Below, piece by piece: positions 1 to 64,000 of a stretch of DNA of 64,000 nucleotides. The translations under genes were made by a program, and so were the position numbers. Source of the stretch: Lytechinus pictus. Taxonomy: Eukaryota. The notes under the pieces are model-generated. The model did not search any database. It saw only the letters and a list, made by a program, of their open reading frames with translations, and was not told the origin of the DNA. The stretch is taken from positions 60,822,001-60,886,000 of the forward strand of contig NC_087247.1 in assembly GCF_037042905.1 (NCBI RefSeq), in the 5' to 3' direction. How positions within the stretch are numbered: position 1 is the stretch's first letter; the number at the start of each line of letters is the position of its first letter.

Positions 1-374
1 TGTATGTCTAAATATTCCTTTTTCTCTCTTCACTTAATGAAAATTTGATTAAAGAAAGTCATTACTGCTGGATGGAGTGAAAATACCTTCCTTTTTATTT
101 AGCAATGTTGACAAGAACCAGACTTTAAGAAGAAATCAACCAAGTTCAATGTATAGTATATGAATCAAAAGCATAATTTGGAAATGATTGGGCTTCCACT
201 AAGAGAAAATCAATTATAGAAATTTCTGAAGTAATTAAATGTGATATGGTTTAAAAGTATGGAATTTGTTAAATGGCCAATAAGATTGAAGTGCAATATA
301 AAGGTAGAGAAAGAAAATGCAAAAGAAACACAAAGTAACTGGAGTCTTGCAATCATGATATCAGATGAACTTAC

Positions 375-575
375 CATCATAGATTCTGACATAGTCAAAG
401 ACACAGTCTACTCCACCATCTTCCAAGAGGAATGATGTAAAATTGAGAAAGATGGTTCCTCCATCAGATGCTGTAATGAGCCACACACAGTTCTGGTTGT
501 CAAGGTAATTATTAGGGTAACCAAGAGAGGTGAAGTTCTGCTCAGTACTAGTAGCTGTCAAACTTCCTCCACAAC
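375..575 (-). CDS. CUBN: Cubilin exon 38 (CUB14a)
   Basis: [31 protein letters not shown]...[11 protein letters not shown]; gtaagt donor; next exon outside the window. Confidence 0.93.
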
Positions 576-3500
576 CTGTAGTATAAAAATTGGATAAAGC
601 GTTCACAAGATGACAATACAATCATTTGAGAATACAATCATATAAGAATATAATCAGTGTGAGAATATATGATGAGTATGATCAGATTTTGAGAATAAAA
701 TCAAGGGGGAATGATTTGATAAATGGGACATCGAAAGGGTAGAGAGGAAAAATAATTGTAAGATAAGAAGCAAAAACAAATAAAAAGAATAATTTTTAGA
801 GGATACATATCATTTAGTATTAAACTTAAACCTTAATTTTACAAATTCAGAAAACCACTTGACGTCAATATGAACTAGTCATTCCATATGATCTTGTGTA
901 ATTCAATAAACTACACTTTTCATCATCAGAACTAAATTGATTGTTAGGTTCAAGCTCCAACTAAATTATATTTCTCCAAACAATTAGACTGATGTAATAG
1001 GAAACATTTGATCTATTCTTTGAGAATGAAATACTATCAATGTGTTTTTTTTTTTGAGTTATTTTATATGGAGGAGGCGCGATGTAGAGCGGGGGTTTCG
1101 TATTCCGGTGGCCTGGGATCGAATCCCAATTGGTGCGCTAGTGTCCTTTGGTAAGCCAAGGCATTTAAATCCTCATTTCCAGGTCTCCCGGAGAGGACCT
1201 TAAGGCGTCGGTCCTCTGGTTGCTTGCTTACAAGCATTCATGCTTTCTTAGCAATCAGGTAAAAAATCACTTCCATTTACCATATCTTTGAGTTCCAAAA
1301 CCGTACTATGAAAAAAATAAAACCAGTGAAAACAGAAGTTTTGTGATAACATACTACCAGGTTCTGCAGTCCCAGGTGCAATGGTGTTACTACCAGATAC
1401 AGCAAGCCAATTAAGCTGGAAACCAGCGCCTGCAATAGAGAAGTCACTGGAGAATTGCACAGAGCCTGTATTCCCTGTAGTCTGGACTGCGCTGGGGATT
1501 TCAGTACCACATGCTGTTTGCAACACTGGTGAATACTCGTACAAACCGTCTCTAATCTGAAAAATAACATCAATACCTCTCTTTTATACTTTGAATGATG
1601 AATATTCACTTGTTATACTTCTGGATTTTTTTAAGACACAACATTCTTTATTCCTCCATATTCACAATTCTTAATATGCTGAAACTAAAAAGAGAGAAAA
1701 TCAATGAAGTTTAACATAAACTCACCTTGACATAGTCATATGAACAGGCAGGGTCATTTTCAATATCCATAACAGTATAAGAGAATAGGATGAGTTCCCC
1801 TGCTGGTACAGTAACTGTCCACATTGTACTGGCATAGTGAGGGTAGCTGGATGGATACAGAGGAGATTCTATAGTCCCACTCATTCCACTCAAATCACCA
1901 CCAAATTCTGAGGAGGGAAATATATCATCTCACAAATTAAGTTATTTTTTTCTTAGTCTAAAGGATATTCAAGAATCAATTTTGTGGAACATTTGATTAT
2001 ATCATTTAGAGCACAAGTGGATAATAGATGACACGATTCCAATAAGTGGCATGGTGCGGCTGTAAAGTAGGATTTTTTTCATTCAAAAGTAAATGTGATA
2101 TATCATAGACTTATATATATATTTACTGTAAATTTGGAAATATATATTTTGTTAGCTACTTTGAGCATACATTTAATCATTCTGAGCCTATATTTCTTAC
2201 ACAGTGACATCAAAATAGAATTTATAATGAAACTGTCCCTATCTCATACTGTGTAGCCATACATCAACAGAGTATAAAGATATCAACCCACTGAATCCAC
2301 TAGCAGCAGAGATGCCAACCTAAAGGAATGGTTGTCAGGAATATTTACCATATTTGTCAGGAACAAATGGGAGTTTCTCAGGAACATCCCGCGAAGTAGC
2401 ATCGTTTATACGCTCAACCACCCAATCGCCATTGACATTGTGCATGCATGAACCGCGGCTTGCACTCCGCACTTCGCTGTGTATTCAGCAGCAGCGCGCG
2501 GAGGCGCTTGCAATAGAAATCTCAGTAGAGAAACTCCCGTTGGTTTACCGTTGGCCACACACACGCTGCATGCACGATACATGTATACACGATACACGCA
2601 TATACATGCACAATACACGCATATATACACATGCACAGCAAAGCAATACACAATACACATGTATTGTAGTTGTTTTTTCCGTAACCTTTTTATTGTTGCC
2701 GTAACACCGTAATTGGAGGAATAAAATCGGAACAAATACGGCGAATCCGTAACGGTTGGCATCTCTGTAGCAGGTACCGTCCCCTTTCTGCAGTAAAAGA
2801 TAGCATAGGGATTTCAGTGATGGAAGACATTTTGGTTTATATGAATAAAGACTGACTTACGCATTGCATAGGAAGCAAGGAATCCTGCACCAGAAGACTG
2901 AGAATCTGAACGGAACTTCATCCATAGACTACCGACAGCAGTAACATTACTAGGTATAGTGTTACCACAGTAACGACCAATCAAAGCACCATTAGCACCA
3001 TCCTGACGAAGCTCTACATAGTCCTGACTACATACTGGCTCAAGGTTGAAGATACTGTGACAGGGGAAAAGAAAATCATCAAATTGGTAAAATGGTGCCA
3101 AAACAATTTGAGCTTTTACAAAACTAAACCGTTCATCAACCGCCCCCAGAAAAAATACACAAATGAATGCACAAAAAAATGATCCAATAACTATTGCTCC
3201 CCCTTTTTTTTATAAAGAACTGCAAACAGACAGAAAAATAATTCAAACAAAATAATACAGATTACAAATTAAACTAAGAAGCACAACAGGTGGCTATAGA
3301 ACATAACTGGATGAAATAATAATTACACTGCTTAATTAACCATCAATTTACTACTGAAAACAAAATTAAAATATCACACTTCATCACTGATAGAAAGATT
3401 TTAAAAAATTCAAATAGTCAAAGGTTCAGTACCTGAATGAAAGCTGTACTCTGTTTCCAGCTGATGCAGTAAAGATCCATATACATTCTGTATCTTGAGG

Positions 3501-6500
3501 GTAGTTAGCTGGATATGAAGGGCTTACAATAGAACCAGACTGAGCAGTGTATGTTCCACCACATGCTGTGAATTAAAAAATAAGCCCCATAAATAATTAT
3601 ACAACTCTGATATGATCACATGCCTGTACTCTATACTAAACCTTGACAGAAAATTCAGTAGTTGTATGTAATAAACGAGTGTACTAACATACAAAAATTC
3701 CACAGATTCTTCCAAACAAAGGGTATCCTCAACAACCTGAAAGCATACCGGGGGAGCATTTCATCAACATATTGTGTCAGATAAGTTTTCAGATCTGACA
3801 GTTTCCTGCTTTTGATTGGCTGAGAAACACAGTTACTATGGCAATTGTCAATGGCAATAAAAGAGGACTAGTCGGATAAGACGTCATACAAGTCCTTTCA
3901 TGAAAAGTTCCCCTGATATACAATATAAAATCCAAGTATCATATTTTTTTTATTTTTTTTATTACAAACAGGGTAGAGGAATATCTTGTTTAGGTTTCTG
4001 ATGAACAATCATCCATAAATTCAAATCACTAGGTAAAAAGGCTTGTATATCAAATATTGAAGAATAAATAAATATGATATTGATATATTCATTTTCTAAA
4101 ATCACTCGCATTGAATCTCTACAAAACACATGGATCCTATGACTTCAAAATACCAAAAATATGCACTTCACAAATAAACATTTCTTTTCCCCAAGGGTCC
4201 ATGGATCTGTTCTGCAACTATAACTTACACATACTGCACTAGATAATTTCTATAGAACTTTAGAGGCAATATTTGCTTGATACATCACCTAATGATATCT
4301 CGATACTAGTTTAGCAATATTGTATTTTATGATTCCAAAACTTGCAGTAACAAAGAACAATTGTCAGTATCTACATTCATTAAAATAAAGAATTAAAAAT
4401 TTAAAAGTCTGGTTTTCCTACCTGATTCTGAAGTTGAATAAGTAGCTCTGAAGCCAGTTAGTGTGATGCTTGTATCACTTGAGAAGGAAACGAAGAGAGA
4501 TGGACCGGTGGAGGTGATGGGGATAGGGATGGATGAACCACAGTATGTACCAACCTCTGGTGATGTATCACTGTTACCTTGACGAACCGTTACATAATCA
4601 TGACAATCTGTTTCACCATTCGCTTCCAAATCCATATGGGTGAAGATAAGGGTTATACGATCCACTGGAAAATAGGTGAATAGAAGTTCATAGAAAATAA
4701 GAGAAATGCAAAGTCCAAATAGACAACATTTACAGTGAGTTGAAAAGTGATTAGAAATATTAAGGACATCAGAAAAGACATATATTGAAATAGAAAACAC
4801 AGCATAAGTTTTTTTTTATGGTTTGAAGTCATAGGTGAGAGATACATCATTTTTTAGACATTCTTACCTGTCCACTGAATCTGCATATTATTACTGAATT
4901 ATCAAACTTGATATCTTAAATTATTACTTGAAAGCTGGATAGAAAAAATAGGTTTTGACTACTTTCAATGTATTTATTATTAGTTTATTTATTTAATTAT
5001 TCATCTATTTATATAATTGCTAACTTACTTATTCACTTAATTATTTTGTTTTCTTTTTATTTATTCATTTCTTCATTCATTCATTTACCTATTTATTTAT
5101 TCATTCAATCATTCATGTCTTACCATTTACTCTTGACAGTTTTACTGAATGAATATAGTCTTTTCATGTCTTATAGCAGAAAGCTAGAAAACTGAACAAG
5201 TTTCTTGTTGAGAGATGCAACTCAATCATTTGTGAAGGTGCCTTATCTGAGGGTAATACTTGACCCTATACTTCCTTCAATACTTACGTGGATCATCTGT
5301 TTCTATAATCCATGAACAGTTCTGATTATTAAGGTAATTGTAGGGATAGTTAGATGTCTGTATGTAGCCGTCTATACTAGCATCCCTTCTGCCTCCACAA
5401 GCTTAGATGATAAAAAAAATGAAAAGAATTTAAAGTCTTTAGAATCATAAGAAGTAACTGAAAATTAATGAATTTACTAAAAACTACTATTAAACAAATC
5501 ACACAGGAATGACTCGGCATATGCCATTAAAAAGGGAAATATTACTTTTATCTGTAATTTTTCCCCTTGAGTTATTTATTCACAAAGAAAAACAAAGAAA
5601 ATTTACAAAACCAAAGTATCAATCAAACCAAATCAATTGATATGATACCCTTTTTTCTTATGTATTGAGTTTCAGTAAAAACAAAAGAAAATATAAAATA
5701 AAAAAGTCAAGATAACACCTACTGGTGTGAATGATGTCCAGCAGTCATATTGTTAAAACAATTCTTAAAAATGCATATTCATTTATTAGAAAATATATGC
5801 TAAAATTAATTTCGCATGTCACTGCATGTTTGAATGCTGGTACATTTATTATCCAACACCTTGATAAGATTTAGCACAATCATGGAAATGTCATCAGGAC
5901 ACATCACATTACAACTTGAATCCATAAAATTTTATAATTTCACTCATATTGGGACTCCTTTAAGAACATCTGTATACAACTTCCAATCACAAGAAATTGA
6001 GTTGAAATAAGAACCTACCCGTCTCATATGATGCTGTAAAACCAGTATGGGACACGCTCCCATCACTATACATATGGATGTACATCTTGTTGTCAGTAGA
6101 ATAGTAGGTAGCTGGATCTGGGAGTGCATTACCACATACTTTAGCCAGCACAGGTGAGGAGTGGCTTATTCCATCATGGAGCTTAAACAGAAATAATATT
6201 ACCATAAATTTAATCTTAATATATTGTCAAGGATGTATATAAATTGCATATTCCATGGTTGTCCAATCAGAGATACACATACAAATTATTTGTCAAGGAA
6301 CTCCTTAGGTACTATATCAGAAATGAAATAAAAATTTCTATTAGCACCCTTTTTTCAAAATTATTTGTATTGTAGTCAGTGAGTAATTACATGTACCTTG
6401 TTCTTGAAACTTTTGAATGGTTTTAAAAAATAGCCTGTAAAGCACTTGAACTATTCAATAATGACAACCACAAAAAAGAACAATAGCAATAATGACTATA

Positions 6501-9500
6501 GACATATATTACATTTTCAATCATTTTCAAGAAAAATTACCTCCACGTAATCAAAGACACAGTCTGTAGCACCCTCAAGGTCAAAGGTCAAGAAAGTGAA
6601 AGCGACTCTATGATCCTCATCAACAGTGATGGTCCATGAGCAATCAGTGTAGTGTGGGTAATAAATACTGCCAGGGGCGGTAGGTGAGTGAAGTGACCCA
6701 CTAGCTGAGGTATAGTTACCACCACATCCTAAAGGTAGATAAAGAAAATGTGATCCAAATGAAATTAGAGGCAGTTAATGTTGCAATCCTTTTCTCCTTG
6801 TACATTTATACTGCCTTCAAATGAAGGAAATATGTAGAGAACTAGACCTAATACAAGGGGCTTTAGAAACACATGATTTATCTAAGAACTAAAAATATTT
6901 ATGTTATCATTATTTCCTTTACTAAGTAGAATGCTCACTACACATTTCCTTGTGAGATAAGTATATACACCGGAAGAGAAAATCATTCAAAGGTGTCATT
7001 TCGTCAGAAAGGATGAATCTGGGAGGATAAATAGGTGAATCTAGTGAATAGTACATGTAAATAGTGCACTTATTTTTAACCCTTAGTGCAACGGGCTATT
7101 TGGGTCCACTAAAATTAATTTCTTATGATTTGGCCTATAAGCATGCATTTAGAGAGAGCTCTTGCCACATCAAGAACTGACTACGCTAACTTTTTGCAAT
7201 GTGGCATAATATGACATACATACAGTGCCTTCAACGTACTCAGAACCAAGCTACGAGGTTAGTATTCCTTGCTAAGAAGCATGACCATATCACTCCCCTT
7301 CTCCAGCAAGTGCACTGGCATCCAGTTCAAAAGGGGATCATATTCAGAAGACTCAACAATTACCTACAAAGGCCTCCAAATTACTGCTCCCTCCTATCTA
7401 TGATTCACTATCAATCTCAAAGACAAAAAGGTACTGTTCTAGATATTGAACACACACCCTATACTCAAGCTGGAGGATAGCTAATGATGTAATTAGGGAA
7501 GGGGATCTTTTCACCAATAGTAAATTGTCACACACAGTCATGTTTATAAGTATGATTTTAAACAAAACGTTGAATATGGCATGCATGTAAATGTTGTTAT
7601 TGTAATCAGCTGCTTTATAAGTTTTACTTTTCCTGTCTCTCTCCCTCCTCTTCCCCTCTCTGTATTTCTCTCTTCTTTCCTCTTTCTTTCTCTCCTCTCT
7701 CACCTTCCTCTCTTTTTTGGCATTCAGTCTAACAAATTTTCATAATGATATTGAATTCAGAAATGTAATCTGAAGGACTTACCTCCGGGATTAGCTTGAT
7801 ATGATGCATGGAATCCTCCTCCGTTAACAGAAGAATCAGTCCTGAACCTAACAAACATCTCATTACCAACCGATGAGACAGCTTGAGGGTCACTACTTGT
7901 TTCACATAGCTGCTTCAATAAGAACCCACTACTATCACTTCCAGAATAGATCTATACAAAAAAACACACCAAACAACTTGATCAATTCAAAATCTTACAT
8001 TGTATTTGGAATAGTGTTCAAGGATCAGTAGCATGTAAATATGCCACAGGTATATCTGAAGTCAAATACAGAAATATGATTTAGATTAAAGCGCTTTGAT
8101 CATATTTTTGGTAAAGCGCTATGTAAGTACCTGTTATGTATGTATGTTTTATCTTTTATTGAGAATTAATATTTTACGATTTCTATTTAGTAATATTGCT
8201 ATAGAGTAAAAACATCACTGATCATCAAGATACTGAAGATCTATTAATGAATTGGAATTTGACCTTGATCCTACATCATTTTACCTAAATTAAGCCCCCC
8301 CCCCCTTTAATATCAGGTGACTTTAATAATTACATCTCGCTCATAATATTTAGAACTTTGTTAGTTCATAAAGCAATCCGCCATTAATAAAGAACTTATT
8401 TTCAAATAAACAATTTCCTTTTTATCTCTCAAGTGTGTGCAGAGATAAAGCATTCCCCCACCTCACATTATCCCATGTATTTTAAGGAGTAGTTTACATC
8501 AAAGAATGGAAATAAATATCATTTATACCAACGTAAAATACCAATGCCAGATTTAAATCATTCACCAATCTAGACTACTCACAAAAATCAGTCATTATGC
8601 AAACAATCATTAATGGACTTTAAATGAGATTGATTACCTCCAGAGAATCAAAGGTACAATCAACACTATTCTCTACATCAATGTTGTCAACTGTGAGAGT
8701 GATAGAGCTTCCTGGATCCACAGTAATTGTCCATTCACAGGTACGGGTATGGTCATAAGGATCAGGGTAGTTAGGGCTAGACAATGTACCACTGTTCCCT
8801 GTTAACTGGTCACCACAACCTGTATCAGAGATTACCTATGGTAGTTAGTGGATCCATAATACTACGATTATCCAATTACCAGTAATACTAACTAGCACAT
8901 TAATGATGTGGAGCTCATCCGGCATCTCGCAACAAAATTTAACACAAATTCAATTTCAGCCCAGTTGACACTGTAGTGAATTATATTGGTGACATAAATT
9001 GAGGATATAGAATTGAAATTGATGAAGAAATGACATAGATTGAAGCATTTTTTGTGACCTATGAATAAATTTCATATAAGTTAAGCATAAATAATTTTCC
9101 CGTCAAAATTTCTTAAAGGGATGGTCCAGGCTGGAGATATTTTATCTCAATAAATAGAGTAAAATTCACAAAGCAAAATGCTGAAAAATTCATCAAAATC
9201 GGATAACAAATAACATAGTTATTGAATTTTAAAGATTTGCATTATTCCGGTGAAACAGTTCTAGGTATGTCTTTATGAATATTCATTAGGTAGGCTGATG
9301 ATGTCATATCCCCACTTGTTCTTTTGTATTTTATTATATGAAGTTAGGTTTATTCAAACATTTTCTAGCAAGAACTAAAATAATTTGATTGAAAACTGAT
9401 TAGTGCATTAGTTATTTATTGCCGCAACTTATTTCATCATAATGGAGACACATCATTTACACATGTATGAAATAATGAAACATTTATGATTTCATGTAAT

Positions 9501-12500
9501 AACATAAGAAAAGGGAAAGTGGGGATGTGACATCATCAGCCCAACTAATGAATATTCATGACGATGTGCATATAACTGTTTTCACAAAATATTGATAAAC
9601 TTTAAAATTCAATAACTTCGTTATTTGTGATCCGATTTTGATGAAACTTTCAGCATATTGCTCTGTGAATTTTACTCTATTTATTTAGATATAAATATTT
9701 TCAGCGTGGAACATCCCTTTAACTCTGTGTAGAATCTTGGTGAACCTCAAGTAGCTCTCAGATGGAACAAAAATAATCAAAATCAATCAACAAATAAATA
9801 AGTATTTTTTGTGAGTTTTGAAAATATATGAATAAATTAGCATATTTAATGAGTTTCAAAATTCTGTGTTGAAATTTTGTATCACCACCTCAAGTCATCA
9901 TATAAAGCAAACAAAATTTAAATTGATCAACAAATGAAGAAGAATTTTTTTTTGTGATTTATGAATAAATGTTGCATAGATTAGCATAAATAATTTTCTA
10001 GACAAAATTTCAAAATTTTGTGTACAAGTTTGGTGAACCTCATGCAGCTCTACCAGATTGGAGAAAAAAAATCAAAATCGGTCAACAAATAAAGAAGAGG
10101 CATTTTCTGTGATTTATGAACAAATTTTGCATAAATTAGCATTAATAATTTTCTACTGAAAATTTCCAAATTCTGAGTAGAAGTTTGGTGAAACTCATTA
10201 AGTTCTACCAGATGGAAGAAAGAAATCAAAATCGGTCGACATTTAAAGAAGAAGCATTTTATGTGAATTTTTAAAAATATGCATAAATTAGCATATTTAA
10301 TGAGTTTCAAAATTCTGTGTAGAAGTTTTGAATCCCCCACCTAATGCTATCATATAAAGCAAACAGAATTGAAATCAGACTTGAAATGACGAAGAAGAAG
10401 CATTTTGAAATTCAGTCAACAAAATAAAGAAGAGGCATTTTCTGTGATGTATGAATTTCGCATAAATTAGCATAAATAATTTTCTACTCCAAATTTAAAA
10501 ATTCTATGTACTAGTTTGGTGAACCTCATGAAGCTCTACCAGATGCAAGAAAAAAAAATCAAAATCGGTCAACAAAGAAAGAAGAAGCATTTTATGTGAA
10601 TTTTTAAAAATATGCATAAATTAATTTCGCATAAATTAGCATAAAAATTGTTCTAGTCAAAATTTCAAAATTCTGTGTAGAATTTTGGTGAACCTCATGA
10701 AGCTCTACCAGATGGAAGCAAAAAATTCAAAATTGGTCCACAAATAAAAAAGAAGCATTTTTTGTGAATTTTGAAAAATGCGCATAAATTAGCATATTTA
10801 ATGAATTTCAAAATTCTGTGTAGAAGTTTTGAATCCCCCATCTAGTGCTATCATATAAAGCAAACAGAATTGAAATGGCGAAGAAGAAGCATTTTGAAAT
10901 TGTGGACGGACGACAGACAACGGACGCCACGCCACGGCATAAGCTCATCTGGCCCTTCGGGCCGGATGAGCTAAAAAACAAAGGGTTCCAGAGGCAGAAG
11001 ACATTTATTGTCCCCTTGAGGCAAAAAATGAATTGACTGATAAAATTCAAAAGAAAAAAGAAAGTATGATGCAAAGAGTCTTTATTGTTTACATATATAT
11101 ATATCATATACTTTCAATAAAACTGGGACACTTTGTCCAACTGTGTCTGAAGAACATAAATGTTTCTTATCTTTGATGCACCATATCTGATCAAGGCTTT
11201 AAACAATACACACATTATAAAGCAGGGTTTCATCCAACTAGGGGGTCTAAACTCCAAGGGGGGGGGGTAGAAGGACTCATGCTTTATGGTAATAACAAAA
11301 GCTATGTAATAAGTATTAGCTGACAGTAACTATACATATAATTATCATTCCAAGAAACCTTTTAATATTTCGAGTACTCAAAAGGCTGATAATTCCATGA
11401 TTTGTTAGAAATAAATGGCAAATTTAGTAGCCCATAGAAGTGGAATCCAGGTCAAGGTAACTATAACATTTAGAACATATTACTGCTAGACATTTTACCT
11501 CCCATGTCAACAAAAAAGGGTACATAACTCAAATATAGCCAAGATATATATATATAATAAGTTTCATATACATAGATACATAGATAAAATAGAATAACAT
11601 TATACCAACAACCATGCAGTATACATAGAATCAGAAAAAGTATAAATAGACAAAGAATCCTTACCATCAATCTCATAGTATCCCTGGAATCCAGCAGTCG
11701 CCACACTGGCATCGGAATGAAATTCTACTCTCAAGTATTGCTGTGTAGATTGGTATGTAGTACCTGGTGGTACAGGTGTACTACCACATAACCTAATAAG
11801 CTCATTATCAGTGGCTACCTGCCCATCTACAAGCTAAACAAAATCACAAAAAAATTAAAACCTATCAAAAAACTTACCAACAAAAACCTAACTCTTGCTT
11901 CTCAAGGGTACAATATATATCAAATGTGCAAACACATCTCTACATCCATCCAAATCCAAATTCAAAGTAAATATTTAATTAGGATTTAGTTTTCTCACAC
12001 ATTCTTCTTTCTTATTCTCAGGAATGAGGCTTTGGAAAATATTGCAAAATACACAAAAACAGCTAAATTTTTTTATGTGTGTGACTGCCCAATCAATAGC
12101 TTTATCAAGAATTTGGCAAAGCCTTGTCTTCTATATCATTCATAAAACAAATGGATTTAACAAGATCAAAGTTGACCTACCCTGACATAGTCATAAGCAC
12201 ATGTGCTATGTGATTCAATGTTGAGATCAGTGAATGTAAAATTGATTGTGTTTCCAACAGTAGACTGGATAATCCAAGAGCAGTCTCGGCTATGAGGGTA
12301 TGGGTCAGGGTAGTTAGGAGATTCAATGTATCCAGAAACAGCTGTTAATACAACATCAGTGCAATCTACAGAACAAAATGAAATTATTAAGCACGGATTA
12401 GGAAATTTCTGCAATCTGAGAACCAACTAGCACAACTGACTTGTTTATATCATTATTAAATAAATAACAGGCAGTGTCTCAATATCAAATCAAACAATAA

Positions 12501-15500
12501 ATTCAAACAATAACTCCCATGACAACCAAAACATGAAGTTGTGATATTTGATGGTAGTGGAACTGACAATCATAGATTGATGACTAATTCTACTAGTAAA
12601 TTTCAGGTAGTTTTTTTTAATATTTAAATGTGGACACAAACAAGGATTATGATGGGAGATATGTAAAGTCCTGCTATAAAATTGGACAATAAAAGAGTTA
12701 AAATGCAATTAAATACCTCAAATTAATAGGAATCTGCTTTATTACTTTTTTTTCAAACTAACTTTCATCCCCTTCATGTTTCAAATTGGACTATGCTGTG
12801 TTCCATTCAAAAGGAAGCTATTTATTATAAGCCCTGCTTTTTTATATTTCCCCTTCCTACTTTAACTTCCTGTGTCTCAAACCTACATCTTCCTGTGTTA
12901 TTAACATTGTAACATTTCTTAGGAATTCCATATTTCTTTAATAGTCTTTGTCTTATGTTATTAATGGTATATCAATACTATTTTTTTACATATGAAAAAT
13001 AAGCCAAACTGATATGAACTTAAATTACATTTCATTCCCCTAATCCTAATGGCAAATGCATTAAAAAATATTCCTCTTAATGAGCATTATGAAAGCCTTT
13101 CTCCTGCTGATACCTTCTTGATAAGTAGCTGAGAATCCTCTTCCACTGACAGAGTAGTCTGATTGCCATTCAACACGCATACCATTGCCTGTAGAATGAA
13201 TAGGTTCTGGGATTGTACTTCCACAGAATGTCCCAAGAATTGGACTTGAAGTATCTAAACCATCAAGGACCTGGACACAACATACACATAAATAGACAGA
13301 TAAGAGCAACAGTTATAAATTACCTTCAGTTAGACAACTGTAGATCTCGATGTTCAGGACCTAATTACACAAATCTGGGCAATTGATCACAAAGTTGAAC
13401 TTCTCTGATTGATTGTATTGTATTAACAAGAGCCATCATTATAATGAAATAAAAGCAGAAAGGACTTTTCCAAACAATAGATACACTAGCAAACAAATTG
13501 TTAATTATTATTTAAAGAGAAAGATTCAGTAAAATATTGTACCTTGACATAATCAAAAACACAGGAGGAGTGATCTTCAACATCAAAGTCTGAGAAGGTG
13601 AGAATGATTTGTGACCCTTGGGCTACTGACATTGTCCATACACAGAAAGCATCATGGTTATATGCATATGGGTAGCTTGGTGATGTAAAACTACCTGTAG
13701 GTGACGTTAAGGTTCCTCCACATCCTGATATAGAAAATTAAATAAGAGTAAAGCTAGTATCATATACGATTAGAAAGTATTTGAAACAAAATACACTGTA
13801 AAATCTTAATTGATTTTAATTAATATCACATTTGTTCTCTAATAATTGACCCTGCTTCATCAAGAGATATCTAATGTAGGGTTAGTGTTGTGATATTTTG
13901 ATTCAGGAAGATACAAAGACTAGGTTCAGGGCTAAGGTATCGAATCAGATTTGAACTTTATTTTGCAGATTTTCCATCTGTGCATGAGTTAATTGAGCAG
14001 ATGTCAATTGATCCAATAATTATCATTTTTTAATGTATTTGGATAAAATTATCTACAGCAAAACTATCAAATTAAATGGCACTTTTATCCTTGTGCAAAA
14101 TTAACAAATAGACACTCAAAGCTATAATTCATTTTAAAAAAATTGTAGGAAAAAACAGTGTCCATTAGTTAATAGTTGATGATAGTAAAGATGAATTTTA
14201 GAGATCACCTGTTGCTGTAGAATCAAAGGATGCAGAAAATCCTGTGGCAGTGACTGAGGCATCAGAGTGGAAATTGATTCTCATTTGATGACTATGAGAT
14301 ATGAATGTTGTAGGATTAATAGATGAACCACAGTAGGTACCAACTAATGGTGAACTTTCATAACCACCATTCCTAAAAAACAAAGATACATAATAAGATA
14401 GTTATTAGAATTGATACTTTCCTCAAAGACAATGACCTTTCCCTAGTGGTTTCATATACTCTCCAGATTGAATAAATCAAATTTGTTTTTTTTAATTGAT
14501 AAGAATCATATTCTGTTTTTTATGAAGTGCTTATCACATTGGAACAACGACTTTAGGGGCTTTACATATATCATTACCCTGGCCATGATGTAAATGTTGA
14601 ACAAATTAAAGTCACAGGAGTGAGCTTCTTGTCTTTTCAAATGTCTATTGATTCACTCACATGCAGTCTTATTACATTTGTATTTTAATACTGGAGAAGC
14701 TGAGGTACATTTTTGTCAATGTAAATGATACAAACATCTTCACTGCATGTAAAGTACAATATAGCTCATGCTAGATGTTGAAATGTGTTGAATTTGAAAT
14801 GGTAAAAGTCATGAACACTGAAATTCGTACCTGATAGTGACATAATCATACACACAACTAGAATGAGCCTCTAAGTTAAAGTCTGTAAAGTTGATAGAAA
14901 CTTGATTTCCAACTGGAGCATTGATGGTCCACACACAGTCTCTATTGTTAGGGTAATTGTTGGGGTAGTTGGGACTTGAAAAGACTCCAGTATCACCAGA
15001 TAAGGTTCCACCACAATCTGAATGGAACACAGAAACATATCATTTCTTCATATGTAATGTATCGAGTTATATTCTCCACTCCAAATATAAATGTTTGATA
15101 TCAAAGTAAAACATATTTTTTTATTAAGCAGACAACAATTATACAACTACAATACCTGAGAAGCCTGAGGTGAGTTTTATCTAAAATGTCTAAAAATATG
15201 AAGTGACAAATAGTAACAGCGCTTCATATGGAACTATTGATTATACACGTATCTCTATCACACTACAAAAATAATACTTCAATGTTTACTTCAACTTAAA
15301 AGGCCTGGGAATCCATCTCCCCTCCACATAGCCACACAATTTTTTTTTCCTTTCGAGTCTCGCTCAACTATCGAGACCAAATTTGCAACGCCCAGATACG
15401 TGGTTATGAAATTATGCAACATTATGTAAGTGCACGTCAGACCAAAAATTTGTCAAAACTATGAATTCATGTGCCAATCCAATACAAATTGTGTTTTTAG

Positions 15501-18500
15501 CCATATTCATATATGTCTCATTATCTCTACTTTTACCGATAAAAATCAATTACTTTTGACTGTTTATGATCAGAATTAAGTGGGCAACAAATATCATAAA
15601 ACACGTAAAAAGAAGAAACTTGAAATACAAAAAAATATAAGAGATCTAAAAAAACGTAAAGTACATAACAGGGTTTCCAGCTTTTCAAGAAAACAAAATT
15701 CCCTGTTTTTTCCCTGATGAAGTTTAAAAATTCCCTGATAATTATTTAACCCATTCCCAGTTTTGTATGTTTTGTAAGTTGTTGCAGTGAATTACATGTA
15801 TTTTCAGTATAAAATTTTGTACTGCAATCAAAGAAGCTACACTAAAAAACCACTATAACCAGTCATTCAATGGATGTTGCTTTGATATGCAACAAAATAT
15901 AACAAGAGTCTGACTATCTTGCTTTTGACTTATGGACCAATCAAAGTTCCCTGATTTTTCCCTGATTTGGGGTAATTTTAATCAAATTCCCTGATTTTTC
16001 ACTGACTGGAAAAAAGTAAAATAATTTTCCCTGATGGGCTGGGAACCCTGACATAAAGAAAAAAGTGTGATACCGAATTTGTTACCTTTGGTTGGAATCC
16101 TACAGAGAGTTTGTGAATAGAAAATTAGCTGTTTGGGGGCTGTATTTATTTAATTAGCGCAAATTCATTATTTTACACATGAATTTGCATAACTAATTCA
16201 TATAAAAAAGTCATATCATTTAAGATAAACTAACCATACAGCATTGTAGATCTCATTGCACACTACTCCTGTGCAAATTTTTATGGCGCTTGCGAGATCA
16301 GTGGCCGAGATCTATGGGGGGCGAAATCCATCCCCTCGTGAGATGGTCCAAATAACCTGACTCTATTCAGGTTAATGGTTACTTTAATGAAGAAATTGGA
16401 TAAAGCTACTTTCTACCATCCATCAAATTGTCAATGCTTTCAATGAAATCCAATCATTTTGATTTGTAATCTATATTTAGGCATAGAAAGATCCATTCAG
16501 GACATGTATACAACTTACAGTGATGAAGAAATTATGTTTGATCTGAGATACAACAATGTCCATACAAATATGTCAATATCTAGTCAAGATAAAACAAGAT
16601 ACTTGATGACCTATGGTATATAATACATTGTGACCATGGTACTTACATGTTGATGTATTAACTGCTACATAGGAGGCAGTGAAGCCTTCAAAAGCCACTG
16701 ATGAATCAGATACAAAGAGAACAGTCATCTGATTGCTGGAAGACATCATGACAGGAGGGGGTGTGGCACCACAATACCTACAAACAAATCAACATAGAGT
16801 TATAAAAAGTATTCAAGTTAGGAATAGATAGAAATGTGGAAGAGGAGATGGTATAAACTCATAGGAAATATGAGACAATGTTAGGAAAGACCAAAAGAAC
16901 AAGGAAACACTATCAAACATAAAAAATAGAGCACTGAGTGAGGGAGGGAATGGTAAGAAGCTCAGGAAGAGAAGGAGAAGAGCAAGACAAATTGAAATAG
17001 CATGAGAAAGATAAGAAGATGAACAAAAAACAAATTGATCAAATGTGAGCAACATCTGTGAGTGTGAAAATATAGTATGAAGGAAGGGAAATAGCAGTAT
17101 TGAACTTCATGTGAACTAAGCTGCTTAATAGAGAATCAGAAATATCTTTTTAAAATTGATAAATAATTACCTTCCAAGTAGTGTCACATTTGGGGTGACA
17201 TTGTCATAGATCTCTACATAGTCATAGGCACAGCTAGAATGGCTCTCCAGGTTGAATACATTAAAAGTCAGCTCTATTATCAATCCAGGATCTACGATAA
17301 TGTTGTAGTTGCAATTAGCACCATGGGGGTAGACACTACCATCAGAGGGAGAGCTAAACATTCCAGTATTATCCGTGAAGGTTCCACCACATCCTGCCAA
17401 ATACAAATTGCAATTCAATAACAATCAATTGATAATTACTGTGTGGGTAGACTCTACTACCAGAGTGAAGCTGACAAGAGTTAGTATAATGGCAGAAGTT
17501 CAGCCAAGACATGCAAAGGAACAACTGCCCAGATGCTCCAAAGAAAATGTGTCCTGTTTAATTAATAATTGGTGTTATCCATGGCCCAAAATAGAAAGGA
17601 TTGGTAAAACACGGGAATTTTTTCTTTTGTCTTAAATGCGGCCTCTCTCCAAATGAAATACCAACATGGATATTAAGTTTCATACCAAGGATCTAATACC
17701 ATGGGTTGACACTGTAAGATACTGGTGAACAGAACTTAACACTTGAATAATAATTGCAATACATCAGAGACTGTTACAAATGAAGATATCAACTTGAAAT
17801 CAACAATAATCAAGATGGTAATCCCAAACACAGTCATATATGTCAAGAATAATACAAGGTTTTACTCATACCTATATTGATATGAGTTTGAAAAGCAAAT
17901 TCATAAAACTTCACAAATACACATAGATTACACAAAAGAAAAAGTAATATAAACTTCTCATTCAAATCTGCCTATGACACTGATGTTATGATTCTCATTA
18001 TACTGTTTCTGCAAATATACTAAACTAAACTAAAGAATATAGCAGACAAGAAAATACCATCGTTGCCTGAGAACTCATAGTCAGCACTGAATCCAAAGTT
18101 AGCAACAGATCCATCGGTTGAGAACTTGAGATACATACTGCTTCCAGTGGTAGTAATAGGAGCTGGTATCTGATTACCACATAGAGTGGAGATCAGAGTA
18201 GCACTATCAGAGGCACCATCACGTACCTGATAAATAAACAGATTATTATCATTATTCACTTGGCAATTTCATATCAAAAATACATTGATGATACAATACT
18301 ATGAATAATGAACAGATTGGAAAGAAGACTTGCTGGATATTTGTTATCTCACTTTCATTTTCATTTAAAAAACAAGCTCATATGATTTTCTAAATATTGG
18401 TTTCCATAGGTCCATTTAATAGTTCACAAAACAAAAACCAGGACAAAATTGAAATGATTGAACATCCTAAGATATTGATTTATTTTGTTGGAACTACAAA

Positions 18501-21500
18501 AAAAATTAAGATAAATCAAATGAGATATATTTGTCCATATTTGTGAAATTTTTTATATGAAAAACAGGCTGTAAAGAGTAATTGTTTTTTTATGGAAGTT
18601 TTTCCCATGATACTCTATAAATAACACAAAAATACAATACTCATACATATCACTACAGTTATATTCACCTTTCTCAAAGAAACTTGTGCAATTACACTCT
18701 GCAGAGTGGGTTTGGCGCATCATTAATCATATCTATTAATATAATTATTATAATTCTTACCTCAATGTAATCATACAAGCAGCTATCATGACCTTCAATA
18801 TCAAAGAAAGTAAAGGTGAGAGTAACAACTTGGCCATCCGCAGCTGTGATCACATACTCACATGACTTGTCATGTGGGTAAGTATTAGGGAAGTATGGAG
18901 ACAGAATGGTTCCAGGAGATTCAGTGTATAGACCCCCACAAGCTGCAAAACAAAAGTAAATCATCAATTCATTTCTGCATAAGAATTTTCTCCAATGTAA
19001 AATGACATAATAAGAAAGGATGTAAATGATAAGGCTGTAATTCATCAAGGACCAAGTGTCATTTGGCACTTTGAAATGAAGGTGAACACCCCTTTCAAAG
19101 AAATAATTATACCAATATCAACTATATTATCAATTTTCTTTAATCAATTCATGATAGTAAATGTGGTACTGAAGAGATAGTGAGATGGTATAAAACATTT
19201 GGAGGATGAACCTGAGAAGAAATCTCTCCTACCAAATGACACAGCACACAAACAAAGATATACACCGACAATGTTTCATGGAATGTGACTGAACAATTTT
19301 ATTTTGTGAGGGGGGGGGACTACTCATCACACCAATTGAGAAGTTTGAATTTAACCATCTATCATGGATTACTTGGGTATAAAATGACATCATATCCATT
19401 ATGATCAAACAATGGGTGATTTAATGTTCTGAAGTCCTCTAGGACCACCTCTGGAAGAGGAAGGTTTTCATTTATACCTGTACAGTATAGCACACTTGTC
19501 GCATATATTTAATCATTGTATCCTATTCAAGTGCAGAAAAATTCTGAACTATCATGGCTGGAGGTATGTAAAGAATCTGTACCACATAGATTAATGTTTA
19601 CATATGATATCCTCACCAACTTCATAGGTAGCCCTAAAACCACCAGCATTGATAGATGCATCTGATTGGAAGAGGATCCACATTGTGTTTGAAGATGATG
19701 TGATCGGCCCAGGAATATCAGCAGAACGACAATAACGTCCAATGAAGGGAGAGTTCTCATTGAAACCATCACGAATCTATGAAAAAGGGAATGCATGTTG
19801 TTACTGATAGAATGAATGAAATCCAAATAATGCTTAGCAACTCTTTTGTGACTTAAATGACCATGTAAAACCTAAAATATATCACAGAGACTAATAGAAA
19901 ACAATTATTATTACATGACCACATAACCTTTGACCCCTACCAACACTTAACTCAAACATCACCCATTCCTGCTGCTACTGCGACTAGGATATTTTACAAT
20001 AACACATGATGTCAGTATGAATTTCCCAGATCCTTGAGGTGTTGCAGAGTTATCATGGAACTGCCATTTTGCAACTACCTCAACTACAGTAATCATACTA
20101 CATACATGATGTTTATTACATCTTCATCACCAATACTGTTGCTATTATATTGCTGATATTATTGCTGCTACCACTCCATGCTCTTCCACCATCTGGGGCC
20201 CATTTCATAAAGAGTTACAACTGTTGTAACTTTGCCATTATGGCAACTACCATGGAAAAGGGGCTCAGCAGCCAATCAAAATCAAGATTGCCATGGTAGT
20301 TGTAACTCTTTATGAATCGGGCCCTAAATCTTTCACTCACCACAGCCTCCCAACATCATTACAGCTACACCACTGCCAATATATGTCTCATGCTTACCTC
20401 TACATAGTCATAAACACAGTTAGTTGACTCCTCAATGAGTAGATCAGTTATAGTCAGTGTAATGACTTCTGTTGATGGTACTTGTATAGTCCAGATACAT
20501 TGTTGGTTGTGATTATAAGGGTTAGGGTAGTTAGGAGAGATAATGATACCACTATCAGCAGTTAAGGCACCTCCACAACCAGCATCAACTGTGAGGTAAC
20601 GTCGGATCAAGAAATCAAACAGAAATGGTTACTATGATTGAAAATTAAAAAATTCTATGTGTACTAATCCAATATAAATTTGGTTTTAAGCTAAAATCTA
20701 TAAATGTATGATTTTTTTGCTTTTATTTATCATAATCCATTATATTTATGCTATTTATGATCACAAAATTTTATCAAGAAATTACATGGAAAAAATGAAA
20801 GATTAAAAAAAAGATTTAGAGGGTCAAGTTCATATTTCTGAAGATGGAACTTAATAAAATGACAAAATAGAGTGAATACCAATTTTTAACACAATGCTAA
20901 ATCTGAATTTGGAATAGTGTTTTCTTACTAAGAAGAAAGAAAAGGAAGTCTTAAAAAAAATCTTATTAAGAAATTGACTTTTTAAAAGCTTTTTTGTAAC
21001 TTTATTTTCATAATGATTATACATTTCAACCATCATAAAAAAAATGCATCAACTAAATCATCATTAATTTATTACAATTGGCTGGGACAGGGATCTAATG
21101 TTGAACTGAAGAATTAAGAGAACATTAAAAAAGCTGATATTGAAGATAAAAATTATTCCTATCTACATTCTTACTTTGACTAGATGTATATGTGAGCTGG
21201 AAGCCAGTATCTGTTTCTGATGCATCGCTATGGAAACGGATGAAAGCATATGGTCCTGTCGTATCAACAGGTGGTGGTGTTTGACTGCTGCAATATGTCC
21301 CTAGCAATGGATCAGCTTCATTCAATCCATCAATGATCTAGAACATAAATCATCAATGGTCAAATGATTTGTTATATGTACACAAAATGATCTCACAGTT
21401 ATATCAACAATGCAAGAAACAAAATATTCACATGTATAACAAATCTCAACAGTGGTAGAGCCTTCAAATGTAACATTTAAGATTTCACTACTTTTTTCTT

Positions 21501-24500
21501 AATGGAAAACCAAAACAAATGATGTTACTAAGTATCAATGCATAAATGCACCCCTAGAACAAATCCACAATATGCCATCTTGAAAAAAGTAAACCAATGT
21601 CTTTACCAAGTTTTAACATTCTACTTTACCATATTAAATCTGTTTTTATTACATTTTAAGTGAAATAGGATATTTTTTTTTTAAATGACACAATACTCTA
21701 TGACAAATTTTTACCTTGAGATAATCATAGTCACATGAAGGATGGGACTCTAAATGAAGATCACCAAATGCAATGGTGATATAACGGCCTGCATCCACAG
21801 TGATAGTCCAGACACAGTCACGATTGACAGGGTAGTCACCGGGATAGCCTGGTGATTGTAGGTTGCCATGGTTATCACCAATCAATTGACCACCACATAC
21901 TATAATCAAAGAAGAAGGCAATGTAGACTAAAAAGAACAATGGATATTTATTTTGTATTGTGTAAAATGTCATCCTAGATGCAGAATATATCTCATAGAA
22001 GATGTCATGATGAGAAAGAAAGAAGCTTGATGTTAAAGACTGGTTGAAAAGCGTAAGATGCTCAAAACAGTGGCGGTTTGAAATTCATTATTGCATGAAT
22101 ATCAGGATCTCTTTCCTCCACCCCATCCCGCAATAAAAAGGGCAAGGAGAAGAAAATTGCTTAAATTTATTATAGTAATGATGATGACCAACTTCGGGAG
22201 AAGGGGCGGGCATCCTTCAATGATGAATGTATAACTACTTCAACTCTCTGAAAATATATCACTAATATTAGAGCTCTGCTTTCCAGCAAATCATAAAACC
22301 AGACCTCCTTAACCTTCTACAGAAATATAAAATGAATATAAGAGAAGGAACTAACCTGGATCTCTGGCATTCCATAGTATTTTAAAGCCTCCACCGTTGA
22401 CACTGATATCACTAAAGAACCAGATATACAGTGTATCATGAGTAGATGTAATATTAGCAGGAGCATTTGAACCACAGTACTTTCCAATGGGATTAGCCGC
22501 TGCAGATGACCCATCATTGATTTGGAGAAAATCATAATTACAATCTGGATGTTCTTCAATGTCAAATCGCTCAAAGAAGAGACTGATAACCTGAAAAAAC
22601 AACAACAAACAGAGTTCTTAAAGACTTTAAAATTGATAATAATGACACATGAAGAACATCAGAGTTTATAATTTCCATGTACAAAGTGTGAAGAAGAATG
22701 TCTGTCATTCACAACACACTTTTCAATACAATTCTAAATAGCCCTTCTTGGATTATTCTGAAATAAATTATGTTCTTCAAAGCCCTAAAGATTTTAATAA
22801 GCGTTTGAGCGACAGTGAATCCTTTCATCTTTTACCACAACTTGTACTGGAACAATCTCACATTCAACCCAACATTTTTGGGTTTTTTTTTTTACTTGTT
22901 TCAAACCAAGTAGCTTATCGATCATACTCATTATGGATACAAAGGTAACAACAACACAAATATTTTTGAAAGGGTATTTCAAGTGAATCCCCTAACAGTG
23001 CAATGAAGTGTGACAAAGATGAATAAAAAAGCTCATTTGAATTGAGACAGACGGCTCTGATAAGAAATTATTGATTTTTTTTTCCTCAATGGTGTATATT
23101 TTTTAAACCAGTTCAGGAACTTTTCAGACAAACCTCAAATGCTGTTTATCATTAATATTTACCTTGTCATCATTAGTATCGATAACCCAGGCACAGCTAA
23201 CTCCATGAGGGTATGCCTGCCCTTCTCCAGGAAATTCAAAGGAACCAGAAAGACCAGTGAGGTAAGCTCCGCATGCTGTAAAACCAAAATAAAATTATCC
23301 TAAAAATTAACAAAAGAAGAGATTTTTTATTAAAGCACCGGTGTATAATTTATTTCTATAAATGATTCAAAACTAGCTAATCACTAAATAGTGAGCCAGT
23401 GCAAATGGTAGTCTGCAGAGGAGATTCATGAAGTTATATCAACTGATGTATCTAGGTGGGGTTTTTATCTAATAAATACATGGCTAAGAAAAGTTGAACT
23501 GCATTTAGCATCTTTAATAACCATGATTCCCAATACCTGCAGTATGCAATGGTTGTTGAATATTCTTCAAATATAAATATATCAATGGGATCTTTTAGGA
23601 TACAACCCTTTTTTTTTTGGGGGGGGGGGGCAAAGATGAATTCTTGTCTGCACTATGGCTGATTTCACGGAACATGACCTTACCAACGCTTGTATCTGTA
23701 CAGGTATCTCCAGTCCATCCAGTTGGACATTGGCAGACAAATCCATTGACATCATCTGTACATGTTCCTCCATTCTGACAAGGATTAGTTGAGCAATCAT
23801 TAATATTCACATCACAGTTTGTACCCGTCCATCCAGGATCACAGATACATATGTATCCAGTACCTGTGTACTCACAGCGTCCATGAACACAGGGATTGTC
23901 ATTGCAGGAGGTACCTGATGCACTGCAGCCCCCATTACCAATACCTGAACCAGTGTACCCACTGGGACAGGTACAAGTCCGACCATCGGAAACACCTAGG
24001 ATCAAAACAAATATTGACTGAGATTTTACACAGAGACTTGCTTTGTATCATTTTTTTTTCTCTAGAAATCAGTAAGTAATTGATGGTCAAGTGTGTGTCC
24101 AATCTCAATTGATGTTTTTTTATGGATTTGAAAGCATTTATTTCTAGTATTTACCTTCATTTAAGCATAGAAATATTCAGATATCTAAATAGATCTACTA
24201 ATACTTTCATGCTTGATGTTATTTCAACATAAAGGCACTTTATAAATAATTCTTTTTAAAGAAAAGCCCTAATATTTCTCAAGTAAAATTTATTTAAGTA
24301 ATGAAATTAAAATTGAATATTGGGCATCTGAAGCATAAAATTCATAAAGCATATACAGGATATTCTAAGAAAAATAATATTAAAGGGATGGTCCGGGCTG
24401 AAAGAATTTATAGTTTAATAAATAGAGTAGAATTCACTGAGCAAAATGCCAAAAATTTCATCAAAATCGGATAACAACTAACAAAGTTATTGAATTTTAA

Positions 24501-26667
24501 AGTTTAGCACTATTTTGTGAAAACAGTCATCATGAATATTCATTAGATGGGCTGATGATGTCACATCTCCACTTGTTCTTTTGTATTTTATTATATGAAA
24601 ATAGGTTTATTCAATTTTTTTCCTCCAAGAACTAGAAAAATTGGATTGACATCTGATTTAGTGCATTAGATATTTATTGCTGCAACTTATTTCATTATAA
24701 GGGAGACTTATTATTCACACAAGTGTAAAATAATGAAAAAAAATATGATTTTATGTAATAACATTAGAAAACGGAAAGTGGAGATATGACATCAGCAGCC
24801 AACCTAATGAATATTCATGACAACTGTTTTCACGAAATATTGCTAAACTTTAAACTTCAATAACTGTATTATTTGTTATCCGATTTTGATGAAATTTTCG
24901 GCATTTTGCTCAGTGAATTCTACTCTATGTAATAAGATATAAATATTTTCAGCCCGGACCATCCCTTTAATTTTTGAGAAAGCTTACCTGAATTTTCTTG
25001 ACAGGTTGCTATTGGGTCACATCCACCATTATTAACATTGCAGATACCCACATACGTACATGTTACACCATCTCCAATATAACCTAAATAATGCAATAAG
25101 GAAGAAATAATTCTTATAATCAAGATATCAAACTGCAGTGATGAAAGCTTTTCAACCAGCTGAATTGCATTTAAAACATAATTTTTTTTAAAGAGATTCA
25201 TGGAATTTTGAGAATTTTTGAGAAAAAAAATGAAGAGAAGATATGAGTACGTAAAGGACAAGTCCACCCCAACAACAAATTTATTTGAATAAAAAGAGAA
25301 AAATCCAATAAGCATAACACTGAAAGTTTTATCAAAATCGGATGTAGAATAAGAAAGTTATGACATTTTAAATTTTCGCTTAATTTCAGAAAAGTTGAAA
25401 ACACTAATACTTGGAAATCCTCATAAGTCACAAATGATCATTTCCAAATTATTCTGGCACATTGTTAGCCTAAATTGTTCAGTTCATTTATTTCAAATTC
25501 CATATAAAAATAACATTTAAAAAAATTACATATAATACACAACAGGAGAGCAAAGATTAAACAATAATTTGGTATACATGGTATATACAAATAGTGTTAA
25601 CATATTGTAGTTATAACAGGAATTAGGGGAAAGCCACAAAAAGCCAGATGGCTTGTTGAGCAGGCTACCCTAGTAGGGGGAAATAAATTATTGTCAATAT
25701 TAAAATAAAACCAGATATGAAACTATATTGAAATTAAATTAACAGAAGAATAGGACAGATACCACACAACCCTATACAAAGCAGCATATCTAAAATATTT
25801 AAGATGTTAGCAAGTATTTCTTAAGTTTCCTTTTGAATACGTTAAGTGTTTTACAAGACCGAATTTCATTTAAAAAAGACCATTCCAAACTTTTGGGGCA
25901 CGATGTCGAAAAGATTGGTGTAAACATTTTTGCAACTGGGTATAAGTGATAATTTTCCCTAGTTCTTGTGTTATAACTATGTATATTACAATTTTTATTT
26001 ATCATACAGGAAATTGTGTTATGAAGAATTTTATTTTCATGTTTAAATATAAGTATTGCAATAACTTAGGTAAGATAGGATTAATGTATTATACAAAGTC
26101 AAAAGGACTAGTTGAGGGATAATATGATGGAGTTTGCTGATAACACCAACATTTTTTGCTACCTTATTTGTAATAGTAGAAATTTGAATACTCCATGATA
26201 ATTTTTCATCTATTAAAACACCTAAAAATTTTGTATGATGGACACGTTCAATAATTTTATCATTCATTTTGATTTGAAAATTATCCAAAGATTGCTGTGT
26301 TGACTTTTTTGAGTTGATATGAAAATATACATAATTAGATTTGTCTGTATTCAATAAAAGTTTATTTGAAGAGAACCAGAGTGAGACTTTCTTCAGTTCA
26401 GTATTAAGTAAAGTATTTAATGAAGAAAACAAATCACTGGAGATTAAAATGTTGGTGTCATCAGCAAACAAAATAAATTTGAGTTTGTCTGTGCAATATG
26501 GTAGATCATTGATAAAAATTAAAAATAACAGTGGGCCCTGAATGGACCCTTGAGGAACGCCACATGAAATTGAACGAGAGTCAGACAGGGTTTCATTGTA
26601 TGATACATATTGGGATCTATCATACAAATAATGTTTGAACCAAAGTCTCTTTTGACATGTATGTATG

Positions 26668-26705
<38 letters not shown>

Positions 26706-26916
26706 GTATAGTAATAGGGTGGAGCGAGTTGCTTAGATTTTAGTTGTACAGACTGTTTCCCCCTGAGGGTTCATCAGCAACTGATGAACCCTCAGGGGGA
26801 AACAGTCTGTACAACTAAAATCTAAGCAACTCGCTCCACCCTATTACTATACTACATGAAGCTCCTATATGTACATGTAGTTGAGCACTTTTCAGTAACT
26901 GCAGTTTCGTATAGTC

Positions 26917-26953
<37 letters not shown>

Positions 26954-29900
26954 TGAACAGTTAATCTCTTTAAAGCAAGACACACAATACAGATTTGATA
27001 TAATGTATTATGAACAAAGATAAATGTACTATTATAAGAATAAGGTAAGCAAAAAGTTTTTTTGGGGGGGGGAGGCAGGTGGTTTAGTTATTTTTTGTCC
27101 ATCAAATCCTGGGAGAGTTGTACGTCAGTGACATGACAAATCTTTTTTACTTTGCCAAATGGGAGGGTCTCCAATGCATTAGCATTCTCAATGTTAAATG
27201 GTAAATCATATGCTCTCATAATAATACTATTATTATAATGTACTTTCTTCTGTCCAATTTTTTTAACTTCCATTAATCTTATTCCTTGAATTTTCTGTTT
27301 CTACACAAGGTAAATTGTTCAAAGAGCTTCATTGTCCTATAATGCCATATCTAATTTCCTATTCTAAAAAAAAATGAAGAACACAGAGTGCATCTTGAAA
27401 AACATCAAGATACAAAACCAAACCAAAGCAATTCAACAAAATAACTGGGCATACTACTGTTGTCTGCAATGTTATCTAAAAAAATTGAATATGTAGGAAA
27501 TATATATTATAAATTGATTAATCCAGACATGACTGGAAAATTTTATTTCTGGTCACTAAACAAAGCAAAAAGTCATACCATTTTATGTTTTTTAACTTAC
27601 AAAATGTCTTATACTATTTTACATTTTTCTTTTATTTCTCATATCACATGTGATTCCTTGCAATTAGTGATGCATTTTTTCAAAATTCATTACTAAATGA
27701 AAGTTTTCTTTTCAATGTTGGGAGAATGCACACAATTAACCTCATTCTTATTTAAAGCATTATTTTTAGCACAGTATTTGACAACCAAGACCTAGATATC
27801 AATTAAATGTTTCTGTGGAAGCAAATATAAATAGTGCAATGAAGCTCAATGAAAAACAAGAGATGCTATTTAGCAATGTCACAATTGAAGAAACCATTAA
27901 AGGTATTTATGTGATTATATGTAACAGGCCCTGGGATGAAAAAAAAACTTCTGAAAGAATGCATTGGGCATTATCTCAGATCTGATTGTTTAGACTGCCT
28001 CTGAATTCAAACAAGTTTGCACTTAGGCTCAGCCATTCATTGTTTGCTGTGTTATGTAACATATATTATTACCATCTATCTGCTGTGATTTAGGTTCATG
28101 TAAGTAATCTATCTGGTGGCTGGTACAGAGATGGTCATAAAAATGTGCTTAATTCTTCTTTTAAAGGAAATATAAACCAAAGGTTCAAAAGAAGGTTCAT
28201 GTAAGTAATCTATCTGGTGGCTGGTACAGAGATGGTCATAAAAATGTGCTTAATTCTTCTTTTAAAGGAAATATAAACCAAAAGTTCAAAAGATGGTTCA
28301 TGTAAGTAATCTATCTGGTGGCTGGTACAGAGATGGTCATAAAAATGTGCTTAATTCTTCTTTTAAAGGAAATATAAACCAAAAGTTCAAAAGATGGTTC
28401 ATGTAAGTTACCTTTCTGGTGGCTGGTACAGAGAAGGTATTAAAAATGTGCTTAGTTCTTTTTTGAAAAAAAATATAAACCAAAAGTTCCAAGGATGCAA
28501 AGATAGCCTATGGAGGTTTATAGTTACATTTATATAGCGCTTCATACTTTGCATATCTAAGTGCTTTACAAGTCTTATAAATAGCCCAGTCATCGCATCC
28601 TGGCATGCCCACACACAATGTATGAAGTATACCAAAAATAGACCTATGCATTTCATAATTTGCTATACCTATTATATAAAAAAAGATTGATAGTGACAGT
28701 ACTATTGATAATATCCACATATTTTAGGAGTCAAATATCCAATCCAAGAGAGAATCATTTACTGTGCATCCATGGGCAGAGTGTGTGCACAATTACATTA
28801 TAAAACAATAGAAATCAGGATGATGACAGTCTTGTGTTTTCAGCTTGTCAATTACTCCGATTGAAAATCTGCATATAGCACAAATACAAAAAAACCAAGC
28901 ACTATCTATAACTATCAATAACCAGACATTTTGGCTATGTTGTAGAGTGCCCGCCTCATGAATGGAAGGTCATGGTTTAATTCAAGGCTGAATCATCTCA
29001 AAAACTTTTAAAAATGTGCCTTCCTGCCAGGCACTTAGTATTTTTTAAACTACAACACTACACTACAAATCACACGCATCCGAGAATAAATCGACAATGG
29101 TACGCCAGGCTAAACGATCTAACATGAAAAAGAATAAGAATGGCAATAGAAACATATTGATGTTGTGAAGGGCAAGCTTGAAGGTCAGCATTTTGCTAGA
29201 GTGACTATCTTGGTTAATTAAGAACTAGTGTTACTATCTTTCAATTCTACAACCCCTATTCCATATCCTTGCATAATTTTGAGCCAAATTCCCCAATTAC
29301 AACCCTAATCCTAACCCAACATCTACATTGATAGATTGCCATAGTAAGCATCTGGGGAGTGTTTCATGAAAAGCCATGTCAGTGATTTTCATTAAAAGAT
29401 GTTATAAGCTACTGGAAATTCTTGCATCTGATTGGATGAGATCATATTAGTCAGTGAAAATCATTGATAAGAATGCTCCCCAGGTGAGTAATACATACCT
29501 GCTGGGCAAGGTCCACATGATCTTGATCCATCAGTGTTTGTACATGTTACCAACTGAGAGCATCCACCGTTATTAGTAAGGCATTCATTGATATCTGTAC
29601 ACTGGTGACCATTACCATCATAACCTAAACAAAACAAAGAGAAATTCATGTATAATTATTGCCATAGGGGACAACATTTCATCATAAATAATCAGAAGCA
29701 ATGTAAGCATTATCAACAAAATCATAACTAAAAGGCATACTGACCATCTCTGATGTTGTATTGAAAAAAATACAATGTTTTGAGTTTATACCTGAAGGGC
29801 AGTTTCCACAGTAGTAAGTTCCATCCACATTGGTACAGCTGACTCGAGGGTTGGAAGAACAAGGATATTTAGCTGCCGAACACTCATCAATATCAGCGCT

Positions 29901-32900
29901 ACAAGCTGGATTAGATGCACTGACCTTATCCCAGCCATCTGAACATATACAGTCAAAGCGAGCCTATAAAGAAATACAGAGTGCTTGAAATCATTACGCA
30001 GTTTATTCTGTATTTTATATGAAATCAGCTAAGGAATTCTTAGTAAAACTCATCATTAATCACTATTGTTTCTAAGGAATGCTAAAATATTTCTTTCCTC
30101 CCTTTTCTTCTGTTTCTTCATTTTTTAGTCTCTACTGCTGACTTCTCCTACTCACACATAATTCTACCAAGAACATTTCTCTTTTAAACTACTCCACAGT
30201 TCATGTCAATTCCATTGAGACAAAAAGCAATAAATGTTAAGCATAACTGTATAGACAATGGAAATTCAAACACATACTACGCCTGTCTGTATTCTTGGGA
30301 GGTTGACACAATATCCATGATCACAGACATTAGCTACAGTATTAGAAGCACAGTCATCATACTGCATAGTACAAAGAGATCCATAGAAGTCTGCAGTACA
30401 GTCACATCTGAAAATATCATAATGCAATAAAGATAGAATGTGCAGGCTGTGAAATACATGTATTAGATGTATTTAGGATTATTATATTGCTCATTTTCCT
30501 TACGTCCAACTCCAAACTGAATGAAACAATACATTCACTGAAGTCCTACATATATCCACCCATATTCTGTTCACTATCTTGTTTCCTGAACCGATACAGT
30601 GAGAACCTCTCCAGCACGATTAAAGCTAAGCAATCCTACATGATCCTCTGGACCATCCCAGAGGACTACCGGTACCTCACAATTGTGGATTGCTTTGCTT
30701 CATCTTAAACTGGTCCATAAATGATTGTTAACAAAACTTATTCCAATAAGAGATCATCATCCAGAGGTAGTAAGGTGTTCTACAGGAGATTTGATTCTAT
30801 TGAAATTGGCTATGAACAGGGTCCAACATGTCGTTACAGATGTGTTCATGTAGAGTATGAGTTTACATTAGTGGCTGATAATTTCAATAATTAGTCTGCA
30901 AAATACTACATCCTATAAACCTGACACCATATACAACAATAAACTTAATTTTGAAAAGTTACACTACCCCATCCTCCCAATAAAAATTATATCAAAGGAC
31001 AAGTCCACCACAACAAAAAGTTGATTTGAATAAAAAGAGAAAAACCCAACAAGCATAGCACTGAAAATTTCATCAAAATTGGATGTAAAATGAGAAAGTT
31101 ATGACATTTTAAAGTTTCGCTTAATTTCACAAAACAGTTATTTGCACATCCTGGTCGGTATGCAAATGAGGAGACTGATGACGTCATCCACTCACTATTT
31201 CTTTTGTATTTCATTATATGAAATATGAAATATTCTTATTTTCCACTCATTGTCAAGTGAAACGATTAATTCCTCACTGAACATGTGGAATTAGCATTGT
31301 TTAATACTATATATGGTTCAGTCAAGTTGGTCCTTGTCAAATCTGAAAAAAATGAAATATTGTATAATTCAAACAATAAAATCAAAAGAAATAGTGAGTG
31401 ATGGAAATCATCGACTGACTCATCTGAATGTCGCTGAAATGTGCATATCACTGTTTTGTGAAAAATAAGGGAAACTTTAAAATGCCATAACTTTCTTATT
31501 CTACATCCGATTTTCATGACATTTTCAGCGTTCTGCTAGTTTGATTTTCTCTATTTATTCAAATCAACATTTTTCTGGGGTGGATTTGACCTTTAAGAAT
31601 AAATATCTGAATAAATGAAATAAAACATAATTAGATAAACAAATTTTAAAAAATTATAATAGTAACTAATTTAAACAAAATATGAAAAACAATAATACTT
31701 ACGATATAATAAATGAATAAAATAGTGTTGTATCCATGAGTTTCACACTAGTTTGCTCTTACCTATATCCACCTTGTGTGTTCACACATGAGCCTCCATT
31801 CTGACAATCATTGACAGTTCCAACAATAACACTGCATTCATTGAAATCTTGTTCACACAAATTACCCTGTTGGAATAGAATAGTTCAATAAAAGCAATTG
31901 TAGGGCTTCAATAGGTACATGTAATAATACTGGTTGAATAGCTGAAATTATGTCATTTATCAAATTTGCAAAACCATCCATCAATTGATTTTGGGTTCCG
32001 ACTACAAAGATAACTGATTGTTTGTGGAAATTGCTTCTAAATGTAAAATGTCCCTGAATTATCCTTTTGTTGAATTGACCATTTATTTCTAGAAGGGGAG
32101 GGTGCCGTTTAATTTGTATTGATTTGTTGAATTTTCTTCTTGATTACAGCAATTTGAGAGAAAAAGAGACTATAATCAGTTTTGATAAAAATAAATTGTC
32201 ATAAATTATCATAGATCAATTAACAGGCTTCCCCCATCTTTACCTACATATGATATGATACATAATTAACACTATGATGATATAATAAAACCATGTCATA
32301 AACATCCTATTGAATATATCCAAACATGTGATGCATTGCACCTTTTTCCCCACTCCATGATTTAAAAACTGCAAAAAAAAATACTTTAAGGATAGATACT
32401 GAAAATGTATATGTAAAAAAATGCTAGACTAGTAAAGACAAATCATGTTCATTCATAGGTAATATATAAGTAGGTAATGGCCACATAGTAAAAAGAAAGA
32501 GTGCTGCAGTATTGTTTTTTCAATCAGGGTCACGACAGAGGTGAATGATAAATTCAACAATAGAGATAAGAAATGTGACAGAAGGTACACCTTTGATTCA
32601 GGCACATTCACATCAAGACAAGATACTTTCAATTGAAGATCATATCTTGATTCTACAATGTATAGGCCTAATATTGAATAAAAATATGAAAAAAAGAAGG
32701 CACCAATGTGTACAGAAAGTACACATTTCATTCAGGCACATTCACATTCACATCAAGACAAGATACTTTCAATTGAAGATCATATCTTGATTCTACAAAG
32801 TATAGGCCTCATATGCTAAAAAAAAAGAAGGCATCAATGATATGTGATATCAGGAATAAACCAACTGTAATAGGTGTAAAGTAAAAGAGAACTTGATGAA

Positions 32901-35900
32901 ACATCATTGTAAAACGTGTACTGCATCAATTACAGGTAATTAATATTACAATACATAACTTATCATTTCTGGGGAGACAAACTAATTTACCGGATGCACA
33001 TAATAAAGTCAAACTTGTGTAAAATACAAGTAGTCAAATAACTTATGAAATTCAGACATTTATGGGGTTATTTTAAATGGAAAAAGTTCAGTAGTAGTAG
33101 TCAGTGAACATGTAAGTGGAGTCACATTTCATAGGTTGCCTGTATGTACACTGTATGTGCTCCAAGGAGATTTTCAGTCCATCCTCTCTTCACAAATAGA
33201 TCAGTCTTTTCGTGTGAATACATTAATGCCTATGTTTACATCCTTCAAGAGAATCCTTTCATGTGTGTTTAGAGAATTGAAGGAACCTGAGCTGTGAATA
33301 TTTATGAGGATAAACTAGCTTGACAAGAACACATTCTAGAATGAACAGAACTGATCATCAAGCGTACTGTGTATTCAAATGAAACAAGTGGTCCTCTATT
33401 AAATATAGCCTACATACTGAAAGTTGGCATTGCAAACTAAAACATTTTTTTGCAGCACCTATATCTCACTTTTGATATGCAGGTAAGACAAAAACTGTTT
33501 TGTGAAAAGAATAAACAAAATTTCTAAGTGTCATTAATTGATTCTCATTTTACAACCAATATCAATTAAATTTTCTCTATTAATATGACTTGAAAAAAAA
33601 TCTCTTTTTTTTGTTGGGATGGGCTACACCTTTACAGTAAGTACAAAATTTCATCTGAACAGGTAATTGGCAATGTTATTCCATATAATCAAACATTTTT
33701 TAAGGCCATGGGCAAATATAAGTTTTCAAACATTTCTTTAATATCTTGGTTAAGTAAAATCAAGGAAATCAAACATTTAAACAAAATTAAATGCCCTTTC
33801 AAACACCATGTTATTTAATTTTGGTTGAAGCTATTCATGGAACTTATTCTTCTTATGTAAATCACAAAATGCCTATTGCCTACATGTAGTGGGGTTGTTG
33901 CAAAGTGATTCTAACTCTACAATATCAGACAAAGTCATCAAAGACCACTTCATGATTGGGTAAACATTTAGTTTTCTTGCATTAGATGTATTCAAATAAA
34001 GGTCTTATGCAATAAGCATCTGACGCAGCAATTTATATAAATTTCATAATTATTTTAACAAACTTTACTTCATTGTGAATACGTAATGAATGTGATGTTT
34101 GTATATTTTACAAAAGTCCTGATAATCTTGGTTTTATTCTTTTATTGACTGATAGGATTCAGGGATCTTTTGGTCATTTGCCTATGAGGGATTGTTAATA
34201 GGTAGTTAGCAAACAGACTAGCATGACACTGATAAGTGTTTTTTTTTATCTGGGTGTCAATATACAGATACATGTAGGTAATAAATTTGATATCATGGAT
34301 TAATTACAACATTGATTCTTGATTGATACTGCCTTCTACCATCCACAAATGGATCCAGCCAAAAAATAGCATAGACAAATTGTAAGATAGACTTATGATG
34401 CAATGGCCGCTTGTGCGTTGAAGTGTGCAGGGATATGTATCATGATAATGAAGGATTTTACAATGACGTTGCGTGTGTGGGACAAATTCTAAAGTGAAAC
34501 AGACAATACAAGTTTCATAATAAAATCCTGCTTTAAAATATGGTTTTTAGGTAGTAGGTGCTGTAGATCGACTACAAATGTTGTTTGATGGTGCATCATT
34601 TTTCATCATCTCAATAAGAAAAAATAAATAATATAAGATTGGTTGACATTCAAAGCCCTAAACTCTCGCTAAGAACAGTGCAGGCCATTTGATTTTTGTT
34701 CTTTGCAAATATTATCCCAATGAATGAGGAAATATAACTTTTGAATGTCTATGGGCATTCTTTCAGCACCAATGTTATTACTATGAAGAAACCACTTATT
34801 ACATGTACATGTGTGATTACACCATTTATCTACACAGAATCTGATGTCAAAAGATGTAAGTTTCCAGTCCTAAACCTTGGAAATCTTTTATTTTAAAAGC
34901 ACCTCTTTAATTCATTAACTATTAGATGTGACTGACTAATAATAACGAGCATTAAAAATATGTTGATACTCCCTCAATTAACTTTTTCCCCCATATCTAA
35001 AAGTAACTATCACGGTTGATGTAAGAGAGATACAATTCAAGTATAACCGAAATTATGTAGCACTGTCTGGTGGGTAATTGACTGATCAAATAAAGAAGGC
35101 CTAGTTGGTTACATGAATTTAATGAGAATTAGATATACAGAGCAAACAATCCACTTGTAGTTTTTAAAAAAAATGTACCAGACATAATGAACATGAATGT
35201 ATCACCAAGTTTACCTACACAAAATGTGAAGTATACGCAGACAGATCAATTATTATCATGTATCATTTTTCACATAATCCACCATTCTAGTCCAAGGTGA
35301 ATAATTAGGGAGGTGCTTGAACAAATATCCCCATGGCTGCATCAAACTCTTATTATCTTTTTACAGAGAAACAAACAGATAAAGAATTGTTATATCAGGG
35401 ATAGAGAGACAATGCCCCAATGAAGTAAAACCATTTGAATGTGCTATATCACTGAAACATGTCATAAAGTCAGTATAAATTTGAAAAAAGTTTGTGTAGC
35501 TTCCCAAATCATGTTTTAACCTTAACTGGATCTGGCTTTTTGGGTGTTATATGACAGTCCCCCCCCCCCCCCCTTGAGATCTCTGCAGCCGATCGCACGA
35601 ACGCCGTGAAAATTGGCATGATAATAGTGTGGGATGTAATCTACAAGGCTATATGGTTAAATTTTCCAAAATCAGATTTTTTTCATATGAATTAATTATG
35701 CTGATTTATGCGTAAATCATACTTTTTGCTCTAATTCACTACAAAAAGCACTTAGAATATATAATAATAATATGTCCATTTATATAGCGCAGTTACTATG
35801 TGCATATACGCAAGTGCGCTTTTGATACTTGGTATCATATTATTACCCCGGTTGTAGCTGAGCCGCCTTATTAATAGGCGCTATAGCGTTCAAGGAATAA

Positions 35901-38900
35901 ATCCTTCCGGGTACCCATTCACCTCACCTGGGTTGAGTGCAGCACAATGTGGATAAATTTCTTGCCGAAGGAAATTACGCCATGGCTGGGATTTGAACCC
36001 ACGACCCTCTGTTTCAAAGTCCGGAGACTAATCCACTGGGCCACAACGCTCCACATGATAATTTTTTGTGTAAATATTCTTTGCACCATTGCTAAAAATT
36101 GCTATTGAAAATAATCCTGGTTTGAAATTGAATTTCTTTTGTATTTTATTGTTTTATGAATTCATGTATTTCTTTGTTTTTTTTACCCTTTGTTTTTCTT
36201 TGTCCTTTTACCAAATTTATTGCAGAGCCTTTTGAAGCATTATTATGCTAAAATCAATTAACTCCAGGTGATAAAAATAATATCTTTATGAATAAGATGA
36301 GAAAACTCAATTTACATTGACTTCATACACAAAATAACATTTTAGGGCAATTATGGGTCTGACATGCACTTACGTAATTTTCGAATCCCATACCCAGGCA
36401 TCGTAAATTTGGTCTCAAAAGATGCGCAAGACTTCAAAGAAAAAGTCAGGTGCAGTTGAAAAATTTCGCACATCGGAATGGTCGCAAAAAATGGCAGTTT
36501 GCGAGTTAATAAATTAAAAAAACTTAACAGATTTATGATGCATGCACATACAACTAAATTGCCTCAACTACAAATGATTAGTGAGTGAAAAAAAAAAAAA
36601 AATTTCAGTCTGGCATAATAAAAATTGGTATTCAAAGTGACAAAGAAATCAATTAGCTGAAGCTTCACTAAGACTTTTACCTTAGCCTGACTTGCAGAAA
36701 TTTGGAAAGAATAGGAGAATTGTATTTATTGAAATGTACACATACATGTATGTTCATGTATACATGGTGTAAATGTAAAGCTGAGGATTTGCTCTTTCAT
36801 ATTCTGGTGACTTTGAAAGGTAATATCAGAATAATAGCCCTATTTAATAACTTGGATTATCTTTTTTTTTAATCCATATCCAGTAAATATTAAGAAAGGA
36901 AAAGTAATGGCAAAAATAATCAATTTTGATTGCTTGCCAAAAAATAAATTCATAAAGAAGAGAAAGAAAAATGCTAAATTCTAAAACAGACTGGTTGAAG
37001 TCTGTGTCAATCATTTAGAAGTACAAAACCTATAGGTCATTAGACTGCCTTGAGGCATTGACTAGTATGTTGAATGTCAATATCTGTTTATCTTTACAAC
37101 ACTTAATGTAAAGTGTAACTAAACACCTCAAGCGAGTTGTCAGAAGCCTTGAATAAAGTGGGCCAGAGATGTACAATTACCAACAATGTCAGATCAAAAT
37201 TTGTTCCTTCTCATATACCCCAAAATATTCTCCATGATTCTGAGATATTCCAATGTTCATAGCAATGGACAAAGATAAGTCAATATGGCACAATGTGTAT
37301 AGGAATATAGGCCTATACAGCAATTAATTAGTCTGGCTGCATAAAACAGGGAGCAATCAGTAAAATTAGCACATGTCTCTGATTTTCTCTCTTTTCAGAG
37401 GGGGGGGGGGGGGGGAGGGCTGGGGAGCATTTGAATTTAAAATGAGGTGTAAGTGATTTTCAACAGCTGTCATTAGCTATATCCTTGCATCTTTATATTG
37501 GCCGAGGTACAAAAATAATGAAAAGTAATGAAAAGGTGCATTGCCGGTAAGTATTTAAACATCAACTTACCTGCCATGCAGATGTACACAGGCACATGAA
37601 CTTGTCATACATATCGATACACGTACCACCATTTCTGCATGGATTGCTTGAGCATTCATTGACGGTTAAAATCTGTGAAACACAAGATATCATTAATACT
37701 AAATAGGTTCATTATTGTGGACTGAAATAATTGCTAGAGGGTATTCATTTGTCTCGCAATCTACTATGGTCAACAAGGAAATTCGTGATCACTCTCGCAA
37801 GATATCATTTTAGAAAAAAATAATATTCGCAGGATGTCATGGAAACAAGCGGAGGGTATCAGCTAAAAGAAAGAGGCCATTTCAAAACTTGATATAATAG
37901 TGTGTCTTGATGTAATAGAAAAGAGTTGACCGTGTAAGTAGTAGAACTATACCACTGTATTTAAAAAAATACAGTTTAATCAATTACATGTACCTATGCA
38001 CCATGCACTCTTTTCACTTGTACATATGCATACACCGAATTAGATGTGTAAAAATAATTCTTAACCTTTAACAAGACTGTTTCCAGATAAGATAACATTT
38101 GAGGGAAATGTAATTAATACTTACATTGTAATTTTCTTCCAAATCTGATACCTAAGAGGTGAAATAATGAAAATAAAGTTGAAGTTTAGAAAAAGATATA
38201 AAAAAAGGACAATGGCAACATACATGGAAATATTATAATTCTTTTTTTAACATATGAATAAAGTAGATATACAGTACTGGGTATATGTATACAGTGCATT
38301 TCAGAAAAAAGGTAATCCAAATCTAGAGGGCCGATATTCGGATCATATTTAATTTGGTGAAATTATTCTGCATGGATATAAAAGAGAAACCCCGTCAGCT
38401 TTTCATTGATACCCTATTTGTACCATTTGCGCCATGCATGACCGAACTAATTGATGTTGAAGACAACAGGTGCAGGTACCACTTTTTCCAAGTTATGGCT
38501 TAGTGGGTAAAATGTGTGCTTGATAGAATAAAATGCAAAAAAGTATTTTTTGGAAAGAAAAGTCAAGGCATTCCTTTGAAATGATGATTGAAAGGTTAAT
38601 GTCTTATTCACCCACACCTTCATCATGTCTGCTTCTCCTTTGCACACAAAACCAGTAGCGTGGAGGAATTAAGGATAACTTGGACAGATCGTCTTACCAT
38701 TGCCAGATCATTGCAAAAAAGCATCCACCTCATGTTGAATTTGGCCCTGCAAATCATCAAGATCTTGAGAAGGAATTACAAATGCCTTATTTAAAGTGTC
38801 TCCAAAGGAAATAATCACAGGGCGCAAGGTCAGGGGATCTTGGTGGCCATTCTTCTTCATGGTTGAGAGCAACAACTTGATGTCCAGAGAGTTCTTTGAG

Positions 38901-41900
38901 TCTATCTCGAATGATGTTGGATCTAAGGACAGGAGTGCTAGTCTTGCCTCTCAAAATGTTGGTCCAACGACTGTGGTACGATCTCCTCGTTAATCATTTG
39001 CAAGCACATTTACCCACTTACTCTCCTTAGGAAATAAAAAGGTCCAATCAAGATTTTTTGCCAGCTCAGGCATCGATGAAAGTATTCACATCGTCATCTG
39101 CCCTTTCATCAAGTTTTCGAAAACTTGGAAAAAGTGGTATCTGCACCTGTTGTCTTTAACATCACTTAATTCGCTTATGCGTGGCACAAATGGTACAAAT
39201 GGGATATCAATGGAAAGCAGATGAGTTTCTCTTTCACATATTCAAGCAGAATAATTTCACAAAATTAAATGTAATTCGAATACCAACCCACCAGATTTGG
39301 ATTACCTTTTTTCTGAAACACACTGTATAGTACAAAAAAAAACATATGAATAAAATATGCATACGATTATCAAAAGAATTATCATGCTGACTCAACCCAA
39401 GACGACGCAATTTTCTAATGTCCGTGCAATTAAGCTGAACATGTATGGAGTGCATGCAGTGGCAGAATTCTACTTATTTTGTAACATAGGAAGCGCATCT
39501 AACATAGACACATGATAGTACTTCCAGGTGAAGATCACATCCTGCATAATGCTTGTATCCTCATCTACACTTCAACAAGGCAAAGCGGTTTCGAAAAACA
39601 CATTGCAAGGTGGATTTCCAAACTGATATCTAAGACCATTTCTGAAACAAATTCAAGATTTCTGACTCCACTAAACTGGTTTAAGTAAGTAGATAAGTAC
39701 AGGGTCTTGTATAATGCAAAATGATAATGGCCATCACATTTTGCATGTTTATGGGCTTATATTTTTACCTATGAGCTGTATTTATATGTATTTAGAGGCA
39801 AAACCTACAGTTTTCATTCTGTAAACTAAACTTTATGAAAATAACTTTGAGTAGATGCACAATGGTTGAAACAATTGACTATTTTGTTGGAATGTATAAG
39901 ATGTGTGAAGCTTTCAAACTGTGTTGAAGAATCAATTTGGTATAACTTACCCGCCTCTCAATGTCAGGGCTTGTCCCTCCTCCTCCACTACCATTCTCTA
40001 AATTGGTGACTCGTGTCACTAAATCTTGGTTTGAAGATCGTAATGATGTCACATCAGACTGCAATCCTTCTACATCAGCCTTACTTGTCATTGCCTGTAA
40101 AATGCATAATAATACAATAAACTATTTTAATGAAAAAAAAAATTGCTATTTTAAACAAATTATTCATTCTTGACCACAAAGAGGCTGGGAAAAATAAATC
40201 TGTGCACCATACTTATAAGAAATGTGTATAGAAATACAATCAGTAATAAGAACAGGAATAAAAATAGATAAAAAAGGTAAAAATAAAATTGAAATGAATG
40301 AAACATAATAACATAAAATAAATCAATTCATAAACATACATTTTGGGGTCTGTGTACAGTGTAGTATTATCCAAAGGCAACTCACTTTATTACAAAAAAA
40401 GAGCAAACTCTGAAATTAAAACTAGATGAAATTAATTCAAGTTGAATTGTGACCCTAGGGCTGTATAATCCACAACCTACAGACAGTGTATGGTTGTTTT
40501 TTCACTGCCATTTTGAATTCAAACAAGAGTTTAGTTACAAGTACTGAATGATAATATATCTCAAAAGTAATTGCCATGGTATCTTTTTCCCCAACCTGAC
40601 TATGGTAACAAAAGGTCAGGTACACGCCCACCTGTTTCACATTTTCTGGATTACAAAGATTTGCAGCTTGCAATGTGTTTGAGAATTGGATGTACTCTTG
40701 TACATGCCCAATTCTATTTTACATTTGACTGTACAATACATGTATGTAGGAACACTGAGGATATGAAAATGGTTACTTTTTCATTCAGATATATCCACAA
40801 TTAATAAACTGTACCCGGTACCATAAACATAAATCAATATAAATGCCACTTGAAAGGCATAACAGAAGAGTAAACAGAAGCAAGACCATAGCTGCTGAGA
40901 CAAACAAACTGAAAATTCTCATAAAAATCGGACAACAAATAAATAGTAAATTTTTGCATCATTTTGGTGAAACAATTCATGAACATGCAACAACAAACTG
41001 ATGATCATGCCAAACTCCCACTTATTCTTTTACATTTTATTGTATGAAACTATATTTATTCAAATTTTGCCCTCCAAAAATGAAAAAAAAATTGAATTAT
41101 GATTTAATGTGTGAGACAGTCTTTGCTACAACTAATTTTGTCATAAGGGAGGCATATAAGTACATGTATCATACAGATTAACAGAATATCAAATTATGAT
41201 TTCAAATAATAACATCAGAAAAAGGAGAGTGAGGATACATCACCAGCCTACCTAATGGATGTATATATAACAGTGTGCATTCAAGTAGTATTTTTACAAA
41301 ATACTAGTATTGCTAAATTTTAAAATTCATTGAATGTTATTTGTTATCAGTTTTGAAGATATTTTGTACCCTTTTTACACACGCTAAAATTTCCTTGTTA
41401 AAGCGTTAAGCTTTAATAGCCCACTTTCTTTTTACACAGCATTTTTGCAAAGTGGGCTAACCTCACCTTCGTACAGGATTATTTGGCCCTGCAAAAAAGC
41501 AGGGTTAGCCCAGCAATTGTGGTGCTAAGAGTGATACATGTAGTACGGGGTTAAGATCGCTAGTGTAACTATAAAGTCAAGGACGGTGCTGCCATTCATG
41601 CCTCGGCAACACGAGCCGGCCCTGTTGTCCAATCAGAGGTAAGCACTAATGAATATTCATGTACAGCGAACAGGTCGACAAGAAAAAGTGCGCGCCACAA
41701 GTCAGGGAGTTAGGATTCGTGTTAACTTTCCTCCTCGACACCCTCGACACCCACCACCCACATGTTATTAAACTAGTCTATTTTGAGGCAACATGTATTT
41801 AGTTTTCAAAATAGCGTCTACGGTTTAATACAATTAAAATTGAAATTAAAACTTTTATTATATTTATAAATCATAATAAGCAAAATGGCATTCATTTTTT

Positions 41901-44900
41901 CATCAATCAAGCAAATAACGTTGTAATTATATGAGCCTATCACTCCTGTAAAGGAGTCCGGGTGCAGTACTATGAATGATCGAGTTCTTTGCTAGTTGAC
42001 AAAATTATTCAAAGCGTGCCCGATCTTGGATATGACCCAAATTACCACACAGTGCGCTTGTGAATATTCATGAGCTACCACTAGTCCAGGGTTAGTGAGT
42101 TTCGTGTGTGAAAAGCAAGCATTCCATAGCCGGGGTTAGGCAGAAAGTTTGTGGTGTGTGTACGGGGTTAAGGATAGTAAAAGGGGTTAGTGATAGTCCA
42201 GGGTTAAGAAAATCCTGTGTAAAAAAAGCCTTTTGTGTTCAGCTTTATAGTGAATTTGACTTTTTATAATCATTTTCAGCCTGGAGTACCCCTTTGACCT
42301 GAGCCCACTTTGGTTTCAGACTTCCTTTTACCACAGTGGTCTAGCACAGCAAATAAATACTATCTGGCCCTGGTAAAAGGCAGGGGCTGGTATTCAATTT
42401 AAAGTATTGATTTTGTAAGTATTTTACTTCGCATTTTACTTAGCGAAGCAAAGTGCTTAAACACGCATTCAGATCACATCTAAGTATTTTACTTTATCAA
42501 GGCAAATTTAAGCAAAATACTTAATACCCACTATGACGACAAAGTTTGAGCCAAATAACAGGCAATGTACAATGCATGAATCCACCTGTGTGCACATACT
42601 GCGCATATCATGTTTGTAAACTGCACGCAAGCCAGACTTAAGTCTGGTTGGCAGCTGACTTAGATTGAAGCAAAATGCAATTGAATACCAAAGATGGATA
42701 GGTTTCGATTGCATTAAAATACTGAGTAAACTACTTAAAATTCTGACTAGGTATTGAATTGAATACCGGGGCCAGCATCCTTGCAATCTAGGTGGGCAAC
42801 TGCGGTAGTAAGAGCTGTAGTATGAAACCAAACCGGTGATGCTAAAGCATTAACCTCGAAAGTCAAAGTTTAAGTTAAACAAGTGCTGTGTGGCAAAATA
42901 TGTCATAGGCCCGTGTTAAATTATACTGAATTTCTGAACTACACCTAACCAGGCTATAAAGCAAATGTAAGATTGATAATAGTCTGAAACAAAAAATAAA
43001 GTTTCAAGGATAGTTTGGGATTAAAAAACGGTAGTCTGAAAAGCAGATCTCCTTTATATAGGCTAAGTAGTATAACAGAGATGTTCCAGGAAATACTAGA
43101 ATAATGAAAGGGTATTCAGCCTCAGGAGAGGGATTCATAAAATAACAGATGTGGTTACCCAAGACCCTGTTCTTAATATACTTGAACGGGTTTCTCTTAA
43201 ACCAGTTTAGAAGATCGTTTCGCTAGCTTCTCATCACCATATCCTGAACTGGTTTCTAGAACCAGTCTTGTTGCTATGGGAATGCTCTCAGTGGGGTTAC
43301 ATGTTTCGCATTAAATTTGAAACCACAGAGTAGGCCTACATAAGTATGAGAGTGTGTGCAAGTTGGGCACATGTAGTTCACACACCCAGCATGCATGCAC
43401 TCTCGTACTCCCATGCGAAGGTCACTTCCTGAAGAGCATTTGTGCCCTCACATACGCATAAACCAGTTTAACAAAGCAAAGTGGTCTTTTCCAAAGGGGT
43501 TTTTAAAACTGGTTTAGATGACCACTAAGAACCCGTTCTCATTAAGCTTTCTAAAACTAGTTTACTGGAAGATCGCTTTGCTAGCATTCCCATTTGATCA
43601 CACGAAAGTGGTTTTCAAAATCACATCAATGATGTTGTTGCTATGGGGATGCTCTCAGTGGGGTGACACGATTCGCGCAAAATTTGAAACTGCAGCGTAG
43701 GCGTTCTACACACAGTGTGGGACAGTGTGTGGAGAAGCGTGCTTAAAAAATGCGAAGATCGCTTCCCGAAGAATGGTTGTGTCCTCACTTACGCTAAAAC
43801 CAGTTTAACGAGGCAAAGCGATCTTGAAAACTACATCGCGAGGTGGTTTTATGAATCGGTTTGGAAGATCGCTTCGACCGTTCTCATTACACGTTAAACT
43901 AGTTTCCACTAACTAGTTTTAGGAAGGTAGTGAAAAAGGTGTCTCTGATTACTTCCATGACCGCTCTGAGCGTTCCTACTACCGCATGTTTAAGAAAATA
44001 GATGAGAACAGAGTCTAAGAATCTGCAATGGAGGCCTACTACTATCAGGCCGTTCAGACTGTCTCCCGTCACCCGGGGGAAGGGGGAGAGAAATCTTATC
44101 TCTTTATGACCGACCGTCCATACATCCCCCGGTGTCCGGGAGATTGGCCCGGGGGGGGGGGGGATGAGTGTAGTCTGCAGGCACAGACCCTGATTGGAAC
44201 TTTGATCAATTAGTGTGCCTCCACGCAAAGACTATCACATACAAAACTTGCTGAGCGAGAGAGCCTTCAGTACACAAGGCATGAGTAGGCTGCACATTCA
44301 GACCCTTAACTCGAGTGAAGGGTTTGCCCAGCAGACTAGGATGAGTGGGCTAGGTCATCGGCATGGTTACGTAAGGCGCGCCCGCACATAATAACGCAGG
44401 AAATGCAATTACTTGCAGCTAGCCGAGCACTAGCACAGTACTGAGCAGAAGCAGTTCTCTTGACACCACATTTCGCGCATGCGCACTTATGATAAAAACA
44501 GGTGCGCGATCTCGGATTACGAGCCAAGGTCGCTCTTCCTTCGAAAAACCCGGGGGATAGAACCGGGAGACGGGGGACAATCCTCCAGACCGTCCAGACT
44601 GTCGATTTTCCGGGGTGACGGGGGACAGTCTGAACAGGGGGTAAGACTGTTCATAAACTATATGTAAATATATATTATATTCATTGTAATTCATTAATTT
44701 GTAAAATGATCCCTTGAGCATGTGCTGTGTGCACCAAAACAGATCTTAAAGAAAAGAATATTTTAAAAAAGTGGTTTCAGTTCCACAAATGTTTTTGAGT
44801 CTACTTTTTTAATATGTACAATTCATGGACATATTGTATGAACTGATCTCTTGTGAAATATTTTGGATACGAATAAAAAAGTATTGTAAAGAAGTGTTTT

Positions 44901-47900
44901 TGTAATAAAGGAACCCCATGGAAGGGTAAAAAATATATATTTTAAATATGTGTGCACCAATAAATAAAAAAACAATTATTAACAAGTGGAACGCCTCTGG
45001 CAGTCTCGCCTGCATTACACGATTTGATATAGCAGCAGTGCTGACTTTGAATTCATGTCCATTGACCCCAAATGACCTTTGACCATGATCATGTGATCTA
45101 AGATGTGTGCAAAACAATCATTTATACTTGATTACCATTATGTCTAGATGTTTCATGAACTAGCTCCATAAAAATTTAAAGTTACGATGGAAATTCAACA
45201 AATACCCCCAACATGCCCAAAGATCATTGACCCTAAATGACCTTTGACCTTGGTCATGTGACCTGAAACTCGGTCAGGATGTCCAGTAATACTTCATTAC
45301 CCTTATGTGTAAGTTTCATGAACTAGGTCCATAAAAATTCTAAGTTGCATGTATGATGACATTTCAAAAACTATTGATATTGATTCCCCAAACATGGTCT
45401 AAGTTCATTGACCCTAAATGACCACTGACCTTGGTCATGTGACCTTTAACCAAGGCAGGATGTTCAGTAATACTTGATTACCCTTATGTCCACGTTTCAT
45501 GAACTAGGTAAGTAAACTTTTTTAGCTATGATTTCATTTCAAATTGATGTTCACGCCGCCGTCGGAAAAGCGGAACCTATAGTCTCGCTCCGCTATGCAG
45601 GCAAGACAAAAATTGTAATGTGGGCCTAAAATTTCTTACTGTATTTAATGTGTACAGTTCAAAGTTTTTTTTTCTTTCAACTTTCTAGATGTCAGAAAAT
45701 GAAATGTTTTTAACTGTATTAAAACTTAGTGTATACTTTTCTACACTCCACTTTTTTAGTCTGAATGAATTCAAATAGAGAAATTATAAACCTTTTTCAA
45801 CATTTTAATAACTTTTTTTCAAGTGTTAACTTTACATGTTAAGTGTACAGTGTAAATATGCACAGACCAATTTACAATCTACAATAAATATACTTTAGCA
45901 ATTCAGAGTTGGGGCATGTTTATGCTTGCACTTTTCAGGCCAGAAACAGTGTTTTCATATGTGATAAGTTCTTGCTTATTTTCATCACAATGTTTTAAAA
46001 CAGTGATTGTACAAAAAGGTGCGTTTCAAAACGTTGTTTCTTCAGAATCAGGGTTTCTGGGGAAGTATAACAAGACCATACTCAAATTATATTTGATGGG
46101 AGTGTGTCTCACGAAACCCTGAAATGGGGGTCTAAGGAACTGACCACGAGGGTAAAACACAGGGTCTTCGGAACTAAATATATACCGGGCGGTGTGAAAA
46201 ACAGGGTCTACAGAAAGGGATTGCGGTACAGTAATATGTGTGCACGCTAGCACTGTGCATGTATTTCTGGGCGCTAGTGGTGCACGGAGCTGCTAGCGGA
46301 GGGAGTTGTGAAGTCATGCGTGCAGCTCTCACATGCCGTGCTCGCGCTGGACAATTTTGGCAAGGCTAAGGAACTGAGATGTTTCGTAACGGGGTCTTGC
46401 GAGCGGGGCGAAGTGGCTTCTGAATGGAACTTTTGTCATTTGGAGTATCTATAGAGAGCTGAAAATTAGGTCTAAAAACGGGGTCATCGAAGCGGCACGT
46501 CCCTGTACCACCATTGAGTGCCCCCCTTGGGGGTAGGCCTTATATCATACACAATGATCATCCTGATATCATATCTGATAGCTTGTTAAAGGTCAAGTCC
46601 ACCCCAGAAAAAATGTTGAATTGAATAAATAGAGAAAAATCAAACTAGCAAAACGCTGAAAATTTCATCAAAATCGGATGTATAATAAGAAAGTTATGAC
46701 ATTTTTAAGTTTTGCTTATTTTTCAAAAAACAGTGATGTGCACAACTCAAATGAGACAGTCAATGTTGTCCCTCACTCACTATTTCTTTTGTTTTTTATT
46801 GTTTGAATTATACAATATTTCATTTTTTATAGATTTGACAATAAGGACCAACTTGACTGAATCATATAGTAATGAACAATGCTCATTCCACATGTTCAGG
46901 GAGGAATTAATCGTTTCACTCGACAATGAGGAGAAAAATAGAATATTCCATATTTCATATAATAAAATACAAAAGAAATAGTGAGTGGATGACACCATCA
47001 GTCTCCTCATTTGCATACCCACCAGGATGTGCATATACATGTAACTGTTTTGTGAAATTAAGCAAAACTTTAAAATGTCATAACTTTCTTAATTTTGAAT
47101 ATGCTTGTTGGATTTTTCTCTTTTCATTCAAATCAACTTTTTGTTGGGGTGAACTTGTCCTTTAAAGTAATCAATTAACTTGAGATTATTCCAAAACTGA
47201 TCAGCAAATGCATGACTATTAAATTTCATGATTGAGCTCCTGCATACATATCATTGGATTTTTTTAGATAATTTGTGAATTTCCTTTTCTAGTATTGATG
47301 TCATTCATTCAGGAGCTTATGGTAGACCAGGGGCAAAGGGTAATTCACTCCTAACATACAAGAAATAGTACAATTTAAGTTGCAAAAGAGCTCCTTTGGT
47401 GGCACCACATTACACTATAGGCCTACATCAACAAATACAAAGATGCCAACTTTTGGAAATCAGAATTAAGAAGGATTTGCATACATAAAATTATGTGTAC
47501 TGCCGTGTAGCAGACATCCTGGGGTAAAAAAGGGCCTGGCTCTGGGTTGTTCTCTGAGTCTTATTTATATGCAAGATATGTTTTAAGAAATAAATCAGTT
47601 CCCAATATTTTAACATAGTCTAAATATTACCATGGAGTCATGGACATACACAGAATATTAGCTTTACATTATTTTTTTTAATTTTTATTTAATTCATAAA
47701 TTTATATTACGGTGGGAAGAGAGCTGCTACAGGCTCTCTGGTGCAACCCGAGCATTATTTTTCCATTGTTTGAATGTTTCAGATAAAAAATAGAATTTGA
47801 ACTCAAACTATTGTTGAATATGCATTTTTACACAACGTTTTAATAAAATATTTTAAAACATTTTTCGAGAGGATTAATTTGCTGATTATAAGAGTGGGAG

Positions 47901-50900
47901 TTGGGGCCATTTTTCAGGAGCCTTACAATGGAGTCAGGAAGGTTAGCATCTCTGCATACAATCACATCACAGCATGTTCTAGTAGCCCTTTCTCTATCAG
48001 CCCAAGTATGCAGTGAATATGACCTTGGGATATGGAGCATTATCCACTTTAAATGATCTGTGTTTTACTTTTAGGGTTTTCGAAGGTCATTTCAAAACGC
48101 CGATTGCAAACGTGGTTCAGGGAGTGCTATTTATGCTTACCTTTTCAGAGGCAAAATCACGATCAGCAGACGGCTTCACATCGTAATTTTCGTTCACCTG
48201 GGGGGTGTTTCACAAAGATTTAAGTATGACTTAGAGTCGCACTTAAATACCGAGTTGCGTACGGTATATGAAAGGCTTAACAGCATTGGTCAGATGGTGC
48301 CATGAGAACGCGCACTACTGCGTATCTATCAATAAGATAGCGCGTTGCATATCATGAACGCGTCGGCATTTAAGTGCGACATAAGTCATACTTAAATCTT
48401 TGTGAAACACCCCCCAGGAAAGCAAAGTCAAATTGGACGCGCCCTTTTTCGAAAGTTTTTTTTCCTGAGTGTTGTTATGGTCGACTATTATTTTAACCTC
48501 GAACAATTTCCGATCTTTAGTAATTGCATGGAGCTACTTGACATAGCCATAGAATTTCCACCATGGCGAGGATATAAAAAGTAAGACAAAATAAAGTATA
48601 AAAGTACACATAAGATAATTATAACTTAGACATTAATTATGGTTTTGTTTATGCTACTGGGAACTTTAACTTAGCGATGTCTCCTCACCACAACTCATGT
48701 TCCGTTTTTGTTTTTAATCCCTCAACATTCATCGTGATGAAAAATCAGAGTAGTAATAATCACACATGCAAATGTATAGGGAGTGGAGAGATAATTCTGT
48801 GAAGTTAGAACCATGCAACTGTATTTGCCCGCGTATTTTCATCTCACTGGAAGCATGACCCAAATGACGTCATTTAAACTCGTTTAGATCATGGTCCTGT
48901 TTATGTTTCCCCAGAAACCATGATTCTGGTAAAACAACGTTTTGAAACGCACCTTTTGTAAGTTTATGATCAGCATTCTGAAACGTTGTTTAAAGGTGAA
49001 GTTCACCCTGACAAAAAGTTTATTGTAAAAATAGCAGAAAAATAATTAAAAATATTGCCGAAGGTTAATAAGAAAAAATCATCAAATAATTAAAAAGTTA
49101 TTAGAATTTCAATTATTTGATTTGTGACGTCATATGCGAGCAGCATTCCTACATAGCGAATGGTAAAAATCAATGAAATGTCATTTTCTCAGAAAATAAA
49201 AAATGGTTTTCACTGTACCTTTTGTATATCAATAGACAAATGATTTCACACCCGATCATGAATAGAAAACAAAATTAAGTCATCAGGAACCATACAAAAT
49301 TTGAAATTCATGCATTTTATATTACATAACACATGGGGCAGCTGCTCGTTTATGACGTCACAAATCCAAAACTTTGAACTCTAATAACTTTCTTACTCTT
49401 TAACGGATTTACCTCAAGCCTTCACCAATATTTTTTACTATTTTTTCTATTATTTTTACAACAAAGTTTTCTTCAGGGTGAACTTCCCCTTTAAATGAAA
49501 TTAAGCATGGACGCAAACATGTTTTGGACAAATCACGTATGAAAACGCTGATTCTGGCCTGAAAAGTGGAAGCATAAATAAGCCCTTAGACAGCATACAG
49601 TATGAACTTATTTGGTGGGTCATAGAACAACAATATTGTGCCAGTGTAACAGGTGATAATTCTAGGAAGCCTGCATGTTTCTTTCACATTTGAAAGTACA
49701 CTGGAGGGATATAGAAAACAACAATAAGGATAATTCCCAAGGTGGTTCTCATGACATGACTGGCAAACATGGAATGACAGGAAGGAATTCTATTCAATTA
49801 TATATTTTTTCTCATTCTCTTTGTTTCTCACTGTAGCTAAGTGCTTTCCCTTTTCCTCCTTCTCCTTCTATTTATCCTTCTCCTTTCTTCGTCTCAGATG
49901 CTCCATCCTTCTCCTTTGTCCCTTTTTGCTTATTTTTCCTTCCCCACCTTTTTTTCTTCCTTCTCCTTCTCTTCCTGTTCTTCATTTCTCTTTATTTTTC
50001 TTTTATCAAATATAAAGCTCTACATTAACCTTTCTCCCTCTATTTTAATACTTAGATATATTTCAGTATTTATACTATTTTATAAAATTCATCAGGTACA
50101 GCCTACAAGGGAAGGAAGCTCATAAATTTGATCAACTATTTTTTATATAGGCCCTAAATGTATTCTCTGCTAGTGAATACAAGATGGATGTCAGAGTTCA
50201 AAGGGATTGGGCTTAACATTCTTAACCTCACTACTGGAATGTCCATACTGGTTTACAAAAAACCATCAGACCAATTCCTACCTACACTAACAATGCTGGT
50301 AAGTACAAGTCAAGTTCAAGGTTGGTTACATGATGAGTACGTCATGTAGGCCTACAGGCATTCGGGGAGATTGTGCACGTACATGTATCTGTGCATGGAG
50401 CTATCATGATCTGTTTGAGGTTATTTCAGTGTTTCGTATAGGCTGTGAACCATCCACCGTTCCATCCGCGCTGATGCCGCAAGCCTGTCTAGGCAATAGT
50501 CCTATGTGGACGATGGGTGCATCGCCTTTGACATCGACCTCCAGCCCGCTGTATTTTGAGACATTTTCTCTGACGTGTTTAATAATCAGAAATGAGAAGT
50601 GGCACAAAGTGATAATTTGGAACCCAAAGAATGGCACTGTGGTGAGCAGCAAGTTCATGTCGTCTTTTGGTATAAGCGGACCTAGGTTCGAGTCCCACCC
50701 AGATAATTTGTTTTTAAAGGGAAGGGAGGGGAATATTCTTTTATCTTTTCTTAAAACTCATAAGAATTCAACCAAATTCCCACAAAATTTATTATTTTTT
50801 TATTTTCAACGTCATGATTACATTTTCGGGGCAAGGGAGGGTGGGGATGAGGCTGATTTTAAGCAGCACACGGCACTGGCACCAGTCTGACGGTCCCAGA

Positions 50901-53900
50901 CTGGTAAAAATTGCTGTCGGGCTAGTAACTTTTCAGAAATTATAGCCATATCTACTGATCTGACATGACCAGTAAAAAAAAATATATCAAACTGATACAA
51001 ATGATATTTTCTTCTCTTATGTAAATTATAGAAATGGCTCTCTTAAAAGAAATTGTTCATGTGAATGTTGTGTGTGTACTTTGCTCTAGTTCTTTTTTTT
51101 TGGGGGGGGGGAAGGTAACAACAAACAATAAAAGACAGCAAAATAAACTCAAGTCTTTTTTCATGTTTTCTTTATTTTGGGGGACTAGTAAATTTTAGGT
51201 TCTGACCAGTAAAGAATAGAAAAACTGGGTATCTACTGGTCCAGCATGAACAGAATGGACCAGTAGAAAAAAAGGGTTAGTATGGAGCCCTGTTTTAAGT
51301 TTGAAGGTAAAGTCCACCTCAACAAAATATTTATGTGAATAAATGAAGCAATTTCACTTATTTTTTCATAAAAGTAACTTTTACACAAGACAGTGGTATG
51401 CAAAAGAGAGTCGTTTATGTCACTCATATCACATTTCTTTTAAAATTTAATAGCAATTTATATGATTTTTTTGCAGATTTGATGATAGGGAAACTCTTAA
51501 TCGAATACAAAACCAGTACATAACTTTTCATGTCATCAGTTATACAAACTTTTTTAGACTGCTGAAAATCCATTTTGGCTTTTATAATAGATATATGTAT
51601 CTGCACATTTATAACAGGCAATATAAGACAACTATACACTTTCCATTAAAACAAACAAAGCAAACAATGCAGGCACCATAACTAAATGAAATGATATAAT
51701 ACTCTCATGTAAAAAAAAGGCATTTAAATTACTTACCATTCTGGAAATATCAACAAGATCATAATCATCAATATTAATTCTCCCTGTTCCACCTCCAGTC
51801 TTGAAAGATATATTGTGATTTGACCCTGTCTGGAATATTAGGTGGCCATCATTGGTTAGAATGTTTGGTCTAAACATAAAATAATGGGGAAAAATAAGAA
51901 TGAATTAGAGGTCAAATCCACTCCACAAAACACAAACATGTACTTTGATGCAAGTTGATTTTAATAAATTTGAGAAAATTTAAATAAGTGGAAAACTGAC
52001 AATTCCATTATACTTGGATGTTAAGTTTCACACATACGTTACATACACTGTAGGCCTACATAATATGGGTGAATGAAAAGAGCTGATTTCCATTATAAAG
52101 AAACTCTTGATTGAATCATACTTCAGTTACAATGATGGAAACTACAGATTCAAACGGTGGTGGGCAGGCAAAAAACAATTATAGGGGCTTCTTTTTCACA
52201 ACTTAATACCAATCTGCAACATTGAATAAGCTTTGACATTGCAATGAATGGGGAATTAAAGGGCTTCTTTTTTTAGTTTCCAGTGCTCTTTTGAGCATTT
52301 CTGGGTCTATATCGCCCCCAGACCCTGTGTCATTTTTCCCCTGGTGATGGAGATATTTTTTGTTGCTTTTTATTCACAAGTCCAAGAGTGAACAAGAGTG
52401 GAGCATTCCTTTCAGGACTATATTTTTATTTTCATATATACTTAGATGAATCATGAAAATAAAGCCCTGTTAGTACATGTAAATTGCTGGTCAGTGCTAA
52501 TTCTTGAGTTCAGAGGGATCCAACCGTTCTTGAGGCCTTCTTACAAATCTTGTACAAACATTGTTTTTCTGTTGTTTTTCTGCTACTTTTATAAACCTTA
52601 TTGTCAGGGTGAACTTCCCCTTTAAGAAAATTAGGACCGCAAACATTTCCTACTGCTATTTAAAGTGCTGCAATAGACACAGGTGAGGTGAATGGGTACC
52701 CAGTAGGAATTTTCCTTGAACGCTTTAGCGCATATTAATATGGCGGCTCAGCTACACCTGGGGTAATAATATGATACCAATAACCCTTTCATAAACCCAA
52801 TTATGCGGCTAATAGCAGCATAATTTGGTCGTAAAATCGGAGGAGGACCAGAGTTATCCGCATTATTTTGATGCTGCAATTATCCGCATAATAGCGGCAT
52901 CTGGACCAGATTTTGACTTTATGAACGCATTTTCAAATAATGCGGATAATTGCCATGGTGCGGTCACAAGGTCACCCTTTTCCAACACAACCGCATCGGA
53001 GGGGGCGTGTGCAGTTGTCATGACGATTATCCGCCTTTTTCAGGACGGGCGCTCGTAAAAATAGTGCGGATTATTTTCGGAGTTTGTGAACGCAATTTTT
53101 ATTGAATTATCCGCATTACTCTTAGGCGGCTAATTGGAGGATGGGTTTATGAAAGGGGTACAAGTATCAAAGCGCAGTTGTGTATATGCACATAGTAACT
53201 GTGCTATATAAATGGACATATTATCATGATCATTATAATGTTTGGAAGGAACTTAAAGGGGAATCCAACCCAAATAAAAACTTGTTTTTATAAGAAAAAG
53301 AAAAATCAGACAAGTTGATAGGTGAAAGTTTGAACAATATTGGACAAACAACAAGAAAGTTATGAATTTTTAAAAGTTGTAAATATTGGTAATCACTATA
53401 CTCATGGAGACATCAAATTGGCCGCATATGGGATGTCATAGTGATGTAAGGCAAGGACTACTCTTCCATGTACTCCAATACATATTATGGCTAAAATGTC
53501 ATTTTTCCCAAAAATTTTATTTCAAATTATATTTTTCATTCATGAGGACATTAAACAATATACTACCTGGGTTATTTTTAGATTACTGCCCCAGGGGAAT
53601 GGGTACTTCAGAGAAAACCACAAATCCCTGATAATAAAGTACATGGCCTATGGGAAAGTTGTCCTTGCCCCTTGTCATAATTTACTTTATACCAGTTGCC
53701 AATTTGAAATCTACATACTATTAGTGATCTTAATTTTAAAGCAGCTATTACTTTCTTATTGCTTGTCCGATTTCTTTCAAACTTTCACCATCCTGTTTAA
53801 TTTACTTTTCTCCTTCCCAACACAACATTTTATGGCCAAGGTTGGATTCCCCTTTAAGGAGAATGAAACCCTGGGTTAAAATTTGATTTTGATTTTGATT

Positions 53901-56900
53901 ATTCACGTTACTAACATTATCATCACAAATATCACATGTATGAATGGGTTCTTGAGAAACCTCTGATTTTTATTCAAATAAAAATACTTTTGACTTCTCT
54001 TTCACTCTCCCCCCATTTCCTCAATCCCCTCCCCTATTAAAGTGACCCTGACCTCTGATTAACCCAATATGAAAATCCTGGAGTAACCACTCCACCACTG
54101 CCCCACCTCTTAAAGGGGAAGTTCACCCTGACAAAAGTTTATTGTAAAAATAGCAGAAAAACAATGTTTGTGCAACGTTGTAAGAAGGCCGTAAGAACCT
54201 ATGCCCCATCTATGAATCCTTCCTTCCGAATTCCAGAATTAGCACAGATCAGCGATTTATTAAAAGGGGTTTATTTTCATGATTCATCTGTTTAAAGTAT
54301 ATATATTGAATATTAAAGTTATTAGAAATTTTTTTTATTTGTGATGTGATATGCGAGCAGCTTTCCATGATCATGAGTTAAGAGAATATCAATAAAATTA
54401 CATTTTCTCAAAAATTGATGGGTTTTATTATACTATTAGTAGTATATCAACAGAAAAAATATTTCACATCCACTCCTGAAAGGAAAAAAAATTGGTAGTT
54501 ATCACAAACCATTAAAAAAATTTGAATTATATTACATAACATGGGGCTGCTGCTCGTATGGGGGGCATAACGGTGCCAGGTAAAAATGGCAGAGGTAAAA
54601 ATGGCAGAAGTAATAATGGCAGAGGTAATAATGGCAGAGGTAATAATGGCAGAGGTAATAATGGCAGAGGTAAAAATGGCACAGGTAAAAATGGCAGAGG
54701 TAAAAATGGCAGAGGTAAAAATGATAGAGATAGGCTACATCATAATAATTATCATCCTTGACCGGACTCTTGTCCACGAAATGGGCTATAAAATTGATTA
54801 AATATTATGTTGTTTTTCGTCATTTAAGATCTATACTCTGTCATATAGATATTGATGTCACTGGTGGATCCATGGGGCACAGCCGGCCCGTGCCCCCCCC
54901 CCCCCCCCCTTGAGAGGTACAATTAAAATCTTAGCAAATATGCGGTTCTAACTCAAGTGTGCCCACTTTTTAAAGCGAGACTCTTTTCTGCTTGCTAATT
55001 ATTTTTTGTGGATGAGTTAGGTGGAAAACTTTTTTGCGTGTCATTTTTCAGGAAAATGTGCCCCCTCTCCTTGGAAAATCCTGGATCTGTCCCTGATTAA
55101 TGTGATAGGTTAAATGTAAATGATTATCAGTTCAGTCTTTAGAGAAATACCTCAATGCAGCTAGTCCAAGTGGATGTCAGGTTCACAATGGGTTTGACGT
55201 CATATATGGGAAGCTGCCCCATGATATTTTATGCACTTCAAAATGGTTCATAATTGTTTTTAAAAAATATTTCAGGAGCGTAAGTGAAATGATTTGTCTC
55301 TTAATATATTCTGAAGATACAAAAAAAAAAAGATTTTTCTAGAAAATAACATTTCATTAATATTTTCTATACACCAAATATGGAAAAACTGCTCGCAAAT
55401 GACGTCATCATTAAAATATAAAAGTATAGCTTTTTCAATCTTTTATTGATTTCCTAAAACCCTCACCAATATCATTTTATTTTTTTCTGCTATTCTACAA
55501 TGACTTTTAACTGAGGTTGAACTTCCCCTTTAATGATTTAAGTACAATTGCGATCAAGAGTGTGCTTCAAATTTGAATATTAATACAGCGATTTGACATG
55601 AGAAGGCCGTCCATGAGAGTCCAGAAGAAATAAGATAATCCAGCCAAAAGGTAATCAATTTGATGCAGACGATCTATCTATGATTTAAAAAATGTCACCC
55701 TTTCCATTATTTTTATTTTCTTAGAATCTTTCTTAGTTAATCTATGTAGGGCTTACATGCGGGGGCTTCTTGATTTTTTTTCGCATGGGGGTTTAAGACC
55801 CTTTTAGACGATACCATTATGACCTCTGCCATTTTTACCTCTGCCATTATTACCTCTGCCATTTTTACCTCTGCCATTATTACCTCTGCCATTTTTACCT
55901 CTGCCGTTATTACCTCTGCCGTTATTACCTCTGCCATTTTTACCTCTGCCATTTTTACCTCTGCCATTTTTACCTCTGCCATTTTTACCTCTGCCATTAT
56001 TACCTCTGCCATTTTTACACCGAGCCGGCATAACGGCCCCCCTTCTGATCTCGACACGCACATTCTTTACCACGTAAACTACAAGCTAGTATAAAAAAAA
56101 GTCTGAATATAATTATTTTTTTTTATTATCATGAATAAAATATGCAAATTTATTCATGAAAAAAATTATTTAAGTATTTAAACACCCTATTTCACTTCAA
56201 ATTTTCTTCTTTTTTTGAAGATGTCATCTTTGTAATCTAATTTAATTTCCAAATCCAAATTCAAATTCCATTGACAGAAACATTCAAGTCCCAGTTGAAA
56301 ACTTATTTGATCTCCCATTAAAAGTTTGTTTATTCAGGAGAATTCAAAATTCTTTTCTTTTTCGTTTTCTATTATTGCTTGTGTGTTGTGTTTATTTCTC
56401 TTGAAATGCCATAAGCACCAAAAGGTGGACCTGTGCGCTATATAAGTAGCCACCATTATTATCATTAAAGGTTTCCACAAAGAAATATTGCGAAAGCTAA
56501 TTTTTTCTCTTTATGTATTTCATTGTTTTTAGAATTTCTTATGTGTTTCTTTGTGTTTCATCTTTTTTTATTGATTTTACAATGGAAATTATTACAGACC
56601 ATTTAAAGGGATGGTCCGGGCTGTAAGTATTTATAGCTTAATAAATAGAGTAGAATTCACTGAGCAAAATGCCGAAAAATTTCATCAAAATCGGATAACA
56701 AATAACAAAGTTATTGAATTTTAAAGTTTAGCAATAATTTTGTGAAAACAGTTGTCATGAATATTCATTAGGTGGGCTGATGATGTCACATCCCCCCTTG
56801 TTCTTTTGTATTTTATTATATGAAATTAGGTTTATTCAATTTTTTTCCTCCAAGAACTAGAAAAATTGGATTGACAACTGATTTAGCGCATTACATATTT

Positions 56901-59900
56901 ATTGCTGCAACTTATTTCATTATAAGGGAGACATATTATTCACACAAGTATGAAATAATGAAAAAAATATGTATGTAATAACATAAGAAAACGGAAAGTG
57001 GGGATGTGACATCATCTGCCCCCCCCCCCCCCCAAATGAATATTCATGACAACTGTTTTCACAAAATTATTGCTAAACTTTAAACTTCAATAACTTTATT
57101 ATTTGTTATCCGATTTTGATGAAATTTTCGGCATTTTGCTCAGTGAACTCTACTCTATGTATTAAGATATAAATATATTCAGCCTGGACCATCCCTTTAA
57201 CAACTAAATTTAACCCTAAATTATTTACGCAGACCAATTAGAACGAAAAATAATCACCCATTTATGAATTTCATCTCCCTAGACTTTGTACACAAAGTCT
57301 AAAAATAAGCCAATTTCGGCATGACATTGCTTTTCAAAGATTCAAGCAGTGAAAAAAATACACAGGGGCGGCTGGCGAATTCGCCCCGGAAATGCCTAAA
57401 GTCGCCCTCGAAATCACCCAAAATCATGCTTTCGGGGGCGACATAAAATCTGAATGTCGCCCCCGAAATTATTGCCGAGTGATAACTACTCAACGACCCA
57501 CTAGCGCCATATGCTCGAGCTCCGCTTACCATTTTAAAATCATCCAAAATCCACACTCAAAATCATGAATAAGCCTTGAAAATAGCGAGGAGCGCAGTTT
57601 CAAATTCCGAAGTTGCGTCTTTTTTTCTGTAGGTACCACGTATTTCCACACACATGATACCAGGTATGGAAAAAAAATCCATTAAAAAGTCCATTATGAC
57701 TACCACCATGTGCAATTTCTAATGCACATGTTTCCCCTACAGATATCACAATTCTGTGATAAAATAATTTGAATTACACAGGAAATAAATCCCAGAGTCT
57801 AGTAACCTATCATTGGTGAGTTGTCATTCGGCTTTGCTTTTCAAAACGGCCTATTAAAGAGAAATTCCAGTATTTGCAGTAAACACTTATTTCATGAGAA
57901 AGTCTGTAAAACCAGGCTTAATTGTCAGTATATCATCGAAGATCTAAATCTGGGACAGTTACATAAACTGAACTTTGTGAAATCTTGAAATCTACGCTGA
58001 AAAATGTTCACACTGAAGAGCACCAACACAGTTAGGCACACGTGGGACAGTGTATTATTATTGCTGGAATAAAGACCCGACGGAAGTGACCGAATCCGCG
58101 CTTATTTTGCTTATTTCTCAGCAATTACACAATTTCTTCCAGAATCCTTTGGCACATATTTTTTATTCATACAAACAGACACTTGGGTGGTCATTATATT
58201 AGATTCTGTAAAAAGTCATTTTGAGATCGTTACCAAAACTGGAATTTATCTTTAACATCCAAAATAACTTACCTATTTATTAATTATAACTTAAAAATCA
58301 TTTGTTTTATTTTTCTCGGGGATGTGGTAAATATCAGACAATAAATCATCAAACAAAGCTCCATCTATTTTACAAGGCCGGCGGCAGACGCACGCATTGG
58401 CGCTTGTATTAGCTCTAGCCAGTCTGAGCTCTGTCTCTCTGCCAGAGCTCTGGGGGACAATTCGCTCAGTAAAGGCCTCAATGATGGTGATTTTCTGTTT
58501 CAGACAGAGTTTACATTTCAGGTATATTATTCAAATTTCAAAACTGCCAATAAAGTTTGATGATTTCTTCATTGTCATGTATATTTAAGTTCTTAATGAA
58601 TACATTCTCACCAAATTTAGACTCCCCCATAGAGAAATGCAATTTTCATGGAGATCTGCGTTTTCAAAGAACTTCACAAAAAGTTAGGGTATGTGGGCCT
58701 TTATTACATATACATGGCCGAGTCGAGTACAGGGTATTGTACTGGAAAAGACGGAGTAGAAATTAGATATTGAATTCATTTATATCCAAGTCCAACTCAC
58801 AGTCACACCCACACACACACACACACACACCCAAGATTCTAAGCATGAAAAAAATAACTTAAAAAATCATACAATATTAAACAAAAATAATTCATTAATA
58901 AGTGAACAGGTATTCCTCAAAATACAAAAAAGTAGCAGTCAAAAAGAGCCCCCGAAATGCAAAAAGTAGCCCCCGAAAGGTAAAAATGAGCCCCCGAAAT
59001 TTGACAAAAAATTTAAAATGGAGCCCCCGAAAAAAAAAAAAAATTCCCTGGATTCAAGTGACATCACATGTTAATCTTCTTTGCCGGTAAAGTCAAGACA
59101 GATCTATAAAAATGGCATCCAAACAAAAGGGTAATAAATGGCATTAAAACAGTACAAAAGTTCATCAAAATCAAATGACAAATAGCAGTAAGTTTTGAAC
59201 AGTGATAAGAGAGCATGGACTGTATGCATGCATTAATAGTATTACCGTAAGCCAATTGTGTAATTTTTCGATGTGAAATCTCTGTGTCATTCAAAAACCT
59301 CTCTCCTGTGATACAACTATGAGTTATTCCATCTTATCAAAGTATCAAACCATTTTTGGAGCAAAACATTCATATTGATAAAAAGCACATTACAAAAGTT
59401 AGCTAATAAATACATGTAGGTACACCTGCATCTTCCACATTCATGAAACAATTTTCTTGGCTTTTTCATCCATTGTTTAACCTTCTTTCCATAAATTACA
59501 GTGGATATGAGTTTAAAACTAATTAAGTCCTATTCCTAGAAAAACTTGTAACTAAAGTTACTAAACAGCAAAAGCCTAACAGGTAAGCCCCAAAGATTAA
59601 AGGTCAAGTCCACATCAGAAAAGTGTTGATTTGAATCAATAGAGAAAAATTAAACAAGCATTTACCTGGTACCTCTGGAAATTTCATCAAAGTCGGATGT
59701 AAAATAATTAAGTTATGACATTTCAAAATTTTGCTTATTTTTTACTAGTTACATGTATATTCACAACTCAGTGATCTTCAAAAGAGAGTGCCGATGATGT
59801 CCCTCACTCACAATTTCCTTTGTCTTTTATTGTTTGAATTAAATACAATATTTCAATTTTTACAGATTTGACAATAAGGACCAAAGTTCTTAATGGTAAT

Positions 59901-60916
59901 TCCACATGTTCACAGAGGAATAAAACATTGTTTCACAGGACAATGACAAGAAAATTAGAATACTGTACATGTATTTCATATTTCAGATTGTAAAATACAG
60001 AAGAAATAGTGAGAGATGTCATCACTCATCAGTCCCCTCAAATCTGCATACAGACCATTTTGTGAAAATACAGTGTAAGCAAAACTTTAAAATATCATAG
60101 ATTTCCTATTTTACATCCATATTTGATGAAATGTTCAGTGGTGTGTTTTTTATACTTGGATATTTCTCTCTCTGTTCAAAGCAACCTTCTTTTGGGGGTA
60201 GATTTGTCCTTTAGTAGCAAGGACAGAGAGATTTTAATTATAGTATCCACTTGTATGTTCATGGTCAAGAATACAAGCTTCATGGTTCATAAATAATTGG
60301 AATCAACTGTAGACCCTATTTGAAATTGAGGCTCGAGCATGGATAAAAGTATTTAATTACATGTAGATTCCTTTAATCAAAATTCAAAGCAATTAGAAAA
60401 AAATCATTGATATACATGTAATATGAAGTGCTATGTAAGCCTATATGGTATTGGTAGTACATCAGGATTGTAGATAGAATCGAATGATATGGCAAGGGGG
60501 CGGATCCCCGTATCAGGTTGGGAGCAAGACTGGGAAGGTGATCGCATCACACCAGCAAACACTTAACGACCCCGTTTCCTCATCAACAACCAGTCAACGC
60601 TGCGGTGTTGTAAACTCGATGTACGTTTAGTCCAATCATTGCCGATGTAAAAAAAAAAAATGAATCTAGTAATATACACATATTTCACACAAAGCACGCT
60701 GTTTAAAATCACCGATGACATCATCTCTTTCAAGATAAAACAGCGTCGCCTTAGTCACTGACAACGGCATTAAAATAACTTCAAAACTTTTACTTACTGC
60801 TCGGCACTATCTGCAGCTCGTTTTCCCCGCGGTTCTGCCCCCACACGAGTTGCGATGAGGAGCAACGCGGCTAGTAACCCGTTCCATCTTGAACAGCTCC
60901 TGGTGATTTTCATCAT
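375..60916 (-). CDS. CUBN: Cubilin, multi-exon gene, 38 coding exons in window (about 2077 aa), 3' part beyond left edge
   Basis: Hand-spliced GT-AG exons join in frame. Architecture is signal peptide, RGKR, cubilin-type N-terminus ([25 protein letters not shown]), coiled coil, 8 EGF, then 13.5 tandem CUB domains. This order is diagnostic of cubilin. Confidence 0.95.
1069..1275 (+). mobile_element. tRNA-derived SINE fragment
   Basis: GC-richer block with B-box-like GGATCGAATCC, then a SINE-type core with a GAGGACC...GGTCCTC hairpin; no tail. Confidence 0.6.
1355..1556 (-). CDS. CUBN: Cubilin exon 37 (CUB13b plus linker)
   Basis: [17 protein letters not shown]...[33 protein letters not shown]; tandem donors, so the exon could end at 1358. 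Confidence 0.9.
1726..1907 (-). CDS. CUBN: Cubilin exon 36 (CUB13a, lacks first two Cys)
   Basis: [30 protein letters not shown]...ACSYDYVK. Confidence 0.92.
2307..2767. mobile_element. Non-autonomous DNA transposon (hAT-like ends, 6-bp TSD)
   Basis: Perfect 14-bp TIR CAGAGATGCCAACC; direct repeat TAGCAG on both sides. Confidence 0.88.
2861..3054 (-). CDS. CUBN: Cubilin exon 35 (CUB12b)
   Basis: [19 protein letters not shown]...YCGN...[18 protein letters not shown]. Confidence 0.93.
3433..3565 (-). CDS. CUBN: Cubilin exon 34 (CUB12a)
   Basis: [44 protein letters not shown]. Confidence 0.93.
3751..3913. mobile_element. Short GGG-ended MITE
   Basis: GGGGAGCATTTCAT ... ATGAAAAGTTCCCC imperfect TIR; related to 29352-29483. 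Confidence 0.6.
4422..4664 (-). CDS. CUBN: Cubilin exon 33 (CUB11b)
   Basis: [13 protein letters not shown]...[11 protein letters not shown]...YCGS...[21 protein letters not shown]. Confidence 0.93.
5288..5401 (-). CDS. CUBN: Cubilin exon 32 (CUB11a)
   Basis: [38 protein letters not shown]; AAG acceptor. Confidence 0.9.
6019..6181 (-). CDS. CUBN: Cubilin exon 31 (CUB10b)
   Basis: [18 protein letters not shown]...[18 protein letters not shown]; AAG acceptor. Confidence 0.9.
6541..6728 (-). CDS. CUBN: Cubilin exon 30 (CUB10a)
   Basis: [32 protein letters not shown]...DCVFDYVE. Confidence 0.93.
7145..7400 (+). mobile_element. L2-clade LINE ORF2 C-terminal fragment
   Basis: [13 protein letters not shown]...[15 protein letters not shown] matches the L2 motif LQxxQNxAARL...HITPxLxxLHWLP. 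Confidence 0.8.
7783..7951 (-). CDS. CUBN: Cubilin exon 29 (CUB9b)
   Basis: [56 protein letters not shown]. Confidence 0.93.
8638..8819 (-). CDS. CUBN: Cubilin exon 28 (CUB9a)
   Basis: [30 protein letters not shown]...DCTFDSLE. Confidence 0.93.
8890..10977. mobile_element. Helentron-associated (HINE/DINE-like) element with internal satellite array
   Basis: Starts AACTAG. Subterminal IR AGCTCATCCGG / CCGGATGAGCT; terminal hairpin 10942-10972 followed by an A-run; GACG/GACA microsatellite; internal repeats of about 140-190 bp. Confidence 0.75.
9117..9718. mobile_element. TTAA MITE family A (Kolobok/T2-like)
   Basis: TTAA|AGGGATGGTCC...ACATCCCT|TTAA, long TIRs; nested in 8890-10977. Confidence 0.9.
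11665..11833 (-). CDS. CUBN: Cubilin exon 27 (CUB8b)
   Basis: [56 protein letters not shown]. Confidence 0.92.
12181..12365 (-). CDS. CUBN: Cubilin exon 26 (CUB8a)
   Basis: [31 protein letters not shown]...CAYDYVR. Confidence 0.93.
13114..13270 (-). CDS. CUBN: Cubilin exon 25 (CUB7b)
   Basis: [18 protein letters not shown]...[18 protein letters not shown]. Confidence 0.93.
13543..13724 (-). CDS. CUBN: Cubilin exon 24 (CUB7a)
   Basis: [61 protein letters not shown]. Confidence 0.93.
14209..14372 (-). CDS. CUBN: Cubilin exon 23 (CUB6b)
   Basis: [17 protein letters not shown]...[21 protein letters not shown]. Confidence 0.93.
14831..15017 (-). CDS. CUBN: Cubilin exon 22 (CUB6a)
   Basis: [29 protein letters not shown]...CVYDYVTI(R). 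Confidence 0.93.
15296..16375 (-). mobile_element. Degenerate TTAA-flanked (piggyBac-like) non-autonomous element
   Basis: Inverted homology to 35516-36509 (GAGATCTC/poly-C end, GCAAATT/GTCAGACC blocks); ends CAGG|TTAA. Confidence 0.55.
15669..16050. mobile_element. Non-autonomous DNA transposon (CAGGG ends, 6-bp TSD)
   Basis: ACATAA|CAGGGTTTCC...GGGAACCCTG|ACATAA; repeated internal TTCCCTGA motifs. Confidence 0.85.
16647..16777 (-). CDS. CUBN: Cubilin exon 21 (CUB5b)
   Basis: [43 protein letters not shown]. Confidence 0.93.
17171..17393 (-). CDS. CUBN: Cubilin exon 20 (CUB5a)
   Basis: [30 protein letters not shown]...[20 protein letters not shown](R). Confidence 0.93.
18058..18226 (-). 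CDS. CUBN: Cubilin exon 19 (CUB4b)
   Basis: [21 protein letters not shown]...[22 protein letters not shown]. Confidence 0.92.
18761..18942 (-). CDS. CUBN: Cubilin exon 18 (CUB4a)
   Basis: [30 protein letters not shown]...CLYDYIE. Confidence 0.93.
19617..19776 (-). CDS. CUBN: Cubilin exon 17 (CUB3b)
   Basis: [53 protein letters not shown]. Confidence 0.93.
20196..20324. mobile_element. Short palindromic MITE
   Basis: GGGCCCATTTCATAAAGAGTTACAACT ... AGTTGTAACTCTTTATGAATCGGGCCC. Confidence 0.75.
20398..20588 (-). CDS. CUBN: Cubilin exon 16 (CUB3a)
   Basis: [32 protein letters not shown]...CVYDYVE. Confidence 0.93.
21175..21337 (-). CDS. CUBN: Cubilin exon 15 (CUB2b)
   Basis: [18 protein letters not shown]...[20 protein letters not shown]. 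Confidence 0.93.
21715..21899 (-). CDS. CUBN: Cubilin exon 14 (CUB2a)
   Basis: [31 protein letters not shown]...CDYDYLK. Confidence 0.93.
22356..22590 (-). CDS. CUBN: Cubilin exon 13 (CUB1)
   Basis: [27 protein letters not shown]...[21 protein letters not shown]. Confidence 0.93.
23163..23275 (-). CDS. CUBN: Cubilin exon 12 (CUB1 start)
   Basis: [38 protein letters not shown]. Confidence 0.92.
23684..23995 (-). CDS. CUBN: Cubilin exon 11 (EGF6-8)
   Basis: [16 protein letters not shown]...[11 protein letters not shown]...[13 protein letters not shown]...CTDTSV; 312 nt. Confidence 0.93.
24384..24966. mobile_element. TTAA MITE family A
   Basis: TTAA|AGGGATGGTCCGGGCTGAAA...TTTCAGCCCGGACCATCCCT|TTAA. 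Confidence 0.93.
24988..25083 (-). CDS. CUBN: Cubilin exon 10 (EGF6)
   Basis: [32 protein letters not shown]. Confidence 0.93.
25255..25389. mobile_element. Truncated TTAA MITE family B
   Basis: AGGACAAGTCCACC left end only, homologous to 30996-31130. Confidence 0.75.
25477..26655 (-). mobile_element. 5'-truncated CR1/L2-group LINE (reverse transcriptase fragment, degenerate)
   Basis: ORF 26043-26684 has [26 protein letters not shown] and KFLGVLID motifs; frameshifted C-terminus 25799-26005; AATAAA-TGAACTGAAC 3' tail. Confidence 0.9.
26704..26918. mobile_element. Penelope-like element terminal remnant in inverted arrangement, embedded in (TA)n
   Basis: Perfect 74-bp inverted repeat (26704-26777 / 26781-26854, loop CAA) carrying hammerhead core motifs; (TA)n on both sides. 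Confidence 0.7.
26742..26782 (-). ncRNA. Minimal type I hammerhead ribozyme motif
   Basis: Minus strand reads AGUUG-CUGAUGA-A-CCC(UCAG)GGG-GAA-ACAG(U)CUGU-A-CAACU. It has the full core, stem I AGUUG/CAACU, stem II, near-palindromic stem III and a GUA cleavage triplet. Confidence 0.78.
28093..28496. repeat. 101-bp tandem repeat, 4 copies
   Basis: GGTTCATGTAAGT recurs at 28093, 28194, 28295 and 28396. Confidence 0.92.
29352..29483. mobile_element. Short GGG-ended MITE
   Basis: CTGGGGAGTGTTTCAT ... AATGCTCCCCAG; internal GATTGG as in 3751-3913. Confidence 0.6.
29499..29624 (-). CDS. CUBN: Cubilin exon 9 (EGF5)
   Basis: [42 protein letters not shown]. Confidence 0.93.
29792..29963 (-). CDS. 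CUBN: Cubilin exon 8 (EGF3/4)
   Basis: [57 protein letters not shown]. Confidence 0.93.
30278..30407 (-). CDS. CUBN: Cubilin exon 7 (EGF2/3)
   Basis: [43 protein letters not shown]; an alternative donor 3 nt earlier is possible. Confidence 0.9.
30996..31592. mobile_element. TTAA MITE family B
   Basis: TCAA|AGGACAAGTCCACC...GGTGGATTTGACCT|TTAA, long TIRs. Confidence 0.9.
31763..31866 (-). CDS. CUBN: Cubilin exon 6 (EGF2)
   Basis: [34 protein letters not shown](R). Confidence 0.93.
32591..32840. repeat. Local tandem duplication (about 135-140 bp, 2 copies)
   Basis: CACATCAAGACAAGATACTTTCAATTGAAGATCATATCTTGATTCTACAA present twice. Confidence 0.85.
35516..36509 (+). mobile_element. Degenerate TTAA-flanked (piggyBac-like) element hosting a SINE
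   Basis: TTAA|CC start and GAG|TTAA end; homologous to 15296-16375 and about 55737-57340. Confidence 0.55.
35761..36054 (-). mobile_element. Full-length tRNA-derived SINE
   Basis: A box TGGCCCAGTGG, B box GGTTCAAATCC, core CAACCCAGGTG...AATGGGTACC, L2-type tail GCGCTATATAAATG followed by (ATT)n. Confidence 0.9.
37571..37672 (-). CDS. CUBN: Cubilin exon 5 (EGF1)
   Basis: [34 protein letters not shown]. Confidence 0.93.
38125..38151 (-). CDS. CUBN: Cubilin exon 4, 27-nt microexon
   Basis: ctcttag|GTATCAGATTTGGAAGAAAATTACAAT|gtaagt = VSDLEENYN; phase 0-0; continues the heptad pattern. Confidence 0.78.
38292..39325 (-). mobile_element. Internally deleted Tc1/mariner transposon with transposase pseudogene remnant
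   Basis: TA|CAGTG...CACTG|TA, TIRs of about 200 bp; minus strand [16 protein letters not shown] motif at about 38802-38849 with a frameshift and stops. Confidence 0.9.
39951..40094 (-). CDS. CUBN: Cubilin exon 3 (coiled coil)
   Basis: [48 protein letters not shown]; 144 nt, phase 0-0. Confidence 0.88.
40900..42295. mobile_element. Old degenerate family A MITE split by an insertion
   Basis: Diverged family A internal sequence; right TIR CAGCCTGGAGTACCCCT at about 42277-42293. Confidence 0.6.
41367..42230. mobile_element. Non-autonomous TIR element with GGGTTA/TAACCC subterminal motifs
   Basis: TTTTTACAC / GTGTAAAAA inverted ends; repeated GGGTTA; interrupts the family A copy. Confidence 0.65.
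42381..42775. mobile_element. MITE-like element
   Basis: GGTATTCAATT ... AATTGAATACC inverted ends; repeated TTTTACT/AGTAAA motifs. Confidence 0.6.
43161..44016. mobile_element. Two adjacent copies of a Harbinger-like MITE (older truncated plus complete)
   Basis: TTGTTGCTATGGG.ATGCTCTCAGTGGGGT block repeated about 366 bp apart; second copy TAA|GAACCCGTTCTCAT...ATGAGAACAGAGTC|TAA. Confidence 0.65.
44047..44643. mobile_element. GC-rich TIR element
   Basis: GTTCAGACTGTCTCCCGTCACCCGG ... CCGGGGTGACGGGGACAGTCTGAAC. Confidence 0.75.
44981..45612. mobile_element. Second HINE/DINE-like element with about 180-bp TGACCTTTGACC repeats
   Basis: AACAAG start; subterminal IR GTCTCGCCTGCAT / ATGCAGGCAAGAC; 3' hairpin plus A-run; three internal units. 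Confidence 0.75.
46590..47161. mobile_element. TTAA MITE family B (opposite orientation to 30996 copy)
   Basis: TTAA|AGGTCAAGTCCACC...GAACTTGTCCT|TTAA. Confidence 0.9.
48197..48418. mobile_element. Young palindromic MITE
   Basis: Perfect [40 protein letters not shown]. Confidence 0.88.
48993..49490. mobile_element. TTAA MITE family C
   Basis: TTAA|AGGTGAAGTTCACCCTGA...TCAGGGTGAACTTCCCCT|TTAA. Confidence 0.92.
51737..51869 (-). CDS. CUBN: Cubilin exon 2 (N-terminal amnionless-binding-type region)
   Basis: (Q)[44 protein letters not shown]; tttag acceptor, gtaagt donor. Confidence 0.93.
52445..52621. mobile_element. Partial family C-variant MITE
   Basis: Inverted homolog of 54114-54290; ends GAACTTCCCCT|TTAA. 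Confidence 0.7.
52665..53235 (+). mobile_element. 5'-truncated SINE (same family as 35761-36054), interrupted
   Basis: CAGGTGAGGTGAATGGGTACC core and GTGCTATATAAATGGACATATT tail. Confidence 0.85.
52781..53160. mobile_element. TIR element with 3-bp TSD inserted in the SINE
   Basis: CAA|TAACCCTTTCATAAACCCA...TGGGTTTATGAAAGGGGTA|CAA; the empty site ATGATACCAAGTATC is visible in the 35.8-kb SINE copy; repeated ATCCGCAT motifs. Confidence 0.88.
53257..53853. mobile_element. TTAA MITE family D
   Basis: TTAA|AGGGGAATCCAACC...GGTTGGATTCCCCT|TTAA. Confidence 0.92.
54578..54730 (+). repeat. 15-bp minisatellite (AGGTAAWAATGGCAG)n
   Basis: About 10 units. Confidence 0.95.
54859..55095. mobile_element. 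hAT-like MITE
   Basis: ATTGATGT|CACTGGTGGATCC...GGATCTGTCCCTG|ATTAATGT (8-bp TSD with one mismatch). Confidence 0.75.
55815..56018 (-). repeat. 15-bp minisatellite, inverted relative to the 54578 array
   Basis: (CTGCCATTWTTACCT)n, about 13 units. Confidence 0.95.
56607..57196. mobile_element. TTAA MITE family A
   Basis: TTAA|AGGGATGGTCCGGGCTG...CAGCCTGGACCATCCCT|TTAA; nearly identical to the 24384 copy. Confidence 0.93.
57347..59050. mobile_element. 1.7-kb hAT-like non-autonomous element
   Basis: GATTCAAG|CAGTGAA...TTCCCTG|GATTCAAG (8-bp TSD); GCCCCCGAAA motif clustered at both subtermini. Confidence 0.8.
57858..58251. mobile_element. TTAA MITE family E
   Basis: TTAA|AGAGAAATTCCAGT...ACTGGAATTTATCT|TTAA. 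Confidence 0.85.
59601..60210. mobile_element. TTAA MITE family B (diverged)
   Basis: TTAA|AGGTCAAGTCCAC...GATTTGTCCT|TTAG. Confidence 0.85.
60798..60916 (-). CDS. CUBN: Cubilin exon 1: signal peptide and furin-type site
   Basis: [39 protein letters not shown](Q); donor CA|gtaagt; phase 2 joins exon 2. Absent from the ORF track. Confidence 0.88.
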
Positions 60917-61522
60917 GATCTTGTTTCTTGAATGGTCATTGAATTGAAGACTTTCCAGTAGAATAGCCTACTGACTTACAAACAAAAACAACACCGCAAA
61001 TACTAGATATTCGTTTGCATTTACCAAAATAAAGCTAAATGAATAAGTCCAGATAATGGTATTGAACTGAAATTATTCACCATGGGAGACTGTTCGCACC
61101 TGACCTTCTTGGATGTTGTGAAAGCAAAATTGTTAGATCTCGATTCTCGATATCATGCACGCACGTACGTACGTACGGTACGTACGATGGTTGGCCGCCG
61201 CCCCGCGTCGATATACCCATGGACCTACGACAAGAATTTCCGTGCGTGCAAAGAAATAAATGTGCAACGCAACGTGCCGTGCCGTGGCCCCCTTCGATCG
61301 ATAGACTCTCCTTATCTTAAAAAAATCCTCCAAGACTATATAGAGCAAGGTGTCAGCAGGGGCAAGTCCAGGATTTTCCAAGGGGGGGGGGGGGGAGGGA
61401 CAAATTTTCAAAAAAAAGGTACTCACTTGGGTCACTTGTGTATGAAAGACTTGTTCCCATACAAATATTTGCAATTACTCTCAATTAGGGGGGTGAGGCT
61501 CACATGTATGAAAGACATATTT

Positions 61523-62840
61523 TATGGAACGCGGAAAGGCTAAAATTTGATCACTGTCACTTTTGATTTGATGGACCTCCGTACCAGCCATCATCAAATC
61601 AAGTGCAGCCATCAGTAAATCAAAAGTGGCCATCATCATATCAATTTTCAGCATCATATCCCTCTGTACCAGCCATCATCAAATCAGTTTCTAACATCAA
61701 ATCAATGTTGTCCTTTCGGCGTTCCTGATGTGCGCGCCAAAAGGACACCTGTAAGTTGATGGCAGCCACTTTTTATTTGATGACGGTTACTTTTGACTTG
61801 ATGACGGCCACTTTTTATTTGATGACGGTTACTTTTGACTTGATGACGGCCACTTTTTATTTGATGACGGTTACTTTTGACTTGATGACGGCCACTTTTT
61901 ACTTGCTTTTTATTTGATGACGGTTACTTTTGACTTCATGACGGCCACTTTTGACTTGATGGCGGCTGCTTTTGATTCGATGATGGCTGCTTTTGATTTG
62001 ATGATGGCTGCTTTTGATTCGATAGTGGCCACTTTTGATTTGATGATGGCTGCTTCTGATTTGATGATGGTTGCTTTTGATTCGATAGTGGCCACTTTTG
62101 AACTGATGATGGCCACTTTAGATTTGATGATGGTCACTTTCAATTTTTTTATCGCTTTTCATTTGATGGTCACTTTTTGTTTGATGGTCACTTTTTATTT
62201 GATCACTTAATTTGATGGTCACTTTTTATTTGATGGTCACTTTTTATTTGATGGTCACTTTTCATTTGATGGTCACTTTTCATTTGATGGTCGCTTTTAA
62301 TTTGATGGGCACCTTTTATTTGATGATCACTTATTTGATGGTCACTTTTAATTTGATGGTCACTTTTAATTTGATGGTCACTTTTAATTTGATCATCAAT
62401 TCTTATTTGATGGTCACTTTTAATTTGATGGTCGCTTTTTATTTAATGGTCACTTTTTATTTGATGGTCACTTTAAATTTGATGGTCACTTTTTATTTGA
62501 TGGTCATTTTTTATTTGATGCTAACTTTTTATTTGATGCTCACTTTTAATTTGATGGTCGCTTTTTATTTGATGGTTATTTTTTATTTGATGGCTACTTT
62601 AAATTTGATGATCACTTTTTATTTGATGGTTACTTTTTATTTGATGCTCACTTTTCATTTTATGCTCATTTTTCATTTGATCGTCGCTTTTCATTTGATC
62701 ATCACAATTTAAGTTGATGGTTTCGGCATTCCATACATGGTCGCTTTATATTTGATGGTCGCTTTTCATTTGATCGTCGCTTTTATTTGATCGGCACTTT
62801 TCATTTGGTCGTCGCTTTTCATTTGATCATCACTTTTTAC
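61523..62840. repeat. 21/18-bp minisatellite, probably inside a TIR element
   Basis: (TTGATGACGGTTACTTTTGAC)n changes to (TTGATGGTCACTTTTTAT)n; bracketed by TATGGAACGCGGAA (61523) and TTCGGCATTCCATA (62722-62735). Confidence 0.9.
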
Positions 62841-62909
62841 AGTACGTGCGCATAAACGTGTCGCAGTGAGCATGCACTGAGCAAATCCTCATGTACCAGG
62901 CCCCCGAAG

Positions 62910-63155
62910 CTCCGCCATTTTGTCGGAGACATTTGGGCAAATCCTAAGCCCCCATTTGCATATGCATGAATAATTCACCAGTTCGCTGCTCCACACATCC
63001 CAATAGACTCTTTATATATGACAAAGCAGAAAGTGGAGATCAGCGTCACGCATGCGCATTGAGCGAGGTCAACTTTGCGTTAATTATTCATGAAATTTAA
63101 TATATTCATCACGTGATTAATCTACTTCTTACTAGTACTATTGACCAATCAGCGT
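62910..63155. promoter_or_regulatory. Cluster of promoter-type motifs about 2 kb upstream of the cubilin ATG
   Basis: YY1-like CCGCCATTTT 62912, octamer ATTTGCAT 62954, NRF1-like CGCATGCGCA 63049, E-box ATCACGTGAT 63108, CCAATC 63145. Confidence 0.4.
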
Positions 63156-63785
63156 TCTTCACTACAATGAGTCATCATGCATGCATCGTTTTTCAATCCG
63201 TGCATAGAATGCAGTTTACATGCAACGTACACCGCAGCCTGACACTTTTCTTAATCTTGTTTAACCTGGAGATGGGGGAGGGGGGGGGGGGGTGAATCAG
63301 CCTGTTTTTATCTTCTTTTTAACATCGGTGTAAATGAAAGGGGAAGATATTTACGAACTAGTTTATATCACAATAACAATACGCCAATATAAATAATAAC
63401 AATGTATTTCAGTTTGAACGTTTCACTTACTGGTTTTGTAATTTGGTTCTTTCATCTAAAAAAAAATACGACCTTTCTCTGCTGTTCTCCAGATCAGAAT
63501 CACTAGAGGCATGTTTCACATCGCAGTGTAATCGTTAGTAATGATATAGTAAAAACAAATTCTGAATCCAAAATTTCTTTAGAAAATAGGATTGGATTTA
63601 ATTAGAACCTATTTATTTTCTGTAATTAATTAATAGTGTGTTTTTTACGCTAAGCTTTTCCAATTATTGATAATGATCATTTAATTTTTTTTTTGCAGGG
63701 GGGGGGTAATCTAATTTCTTTGTGTTCACTCTTTTTAACAGCACAGATAAGTGACATGTCATTACCAAACTTCATCAGTTTCAGG

Positions 63786-63960
63786 CAGGGCGGATCTAGG
63801 ATTTTTCCAAAGGGGGGCACATTTTCTCAAGGAAAAATTTGAAAAGCAAAAAAAAGGGGGGTCTTCACTTTCAGAAGGGGGACACACTTTACATTACAAT
63901 TTTTAATTGAGCCTGTCAAATTGGGGGGGGGGGCGCACTGATCGGCTTTGCCCCCCCCCC
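63786..63960. mobile_element. Partial CAGGG-CGGATC hAT-like MITE
   Basis: CAGGGCGGATCTAGGATTTTTCCAAAGGGGGG; related starts at about 61357 and 54859-55095. Confidence 0.55.
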
Positions 63961-64000
63961 CCACACACACACACACTCTGATTGGCCTAATTTTTGTCTT

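What the first reader, a model, noticed from the sequence alone, without database searches (positions are those of the whole stretch)
26704..26918. Intronic hammerhead ribozyme locked inside its own perfect 74-bp antisense hairpin
Seen: the minus strand of 26742-26782 reads AGUUG CUGAUGA A CCC UCAG GGG GAA ACAG U CUGU A CAACU. This has every conserved hammerhead core base, a 5-bp stem I, a 3-bp stem II after one extra A, and a near-palindromic stem III. The predicted cut after GUA falls between 26747 and 26746. It is sense to the cubilin pre-mRNA (intron 9). It forms one arm of a perfect 74-bp inverted repeat with a 3-nt loop. The plus-strand mirror copy has the core but no 5' stem I partner. 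(TA)n flanks both sides. Known: minimal hammerheads with palindromic stem III occur in Penelope-like element terminal repeats, are thought to cleave as dimers, and these repeats are often inverted. Inference: the antisense arm is transcribed first and would sequester the ribozyme. That would be a built-in off-switch sparing the host transcript, and would also create a dsRNA substrate for Dicer or ADAR.
Basis: partly seen in the sequence, partly recalled or inferred. Interest (0 to 1): 0.82.

Follow-up and report, generated by a model that had tools for sequence, protein, structure and literature searches.

The report
Truncated Penelope-like retroelement hairpin in intron
The "ribozyme locked in a hairpin" is real sequence, but it is an ordinary insertion scar: two tiny head-to-head end-fragments of a young Penelope-like retrotransposon in a (TA)n repeat inside a sea-urchin intron, not a built-in switch.

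Summary
There is a 74-bp perfect inverted repeat (77 bp with one mismatch, 3-nt loop). The minus strand carries a complete hammerhead core with a 5-bp stem I. (TA)n lies on both sides. The feature sits in a spliced intron of a minus-strand EGF/CUB (cubilin-like) gene.

The 138 nt at 26781-26918 are the 3' end of a young 2,507-bp retroelement. It has at least 71-89 copies at 92-100% identity and some intact 703-aa ORFs. It matches the published hallmarks of the Hydra clade of Penelope-like elements (PLEs): DKT motif, CxCX5C linker, C-terminal GIY-YIG, (TA)n target, sense-strand hammerhead in the 3' UTR.

In full copies the ribozyme has an 8-bp stem I. Four more diverged PLE families in this genome carry the same motif with compensatory changes.

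The window holds two extremely 5'-truncated copies joined head to head. The inverted one lacks the 59-61-nt "tail". About 11 of 25 independent loci show the same layout, and it is described for PLEs.

The hairpin (-145.6 kcal/mol) does swamp the ribozyme fold (-4.7). That is an insertion by-product, not a device. RNA-seq shows normal splicing and almost no intron reads. Interest is low.

The parts
26668..26705 (.). Left part of the (TA)n microsatellite that served as insertion target
   Evidence: Sequence and repeat families. Other copies of the family are also flanked by (TA)n.
26701..26780 (-). Inverted, 5'-truncated copy of the retroelement's 3' UTR (about unit positions 2369-2448 of 2507). 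It lacks the 59-61-nt tail. It is the sense copy on the minus strand.
   Evidence: BLAST of a natural full unit (L032:7305-9811) against the loci: L003 carries unit 2367-2448 on the opposite strand. The same outer end (2445-2448) is seen in 10 of 11 loci with an inverted partner.
26742..26782 (-). Hammerhead motif with all core bases. Stem I is 5 bp (TTG from the element, AG from the junction). Stem II is 3 bp after one extra A. Helix III is a 9-mer palindromic around a central U. The predicted cut is at 26747/26746.
   Evidence: The fold energy of this structure is -4.7 kcal/mol.
26778..26780 (.). 3-nt hairpin loop and junction between the two truncated copies
   Evidence: The canonical upstream sequence is TTTAGTTG, so the TTG on the minus strand comes from the element.
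26781..26918 (+). Direct, 5'-truncated copy of the element's 3' end (unit 2372-2507). It is cut exactly at C3 of CTGATGA, so the 5' strand of stem I is missing.
   Evidence: 100% identical over 138 nt to three other loci and 92-100% identical to the 40 scored copies. Mapped to the unit.
26858..26918 (+). The 'tail': the terminal 61 nt, present only on the direct copy and ending ...TAGTCATTA at the (TA)n
   Evidence: The concept of a tail lying between two reverse-transcription start sites comes from PMC11167929 and PMC8557442.
26919..26953 (.). Right part of the (TA)n target microsatellite
25084..29498 (-). Host intron (GT..AG on the minus strand) that contains the whole feature
   Evidence: RNA-seq junction 25081>29497 with 23, 31 and 21 reads in three stranded runs. 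Splice dinucleotides checked. Flanking EGF exons on the minus strand.

Best explanation
Window 26701-26918 is the scar of one retrotransposition event. The element is a young Penelope-like retroelement of the Hydra clade that inserted into a (TA)n microsatellite inside an intron.

The element is 2,507 bp long. [quoted passage not shown] Its roughly 360-nt 3' UTR carries a type I 'minimal' hammerhead on the sense strand.

Only the last 138 nt were copied in the direct orientation (26781-26918, plus strand). A second copy of 77-80 nt, lacking the terminal tail, was attached head to head (26780-26701, minus strand). Together they form a perfect hairpin.

Shown here:
- the parent element, its copies and its tandem arrangement;
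- the recurrent inverted-partner layout;
- the fixed tail-less outer end of the inverted partners;
- conservation and covariation of the ribozyme across families;
- the host intron and its strand.

Inferred from published PLE biochemistry: the nuclease cuts both target strands, reverse transcription starts at either of two internal sites (with or without the tail), and the two short cDNAs are joined, or one snaps back.

At this locus the ribozyme is a remnant. In the host pre-mRNA it is a single sense copy with a fortuitous 5-bp stem I. It has no tandem partner for the dimeric helix III, and it is buried in a 77-bp duplex. It is expected to be inert and is removed with the intron.
For: Repeat family: the 138-nt unit is a dispersed repeat with 40 scored copies at 92-100% identity. 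Exhaustive pattern counts give 39, 71 and 89 copies for unit positions 2328-2363, 2372-2407 and 2409-2444.

Canonical ribozyme: in full copies the element's sense strand reads TTTAGTTG CTGATGA ... GTA CAACTAAA, an 8-bp stem I.

Parent element:
- Upstream lies an ORF ending in NVIYEA...KVYIGLT.
- An intact 703-aa ORF is at L037:673-2784.
- Tandem 3' ends lie 2,507 bp apart in L032.
- Hydra-clade diagnostics from PMC8557442 section 11 are all present in the ORF: PADKT, RWR, the CNCRKKEDC linker (CxCX5C), CNLC, CKH, length under 3 kb, (TA)n target, hammerhead.
- The ESM Atlas nearest clusters are cnidarian and ctenophore proteins of about 700 aa. Related clusters carry GIY-YIG and RVT_1.

Ribozyme conservation: five hammerhead types occur in PLE families with 45-68% protein identity. 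All lie in the sense 3' UTR. They show compensatory changes in stems I, II and III, and every helix III 9-mer is palindromic at 4 of 4 pairs. These 9-mers form no monomer hairpin but self-duplex at -7.4 to -10.2 kcal/mol.

Insertion layout:
- Head-to-head partners occur at about 11 of 25 independent loci. The outer end is at unit 2445-2448 in 10 of 11.
- Four tight palindromes have four different junctions.

Literature:
- Inverted 5'-truncated copy, tail and (TA)n bias: PMC8557442.
- Both strands cut and extended, and two RT start sites define the tail: PMC11167929.

Host transcript: the intron is spliced normally in RNA-seq.
Against: - Pfam finds neither RVT_1 nor GIY-YIG in the ORF, even at E<=10. 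The protein assignment therefore rests on motifs, published clade descriptions and a language-model lead, not on a profile hit or a phylogeny.
- Rfam hammerhead models do not score the motif. They also miss the intact copy and the four other families, so this is a limit of the models.
- The tail is 59-61 nt, against the 30-40 nt usually quoted.
- Short-read contigs from other runs break at the (TA)n and do not bridge the palindrome. The exact structure at this locus therefore rests on one assembly.
- The joining mechanism (two primed cDNAs or snap-back) is not resolved.
Confidence: 0.88

Rival explanations
1. This is a functional intronic ribozyme whose antisense arm is an evolved off-switch. 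The arm is transcribed first, sequesters the ribozyme and protects the cubilin-like pre-mRNA.
For: - The minus strand is the pre-mRNA sense strand, and the antisense arm lies upstream in the transcript.
- The hairpin outcompetes the ribozyme fold by about 68 kcal/mol.
- The intron is spliced normally.
Against: - The same architecture arises at many unrelated loci of the family with variable junctions, so it needs no selection at this locus.
- The copy is 100% identical to other copies. It is therefore very recent, with no time for selection to act.
- Stem I is partly a junction accident.
- There is no second sense copy for the dimeric helix III.
- Monomers of this ribozyme class are inactive in vitro (PMC4209133). 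One PLE ribozyme needs its own protein (PMC11167929).
Confidence: 0.03
2. Incidental dsRNA source. This is compatible with the best explanation as a side effect. The 77-bp perfect intronic hairpin is processed by Dicer or edited by ADAR, giving small RNAs that could target the active PLE family.
For: - The RNA hairpin is perfect and 77 bp long, at -145.6 kcal/mol.
- It lies in an intron that is transcribed and spliced.
- Generic miRNA-hairpin models give sub-threshold matches.
- The family has intact ORFs that would be targets.
Against: - No data support it. rRNA-depleted long-RNA libraries show depth of 0-1 over the hairpin, and those reads could come from any of about 70 other copies.
- No A>G changes are listed there.
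- All miRNA matches are far below their gathering scores, for example 75 against 195 bits.
Confidence: 0.12
3. Assembly artefact. The perfect palindrome was created by the assembler or by a chimeric long read in a (TA)n-rich region.
For: - Independent short-read contigs stop at 26546 and resume at 27097, so nothing else bridges the structure.
- PLE insertions are known to be hard to assemble (PMC8557442).
Against: - The structure is asymmetric in exactly the way PLE biology predicts: a tail on one side only, and an outer end at unit 2448.
- It recurs at independent loci with distinct junctions.
- Artefactual palindromes are usually much longer and symmetric.
Confidence: 0.04
4. A miniature inverted-repeat DNA transposon (Tc1/mariner-type MITE) with terminal inverted repeats and a TA target-site duplication.
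For: Inverted arms flanked by TA-rich sequence on both sides.
Against: - The arms are identical to the 3' UTR of an RT-encoding element.
- The right arm continues into a 61-nt tail that the left arm lacks.
- Junction positions vary between loci.
- Most copies have one arm only and continue into the ORF.
Confidence: 0.01

Closest known systems
Complex insertions of Penelope-like elements: a pseudo-LTR plus an adjacent inverted 5'-truncated copy, with a one-sided tail (Evgen'ev & Arkhipova 2005; Craig et al. 2021, PMC8557442, fig. 2)
   Same: A head-to-head inverted 5'-truncated copy lies next to the direct copy. The tail is on one side only. The target is a (TA)n microsatellite. The hammerhead lies in the terminal repeat region.
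   Different: This is an extreme miniature. Both copies are truncated to 77-138 nt, so only the ribozyme region and the 3' end remain and the arms form a tight hairpin with a 3-nt loop. The tail is 59-61 nt rather than 30-40 nt.
Hydra clade of C-terminal EN+ PLEs (Craig et al. 2021, PMC8557442, section 11)
   Same: Under 3 kb, a single ORF, DKG changed to DKT, an RWK-like motif (RWR), a CxCX5C linker, CxxC and CxH motifs in the nuclease, insertion into (TA)n, a canonical hammerhead. The clade is reported in Echinodermata.
   Different: The paper names a sea cucumber, not a sea urchin. Clade placement here rests on motifs only, with no phylogeny. Absence of the CCHH motif was judged by eye only.
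Minimal type I hammerheads of metazoan PLEs (Cervera & de la Pena 2014, PMC4209133)
   Same: [quoted passage not shown]
   Different: Position 10.1-11.1 is C-G rather than the usual G-C. Helix III is a 9-mer palindrome with an odd central base (U.U, A.A or C.C in the dimer). The window copy has lost or shortened stem I.
Non-LTR retrozymes, small tandem hammerhead repeats mobilised by PLEs (Cervera & de la Pena 2020, PMC7229834; bioRxiv 10.64898/2026.07.22.740005)
   Same: Short non-coding sequence derived from a PLE terminal region and carrying a type I hammerhead.
   Different: Retrozymes are direct tandem repeats that can give circular RNAs. Here the two copies are inverted, so one transcript holds one sense and one antisense ribozyme and cannot form the dimer or a unit-length RNA.

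Membership tests
Hammerhead ribozyme (type I, PLE minimal kind) | Conserved core in order: C3 U4 G5 A6 N7 G8 A9 ... G12 A13 A14 ... A15.1/U16.1, H17 | tested here: met
   The minus strand of 26777-26747 reads CTGATGA ... GAAA ... T A. The identical core is present in 50 exact genomic copies.
Hammerhead ribozyme (type I, PLE minimal kind) | Helix I closes the core | tested here: met
   5 bp on the window's minus strand, 8 bp in canonical copies, none on the window's plus-strand copy.
Hammerhead ribozyme (type I, PLE minimal kind) | [quoted passage not shown] | tested here: met
   A + CCC/GGG with loop TCAG. The hallmark is named in PMC4209133.
Hammerhead ribozyme (type I, PLE minimal kind) | Helix III stable in a monomer | tested here: not met
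   The 9-mer ACAGUCUGU forms no hairpin (0.0 kcal/mol). Its self-duplex is -8.3 kcal/mol. This fits the dimer-dependent minimal class, and the window's transcript has no second sense copy.
Hammerhead ribozyme (type I, PLE minimal kind) | Covariation in the helices among relatives | tested here: met
   Five types in PLE families at 45-68% protein identity, with compensatory changes in stems I, II and III. This is family-level evidence, not evidence about this copy.
Hammerhead ribozyme (type I, PLE minimal kind) | Match to the Rfam hammerhead covariance models | tested here: inconclusive
   No hit at E<=10 on 601 nt or on 55 nt. The models also miss the intact 8-bp-stem copy and four other PLE hammerheads.
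Hammerhead ribozyme (type I, PLE minimal kind) | Self-cleavage at the predicted site | not testable with these tools
   RNA-seq depth over the site is 0-1 reads and no ends can be called.
Penelope-like element, Hydra clade (parent of the fragment) | [quoted passage not shown] | tested here: inconclusive
   A 703-aa ORF is present. Pfam gives no RVT_1 or GIY-YIG hit. The ESM Atlas neighbours include GIY-YIG and RVT_1 clusters. The paper notes that Hydra RT motif 4 and the nuclease are divergent.
Penelope-like element, Hydra clade (parent of the fragment) | Hydra diagnostics: DKT instead of DKG, RWK-like motif, CxCX5C linker, CxxC and CxH around the nuclease E/N, length under 3 kb | tested here: met
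   PADKT, RWR, CNCRKKEDC, NVIYEA..KVYIGLT, CNLC and CKH in L037:673-2784. The unit is 2,507 bp. The criteria come from PMC8557442 section 11.
Penelope-like element, Hydra clade (parent of the fragment) | Insertion into (TA)n | tested here: met
   Most of 30 loci end ...TAGTCATTA followed by (TA)n. Truncated 5' ends also abut (TA)n.
Penelope-like element, Hydra clade (parent of the fragment) | Partial tandems (pseudo-LTR), adjacent inverted 5'-truncated copies, one-sided tail | tested here: met
   Tandem 3' ends are 2,507 bp (L032) and 2,491 bp (C9) apart. Inverted partners occur at about 11 of 25 loci, ending at unit 2445-2448 in 10 of 11.
Penelope-like element, Hydra clade (parent of the fragment) | RT phylogeny places it within the clade | not tested
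MITE / TIR DNA transposon | Symmetric terminal inverted repeats that bound the element, with no relation to a retroelement | tested here: not met
   The arms are the 3' UTR of an RT-encoding element. One arm carries a 61-nt extension. Junctions vary between loci.
miRNA precursor (Rfam families MIR8007, mir-3173, mir-1641, mir-231) | Score at or above the family's gathering threshold | tested here: not met
   75 against 195, 49 against 84, 41 against 104 and 39 against 50 bits. These are generic long-hairpin matches.

The most novel reading that the evidence does not exclude
The folded or protein-bound hammerhead region may act as a stop or strand-switch point during PLE reverse transcription. 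In that case the ribozyme motif would help create the inverted pseudo-LTRs.

The evidence is suggestive only. Among the 10 independent loci whose inner junction or 5' end falls in unit 2328-2373, 7 lie within the 11 nt 2363-2373, at the 5' edge of stem I. That is roughly 2.5 expected. The four tightest palindromes are centred there.

A second open reading is that such tight intronic hairpins feed small-RNA silencing of the still-intact family.
Probability: 0.1. Interest if true: 0.5.

Novelty: new member of a known kind. Interest (0 to 1): 0.2.

Why it matters
For the finding as posed, the result is deflationary. A striking 'ribozyme in a hairpin' in a gene's intron turns out to be the usual debris of Penelope-like retrotransposition, not a regulatory device.

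It has modest value in three ways:
- It documents an apparently recently active Hydra-clade PLE in a sea urchin, with intact 703-aa ORFs and copies 98-100% identical.
- It gives a clean natural series of head-to-head junctions and tail-less ends. These fit the two-start-site, both-strands model proposed from in vitro work on a vertebrate PLE.
- It shows that current Rfam hammerhead models miss all five PLE hammerhead types of this genome.

Tried and rejected
- Rfam scans of the region (601 nt and 55 nt, E<=10) and of the whole window at gathering thresholds gave no hammerhead hit. A control on an intact copy and four other PLE hammerheads was also blank. I therefore set the Rfam result aside as uninformative.
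- Pfam on six ORF pieces and on the intact 703-aa ORF gave nothing relevant.
- RNA-seq laying was meant to find ends at 26746/26747, A-to-G edits or antisense transcripts. Intron depth was about 0-1 and the few reads cannot be assigned among copies, so no verdict is possible.
- Short-read contigs of another sample do not bridge the (TA)n, so there is no independent check of the palindrome and no presence/absence call.
- Test of a 5'-truncation hot-spot at the ribozyme's 5' edge. Pattern counts of 39, 71 and 89 give 32 ends in about 44 nt upstream of the core start and 18 ends in about 37 nt downstream of it. Truncation is dense across the whole 3' region. The finer clustering at 2363-2373 rests on only 10 loci. 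I kept it as a lead, not a finding.
- The MITE and miRNA readings were rejected (see membership tests).
- I built no consensus of the element. All comparisons used natural copies.

Full report
**1. The observation.** The sequence is as described.
- The repeat finder gives arms 26701-26777 and 26781-26857, 77 nt, 99% complementary, with 3 nt between them.
- Read base by base, 26704-26777 pairs perfectly with 26781-26854 (74 bp). The only mismatch is 26703/26855.
- The minus strand of 26782-26742 reads AGTTG CTGATGA A CCC TCAG GGG GAA ACAG T CTGT A CAACT. All hammerhead core positions are present, and the predicted cut lies between 26747 and 26746.
- The plus-strand copy starts exactly at CTGATGA (26781) and is preceded by AGCAA, so it has no stem I partner.
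- (TA)n lies directly left of the left arm. On the right it begins after a further 61 nt, at 26919.

**2. What the unit is.**
- A search of the window's own genome (812 Mb) with 26781-26918 returned 40 scored copies at 92-100% identity, three of them 100% identical over all 138 nt.
- Exhaustive pattern searches with up to 2 mismatches find the 36-nt ribozyme core 71 times (50 exact), a 36-mer just downstream 89 times and a 36-mer just upstream 39 times. The reversed controls give zero.
- In most copies the 138 nt are the end of a longer element. They are preceded by ...ATTTGATTTAGTTG and followed directly by (TA)n after ...TAGTCATTA.
- Extending upstream shows coding sequence that ends about 360 nt before the element's 3' end.
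- In L032 two 3' ends lie 2,507 bp apart, head to tail. Between them lies an ORF broken into 245-aa and 427-aa pieces.
- On another contig the ORF is intact at 703 aa (L037:673-2784). A genome search with the C-terminal 427 aa finds open frames of 700 and 719 aa at 98% identity.

**3. Which family.** Pfam recognises nothing in the ORF. The protein nevertheless shows the diagnostic features that Craig et al. 2021 (PMC8557442, section 11, read) list for the Hydra clade of C-terminal-nuclease Penelope-like elements (PLEs):
- length under 3 kb and a single ORF;
- DKG changed to DKT (PADKTNNYY);
- an RWK-like motif (RWR) and a divergent RT motif 4, with YRDDGL as the RT active-site motif;
- a CxCX5C linker (CNCRKKEDC) just before GIY...YIG (NVIYEA...KVYIGLT);
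- CxxC (CNLC) and CxH (CKH) further on;
- insertion into (TA)n and a hammerhead.

That paper also reports the clade in echinoderms and notes that the Hydra nuclease and RT are hard to match with standard profiles. The ESM Atlas places the ORF next to cnidarian and ctenophore clusters of about 700 aa (score 0.99), and near clusters that carry GIY-YIG and RVT_1. This is a lead, not a proof. I did not run a phylogeny, so clade membership rests on motifs.

**4. The ribozyme is real at family level.**
- In canonical copies the element's sense strand has TTTAGTTG ... CAACTAAA, an 8-bp stem I.
- I took the 3' UTRs of more distant PLE families of the same genome, at 45-68% protein identity.
- Four further hammerhead types appear, always on the sense strand of the 3' UTR and never on the antisense strand.
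- They keep CTGA[TA]GA, GAAA and the T-H cleavage site. Stem I changes in a compensatory way (AGTTG/CAACT, AGTCG/CGACT, AGTTGC/GCAATT, GTCTGC/GCAGAC). Stem II varies in length and sequence. The third pair of helix III also covaries (A-T, T-A, C-G).
- In all five types the helix III 9-mer is self-complementary at 4 of 4 positions around an odd central base. None folds as a monomer hairpin, but each self-duplexes at -7.4 to -10.2 kcal/mol.
- This is the dimer-dependent minimal hammerhead of PLEs described by Cervera & de la Pena 2014 (PMC4209133). [quoted passage not shown]
- Rfam's hammerhead models find none of these, not even the intact copy. The blanks on the window therefore say nothing.

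**5. Why there is a hairpin.** I mapped a natural full unit (L032:7305-9811) on 30 loci.
- The window's right arm is unit 2372-2507, on the plus strand. The left arm is about unit 2369-2448, on the opposite strand.
- A head-to-head partner of this kind lies next to the direct copy at about 11 of 25 independent loci. Six loci on contig 21 are segmental duplicates and were counted once.
- In 10 of those 11 the inverted partner's outer end is at unit 2445-2448. It lacks the last 59-61 nt.
- The inner junction differs from locus to locus (unit 1455 to 2376). Four loci have tight palindromes within 30 nt of the core, each with a different junction sequence.
- In the pattern lists, every adjacent opposite-strand pair I noticed has the minus copy on the left and the plus copy on the right. 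I saw no tail-to-tail pair.
- Frangieh et al. 2024 (PMC11167929) showed that a PLE protein cuts and extends both target strands. Reverse transcription starts at two internal sites, and the interval between them is the tail.
- The window copy fits that model as an extreme case. Both cDNAs stopped after 77-138 nt.
- Whether two primed cDNAs were joined or one snapped back cannot be decided here. Near-equal inner ends at several loci hint at snap-back. The tail-less outer end hints at a second start site.

**6. The stem I on the minus strand.** The inverted copy keeps TTG of the canonical TTTAGTTG. The preceding AG is the complement of the CT that begins the other arm's CTGATGA. Three of the five pairs are therefore inherited and two are a by-product of the junction. 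The same ATCAGTTG context occurs at two other loci.

**7. Host context and RNA.**
- EGF exons (29464-29655, 23598-24047, 37565-37708) and CUB exons (21927 and below) are all on the minus strand.
- This matches the EGF-then-CUB order of cubilin. I did not verify the name or the intron number.
- Three stranded, rRNA-depleted RNA-seq runs of the same species label show junctions 25081>29497 (23, 31 and 21 reads) and 23993>24986 (12, 22 and 18 reads), with GT..AG on the minus strand.
- The feature therefore lies in a 4,415-nt intron (25084-29498) that is spliced out.
- Depth between 25550 and 29349 is at most about 2.4 per 200-nt bin and mostly 0. Over the hairpin bin it is 0-1, on both orientations, and cannot be told apart from reads of other copies.
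- No ends or edits can be called there.

**8. Energetics.**
- As RNA, the 157-nt minus-strand hairpin folds at -145.6 kcal/mol.
- The hammerhead structure alone is worth -4.7 kcal/mol, and -7.8 with the canonical 8-bp stem.
- The best fold of the 157-mer that is forced to contain the hammerhead helices is -77.7 kcal/mol, which is 67.9 kcal/mol worse.
- The ribozyme would be inert even without the hairpin. The transcript has one sense copy only, and the inverted arm gives antisense sequence, so the dimeric helix III cannot form in cis. Monomers of this class showed no cleavage in vitro (PMC4209133), and one PLE hammerhead cleaved only with its protein (PMC11167929).

**9. Verdict.** The motif, its PLE origin, the intron and strand, and the sequestration are all right. 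The 'built-in off-switch' is not supported. The hairpin is a routine, very recent insertion by-product of a Hydra-clade PLE. The arrangement recurs across the genome, so nothing needs explaining by selection at this locus. A side effect as a dsRNA source remains possible and untested. Novelty: a new member of a known kind. Interest: low.

Noticed in passing
L037:673-2784 (G000 C9:4477634-4479745) and G000 C8:7493642-7494922: The parent PLE family still has apparently intact ORFs: 703 aa in L037, and open frames of 700 and 719 aa at 98% identity. Many copies are 98-100% identical. This suggests recent or ongoing activity in this urchin genome.
   Followed up: partly
Unit positions 2363-2373 of the element (window 26772-26789 region; loci L002, L003, L004, L005, L015, L016, L020): 5' ends and palindrome centres cluster at the 5' edge of the hammerhead's stem I. 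Of the 10 independent loci with ends in unit 2328-2373, 7 fall there. Coarser pattern counts (39, 71, 89) show that truncation is dense all over the 3' region, so the hot-spot is suggestive only.
   Followed up: partly
G000 C21:5.70-6.40 Mb (L013, L014, L021-L024, L030): The same PLE insertion, with identical flanks and the same inverted 76-nt partner, recurs at least 7 times at roughly 87-115 kb spacing. This looks like a tandem segmental duplication array of about 100-kb units that arose after the insertion.
   Followed up: no
G000 C15:1.88-2.02 Mb: At least 12 matches to a distant PLE-like ORF (about 41% identity, open frames of 437-535 aa) lie mostly at exact 2,829-bp spacing. This appears to be a long head-to-tail tandem array of another PLE family.
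   Followed up: no
L010:1654-1714, L002, L004 (inverted), L018, L028 (four copies about 405 bp apart), L030: A second short repeat (...GTAAAGAAATGGATGAAGAGAACAATGGTAGGCG...) repeatedly abuts the same (TA)n tracts as the PLE copies. It may be the end of another (TA)n-targeting element.
   Followed up: no
L006/L033 and L056/L071: A fifth hammerhead type (GTC CTGATGA GCCGCC...GGCGC GAAAC CATTGGT A GAC) has only a 3-bp contiguous stem I. It occurs in two sequence variants with compensatory stem II and loop changes.
   Followed up: partly
window 24350-25549: This stretch next to the 96-nt exon 24986-25081 is a very high-copy repeat. Contig word depths reach the tens of thousands. RNA reads lie on both strands, with many strand-switch and 'goes back' joints and a sharp pile of read ends at 25348. 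It is probably another transcribed transposable element.
   Followed up: no
window 23990: Every RNA read shows G where the assembly has A (17/17, 29/29 and 19/19), inside the EGF exon. It is most likely a strain or allele difference rather than editing. No DNA of the same animals was available.
   Followed up: no
window 54535-54804 (-) and 55797-56030 (+): Open frames consist of a repeated 5-residue unit ([10 protein letters not shown]), which indicates a 15-bp minisatellite present in both orientations about 1 kb apart.
   Followed up: no
Rfam release 15 versus L008, L043, L048, L054, L056: None of the five PLE hammerhead types of this genome is detected by any Rfam hammerhead model at E<=10. 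This is a sensitivity gap for minimal, dimer-type hammerheads.
   Followed up: yes
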